Below the pieces are notes generated by a model. It was given only the letters and a program-made list of their open reading frames with translations. It made no database searches and was not told the DNA's origin. Shown piece by piece: positions 1 through 19,750 of a stretch of DNA of 19,750 bases (position 1 is its first letter; the number at the start of each line of letters is the position of its first letter). The position numbers and the translations under genes are program-made. Origin of the DNA: Thermoproteota archaeon (lineage in GTDB: Archaea > Thermoproteota > EX4484-205 > JAAOZP01); NCBI GenBank assembly GCA_049700215.1, contig JBNAVT010000007.1, positions 54,172 through 73,921 on the forward strand, written 5' to 3'.

Positions 1-396
1 GCTCGCCGGTGAATGTACCGTCAAGCCTCCGTGATATCGTAAAGGAGGAGGGTCTTATGCTAATGACTTTTTATCTACGACTTCTTCGAGGAGTTCGTTG
101 CCCCTGAACGGGACCCACTTGCCGTCTTCCAACTTGACGAAACCCACAAGGGTTCCGTCGGGGAGGAAATCAAGGGGCTTCTCCATTTTAACAACCTTCT
201 TACCTCCGATGTTTTCGATCAAAACGTCTCCCTTGAGCAGCAGCTTCCTGCCATCCTCCAATTTTATGAATGATACTGGTTCTCCATTCGGCAGCCGGAA
301 GCGGAAATCTCCCTCTAAGACCTTCATGCCCTGAGCCTCATCTATAACCTTGTCCCCGACGAAGGGGAGCCTTCTATCATCCTCTAGGATGACGTC
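1..396 (-). pseudogene. Truncated, frameshifted tandem-repeat protein (about 42-aa repeats, LEDG...PF.G...I....G.KV...LPDG)
   Basis: ORF 55..327 is open upstream to a TAG inside the palindrome at 397-408 (RALDVILEDDRRLPFVGDKVIDEAQG-MKV...), with no ATG between the palindrome and 327. It has three repeat units. A frameshift at the T5 run (68-72) continues the repeat as KKVISIRPSSFTISRRLDGTFTGE to the window edge. Confidence 0.65.
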
Positions 397-408
397 TAGC
401 GCGCGCTA
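397..408. repeat. Perfect palindrome TAGCGCGCGCTA (junction 1)
   Basis: Read directly; identical copy at 1554-1565. Confidence 0.95.
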
Positions 409-424
409 CCGAACACTATATGAA

Positions 425-454
425 TGTACACGTCTGTACAACAACATTTAAAAA
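425..454 (+). promoter_or_regulatory. TGTACA-N4-TGTACA candidate operator followed by TATA-like TTTAAAAA upstream of the dehydrogenase
   Basis: TGTACA at 425-430 and 435-440; TTTAAAAA at 447-454; purine-rich GGAGG-like leader before ATG 499. Confidence 0.45.
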
Positions 455-498
455 TCCTTCTCTAGGCCGCTTGGAAAGGTGGAAGGAGCGCTGGAGAA

Positions 499-1413
499 AT
501 GGTGGAGAGTAAGCCTAAGGTCCTCGTGCTTGACAGCTTTGACCAAGAGTTTTTCGAAAGGCTCAAAGAGTATTGCGAGGTTTTGAACGAAACCCGTATG
601 GGTGAGGCTGAAATACTTATAGTCAGGAGCAACACTAGGGTTGACAGGCAGTTCATATCCAAGCTTCCGAACCTTAGGCTTGTAGTGACTGCTACGCACG
701 GCGAGGACCATATTGATAAGCAGGCCCTGGCGGAGCGGGGGATAGAGTGGCATACTGCTCCTGTTCAAAGCTACGATGTTGCGCAGAGCGTGATGGCCTA
801 TGTTTTCGCATTCGCGACGAACATGGTTATCGCGGACAGGTCTATGAAGAGAGGCGAGTGGAGAAAGAGCGAGCTCATAGGTTTTAGGGTGGAGGGTAAA
901 ACGCTTGGAATAATAGGCTATGGGCGTATAGGGAGAGAGGTTGCGAGGCAGGCTCTGGCGAACGGCTTAAGGGTAATCGTCTACGAGAAGGATGCTAAGG
1001 CCAAGATTGAGAACAGACTTCCTATACGGTTTGCCGAAACCCTTGAGGAACTTCTTTCGAACTCTGATATAATCACGATCCACGTTCCCCTAACGGAGGA
1101 AACCAAGGGGATGATCGGTGAACGCGAGTTGGCGATTGTTAAGGACGGGGTCTTCTTGATAAACACTGCTAGGGGAGGGATTGTAGACGAGGAAGCATTG
1201 TTAAAAGCATTGGAAACAAATAAGCTCGCGGGCGCGGCTCTGGACGTTTTCCATCATCAACCTCCCTTATTGAACAATTGCTCCGAGAAACTTGCGTGCC
1301 ACGAGAAAGTTATTGCATCACCCCACAGCATAGCGCAAACAAGAGAGGCTTTAAGGCAGAAGGGGGAAACTGTGCTTAAAATAATTAAGGAATACGTAAG
1401 CCTAAAGATTTAA
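499..1413 (+). CDS. D-isomer-specific 2-hydroxyacid dehydrogenase (short SerA/PGDH-like, NAD-binding)
   Basis: IVRS motif, GKTLGIIGYGRIG Rossmann motif, ITIHVPLTEETKGMI, INTARGGIVDE, AALDVF, SPH; no ACT domain. Confidence 0.92.
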   Translation: MVESKPKVLVLDSFDQEFFERLKEYCEVLNETRMGEAEILIVRSNTRVDRQFISKLPNLRLVVTATHGEDHIDKQALAERGIEWHTAPVQSYDVAQSVMAYVFAFATNMVIADRSMKRGEWRKSELIGFRVEGKTLGIIGYGRIGREVARQALANGLRVIVYEKDAKAKIENRLPIRFAETLEELLSNSDIITIHVPLTEETKGMIGERELAIVKDGVFLINTARGGIVDEEALLKALETNKLAGAALDVFHHQPPLLNNCSEKLACHEKVIASPHSIAQTREALRQKGETVLKIIKEYVSLKI

Positions 1414-1553
1414 TATCGTAAATCTCAGGGAACATGGGTATTAGAAGCAGATTTACCGGGTTTCTTGCGAGGAATAATCTGATTCCAGGAGGTTGGGCGG
1501 AGGAAAAGCGCGAGCGGTGTTGGAAGGCTTTTTAACGACGTGTACCACATGCT

Positions 1554-1565
1554 TAGCGCGCGCTA
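1554..1565. repeat. Perfect palindrome TAGCGCGCGCTA (junction 2)
   Basis: Read directly; sits exactly where homology to the intact FUN14 gene stops. Confidence 0.95.
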
Positions 1566-1783
1566 TGAGAAAAGTAGCTGAGGAGTATGGGAGCACGTTT
1601 TGAAGGCTTCCGCCCAAGTCTATTACCCTAGGCAGGAACTCCATAGCCCTGTCGAAAACGTCTTGAGCGCGCGCACCAGCGTTATGGCGTGCTTAATTAT
1701 GAGGCCTACTAGAAGCCCGATGATGAACGGGACGACCACTGGAACAATCCAGGCGAACTAGGGGGGATAGTCACGCCGGACGC
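1565..1783 (-). pseudogene. Degraded copy of the FUN14-family membrane protein gene at 2971..3273
   Basis: 1565-1616 is identical to 3002-3053. The start codon is lost (CAT replaced by CGC at 1781-1783). There is a 1-nt deletion near 1759, a net 52-nt internal deletion at 1666-1672, and the 3' end is missing. Promoter 17-mer GTTTAAAAAGTTAGCGT is conserved (1806-1822 vs 3296-3312). Confidence 0.9.
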
Positions 1784-1848
1784 CTTTAGACAGAAGCTTA
1801 AACCCGTTTAAAAAGTTAGCGTCGCAGCCAGGCTCCAAGACACGCGTG

Positions 1849-2277
1849 CTAGCGTGAACCGCCTTCACCGCCGCCGATCCAGACTACTTCAGGCCTCTCC
1901 TTAAAATGCTCATCGCCAGTAATAAGGCTCGCGTCAAGAACCTTCGCCACAGCCAAGACTATCGCGTCGAAAAGACCCGGTTCCCCTAATCCGGCTTTCC
2001 TAGCGTTTTCCCTGAGCTCGTAATCCATTTCCGCGGCTTTAACAGCCACATTCTTATCCACCGGCACTATTCTCGACAGCTCGGAAACCTTGGAAAGCCG
2101 CGCCTCCGTGGTATGTGCCTCAACGCGTTCCCTACGATACTTTCGGGCGAGCTCCGCCAGGACGATGTCAGGAGTATATACTTCGTCAGCTGAGCTAAGC
2201 TTCTCCTTGACAAGCCTCCCTTTCTCGCTGCCTATGAAAAGCTCAACCCAAGCATAGGAGTCAACCACGATCCTCAC
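1849..2277 (-). CDS. vapC: PIN-domain ribonuclease toxin VapC
   Basis: N-terminal IVVDSYAW (DS/DT motif), VLAE, GLFDAIVLA, LITGDEHF acidic PIN residues; overlaps the small upstream gene. Confidence 0.92.
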   Translation of the reverse strand: MRIVVDSYAWVELFIGSEKGRLVKEKLSSADEVYTPDIVLAELARKYRRERVEAHTTEARLSKVSELSRIVPVDKNVAVKAAEMDYELRENARKAGLGEPGLFDAIVLAVAKVLDASLITGDEHFKERPEVVWIGGGEGGSR

Positions 2278-2461
2278 CGCGATCCTCCTCCGTGAAAGGC
2301 TTTATTCTTCCCTTATCCGCCCCAAAAACCTCTTCAAGCATCCTCCGGCGCCTTTCCAGGAGAAACCTTCTTATCACTTCCTCCACGCTTTTAGCCTTCA
2401 TAGTTTCTCTTAAAGCCTCCAATTCCTCTAGTGTTGAACGGGATACTTTTATCGTGCTCAT
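2261..2461 (-). CDS. vapB: VapB-type antitoxin (ribbon-helix-helix-like N-terminus)
   Basis: 66 aa, MSTIKVSRSTLEELE...SVEEVIRRFL, acidic tail; 17-nt overlap with vapC. Confidence 0.85.
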   Translation of the reverse strand: MSTIKVSRSTLEELEALRETMKAKSVEEVIRRFLLERRRRMLEEVFGADKGRIKPFTEEDRGEDRG

Positions 2462-2463
2462 TC

Positions 2464-2493
2464 TACCTTATACTTTACACTTTATACTTTATA
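2464..2493 (-). promoter_or_regulatory. Four tandem 7-bp repeats (TAAAGTA consensus on minus strand) spanning TATA box to start of vapB
   Basis: Plus strand TACCTTA TACTTTA CACTTTA TACTTTA at 2464-2491; minus-strand CTTATAAA TATA-like box about 30 nt above the ATG. Confidence 0.7.
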
Positions 2494-2620
2494 AGTTTTT
2501 GCTGGCGCGTTTTACTGTATTCTCAGAAATTCCAGCGTTTTTCGAAACGACTCTAACGTTTTCCGAAAAGGCATTCGAGGAACCCGGTGCGCTAGAGGGA
2601 GAACTGTTTGCTCAGGAAGC

Positions 2621-2653
2621 GGGGTGCCGAGTACTAGTTGCGGCAAGCACCCC
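2621..2653. other. GC-rich stem-loop of unknown role
   Basis: GGGGTGC (2621-2627) pairs with GCACCCC (2647-2653); alternative inner pairing TGCCG/CGGCA. Confidence 0.4.
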
Positions 2654-2677
2654 TTGACAGAAGGATGAGATGCGCGC

Positions 2678-2924
2678 GCTTCAGGGTCCAGGGTAAGACG
2701 CTCGGCATAGTGGGCTACGGGCGTATAGGGAGGTTGCTAGACAGGCTTTAGCGAACGGCCTGAAAGTAGTCTACGATAAGGATCCCGAGGCTAGGCTTGG
2801 AAACAAGCCGCCCGTGAGGTTCGCCGAGACGCTTGAGGAGCTTCTTTCAAGCTCCGACATAGTCACGATACATGTTCCCTTGACTGGTGAAACCAGGGGC
2901 TTAATCGGCGAGCGCGAGCTGGCT
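2678..2924 (+). pseudogene. Internal fragment of a second D-2-hydroxyacid dehydrogenase gene (homologous to about 881-1134)
   Basis: Encodes FRVQGKTLGIVGYGRIG...VRFAETLEELLSSSDIVTIHVPLTGETRGLIGERELA with a 4-nt and a 3-nt deletion; both ends cut at (GC)n tracts. Confidence 0.92.
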
Positions 2925-2970
2925 TCTGCGCGCACTATGCGAGAAGCCTCGTTAAAAATTTCTGCTCTCC

Positions 2971-3273
2971 CTACCCTTTCCAAAGCCCGAGCAGCAGCCC
3001 GATGAGAAAAGTAGCTGAGGAGTATGGGAGCACGTTTTGAAGGCTTCCGCCCAGCTCAACAACCTTCGGCAGAAGCTCCATAGCCCTGTCGAAAAGGTCT
3101 TGGAAAGTCAGGCTAACGTAGCCCGTGGCCACGAGTATTATGATCAGTATGAGGAGGGCGAGCACCAGTGTTACGGCGCGCTTAATAATTAGGCCTACTA
3201 GAAGCCCGATGATGAACGGGACGACTACTGGAACAATCCACGCGAGCTCCGGTGGGATAGTGACGCTAGGCAT
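2971..3273 (-). CDS. FUN14-family small membrane protein
   Basis: 100 aa hydrophobic protein with G..G..IK(R/K) first helix, GY(V/I) after helix 2, and C-terminal F..G..LG..KG typical of archaeal FUN14 (COG2383) proteins. Confidence 0.75.
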   Translation of the reverse strand: MPSVTIPPELAWIVPVVVPFIIGLLVGLIIKRAVTLVLALLILIIILVATGYVSLTFQDLFDRAMELLPKVVELGGSLQNVLPYSSATFLIGLLLGLWKG

Positions 3274-3367
3274 CTTGAAGAGAAGGTTTAAACATGTTTA
3301 AAAAGTTAGCGTTAGCATCGTGCTGCTGCAAGCCAGCAGGGTTTGGGGCAAACGCTTGTTAAGCCTG

Positions 3368-4156
3368 CTAGACGCGTAGGAGGAAGTCGTAAACAGCCCC
3401 CTTAAGCATCATCCTCTCGAAAACCTCGGAGCGGCTTGCCTTAAGCACAACAGGCTTCACGCGGCCGCCGAAGCCGAGCAGCCCCCCGGAGTAGACGACA
3501 CAACCCTCCACGCCTCTTATTGAAAGAGCCAGCTTCACAGCCTCCTCCAGGGATTCTCTGCAACCCGATTTCACGCTGTTTCCCACGCGGGTTGAAACCG
3601 CGTCGGCAAGCGCAGCGTTCTCAGCCACAACAACGGCGGCGTCAGCATCCCCAAGGGAGAGGGCGTGGCTAACGCTGCTTGAGCTCGTGGACACTCCTAT
3701 TGCTCCCCGGGAGCCGTCGAGAATGAGCCCAAGGTTAAGCTCCCTGCCCGTGTAGACTCCAATAAGGGCTTCCCTGCTCGTCCTCATGGAAACCTCCCCG
3801 CCGTTTTCAACTATCACGGTCTCACCCCCGTGTTTAAGCATGGCTTGCAAAACCGTGTCGGCGAGAGCGCCTGGGAGCGCAGCCATCGGCCCGACGCCAG
3901 CCTTTATCGAGGCTTCTACGGCTGCCTTAACCACGGCTGGGGCCTCCTCGTCTGGCTTAACCGGCTCAAGAGTGTAGAGGAACCCGGGGTGTTTCTCAAC
4001 ATAGGTCTGGACAGTCTCCCTCGCCTCTATGAATCCTTTCAAGCCGGTGCTTATTATGGAAGCCTGCTCGCACGCTAAAAGAAGGTCCGCCTCCCTATAT
4101 CTAGTCCTCATGTAGAAAAGGCCGTTTCTAAACTCGAGGACTGTTTGGCTCTTCAC
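3368..4156 (-). CDS. UPF0280 / COG2122 ApbE-superfamily protein (sulfide-assimilation associated)
   Basis: GVGPMAA, IVENGGE, TSS..V.H..SLG.ADA, ALADA motifs; operonic with DUF39 and NIL-ferredoxin genes. Confidence 0.88.
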   Translation of the reverse strand: MKSQTVLEFRNGLFYMRTRYREADLLLACEQASIISTGLKGFIEARETVQTYVEKHPGFLYTLEPVKPDEEAPAVVKAAVEASIKAGVGPMAALPGALADTVLQAMLKHGGETVIVENGGEVSMRTSREALIGVYTGRELNLGLILDGSRGAIGVSTSSSSVSHALSLGDADAAVVVAENAALADAVSTRVGNSVKSGCRESLEEAVKLALSIRGVEGCVVYSGGLLGFGGRVKPVVLKASRSEVFERMMLKGAVYDFLLRV

Positions 4157-4569
4157 CTGTAGAGCGTCACCGCCTTAACCGGGCATGCTTTCAAACAGTT
4201 TCCGCAGAGCACGCACTTCTCCTCGTTCAGAGTAAGCCTAGCCTCATGGTTAAGCGTTAAAGCATCCGTTGGGCAGACGCTGGTGCATGCTCCGCAGTCG
4301 ACACACCTGCCCCTATCGATCTCAACATACCTGGGTATCTCCTTAATCTGGACGCCGTTCGACCTCAGTATTTCAGTAATCTTCGCAACAGCCTTCTCGT
4401 CAGCATCCATCTCTATAGTCATCAACCCTTCTGAGGCGGTTAGCCTAGCGTTCAGAATGTTAACGAGTACTCCTGAATCGAGAATCGCCCTGGAGAGAAT
4501 CGGCCTGTTAACGTGAGCCGGGGAATACTTGAGTTCAAGCCTGACCTTCAACGACAACACCTCCTTCAC
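4153..4569 (-). CDS. NIL-domain 2x[4Fe-4S] ferredoxin (aspartate-semialdehyde sulfurtransferase Fe-S subunit, MA1822-like); real start possibly TTG 4551
   Basis: VNILNA NIL motif, CVDCGACTSVCP and CVLCGNCLKACP; GGAGGTG lies 6 nt upstream of TTG at 4551. Confidence 0.92.
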   Translation of the reverse strand: MKEVLSLKVRLELKYSPAHVNRPILSRAILDSGVLVNILNARLTASEGLMTIEMDADEKAVAKITEILRSNGVQIKEIPRYVEIDRGRCVDCGACTSVCPTDALTLNHEARLTLNEEKCVLCGNCLKACPVKAVTLYR

Positions 4570-6067
4570 GAGTCTTCAAAAGCCTGGAGAGGTCTGCGCT
4601 CGTAATAAGCCCGAGCACACGGTTATCGTCGTCAACCACGGGCAGCCCAGTGATGTCGTGCTGCTCCATTCTTTCAGCAACAATGTCGATAGTCTCGTAA
4701 GGCTTCGCGACTATAACTTTCCTAGTCATTATCGCCTCAAGCCTTTCAGCGTTAGCGGCGACAGCCTTAGCAATATCCCACGTCGTCACAATGCCTAGAA
4801 GCCTGTTCTCCCCGTCCACCACCGGAACATGGTCAACGCTCTCCCTAACCATTTTCATGGAGACGTCTCTAATAGTGTCCGTGAGCCTCGCAGTCGGTAT
4901 GCTCGTCTTCATAAGCTCTGAAACCCTGGGCTCATGCCTCCTGAGAGGCATTGTTTTCTGAACGCTTTCCCTGCTTAACGGGGCGACTGGCCTGGTCAGA
5001 AGGAAGCCTCCCTCAATAATCCATTTCTTAAGGGTTTCAGCAACCTCCCTGGCCTTCCTGATGCTCGACATGCTTCCCGCTTTCACAGTCCTGCCGTTAA
5101 CCTCAACCCTGCCGTGCTTAAGCTCCCGGTAGCTAACCCTCTTTAAAACAGGCCTGCTTACGGAGGGCACGCTGTAGTCAATAAGCTCCGTGAAAATCTG
5201 CTCATCCGGGGTGGCAGCGTTCCTGGCAACATTCATGTTGACCAGGGGTATCGGTATCCCGACGCCGACGTAGAGCGTCGCGCCATACTTGTAGAACGTG
5301 GCCCCCTTTAGAAAGCTGGGGCTCATCTTCTTCAAATCCCCGGCGACCATTATCGTCGACAAGTTTTTAGAAGGATAGTGCTGGGTTCCCTCTCCTATAA
5401 CGTAGCCCACTCCCCCGCCGAGGAATATTCTCGTCCCAACGCCTATCGTCTCAAGATCCCTATCCTTGTAAAGCGGGCTAAGCTCCCCCGAGCCTGAGAA
5501 GCCAACGTTACCATAGTCCGGCAGAAGCGTCCCGAGGTAGGTGTAGAGCGTCCTGTCGCTTGAATTCGTCGCGGCGAAATACCTCTGGTAAGCGTTCCGC
5601 GGGTTCACTAGAACCGCCTGGTTCAAATCATCTATTCTCAAAACGGTTTCAACGCGCCTCCTAGGATAGCAGTCGGTCCCGTAGCCCTCCCCCTTTAAGA
5701 CAAGCTCCCTCCCGCTTACAAGATCCTCTATAACGTGTCCCCCGCCGTACTCAATACCCTTGGTCTCGCTGTAGGCTGTTGCACCAATATACCCGTCTAC
5801 CGCAGCCAGACCCTTGTAGACTGGGACATCGTTCAACCAGGCTCTAGTCATCTTTATAGGCGGGTCTGCGTGTCCGAAGTTCAGGAAAGCGCCGGAGCTG
5901 CACATGGCTCCGAAAGTCCCTGTCGTTACAACGTCGACTTCTCTCGCAGCCCTTTCAAGACCAGAGCTTTCCGCAAGCCTCGTAAACTCTTCAGCGGTTA
6001 AAACGGTGACATCGCCCCTGGATATTTTCTCGTTCACCTGCTCTATCGTCCTCAGGGACTCGTCCAT
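4535..6067 (-). CDS. Homocysteine biosynthesis enzyme, L-aspartate-semialdehyde sulfurtransferase (DUF39/COG1900 + two CBS domains, MA1821-like)
   Basis: DVVTTGTFGAMCSSGA, YGGGHVIEDL, TDCYPR, NPRNAYQ, GVGIPIP; C-terminal CBS pair (PVVD...LGIVT..DI); GGTGA SD before ATG. Confidence 0.95.
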   Translation of the reverse strand: MDESLRTIEQVNEKISRGDVTVLTAEEFTRLAESSGLERAAREVDVVTTGTFGAMCSSGAFLNFGHADPPIKMTRAWLNDVPVYKGLAAVDGYIGATAYSETKGIEYGGGHVIEDLVSGRELVLKGEGYGTDCYPRRRVETVLRIDDLNQAVLVNPRNAYQRYFAATNSSDRTLYTYLGTLLPDYGNVGFSGSGELSPLYKDRDLETIGVGTRIFLGGGVGYVIGEGTQHYPSKNLSTIMVAGDLKKMSPSFLKGATFYKYGATLYVGVGIPIPLVNMNVARNAATPDEQIFTELIDYSVPSVSRPVLKRVSYRELKHGRVEVNGRTVKAGSMSSIRKAREVAETLKKWIIEGGFLLTRPVAPLSRESVQKTMPLRRHEPRVSELMKTSIPTARLTDTIRDVSMKMVRESVDHVPVVDGENRLLGIVTTWDIAKAVAANAERLEAIMTRKVIVAKPYETIDIVAERMEQHDITGLPVVDDDNRVLGLITSADLSRLLKTREGGVVVEGQA

Positions 6068-6148
6068 ACTGTTTAATCACCCGAGCCGCCGGGAACCGGC
6101 TGAATCATAAAAACCTTTACGGGGAGCGTGTTAAACCAGCTGCTTCTA

Positions 6149-6180
6149 ATTACTCAGGGTAATAGTATTCCCCGGGTAAG
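6149..6180. promoter_or_regulatory. Paired imperfect palindromes upstream of the homocysteine operon promoter
   Basis: ATTAC-TCAGG-GTAAT (6149-6163) and TTCC-CCGG-GTAA (6168-6179). Confidence 0.35.
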
Positions 6181-6196
6181 CATCGTTCCACACGCT

Positions 6197-8449
6197 TCAA
6201 GACTCAACAGGGCTCCATAATGCTTCCGCCTCAACAGCGAGCGACAACAATCCTAGACGCGTACTCTTGTCCAGCCTCGTTAAATCAGCGACGTATATCC
6301 CGCTGAAGGTTAGGATGGACAGCCTACTCCCCTGGACGACGATAGTGCTCGGCAGAACAGCCTCCCTCCTAATGTTCCCGTTCTCATCCTCGAAAACAAT
6401 AATGACGTTAGCACTCCTCCTACCCCTGCCCACGGGCAGGATTTCAACAATCCTTTTTATCCGCGCCACGTTATACTTCCTAGTAAGGTAGCCGGCTACC
6501 GCGCTCCTGCTCTCCGCGTCAAGCCTCTTATAATCCTCTATGACGCCGAGCTCATCCCCCTTCTCGTCGTAAAGTATAACCATGTTCGGGTAGGAAACCG
6601 GGAAGGGTAGTCTCGCGCTAACGTTGCGCAAAGCATAGCCCTCCCCGGTTGAGACCCTTAGAGAATCGTTTTCACAGCTAATCTTCACGCCAGCCGGGTC
6701 TATTAAGGCCACGCGGCCAGCGTCGCTCGGCGTAGGCCTCTCCCTGAGGAGACCGTTAAACTCGCTCACAACCGTCCCGTCGAAAACCTCCACCACTCTG
6801 TTCACATACTTCGACAGAGTCGGGCGGTGGGAAATCAGGATTATCGTTGAATCAGGCAGATGGCTTAAAACATCCTTCACAATATCCTCTTCAAGGTCTA
6901 CAGCGATGTTTGAAGTAGACTCGTCTAGGAAAAGCACGCGCGGCCTTCTGACGAGCGCTCTAGCTATGCACACCATCTGCTTCTGCCCCCCGGAGAGCCT
7001 CCTCCCTGCTTCACCAATATCCGTGTCGTAGGCTAGGGGGAGCGTCATGACGAACCCGTGGGCACGGCTTATTTTCGAGGCTGCTAGCACGTCTATCGGG
7101 GAAGCCTCGTTAAACCCGTGGACAATGTTTAGAGCGATTGAACCGGGGAGGAGAAGAGGCTCCTGCGTAACCATTGCAACCTGGCTTCTGAAAGTGCCCA
7201 GCCTAAGCTTCCTCAGGTCAACCCCGTCGTAGAGAATCCTGCCCTCGCCGGGGTCGTAGAGCCTGGTGAGAAGCCTCACGAGCGTCGTCTTACCTGAGCC
7301 GTTCGGCCCCACTATGCCGACGACCTCACCCTTGTCAACGCTTAGGGAAACACTCTTGAGCACGGGTTTCTCAGAGTAGGCGAAACACACGTTTTCAACC
7401 CTTATGTTCCCCTCTATACTCTTGTCAAGAGGGTTCTCAGCCTCCTTCACGGAGGGCTCCATGTTTAAAACCTCAAGAATCTTCTCGTAAGCGGTTTCAG
7501 CCTGCACGTACATGGTTGCCATCTGGCTTAGGCTCCGGATCGGGGTGTAGACCTGCGCCACGTAGCCTAGGAAGGCGACTATCGTCCCAACCGTCGCCTC
7601 ACCGTTTAAAACCATGAAGCCGCCGAACAGCATGATCAGGGTTGAAGCAAGGGTTAACGAGAAATTCATAATCGGGAAATACTGCACGTTAACCTTAGCC
7701 AGGTTTATCTGCGCGTCATAAATGTCCTCAGCATACTTTTGAAACCTGTTGTTCTCAATGTTCTCAATCCCAAGTATCTTTACGAGAACTATTGAGGAGA
7801 GCACTGAAGTAACGTAGGACATGAAGTTTGAAGTAACCTTCCAAACCCTGAGGAACGCGAAGCGAACCCTCTTCTCGTAGGCCCATGTTCCGAGGACTAT
7901 TATCGGAATCGGGGTGAGCGCGGCTAGGGCGAGCCTAGGGTTCATCGTGAAGACTATTATCAGGGTGCCCACCAGCATCAGAACGTTAACCATTACGGAT
8001 TGGAGGCCGTCTATAAGGAACGACTGGATCTGCCTCGTGTAGGCGAAGATTTTCGCCACAAGGTCCCCGGTTTGACTCTGGTCGAAGAAGTCTAGGCTCA
8101 GGGTCACCATGTGGGAGTAGAGACGTTTCTGAAGGCTTAGGACAACCCTGTTGTGAAGAACCTCAGCCAAGTAGCCGGCTGCGGCGGAGACCGCGATGTT
8201 TAAAACGTAAAGCCCGATCAGCAGGCCAGCCAGCTGAACCAGCAGCTCAGGATTCCGCATCGGGATCAAAACCTGATCCGTTATCATCTTGCTGACGTAC
8301 GGCGGGACCAAGCCTATTGCCGCGGAGACGATTGAAAGAACAACGTACAGGGTGAGCGGCTTAACGTGCGGCCTAAGAAGCCCGATGAGCCTAAGCAGGT
8401 TCCCCCCTCTCCCGGCTGGAAGCATCGGGGCCCGTTTCTCAATCCCCAT
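6197..8449 (-). CDS. Fused ABC exporter (TMD + NBD) with C-terminal DUF1854-like domain
   Basis: Six-helix TMD, Walker A GPNGSGKT, LSGGQ signature, LFLDES Walker B, ISHR; C-terminal V..RLPFPVSYP...LYDEKGDELGVIED...LD..SR matches DUF1854. Confidence 0.9.
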   Translation of the reverse strand: MGIEKRAPMLPAGRGGNLLRLIGLLRPHVKPLTLYVVLSIVSAAIGLVPPYVSKMITDQVLIPMRNPELLVQLAGLLIGLYVLNIAVSAAAGYLAEVLHNRVVLSLQKRLYSHMVTLSLDFFDQSQTGDLVAKIFAYTRQIQSFLIDGLQSVMVNVLMLVGTLIIVFTMNPRLALAALTPIPIIVLGTWAYEKRVRFAFLRVWKVTSNFMSYVTSVLSSIVLVKILGIENIENNRFQKYAEDIYDAQINLAKVNVQYFPIMNFSLTLASTLIMLFGGFMVLNGEATVGTIVAFLGYVAQVYTPIRSLSQMATMYVQAETAYEKILEVLNMEPSVKEAENPLDKSIEGNIRVENVCFAYSEKPVLKSVSLSVDKGEVVGIVGPNGSGKTTLVRLLTRLYDPGEGRILYDGVDLRKLRLGTFRSQVAMVTQEPLLLPGSIALNIVHGFNEASPIDVLAASKISRAHGFVMTLPLAYDTDIGEAGRRLSGGQKQMVCIARALVRRPRVLFLDESTSNIAVDLEEDIVKDVLSHLPDSTIILISHRPTLSKYVNRVVEVFDGTVVSEFNGLLRERPTPSDAGRVALIDPAGVKISCENDSLRVSTGEGYALRNVSARLPFPVSYPNMVILYDEKGDELGVIEDYKRLDAESRSAVAGYLTRKYNVARIKRIVEILPVGRGRRSANVIIVFEDENGNIRREAVLPSTIVVQGSRLSILTFSGIYVADLTRLDKSTRLGLLSLAVEAEALWSPVES

Positions 8450-8538
8450 CTTGGGGAAGCGAGCACCGCGGAAGATTTAAGCGTTAAAGCCGGTGAACCG
8501 GTTATACTCTTATTAGTCGGCGGAGTGTTCCCCTCAGC

Positions 8539-9612
8539 ATGCTTCGCGAACTGTCCCGGGAGGAGCTGGAGACATACTCGAGGCAGATCTCTCTGAGGGA
8601 CATAGGCGTAAGCGGGCAGGAGAAAATAAGGAGGGCGAGGGTCTGCGTCATAGGCGTCGGGGGACTCGGGTCCACAATAGTGGCGCAGCTTGCGGGAATG
8701 GGTGTTGGACTGCTTAGAATAGTTGACCGAGACCTGGTTGAAAGAGTCAACCTCCACAGGCAGAGCCTCTACGACGTTGACTCTCTCGGAATGCCTAAGG
8801 CTGAGGCTGCTGAAAACAGGGTTAGGAGGATAAACCCTGACGTAAGGGTTGAAGCGCTCCCGCTTTCAGTAGGCGAGCATAATGCTGAGAAAGTGGTTGA
8901 AGACATGGATATTGTTCTAGACGGCCTGGATAGTCTAGCAGCCAGGAGGATCGTGAACAGGGCGTGCGTCAAACACGGGAAGCCATACTTGTTCGGAGCA
9001 GCCGTGGAAATGTTCGGGAACGCTTCGACGATAATCCCCGGGGAAACCCCGTGTCTAGACTGCTTCCTGCCGAGGCAGGAGCCCTCGGCAACGTGCTCAA
9101 CAGTAGGGGTGCACCCCTCGGTCGTCACGATGGTTGCGAGCATACAGGTTTCTGAGGCTGTGAAGATAATCACCGGCGCTAAGCCGTCGCTAGCCGGTAG
9201 ACTGCTTTTCATAGACCTTAGAAGCCTTCTCATCGAATCCGTCAGCGTAAGCCGTTCAGACTCTTGCGAGACCTGCGGCGGGAAGCAGCCGGTCTTAAAA
9301 GAGGCGGGGGAAGGCTTCACTGTTGAAGAGGCTCGTGCAGCAGGGGGTGGAGCATGCTTCACGGTTTCCCCGAGCAGTCTCTTCGAGCTTGACTTCACCA
9401 GGCTTCCCTCCGAATCACCGGGGCTTAGGGTGAAGAAGGCATGCAGGCTGGGGGTCACGCTCACGCTGCGCGACACTCTTGAAATATGCTTGCTGAAATA
9501 CGGTTCAAGCATAGTCAGGGGCGCTGGGGATAGGGCTGAAGCCCTGCAAGCCTACTTGGAGGCGTTAAGCCTCTTCAACCGCCGCGCAGTCACAGGCTTC
9601 AGCCAGGGTTAA
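8539..9612 (+). CDS. ThiF/MoeB/HesA-family E1-like adenylyltransferase
   Basis: YSRQ, GVGGLG, DRDLVERVNLHRQ, PKAEAA, DGLD, Zn ligands CLDC/CETC, catalytic-type Cys in ATCSTVGV; C-terminal extension. Confidence 0.93.
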   Translation: MLRELSREELETYSRQISLRDIGVSGQEKIRRARVCVIGVGGLGSTIVAQLAGMGVGLLRIVDRDLVERVNLHRQSLYDVDSLGMPKAEAAENRVRRINPDVRVEALPLSVGEHNAEKVVEDMDIVLDGLDSLAARRIVNRACVKHGKPYLFGAAVEMFGNASTIIPGETPCLDCFLPRQEPSATCSTVGVHPSVVTMVASIQVSEAVKIITGAKPSLAGRLLFIDLRSLLIESVSVSRSDSCETCGGKQPVLKEAGEGFTVEEARAAGGGACFTVSPSSLFELDFTRLPSESPGLRVKKACRLGVTLTLRDTLEICLLKYGSSIVRGAGDRAEALQAYLEALSLFNRRAVTGFSQG

Positions 9613-9658
9613 GCCTCAGACAGTGTTACTGATGATTCCGGCTGAAAAACACCCTAAG

Positions 9659-9677
9659 ATTATGAAATATTCAGAAT
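9659..9677. promoter_or_regulatory. Imperfect palindrome in pncB promoter
   Basis: ATTATGAA-ATA-TTCAGAAT (7/8 arms) just upstream of TATA-like CTTATC. Confidence 0.3.
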
Positions 9678-9715
9678 TAAGACTTATCTAGAGCTTTCTT
9701 AAATCACTATGCGTT

Positions 9716-11080
9716 ATGGAGGGGAGCCTGGCGCTCTTCACGGATCTCTACGAGGTTTCGATGGCTCAAGCATATTTTAAAACCGGGAACGTTAAAGCCA
9801 CTTTCGAGCTTTTCGTCAGAAGGCTTCCCCCGAACCGGGGCTACTTGATAGCGGCGGGGCTGGAGGACGTTTGCAACTATTTGTTAAGCTTCAGGTTTGA
9901 GAAAGAGGACCTGGAGTTTCTCGCGCAGAAAGGATTTGAAAAAGGTTTTCTGAAAGCCCTCTCGAAAACAAGGTTCACCGGGGATGTTTGGGCACTCCCC
10001 GAGGGCGAGCTGGTCTTCCAGCATGAGCCGATAATAAGGGTTACTGCACCCATAATGGAGGCACAGTTCTTCGAAACCTTCGTGATAAACACTGTTAATT
10101 TTCAAACACTGATCGCGACGAAGGCCTCGAGAATCGTCGGCTCAGCCAAGGGCAGGCAGGTGGTTGACTTCGGCTCCAGGAGGGCCCACGGTGTAGACGC
10201 TGGGCTTAAGGCGGCCCGGGCGAGCTACATCGGCGGCTGCGTCGGGACGTCGAACGTTCTAGCCGGCAAGAAGTACGGGATACCCGTCTACGGGACGATG
10301 GCGCACTCCTATGTTGAAGCCTTCCCGAGCGAGAAGGAGGCTTTCAAAGCCTGGTTGAAAACATGGGGCGCCGACACGGTTCTGCTCGTGGACACGTACG
10401 ATACTCTGCGCGGCGTCAGGAACGCGATTGAAGCCGTTGAGGAGCTGACTGGGAGGAAGGAGCTTAAGGGTGTTAGAATGGATTCTGGAGACATGCTGAG
10501 CCTGAGTAAAGAGGCTAGGAGGATCCTTGATGAAGCCGGGTTCAACGCGACAAAGATATTTGTGAGCAGCGGTCTCGACGAGTACGTTATTGAAGACTAC
10601 TTGAGCAGGGGTGCTCAGATAGATGTTTTCGGAGTAGGCTCGTCGCTAGTGACGTCTGACGACGCTCCTAAGACAGACATGGTTTACAAGCTTGTTGAAA
10701 GCGAGGAGAACGGTAGGCTCGTGCCAAGGATGAAGATCGCTGAGGGTGAGAAGGCAACCCTGCCGGGTGCGAAGCAGGTTTACAGGGTTGAGAAGGGGGG
10801 GAAGTATGTTAAGGACACGGTTGGGCTCTGCGACGAGGATCTTGAAGGGGAGAGGAGGCTTATTCAAGTCTTCAAGGAGGGCAGGCTCGTCTACAGGCTT
10901 CCGAGGCTCGACGAGATAAGGGAGAAGACCAGGATGGAGCTGGAGAAGCTTCCGGATGAGCATAAGAAGATTAGGAACCCGGAGCCCTACCCGGTTGTGG
11001 TGAGCGATAAAATAATGGAGCTGGGCAGGCAGCTGGTCAGGAAACTGTTGTCCGGGAAGCAGGATCAGGCTTCCCCCTAA
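9716..11080 (+). CDS. pncB: Nicotinate phosphoribosyltransferase
   Basis: TDLYE, DFGSRRAHG, GTSNV, GTMAHSYV, LVDTYD, RMDSGD, FGVG, VYKLV. Confidence 0.97.
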   Translation: MEGSLALFTDLYEVSMAQAYFKTGNVKATFELFVRRLPPNRGYLIAAGLEDVCNYLLSFRFEKEDLEFLAQKGFEKGFLKALSKTRFTGDVWALPEGELVFQHEPIIRVTAPIMEAQFFETFVINTVNFQTLIATKASRIVGSAKGRQVVDFGSRRAHGVDAGLKAARASYIGGCVGTSNVLAGKKYGIPVYGTMAHSYVEAFPSEKEAFKAWLKTWGADTVLLVDTYDTLRGVRNAIEAVEELTGRKELKGVRMDSGDMLSLSKEARRILDEAGFNATKIFVSSGLDEYVIEDYLSRGAQIDVFGVGSSLVTSDDAPKTDMVYKLVESEENGRLVPRMKIAEGEKATLPGAKQVYRVEKGGKYVKDTVGLCDEDLEGERRLIQVFKEGRLVYRLPRLDEIREKTRMELEKLPDEHKKIRNPEPYPVVVSDKIMELGRQLVRKLLSGKQDQASP

Positions 11081-11712
11081 GGCTGAATATCGCTCAGCGT
11101 AACGCCTATCGCCCCCTTCAAAACCATCTCCCTAACTGCCTTCTCACTGTCACCCGGGTGAGCGTCAACACCTTTAACAGCGTCAAGCAGCAGAACGGTT
11201 TCGAAACCAAGGTCGATCGAGTCCAGCACAGTAGCCTTGACACAGTAGTCCGTGGCAAGCCCGCCTATGAAAAGCCTCCTGGCGCCGAGCCTGCGAAGCT
11301 CAAGGTCTAGAATAGTCTCCTGGAAGCCGGAGTACGAGTCCCTGTCTGGTGAGAAAGCCTTGTCAATAACCCTAGTGCTAGAAGGAAGGCTGAGCATGCT
11401 CGATATCTCAGCGCCCCAAGTGTTCTGCACGCAGTGAGGCGGCCAGGGCCCGCCCCTCGTGTTGAAGCTCACGTGCCCCCTGGGGTGCCAGTCCCTCGTT
11501 GCGAAAACAGGTAGGCCGCTGCTTGCGAAAAGACTGATATACTTGTTCAAAGGCCTTATTACTGAATCCCCGTCTGGAACAGGCAGGGCTCCACCCGGCA
11601 GAAAGTCGTTCTGAACATCCACGATGACGAGGACGCTTCTCCCGGTTAGCGAGATCCTCACGGAGCCGGGTGGGCAGAGCGTGGAGTTAAGTCTTTCCCT
11701 AATAGCGGGCAT
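11077..11712 (-). CDS. pncA: Nicotinamidase/pyrazinamidase (start possibly GTG 11661)
   Basis: VDVQNDFLPGGAL, DWHP..H, WPPHCVQ, K...YSGF, GLATDYCVKAT. Confidence 0.96.
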   Translation of the reverse strand: MPAIRERLNSTLCPPGSVRISLTGRSVLVIVDVQNDFLPGGALPVPDGDSVIRPLNKYISLFASSGLPVFATRDWHPRGHVSFNTRGGPWPPHCVQNTWGAEISSMLSLPSSTRVIDKAFSPDRDSYSGFQETILDLELRRLGARRLFIGGLATDYCVKATVLDSIDLGFETVLLLDAVKGVDAHPGDSEKAVREMVLKGAIGVTLSDIQP

Positions 11713-11766
11713 GGGCCGTGTTGGAAACGGCTAAACCCCTGCCCAGCGTAATGCTTAAGATTCCTC

Positions 11767-12648
11767 GTGGAAAACTGGTTCACCGGGTTGGAGTACCGTG
11801 AGCTCGGGAAAACCGGTTTCAAGGCTTCAGTAATAGGAATGGGGACCTACTATGATCCCGCGTACATTGTTCTAGCGAGGCTTCTGCGCCTACACAGGGG
11901 CAGGGGTTTGAAGATAGCTGCGTTGAGGAAGGGTGTTGAGCTCGGAATAAACCTTATCGACACCGCTGAGATATATGAGACTGAGGGGCTGGTTGCGGAG
12001 GCTTTGAAAGGCTTTAAAAGAGACGAGCTTTTCATAGCTTCAAAAGTCTGGCTCACGCATCTCCGCTACGAGAAGGTTTTAAAGGCTGCTGAAAACAGTT
12101 TAAGAAGGCTGGGCTGCTCGTACATCGACCTCTACCAGGTTCACTGGCCAAACCCCTCTGTGCCGGTTGAGGAAACCATGCGGGCGATGAGCAGGCTGGT
12201 TGACGAGGGGAAGATTAGGCACATAGGCGTAAGCAACTTCCCGCTCGAGCTTTTGAAGAGGGCGCAGGAAGCGCTTCCAAGGCATGAGATCGCCTCAAAC
12301 CAGGTTGAGTACAGCCTGGCGGTCAGGAGGATTGAGAAGGACCTGCTGCCATACTGCGAGCAGAACAGTATAGCGGTGCTCGCTTACCGTCCCCTGGCTC
12401 ACGGCGCGCTCGCCAAGCCTGGGGGCGGGCTGCAGAAGGTATTCAGGGAAATCGGCGTGAAACACGGGGGTAAGACGCCCGCCCAGATTGCTCTCAACTG
12501 GCTCTTCAACAGGAGCAGGGTGGTCTTCCCAATACCTAGGGCTTCGAAGCCGGAGAGGATTGTTGAGAACGCTGGCGCAGCAGGCTGGAGGCTCGACGAG
12601 AACGATGTGAACATGCTTCTGAAGACTGTTCGGGAAACCGGCGGCTGA
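11767..12648 (+). CDS. Aldo/keto reductase (start possibly TTG 11788)
   Basis: YRELGKTG, DTAEIY, ASKVW, IDLYQVHWP, IGVSNF, NQVEYS, TPAQIALNWL. Confidence 0.95.
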   Translation: MENWFTGLEYRELGKTGFKASVIGMGTYYDPAYIVLARLLRLHRGRGLKIAALRKGVELGINLIDTAEIYETEGLVAEALKGFKRDELFIASKVWLTHLRYEKVLKAAENSLRRLGCSYIDLYQVHWPNPSVPVEETMRAMSRLVDEGKIRHIGVSNFPLELLKRAQEALPRHEIASNQVEYSLAVRRIEKDLLPYCEQNSIAVLAYRPLAHGALAKPGGGLQKVFREIGVKHGGKTPAQIALNWLFNRSRVVFPIPRASKPERIVENAGAAGWRLDENDVNMLLKTVRETGG

Positions 12649-12653
12649 AAAAC

Positions 12654-13892
12654 CTAGTCAAGAAACCCTCTGCAGGGTTCAAGCATCGCCCGCTCGCCCC
12701 GTGTAAGCTCGAAAACCCTTCTGAGCAGCTGCTCGTCAGCCGGCGTGAACTCCGCCTCGCGTAGGGAAGCCTGCCTCCTTGCTGTTTTCAAAACGTCTTC
12801 AACACTAACCTCGCAAACAGGCTGCCCGCTGGTTTTCCCGTAGGAGACGAAGGAGGGCACGTTCTCCCAGACGTGCCCGTTAACCCTGGAAGCGACGCCG
12901 ATGCTTCCCCCATGGTGGATGATTGTTCCAGCCGAGGCCTTAACATGGTCGGAGATGATTCCGCCGAAGCCCGGGGCCCCGGTTCCAGTCCTGCTTCCAG
13001 AGTTCGCGAACAAGGGTCCGAGCTCAACCCATTCGCCTACGTAAGCATGACCCAGGAACCCTGCGTGCTGCTTGTCAACACACCCGTGTATTATCGTGGC
13101 CTCAACCTCCCCGCCTATTCTGCAGGAAGGCCCAATGTTCGAGCCGCCCCTGATTACTGAAGAAGGGTGTATGACTGTACCCGGCCCAATGTATGCGGGG
13201 CCCTCTATGAAGCTGCCGGCACGTATCTCACAGCCCTCGCCAACGTATATCGGGCCGTTCACAGTGTCCAGAGTCACGTACGGGTCGATCTCAGTATCCC
13301 TGCCGACGTAAACATTCCTCCTCCTGCCTATCAGCGTCGCCTCAGGCGGTATCCTGAGCCTGAGCCTAGGCATAGTCTCGTAGTCCTCGATAATCTGCAG
13401 AGCATTCCTCTCAACAATCTCCCAGGGGCTGGTTAATAGAGCGTCACCCCCGTACTCAGTCTTCTCAAACGATTTCTCCAAGACTCTTCTCAAGGCTTCG
13501 ACGCCGGGAGCATCCGTCAGCAGCGCCGCCACCTCCCTAGCCCTGGCCTCGCTGAACCTTGCTAGAACAATCCTGCCATCCCTCGTAACAACCGTTTCAG
13601 GCCTGATTTTCTGAGCGATGCTGCGCAGCTCGCTGTTGAAAACCAGGAGCCCGTTTATGAAAACAGTCTCGTCGTCAATAGCCTCAGGCTCGTTAGCCCT
13701 AGCCCTCTTCTTCAGCCTAATGTGTTCAGCAATATGGCTCCTAGCCAGGAAATCAACCTGCTCAACCTGCATGAAGTGCTTAACGCGCTCAGCTAGGGTG
13801 AAGAGGCCCAGCCTGAGGTCGAAAACCCCACGCGTCAGGGCCAGCGGCTCGAAGCCGCGGGCTGCATAGTCTTCAAACACTATTATCCTCAT
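12654..13892 (-). CDS. GlmU-like sugar nucleotidyltransferase/hexapeptide-repeat acyltransferase (divergent)
   Basis: IIVFED....FEPLALTR..FDLRLG..TL.ER N-terminal domain; left-handed beta-helix GPIYVG, GPAYIG, RIGGEVE, KQHAGFLGHAYVGEWV. Confidence 0.85.
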   Translation of the reverse strand: MRIIVFEDYAARGFEPLALTRGVFDLRLGLFTLAERVKHFMQVEQVDFLARSHIAEHIRLKKRARANEPEAIDDETVFINGLLVFNSELRSIAQKIRPETVVTRDGRIVLARFSEARAREVAALLTDAPGVEALRRVLEKSFEKTEYGGDALLTSPWEIVERNALQIIEDYETMPRLRLRIPPEATLIGRRRNVYVGRDTEIDPYVTLDTVNGPIYVGEGCEIRAGSFIEGPAYIGPGTVIHPSSVIRGGSNIGPSCRIGGEVEATIIHGCVDKQHAGFLGHAYVGEWVELGPLFANSGSRTGTGAPGFGGIISDHVKASAGTIIHHGGSIGVASRVNGHVWENVPSFVSYGKTSGQPVCEVSVEDVLKTARRQASLREAEFTPADEQLLRRVFELTRGERAMLEPCRGFLD

Positions 13893-13909
13893 CCAGACCC
13901 GGCTGGTGG

Positions 13910-13921
13910 AAAGTTAACTTT
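13910..13921. promoter_or_regulatory. Perfect palindrome AAAGTTAACTTT in divergent promoter region
   Basis: Read directly, abutting TTTAAA; between the GlmU-like and methyltransferase genes. Confidence 0.35.
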
Positions 13922-13948
13922 AAACCTTTCCTCAACGGGTTTAAGCGA

Positions 13949-14485
13949 GTGTTCTCAACAATGCTTGAAGGCTCTTCCTGGATTGAGAGGGAGGAGAGGC
14001 TGAGCATGGTTTCAAGAATGCTCGCAGACTACCCTTATTCGCAGAGCCCTGTTCAGGTAGTCGACGCCGCGCTGCAGCTGGCTGAACCATGCTGGAGGGA
14101 TGTTCTGGTTGACCTAGGCTGCGGAGACGGCTCTGTCCTCGTCAGGGCTGCTGAAAAATACGGGGTTTTCAGCGTAGGCCTGGAGATTGACCCACGCCTT
14201 ATTGAAGCAGCCAGGAGAAGAGTGAGAAACGCTGGCTTAAGCCACATGGTTGACCTCGTCTACGCAGACCTTTTCCAGGTGGATTTATCCAGGTTCAGCC
14301 TGGTGTACGCCTACCCTTTCCCACCCATTGTTAAAAGACTATCCTTGAAAATACTAGACGAGTGTAGGAAGGGGGCTAGGATAATTGTCCACGACCATCC
14401 TCTTGAAAAACTCGAGCCGCTGAAAACCGTGGCCCTGCCGTCAGGCGGGGAGCATATTCACAAAGTATTCCTATACAGGCTTTAA
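13949..14485 (+). CDS. Class I SAM-dependent methyltransferase, archaeal protein-lysine methyltransferase (aKMT/FAM173)-like
   Basis: PY..SP..VV, DLGCGDG, GLEID, DLF.VDLS, GARIIVHD, H.VFLY; start may be ATG 13961 or later. Confidence 0.85.
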   Translation: MFSTMLEGSSWIEREERLSMVSRMLADYPYSQSPVQVVDAALQLAEPCWRDVLVDLGCGDGSVLVRAAEKYGVFSVGLEIDPRLIEAARRRVRNAGLSHMVDLVYADLFQVDLSRFSLVYAYPFPPIVKRLSLKILDECRKGARIIVHDHPLEKLEPLKTVALPSGGEHIHKVFLYRL

Positions 14486-14559
14486 GCGCTGCTAGGCTTA
14501 ACCGTGAGGGTCGCGCGCAGAAGCCAGCAGGGGTTAAGACAAAAATACCGGCGGCAGGC

Positions 14560-15906
14560 TTGAAAACACGGATGAGGATAACGGTAGTAGGCGGCTGCGG
14601 ATCAATGGGGAAGTGGATAGTCAGCCAGCTTCAGCAGGAGGAGGGCATACAGGTGACTGTCGCCGACCCTGATGAGATCGAGGCCTCCAGAATGGTTAAG
14701 ACGATGAGGATTGAGTATGAGAAGGACAATAAGAAGGCTGCTTCAGAATCCGACGTCGTCATAGTCTCCGTGCCCGTTGAGGCAACTCCGAGCGTTATTG
14801 CTGAAGTAGCCCCGTGCATGAAGCAGGGCTCTCTCCTGCTCGACGTCGCCTCGGTTAAGACGGAGGCTGTTTCAGCAATGTTGAAGCACGCTCCCCCGAG
14901 TGTTGAGCTGGTGAGCATACACCCGATGTTCGGACCCAGGGTTAGGAGCGTCAAGGGCCAGGTTGTTATACTCATACCAGTTAGGACGGGGAGATGGTTC
15001 AGCCTGGTTAAGCGTTTCCTGGAGGAGAAGGGGGCTGAGGTTGTTGAGACGACTGTTCAGAACCATGACAGGATGGTCAGCATCGTCCAGGGCCTGACGC
15101 ATTTTGCAAGCATGGTTTTCGCGGGAGTAGTGAGAGACATGAATATCGACTTGAAGCAGACTAGAAGGTTTGCAAGCCCGGTTTACAGCGCTCTCCTCCC
15201 GATCGTCTACAGGGTTATCTGCCAGAACCCTGAGCTGTACGCGCAGCTCCAGGTTCACAACCCGCATGTGCTAGACGTCCAGGAAGCGTTCATCACTCAA
15301 GCAGTCAACCTCTACGTTGAAACAAAGGCTAAGAATGTGAAGGGGATTGTTGAAAACGTGGCTTCCTCCTGCAGGCACTTCGCCTCCACAGAATCCTCCA
15401 CGACTCTCCTCTCAATATCTGACAGAATGGTTTCAACAATGCTGAGGGAGAAGAATATTCTGGAGAGCCTAGTCGGGAGGAGAGTCTGCCTTGAAAACGT
15501 TCAGACGGGGAGGATCCACATCGGGGTTCTCAGAAGCGTCTCAGCCGACAGGATTGAAATAGAGGAGAGCAGGAAGAAGACAGTCAGCCTAAGCCTTTTC
15601 AACGCGATGCTTCTCGACGAGAAGGCTACGATGGAGACTAGGAGAAGCGTCTTCGGCGAGACGAGCCTAGACTTCTCAGTAATACTCCCAACGGGTTTTG
15701 AACAGGAATTCTGCAGAGAGATTCTTGAAAAATTCATGCCTGAAGCCTCCAGGATAGAGGTTCTTGAAACATACGTTGGAGAGCAGATTCCAAGCGGATT
15801 CAAAAGCGTCACCCTGAGAGTCTACTTCCCGAGGGACGAGGACCCGGGGGAGATAAGGGTGAAGACGGAGAGCCTTTTGAAAAGGCTCGGCGGGAAACTG
15901 AGGTGA
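14560..15906 (+). CDS. tyrA: Prephenate dehydrogenase, long archaeal type with C-terminal FDX-ACB-like domain
   Basis: VGGCGSMG, DVASVK, HPMFGP, HDRMVSIVQGLTHF, FASPVY, QNPELYAQLQ; C-terminus DFSV...ETYVGEQIPSGFKSVTLRV...LR. Confidence 0.93.
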   Translation: MKTRMRITVVGGCGSMGKWIVSQLQQEEGIQVTVADPDEIEASRMVKTMRIEYEKDNKKAASESDVVIVSVPVEATPSVIAEVAPCMKQGSLLLDVASVKTEAVSAMLKHAPPSVELVSIHPMFGPRVRSVKGQVVILIPVRTGRWFSLVKRFLEEKGAEVVETTVQNHDRMVSIVQGLTHFASMVFAGVVRDMNIDLKQTRRFASPVYSALLPIVYRVICQNPELYAQLQVHNPHVLDVQEAFITQAVNLYVETKAKNVKGIVENVASSCRHFASTESSTTLLSISDRMVSTMLREKNILESLVGRRVCLENVQTGRIHIGVLRSVSADRIEIEESRKKTVSLSLFNAMLLDEKATMETRRSVFGETSLDFSVILPTGFEQEFCREILEKFMPEASRIEVLETYVGEQIPSGFKSVTLRVYFPRDEDPGEIRVKTESLLKRLGGKLR

Positions 15907-15969
15907 CGCCGCCGGGGCTTCCCAGAGAGTTTTAAAGCCTTAAAAGCTTCAGACACGTGTTTAACCCAA

Positions 15970-18846
15970 ATGTCCGTGCAGAAGAGGAACTATTATGTTC
16001 CGCCGGACGTTAGCAGCCTTGAGATTTACCATGAGGACTGGATAGACTTCAACAAGAACGGTGTTAAAGACCCTTATGAAGACCCGGGCCTGCCTGTTGA
16101 AAAAAGGGTTGAAGACCTTCTCAGCAGGATGACGCTGGAGGAGAAGCTTGCCCAGCTGAGGTCTGGCAGAGAGATGCCGGAGGCGGGTGTAGGCAACTTG
16201 ACGCACGTAACCAGGGGGCTGCCTGCGAAGGAGGGTGCTGAAAAGGCGAACCAGTACCAGGTTAAAGCGGTTGAGAAAACCCGTTTAGGAATACCCGTGG
16301 TTATTCACGACGAGTGTCTACACGGCTGCGTGGCTAAGTTTTCAACAAGCTTCCCCCAGGCGATAGCCCTGGCGGCAACCTGGGACAGGGAGCTCATGTA
16401 CAGGGTTTCGAAGGCGATTGCGAGGGAAACCAGGAGCAGGGGGATCCACCAGTGTCTCTCCCCAGTCGTCAACATCGCGAGGGACGTTAGGGCTGGGAGG
16501 ACTGAGGAAAGCTACGGTGAAGACCCCTTCTTAACCTCGGAAATGGGCTCATTATTCTGCAAGGCTATGTTTGAAGAAGGGGTTATAGCGACTCCGAAGC
16601 ATTTCGCCGCCAACTTCGCGGCGGATGGTGGAAGAGACAGCAACGAGATCCATTTCTCAGAGAGGATTCTCAGAGAAGTCTATTTCCCAGGCTTCAAGGC
16701 ATGCGTTAAGGCTGGCGCGCTCTCCATCATGGCTGCGTACAACTCTCTAGATGGAGTCCCGTGTTCAAGCAGCAGGTGGCTCCTCACCAGTGTTCTCAGA
16801 TACGAATGGGGCTTCCAGGGCTTCGTCGTCTCAGACTACGGCTCCGTCGCAGGAATATTGTTCAACCACCGTGTCGCCGAGACGCTGGAGGAGACTGCTA
16901 AGCAGGCGCTTGAGGCCGGGCTGGACGTTGAGCTTCCAGAGACATACGTGTTCGGAGACCCGCTTGCCAAAGCTGTTGAGAAAAACATGATACCCGTGGA
17001 GGCTTTAGACGAGGCTGTTAGAAGAGTCTTGAGGGCGAAGTTCCTGATAGGGCTTTTCGACAAGCCTTTCACAGACCCTGAGGAGGCTGGGAAACTCTGC
17101 AACTGCGAGCAGCATGTTCAGCTGGCTCTTCAAGCGGCGAGAGAATCCATCGTCCTTCTTAAAAACGAGAACAACACGCTGCCTTTAAACAGGGGGAGGG
17201 TGAGCTCGATAGCTGTCCTCGGGCCTGCTTCAGACAGCGTTAAGCTAGGCGGCTACAGCACTATTCCGCAGTACGTGGTCACGCCTCTTGAAGGCATAAG
17301 GAGGAAAGCCAAGCCTGGGGCAAAGATACACCATGCTAAATGCCCGCCAAGCATAGGCAAGTATGTTCCAGTATCCTCAAGGTTCCTGGCTCCTGGACGA
17401 GGGGGGAAAAGCCGGGGGCTGAGGGGAGAGTACTTCGACAACCCTGGTTTAAACGGGAAACCCGTTTTCAAAAGGATTGACAAGCAGGTTAGTTTCAACT
17501 GGGGAGCAGGCTCGCCTGACCCGAGGCTGCCGCCGGATAATTTTTCAGTCCGGTGGACAGGGGTGTTGATCCCGCCTAAAACTGGTGTTTTCGAAATCTG
17601 TCTGGCTACTGACGACGGAGTAAGGTTCTGGCTGGACGGCAGGCTTCTCATCGACTCTTGGCGCGACAGGGGTGTCACCATGGATACTGTTACAGTCAGG
17701 CTTGAAAAAGGAAAGAAGCATGATGTTAAGATAGAGTACTACGAGCACCTGGGAGACGCGGCTGCGTTCCTCCTCTGGGACTATGTGGACGAGTCCGCCC
17801 CGGAGGTGATGGAGGCCGTAAGGCTGGCGAGGAAATCAGACGTCGCGGTTTTCTTCGCCGAGGTGATCGAGGGAGAGGGGAGGGACAGGGCTGTCCTCAA
17901 CCTGCCGAGGATCCAGGAAATAATGATTGAGAAGATTGTTGAAACAGGGACTCCGACGATAGTCGTCCTGATGACTGGGAGCGCGGTCACGGGAGAATGG
18001 ATTAAAAAGGTGAACGCGCTGGTTCAAGCATGGTACCCGGGCCAGGAGGGTGGGAACGCTATCGCCGAGGTCCTCTTTGGAGACTATAATCCCGCGGGAA
18101 GGCTCCCGTTCACCTGGCCGGTTTACGTGGGGCAGCTGCCGCTCTACTACAATTATAAGCCGACGGGCAGGGGCTACGACTATGTCGACATGACTGGGAA
18201 ACCGCTCTTCCCGTTTGGACACGGCTTAAGCTACACGAGGTTCGAATACAGCAACATAAGGGTTGACTCGCGGGGCGAGGAGGGGCCGTTTGAAATAAGC
18301 CTCGACGTTACGAATGTTGGTGAGATAGAGGGGGACGAGGTTGTCCAGCTTTACGTTCAGGATCCTGTGGCGAGCGTCGCCAGACCGGTTAAGGAGCTTA
18401 AAGGGTTCCAGAGGGTAAGGCTGAAACCCGGGGAAACCAGGAGAATAGTCTTCAACCTGACTGCAGACGACCTCGCCCTCCTGGATGAGAACATGAGGAG
18501 GATTGTTGAACCCGGGGAGTTTAGAATAATGGTTGGAGCCTCCTCCGGGGACATTAGGCTTCAAACATCCCTCAACGTTGAGAGGAAGATTGTGGCGAAG
18601 ATTGAACACGAGTTTAAAACCGACAGGGGGAGCGTTGCGCCAGGCGAACCATTCACGCTGAAGATTAGGCTCAGGAACAACGGGCCTATTTCAGACATCG
18701 TCCCGCTCGGAATACTGTTCGACGACACTGGTCTGCGCAATATACGCGTCGACCTAGCCCCGGGTGAAACACGTGAAGCATGCTTCAGAATCCATCCCGG
18801 GGGCTCAGCCAGAATGCTTCCGGCTGCTGAAGCGCTCAGCGTTTAA
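15970..18846 (+). CDS. GH3 beta-glucosidase/beta-xylosidase with PA14 insertion, Fn3-like and CARDB-like C-terminal domains
   Basis: [30 protein letters not shown] nucleophile, VLLKNE, PA14 (GLRGEYF...FSVRWTG...DDGVR...IEYYE), [22 protein letters not shown]...RPVKELKGF; no signal peptide evident. Confidence 0.96.
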
Positions 18847-19631
18847 CTCTGCATGATTAGAGATTTGAAGAACTCAGCGGCCTCCCTGAATAGAACACGC
18901 TTGTCGAAATCCATCGTCGCCACGTGGCCGGAGTTCTCAAGCCACAGGACCCGTTTAACGCTCGACGAGACGCCCCTGTAAATGTAGTCAGCATTACCCG
19001 GGGGGACAACCCTGTCCCTCCTAGCCTGAGCTATGAGAATAGGCTGCTTAACCATGCTCAGCCCCTCACGGGTCTCCCTTATCAGCTCAAGCAGCTCAGC
19101 CACGCATGGAAGCGGAATCCTGTCGTAACGCCTCCCGTGCTCCCTCGCCACAGGATTGTCGAGAACGCTCTTGTCAAGAATATCGCTCAGGTTCTCCGAG
19201 TAGTAGCTCGTAAACCTTTTCACAACCGGCAGCAGGAAGTGCAGCCTCCAGTCAGACAAGTATACTGGCCCGCAAACCGGCAGGAGCCCCCTTACCTCAG
19301 GATGCTTCTCGCCGAGGAGCAGTGTCAACGTGCCGCCCATTGAGAGGCCTGAGACGAAAACGTTCTCAGCCCCCTCGTCCTGGAGAAGCCTCAAACCCTC
19401 CTCCGCGCCCCTAACCCAGTCGGCACGCCCAGTCTTAATCATCTCCTCCTTGCAAGAGCCGTGCCCCGGGAGAAGAGGCGCGTAAACCCTGAAGCCCCTG
19501 CTCGCAAGATACTCCCCGTACTCCCTCATCTCGTAGGGCAGCCCGGTGAAGCCGTGGATCAGGAGGACAGCGTTCCCGCCGCGGCCCAGGAGAAAAGGCT
19601 TAGCAGCCTCCGAGTACTCGTGCAACTCCAT
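18843..19631 (-). CDS. Alpha/beta-hydrolase carboxylesterase/monoacylglycerol lipase (Est/YvaK-like)
   Basis: LLIHGFTG, LPGHG, GLSMGG nucleophile elbow, D..V, SGH; ATG 19631 preferred over 19715 because a TATA-like CTTAAAT lies about 30 nt upstream. Confidence 0.93.
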   Translation of the reverse strand: MELHEYSEAAKPFLLGRGGNAVLLIHGFTGLPYEMREYGEYLASRGFRVYAPLLPGHGSCKEEMIKTGRADWVRGAEEGLRLLQDEGAENVFVSGLSMGGTLTLLLGEKHPEVRGLLPVCGPVYLSDWRLHFLLPVVKRFTSYYSENLSDILDKSVLDNPVAREHGRRYDRIPLPCVAELLELIRETREGLSMVKQPILIAQARRDRVVPPGNADYIYRGVSSSVKRVLWLENSGHVATMDFDKRVLFREAAEFFKSLIMQS

Positions 19632-19750
19632 CGCATTGTTAAGCCTTGAACAGAGGGATTTAAGCCCTTTCCCGGCGCCCCGCTGCCAACGGCTGGAGGA
19701 AGCGGGGGCGAGCATTGTAGGCCTTCCCCCACGAGGGTAAGAAATATATT

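Follow-up and report, generated by a model that had tools for sequence, protein, structure and literature searches.

A recurrent A(GC)nT palindrome at deletion and rearrangement joints in an archaeal genome: candidate scars of DNA end rejoining

Short (GC)n tracts occupy the joints of broken genes in the genome of a hot-spring archaeon of the Thermoproteota, whose genus probably belongs to the Brockarchaeota, and are absent from the corresponding intact alleles of its relatives. We favour the view that these tracts represent scars of non-homologous rejoining, which leaves one fixed self-complementary filler, and assign a probability of roughly 0.55 to this reading. The original prediction of a sequence-specific deletion or end-joining footprint was derived from the window, i.e. 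the whole 19,750-nt stretch of DNA that was analysed, and it holds and extends genome-wide as well as across lineages. In the following, G000 denotes this genome, which is an 85-contig metagenome bin, and G002 its closest relative.

Five junctions in the window

Five junctions (J1–J5), each placed on a (GC)n tract by the original prediction, were all recovered by alignment to paralogues and relatives. As had likewise been stated, the octamer GCGCGCGC is present at four of them (positions 399–406, 1556–1563, 1667–1674 and 2672–2679) and has no further copy in the 19,750 nt, as compared to 0.41 copies expected; a count of four was reached in 2 of 200 shuffles. The scar at J1 (397–408) reads TAGCGCGCGCTA and fuses a truncated minus-strand gene to the upstream region of a dehydrogenase gene. 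This truncated gene (55–396, minus strand), formerly labelled a repeat protein and without a Pfam family, lacks its 5' part: copies in G007 and G006 run past J1, and in the alignment the homology to them ends at ...GACGTC. From the end of TAGCGCGCGCTA and CCGA onwards, the sequence matches the DNA upstream of the dehydrogenase gene in G008. The adjoining intact D-2-hydroxyacid dehydrogenase gene (499–1413, plus strand; 2-Hacid_dh_C, E 1.2e-54) shares 85% identity with G008 and 81% with G002 and is, judged by these identities, a foreign-looking allele. At J2 (1554–1565), the same 12-mer TAGCGCGCGCTA recurs, in agreement with the earlier observation of two identical junction 12-mers, and fuses the dehydrogenase 3' flank to a 3'-truncated FUN14-like copy. 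Homology to FUN14-like genes begins directly past the tract, and G003 is collinear from the dehydrogenase to position 1558.

The resulting FUN14-like pseudogene (1564–1760, minus strand) is cut off at J2 and carries an internal deletion at J3 (1665–1676, GAGCGCGCGCAC), where the tract stands in for 52–62 nt that are kept in G007, in G010 and in the intact paralogue. The inserted segment further contains a minus-strand pair (1849–2461) of genes for VapC (PIN; 1849–2277) and a VapB-like protein (RHH; 2261–2461), an arrangement that is also found in G007 and G010. J4 (2670–2681, ATGCGCGCGCTT) forms the left end of a fragment of the native dehydrogenase allele (2680–2927, plus strand; 90% identity to G002), and homology (90%) to the intact dehydrogenase gene of G002 begins directly past GCGCGCGC. 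At J5 (2928–2937), a degenerate filler, (G)CGCGCACTA with GCGCGC at 2928–2933, is present in place of ~315–380 nt that G002 retains. Downstream follows the intact, native FUN14-like gene (2971–3273, minus strand), which is 91% identical to G002 and matches Pfam FUN14 over the full length yet below threshold (E 0.019). No Rfam family was detected in positions 1–4000 of the window.

Further support for the junctions comes from assembled Logan contigs. Contigs of run X1, which possibly is the source sample, span J1, J2, J3 and J5 with zero differences, and the contig across J4 extends just 28 nt to the right side; a further X1 contig, contig 4, was rejected as a joint, as it stems from the intact paralogue, which aligns to the pseudogene. 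In run X2, which derives from another sample and another study, one contig spans J1. Taken together, J1–J5 are genuine deletion or rearrangement joints with a (GC)n tract that is absent from the intact alleles of relatives.

The palindrome genome-wide and across lineages

Free-standing (T)A(GC)4-5T(A) palindromes amount to ~220 copies in G000. The form AGCGCGCGCT was observed 118 times (1.6 expected) and TAGCGCGCGCTA 35 times (0.07 expected), and the series A(GC)nT with n = 3–7 comprises 53, 118, 33, 2 and 2 copies. As compared to these numbers, the controls T(GC)4A and A(CG)4T occur twice each, and counting of maximal runs yielded 166 (GC)4 versus 10 (CG)4. Exact (GC)4 runs are preceded by A at position -1 in 138 of 165 cases and followed by T at +1 in 137 of 165, and T at -2 and A at +2 are each present at ~55% of the sites. 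Past ±2, no conserved base was detected around the exact runs (n = 165), palindromic symmetry at offsets 3–8 equals background (42–52 of 200 sites), and the two sides behave independently, TA being present on both of them at 63 of 200 sites. The k-mers of the flanks reflect general AT-richness, with neither a target motif nor extended common flanks, and direct repeats indicative of target-site duplications were not above controls at any length. Mixed-half joints such as AGCGCCGCGCT occur 0–1 times. Simple arithmetic on the genome counts shows that GCGCGC apart from the motif copies is close to its expected number.

The sites avoid long ORFs: only 16% of 274 fall within reading frames of 200 aa or more, as compared to 77% for randomly placed positions and 82% for the remaining 8-mers made of G and C. 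They are also clustered, with 53 of 214 gaps (25%) shorter than 500 bp when 6% are expected. Multi-copy families in their vicinity include giant secreted proteins, AAA_14/DUF4143 ATPases, wHTH-nucleotidyltransferases and orphans, and no transposase is among them. Approximately 100 copies carry a single mismatch, for the most part a transition. Thus, the palindrome accumulates in dispensable DNA and decays through transitions, and its length and phase are fixed.

Comparison with relatives revealed that homology ends at the motif at 13 of 24 informative sites as compared to 872 of 16,688 random positions (5%; p ~3e-11); for 23 of the 47 sites in these blocks, relatives offer no homologous DNA close by, so that the sites are unclassifiable. 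Within G000, paralogy ends at the motif at 26 of 90 sites having a paralogous match versus 7 of 121 controls. An even frequency of GCGCGCGC on and off breakpoints, named at the outset as a refuting observation, was hence not seen. At the positions of the filler in G000, relatives or paralogues have 0–3, 2, ~18, 50, 52–62, ~60, 161, 175, ~315–380, 369 or 476 nt, and the DNA replaced in these two-sided events contains open reading frames. The near-pure insertions amount to +9 nt at L017:17338 and to -2/+10 nt at L018:19062. In a small sample of ~10 two-sided events, 0–2 nt of the A/T edges of the filler match native flank bases.

The claim that a tract marks every breakpoint stands for J1–J5 but is not true of all joints elsewhere. 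Of 10 unique deletion joints in the compared blocks, seven contain a tract of at least three GC units, a share that is biased upward because these blocks were picked for motif density; one further joint has a variant with one transition and two joints have no tract, as is the case for one ~1.8-kb deletion in G002. At L020:2195, G000 and G002 each have a GC tract in front of the same right-hand flank, but the left partners differ. A single site, degenerate in both genomes, is shared between species, namely with G002, and 0 of 41 motif sites in the loci of relatives are shared with G000. In sum, intact alleles are free of the tract, homology breaks off at its edges, and relatives have ordinary coding DNA there.

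Expansion of the motif is patchy. It was found in a subclade of the host genus, in some Bathyarchaeia and in two further Thermoproteota lineages. G142 contains 30 motif versus 0 control copies and G105 22 versus 0, with flanks as in G000. The expanded genomes come from other habitats as well, and those of Bathyarchaeia include a complete single-chromosome assembly. Such patchiness points to an agent that moves horizontally.

Possible origins of the filler

In the reading that we favour, broken DNA would be rejoined without homology, leaving the consensus (T)A(GC)4T(A), or less often (GC)5, at the joint. Such rejoining could result in a near-pure insertion, in the loss of several hundred bases or in the fusion of unrelated or foreign segments. 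The filler presumably arrives as a single in-register unit: either both 3' ends may gain an identical self-complementary A(GC)n tail and the tails anneal, or a self-annealed oligonucleotide may be ligated between the ends. The filler would overlap with the flanks by 0–2 nt, and the joint would then be completed by filling of the gaps and ligation. A start with a 5' purine and a length of ~10 nt would resemble a primase product. We know of no polymerase reported to write a fixed sequence of 8–10 nt in an untemplated manner. Of the routes offered by the original prediction, two are compatible with the data: breaks may gain a GC tail that is self-complementary, or the ends may be joined through microhomology or template switching. 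The former fits better because length and sequence of the filler are constant and the flanks are not copied. Going beyond the scar itself, we tentatively propose a dedicated, horizontally spreading end-joining system, which would write the A(GC)nT adaptor and thereby make any two ends cohesive and ligatable. Its writer could be the primase-polymerase AEP2 described below or a similar enzyme, possibly together with RadA2, or a functional analogue where AEP2 is absent, and synthesis would be programmed in sequence without a conventional template. No description of the scar was found in the literature covered, with subscription journals outside this coverage; the full-text matches listed for AGCGCGCGCT are primer or construct sequences, and a search for GCGCGCGC together with archaea and deletion returned unrelated papers only.

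The strongest competitor, which we nevertheless regard as unlikely, is an ultra-short mobile palindrome that inserts in dispensable DNA, whereupon recombination between neighbouring copies deletes DNA and leaves one copy. The near-pure insertions at L017:17338 and L018:19062 and the patchy distribution among lineages would fit such an element, and, as 25% of the gaps are shorter than 500 bp, close insertion pairs are not rare. There is also a precedent in the GC clusters of yeast mitochondria, which are described as palindromic, mobile and horizontally transferred (PMC4478555). However, target-site duplication is at chance level with nothing conserved past ±2 nt, and a unit of 8–12 nt is far below the size of any known mobile palindrome. 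In addition, the intact alleles of relatives show no motif bordering the deleted segments on either side, each deletion would demand two earlier insertions plus recombination, and the joints to unrelated or foreign segments at J1, J2 and J4 are not accounted for.

Clearly less probable is an excision footprint, be it of a cut-and-paste transposon with TA target and GCGC... termini (TA+GCGC|GCGC+TA) or the fusion scar of a hairpin-ended replicon. The 12-mer TA-GCGC-GCGC-TA indeed has the form known from Tc1/mariner-type elements, with T at -2 and A at +2 in ~55% each. Yet a search for GCGC-ended pairs spaced 150–6000 nt apart revealed no intact element and one weak match, no multi-copy transposase family was detected among 1,855 ORFs, and the flanking TAs are independent of each other, occurring together at 63 of 200 sites. 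Moreover, the flanks are not contiguous in empty sites because coding DNA, up to 476 nt, was lost. Mobile-element excision, another of the options considered at the outset, is thus disfavoured by the missing intact GCGC-ended element, the lack of target duplication and the loss of coding DNA. Since symmetry ends at ±2, fused hairpin telomeres are argued against as well.

It is even less plausible that the palindrome is a functional site for protein binding, regulation or uptake, which is under selection and merely coincides with variable DNA. Abundance, palindromic symmetry and a preference for intergenic DNA are typical of binding or uptake sequences, but 0 of 41 sites are shared between species and the sole shared one is degenerate in both genomes. 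Copies lie within broken genes and at homology breakpoints, they decay by transitions, congeners manage without them, and the compared blocks contain no orthologous conserved sites at promoters or terminators. We give slightly less credence still to pre-existing (GC)n tracts that are fragile or promote recombination (Z-DNA, a BssHII-like enzyme) and at which DNA repeatedly breaks and is rejoined. The tract at L020:2195 with its different left partners in G000 and G002 would fit re-breakage at an old scar, and such secondary events are conceivable; as an origin, however, cutting and rejoining at prior GCGCGC or Z-DNA sites is contradicted by intact alleles that are tract-free at the informative junctions and by a near-expected number of GCGCGC elsewhere, and it leaves unexplained where the tracts come from. 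Finally, an assembly or library artefact placing a GC linker at chimeric joins, as might be suspected from an 85-contig metagenome bin whose best-covering run is possibly its own source, has next to nothing in its favour, given that independently built contigs reproduce the joints, one of them from another sample and study, that long ORFs are avoided, that the copies decay by mutation, that one site was inherited in two species, and that the expansion recurs in genomes of other habitats, including a complete single-chromosome assembly.

Ku (PF02735), a search for which had been advised along with LigD, was detected in 0 of 31 genomes including G000, with the control search being positive in Bacillus subtilis; reverse transcriptase (RVT_1) was likewise found in 0 of the 31 genomes. 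Prim-Pol (PF09250) is present in G002 only, which leaves the distribution of the motif unexplained, and most genomes carry two genes for ATP-dependent ligases, the copy number of which is uncorrelated with the motif. Several candidates were dropped: KaiC/RadA-like paralogues common to an island of G142, which are widespread archaeal proteins; a NurA-like/HerA-like pair adjoining RadA2-AEP2 in G000, which does not track the motif, with a copy in G011 but none detected in G008; and ORFs in L017:5131–7137, whose reading as defence-gene fragments was withdrawn as they match no Pfam family. No enzyme could be tied to the scars, and AEP2 is the leading, if doubtful, candidate.

AEP2 (G000:C17:241–1062) is an orphan, compact PriS-like primase-polymerase of 273 aa, encoded directly after a second RadA paralogue (RadA2). 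It matches PF01896 with E 1.6e-7 and remains below cut-off for the LigD-type primase-polymerase domain PF21686 (E 0.25). All 20 family members keep the AEP motifs I (DxD), II (SGxGxH) and III (D..R), and 19 of them also the Zn-knuckle cysteines. Foldseek returned PriS as best matches (TMq 0.56–0.62), with NHEJ polymerases being more distant. As a canonical PriS of 377 aa is also encoded, AEP2 is a second, shorter copy, which misses ~85 PriS residues between motifs II and III. Its motifs and fold assign it to the AEP superfamily, distinct from the replicative PriS, which is the single universal orthologue and pairs with PriL. Among eight motif-rich congeners, AEP2 is full-length in six and a pseudogene in a seventh, and none was found in nine motif-poor congeners, an association within the genus that may simply reflect shared ancestry; moreover, the variable islands that contain the scars also contain AEP2. 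All five Bathyarchaeia with an AEP2 homologue have excess motif over control copies (40/1, 45/2, 11/4, 53/8 and 74/1). However, when five motif-rich Bathyarchaeia were picked blind to AEP2, it was absent from all of them, just as from five motif-free ones; a necessary role of AEP2 was hence rejected. AEP2 was also not found in the motif-rich genomes G010, G142 and G105, and G023 carries a distant homologue without expansion of the motif. The link to RadA2 is not general either because RadA2 does not adjoin AEP2 in the Bathyarchaeia loci. Thus, the connection of AEP2 to the scars is only correlative, and one prediction derived from it failed.

Significance and comparison with known systems

To our knowledge, Ku-type end joining is mostly missing in archaea and their homology-free end joining is poorly known. 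If the tracts are repair scars, G000 itself logs hundreds of rejoining events under a constant tag, which makes these events countable and datable, and most medium-sized gene-destroying deletions as well as many joints to foreign DNA in these lineages would go via one pathway. A sharp biochemical question is thereby posed, namely that of the writer of A(GC)4T. An enzyme adding a fixed self-complementary adaptor would represent a new repair principle and possibly a tool for DNA assembly, and a fixed-adaptor system would constitute a new class of repair or genome-reshuffling machinery that leaves a readable record of past breaks. A mobile element of 10 nt, in turn, would be the smallest known. 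On either reading, genomes of Brockarchaeota, Bathyarchaeia and other Thermoproteota can be screened with the motif as a practical marker of pseudogenes, of islands and of rearrangements of recent date.

Excision of Tc1/mariner-IS630 elements leaves a TA-flanked palindromic scar that is short and constant. In contrast, no intact element, multi-copy transposase family or target duplication was detected for the joints described here, and flanking DNA is lost; fusions of protelomerase hairpins differ in that no inverted repeat extends past the core here. Bacterial REP elements are GC-rich palindromes of ~20–50 nt that form stem-loops and go with a RAYT (Y1) transposase. Yeast mitochondrial GC clusters are described as stem-loop units of similar length (~20–50 nt) with putative target duplications (PMC4478555). 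Both resemble the present motif in that GC-rich palindromes are scattered over non-coding DNA of higher AT content, differ in occurrence between lineages and are associated with rearrangements, but the unit found here has 8–12 nt, is loopless and duplication-free, and mostly replaces host DNA.

Canonical NHEJ relies on Ku and LigD, and neither Ku nor a LigD-type domain was detected here. End-joining activity is also ascribed to enzymes of the AEP type, such as LigD PolDom and the pAgo-associated AgaPP with terminal transfer and MMEJ (PMC11724360), and the E. coli IS-excision enhancer IEE has been linked to genomic deletions (PMC9943667); none of the three is known to leave a fixed sequence. 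With these AEP end-joining enzymes, AEP2 shares the catalytic motifs, the fold and approximately the size of PolDom, but it is PriS-like rather than PolDom- or PrimPol-like and adjoins a RadA paralogue, with no Ku, LigD or helicase partner found. Finally, SD-MMEJ of the Pol theta type is reported to take its insertions from adjacent DNA as a template, and these vary from joint to joint (PMC2943611). Similar to the joints described here, it combines variable deletion with a short insertion and is independent of Ku; the overlap of 0–2 nt between filler and flank, seen here in a small sample of events, may be a further parallel. Unlike in SD-MMEJ, the filler reported here is constant at hundreds of joints and absent from the flanks.

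Joints in the window

To begin with the joints themselves, the 8-mer GCGCGCGC, which the original prediction had placed repeatedly at breakpoints, occurs four times in the window (starts at 399, 1556, 1667 and 2672) as compared to 0.41 expected occurrences, a count reached by 2 of 200 shuffles, and GCGCGC is present at position 2928. The identical 12-mer TAGCGCGCGCTA was likewise recovered at two joints (397–408 and 1554–1565). Self-comparison of the window revealed two paralogous pairs, 883–1133 with 2680–2923 and 1565–1822 with 3002–3312. Base-level alignments confirmed that the joints are genuine: at every joint the tract is the precise point at which homology stops, and it is missing from the intact alleles. 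Away from the junction region, four isolated GCGCGC hexamers are found (3176, 12404, 14513 and 16715); the hexamer at 3176 is part of the native coding region of the intact FUN14-like gene, whose pseudogene copy reads GGCGTGC at this place.

Logan contigs of sequencing run X1 bridge joints J1, J2, J3 and J5 with zero differences, and they also bridge J4, where one side is covered by 28 nt. Run X1 is possibly the source sample and therefore not independent; J1, however, is also bridged by a contig of run X2, which represents a different sample and study. Because contigs from X1 and X2 bridge the joints, an artefact of bin assembly is ruled out. After position 449, in the region upstream of the dehydrogenase, the X2 contig contains an additional A, which represents strain variation between samples.

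Relatives in the same genus carry one of two simpler gene orders at this locus, either dehydrogenase – FUN14-like – X (the closest relative G002 as well as G006, G008, G009, G010 and G013) or dehydrogenase – FUN14-like' – VapCB – X (G007 and contig C113 of G010). The window is a composite, in which a foreign-looking segment comprising dehydrogenase, FUN14-like' and VapCB adjoins remnants of the native allele. The foreign-looking dehydrogenase is 85% identical to G008 and only 81% to G002, whereas the remnants, a dehydrogenase fragment and the intact FUN14-like gene, are 90% and 91% identical to G002, respectively. The two alleles have different nearest relatives, G008 and G010 for positions 409–2671 (85%) versus G002 for positions 2680–3700 (90–91%), and it is the former segment that carries the VapBC pair.

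The motif in genomes and at breakpoints

In the genome from which the window derives (G000; 2.09 Mb, 85 contigs), AGCGCGCGCT occurs 118 times as compared to 1.6 occurrences expected from dinucleotide content, and the 12-mer 35 times as compared to 0.07. Maximal (GC)4 and (GC)5 runs number 166 and 51, whereas the (CG) phase yields only 10 and 4; T(GC)4A and A(CG)4T, which serve as controls for flank and phase, are each found twice. The length distribution of A(GC)nT is peaked rather than geometric: from n = 3 up to n = 7, the counts are 53, 118, 33, 2 and 2. Among 165 runs, A precedes in 138 and T follows in 137, while T at −2 and A at +2 are present in 89 and 92, respectively; palindromic symmetry ends at ±2, and no conserved bases were detected beyond. 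In the 400 nt around the sites, base composition is shifted towards AT (46% GC versus 49%), and flanking direct repeats are not above chance. Neither an intact element with GCGC termini in G000 nor, in an all-against-all comparison of its 1,855 ORFs, a multi-copy transposase family was found.

Source names of close homologues point to a probable placement of the genus in Brockarchaeota. Eight of its genomes contain 118, 88, 70, 33, 32, 18, 16 and 6 copies of AGCGCGCGCT, and nine others contain 0–3. Clear expansions outside the subclade, among 301 genomes of the phylum, are seen in G142 (30 versus 0 for the reversed control), where flanks and clustering of the motif match those in G000, and in G105 (22 versus 0). 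Within one family of Bathyarchaeia, the motif reaches 10 or more copies, and no less than five times the control, in 9 of 41 genomes, and many genomes have none.

Breakpoints are marked by the motif. Of the 274 alternating runs with a length of 8 nt or more, only 16% fall within ORFs (stop-to-stop, at least 200 aa), as compared to 77% of random positions and 82% of other G/C-only 8-mers, and 53 of 214 inter-site gaps are below 500 bp (6% expected). Of the 90 sites with any paralogous match in the genome, 26 have a match ending no more than 6 nt from the motif, as compared to 7 of 121 random controls. When five motif-dense 20-kb blocks of G000 were compared with five congeners, 24 of 47 sites had homology within 25 nt (versus 83% of random positions taken from these blocks), and 13 of these 24 informative sites coincide with the end of an HSP, versus 5.2% of random positions (p ~3e-11). 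At most of the remaining informative sites, alignments run across the motif, which forms a local insertion or replacement within them; the others are native coding sequence that reaches (GC)4 by point change and has non-A/T flanks. In two-sided events, the relative or paralogue has 0–3, 2, ~18, 50, 52–62, ~60, 161, 175, ~315–380, 369 or 476 nt at the place where nothing but the filler is present in G000, and the replaced DNA was ordinary open reading frame in the three cases inspected.

The original prediction that every breakpoint carries a tract does not hold throughout: a tract of at least (GC)3 is present at 7 of 10 unique deletion joints in the compared blocks, two joints are bare, and one has AGCGCGTGCT, one transition from the motif. 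As high motif density was the criterion for selecting the blocks, the share of 7 in 10 is an upper estimate. A deletion of ~1.8 kb in G002 (locus L225, G002:C47:17590–17816) is likewise clean, without GC filler.

A stretch of contig C19 (L017:5131–7531, corresponding to G000:C19:26503–28903) has six motif sites in 2 kb, two of them translated in frame as 'SARAI', among ORFs of 127–280 aa that matched no Pfam family and showed no DNA homology in five congeners. In addition, G000 encodes a family of 20 paralogous giant proteins, secreted or membrane-located and up to 1,683 aa in length (e.g. C1:89595–94646 and L017:8937–12413); for 75% of its members a motif site is no more than 1 kb away, versus 26% of all ORFs.

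Candidate enzymes

Searches for the responsible enzyme did not find Ku, reverse transcriptase or Prim-Pol, and ligase copy number was uninformative on the motif. A search with the primase profile PF01896 returned the universal PriS of 377 aa and, only in motif-rich congeners, a second AEP of 258–299 aa. This orphan PriS-like primase-polymerase (AEP2; G000:C17:241–1062) is encoded outside the window. Direct and profile searches found AEP2 full-length in G000, G002, G006, G007, G008 and G013, and in none of the nine motif-poor congeners, nor in G010; the G009 copy is a fragment riddled with stops. Just before AEP2, and overlapping it, lies RadA2 (in G000 split across contigs, C59:5559–6308 and C17:39–257), a paralogue 50% identical to housekeeping RadA (G000:C1:936–1862), and this two-gene module is present in six congeners. 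Extra AEP2 fragment copies are themselves bounded by GC tracts. L225 is the orthologue of the RadA2–AEP2 locus of G000; AEP2 is reduced there to its final ~40 codons, and an intact module resides elsewhere, on contig C43 of G002. The AEP2 family is very small, with 42 members among 5.8 billion proteins, each of them annotated as hypothetical. The catalytic motifs of the family are conserved, and the structural model of AEP2 (pLDDT 81) is nearest to archaeal PriS, NHEJ polymerases being more distant.

In all five Bathyarchaeia with an AEP2 homologue, the motif exceeds the control (40/1, 45/2, 11/4, 53/8 and 74/1). However, AEP2 is absent from five of five motif-rich Bathyarchaeia picked by motif count only (G322, G326, G335, G341 and G342), as from five of five motif-free ones, G142 and G105 have canonical PriS only, and G023 shows no motif expansion despite a distant homologue. 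AEP2 is therefore ruled out as a necessary factor; common descent, or the location of both in variable islands, may account for the association with the motif.

Next to RadA2, in divergent orientation, are the genes of a NurA-domain protein of 599 aa and of a HerA-like ATPase of 595 aa that is itself divergent (G000:C59:1747–5336, minus strand); the two do not track the motif. The NurA-like protein has a 77% identical copy in G020, a member of another family, and is patchy in the genus, which suggests horizontal transfer. In both G008 and G002, AEP2 is immediately followed by a HEPN and minimal-nucleotidyltransferase pair (L176:3846–4752; L177:2952–3882), and G008 has a Y-family polymerase gene upstream of RadA2.

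Origin of the tracts and known systems

Taken together, the tracts are best read as scars of non-homologous joining in which one fixed, self-complementary filler is placed at the joint. How this filler would be synthesized we can only infer. The main rival is a mobile palindrome of 10 nt that inserts and whose copies subsequently recombine, which explains the near-pure insertions as well as the clustering of sites, but accounts neither for joints that connect unrelated DNA nor for the lack of intermediates and of target duplications. The filler behaves as a single unit and a neutral scar: unequal-half joints such as AGCGCCGCGCT occur 0–1 times, tandem copies are absent, and the sites have no extended flanks in common. 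Approximately 100 copies have one internal mismatch, mostly a transition, and a site orthologous in G000 and G002 is degenerate in both. Loci of relatives totalling 0.73 Mb contain 41 motif sites, not one of which G000 shares. The tracts are thus generated continually, undergo decay and are not conserved.

No known family passed its membership tests, and no published description of the motif was found in the literature searched by its sequence. The known systems considered for comparison were SD-MMEJ (PMC2943611), AgaPP (PMC11724360), IEE (PMC9943667) and the GC clusters of yeast mitochondria (PMC4478555), together with PMC5862659.
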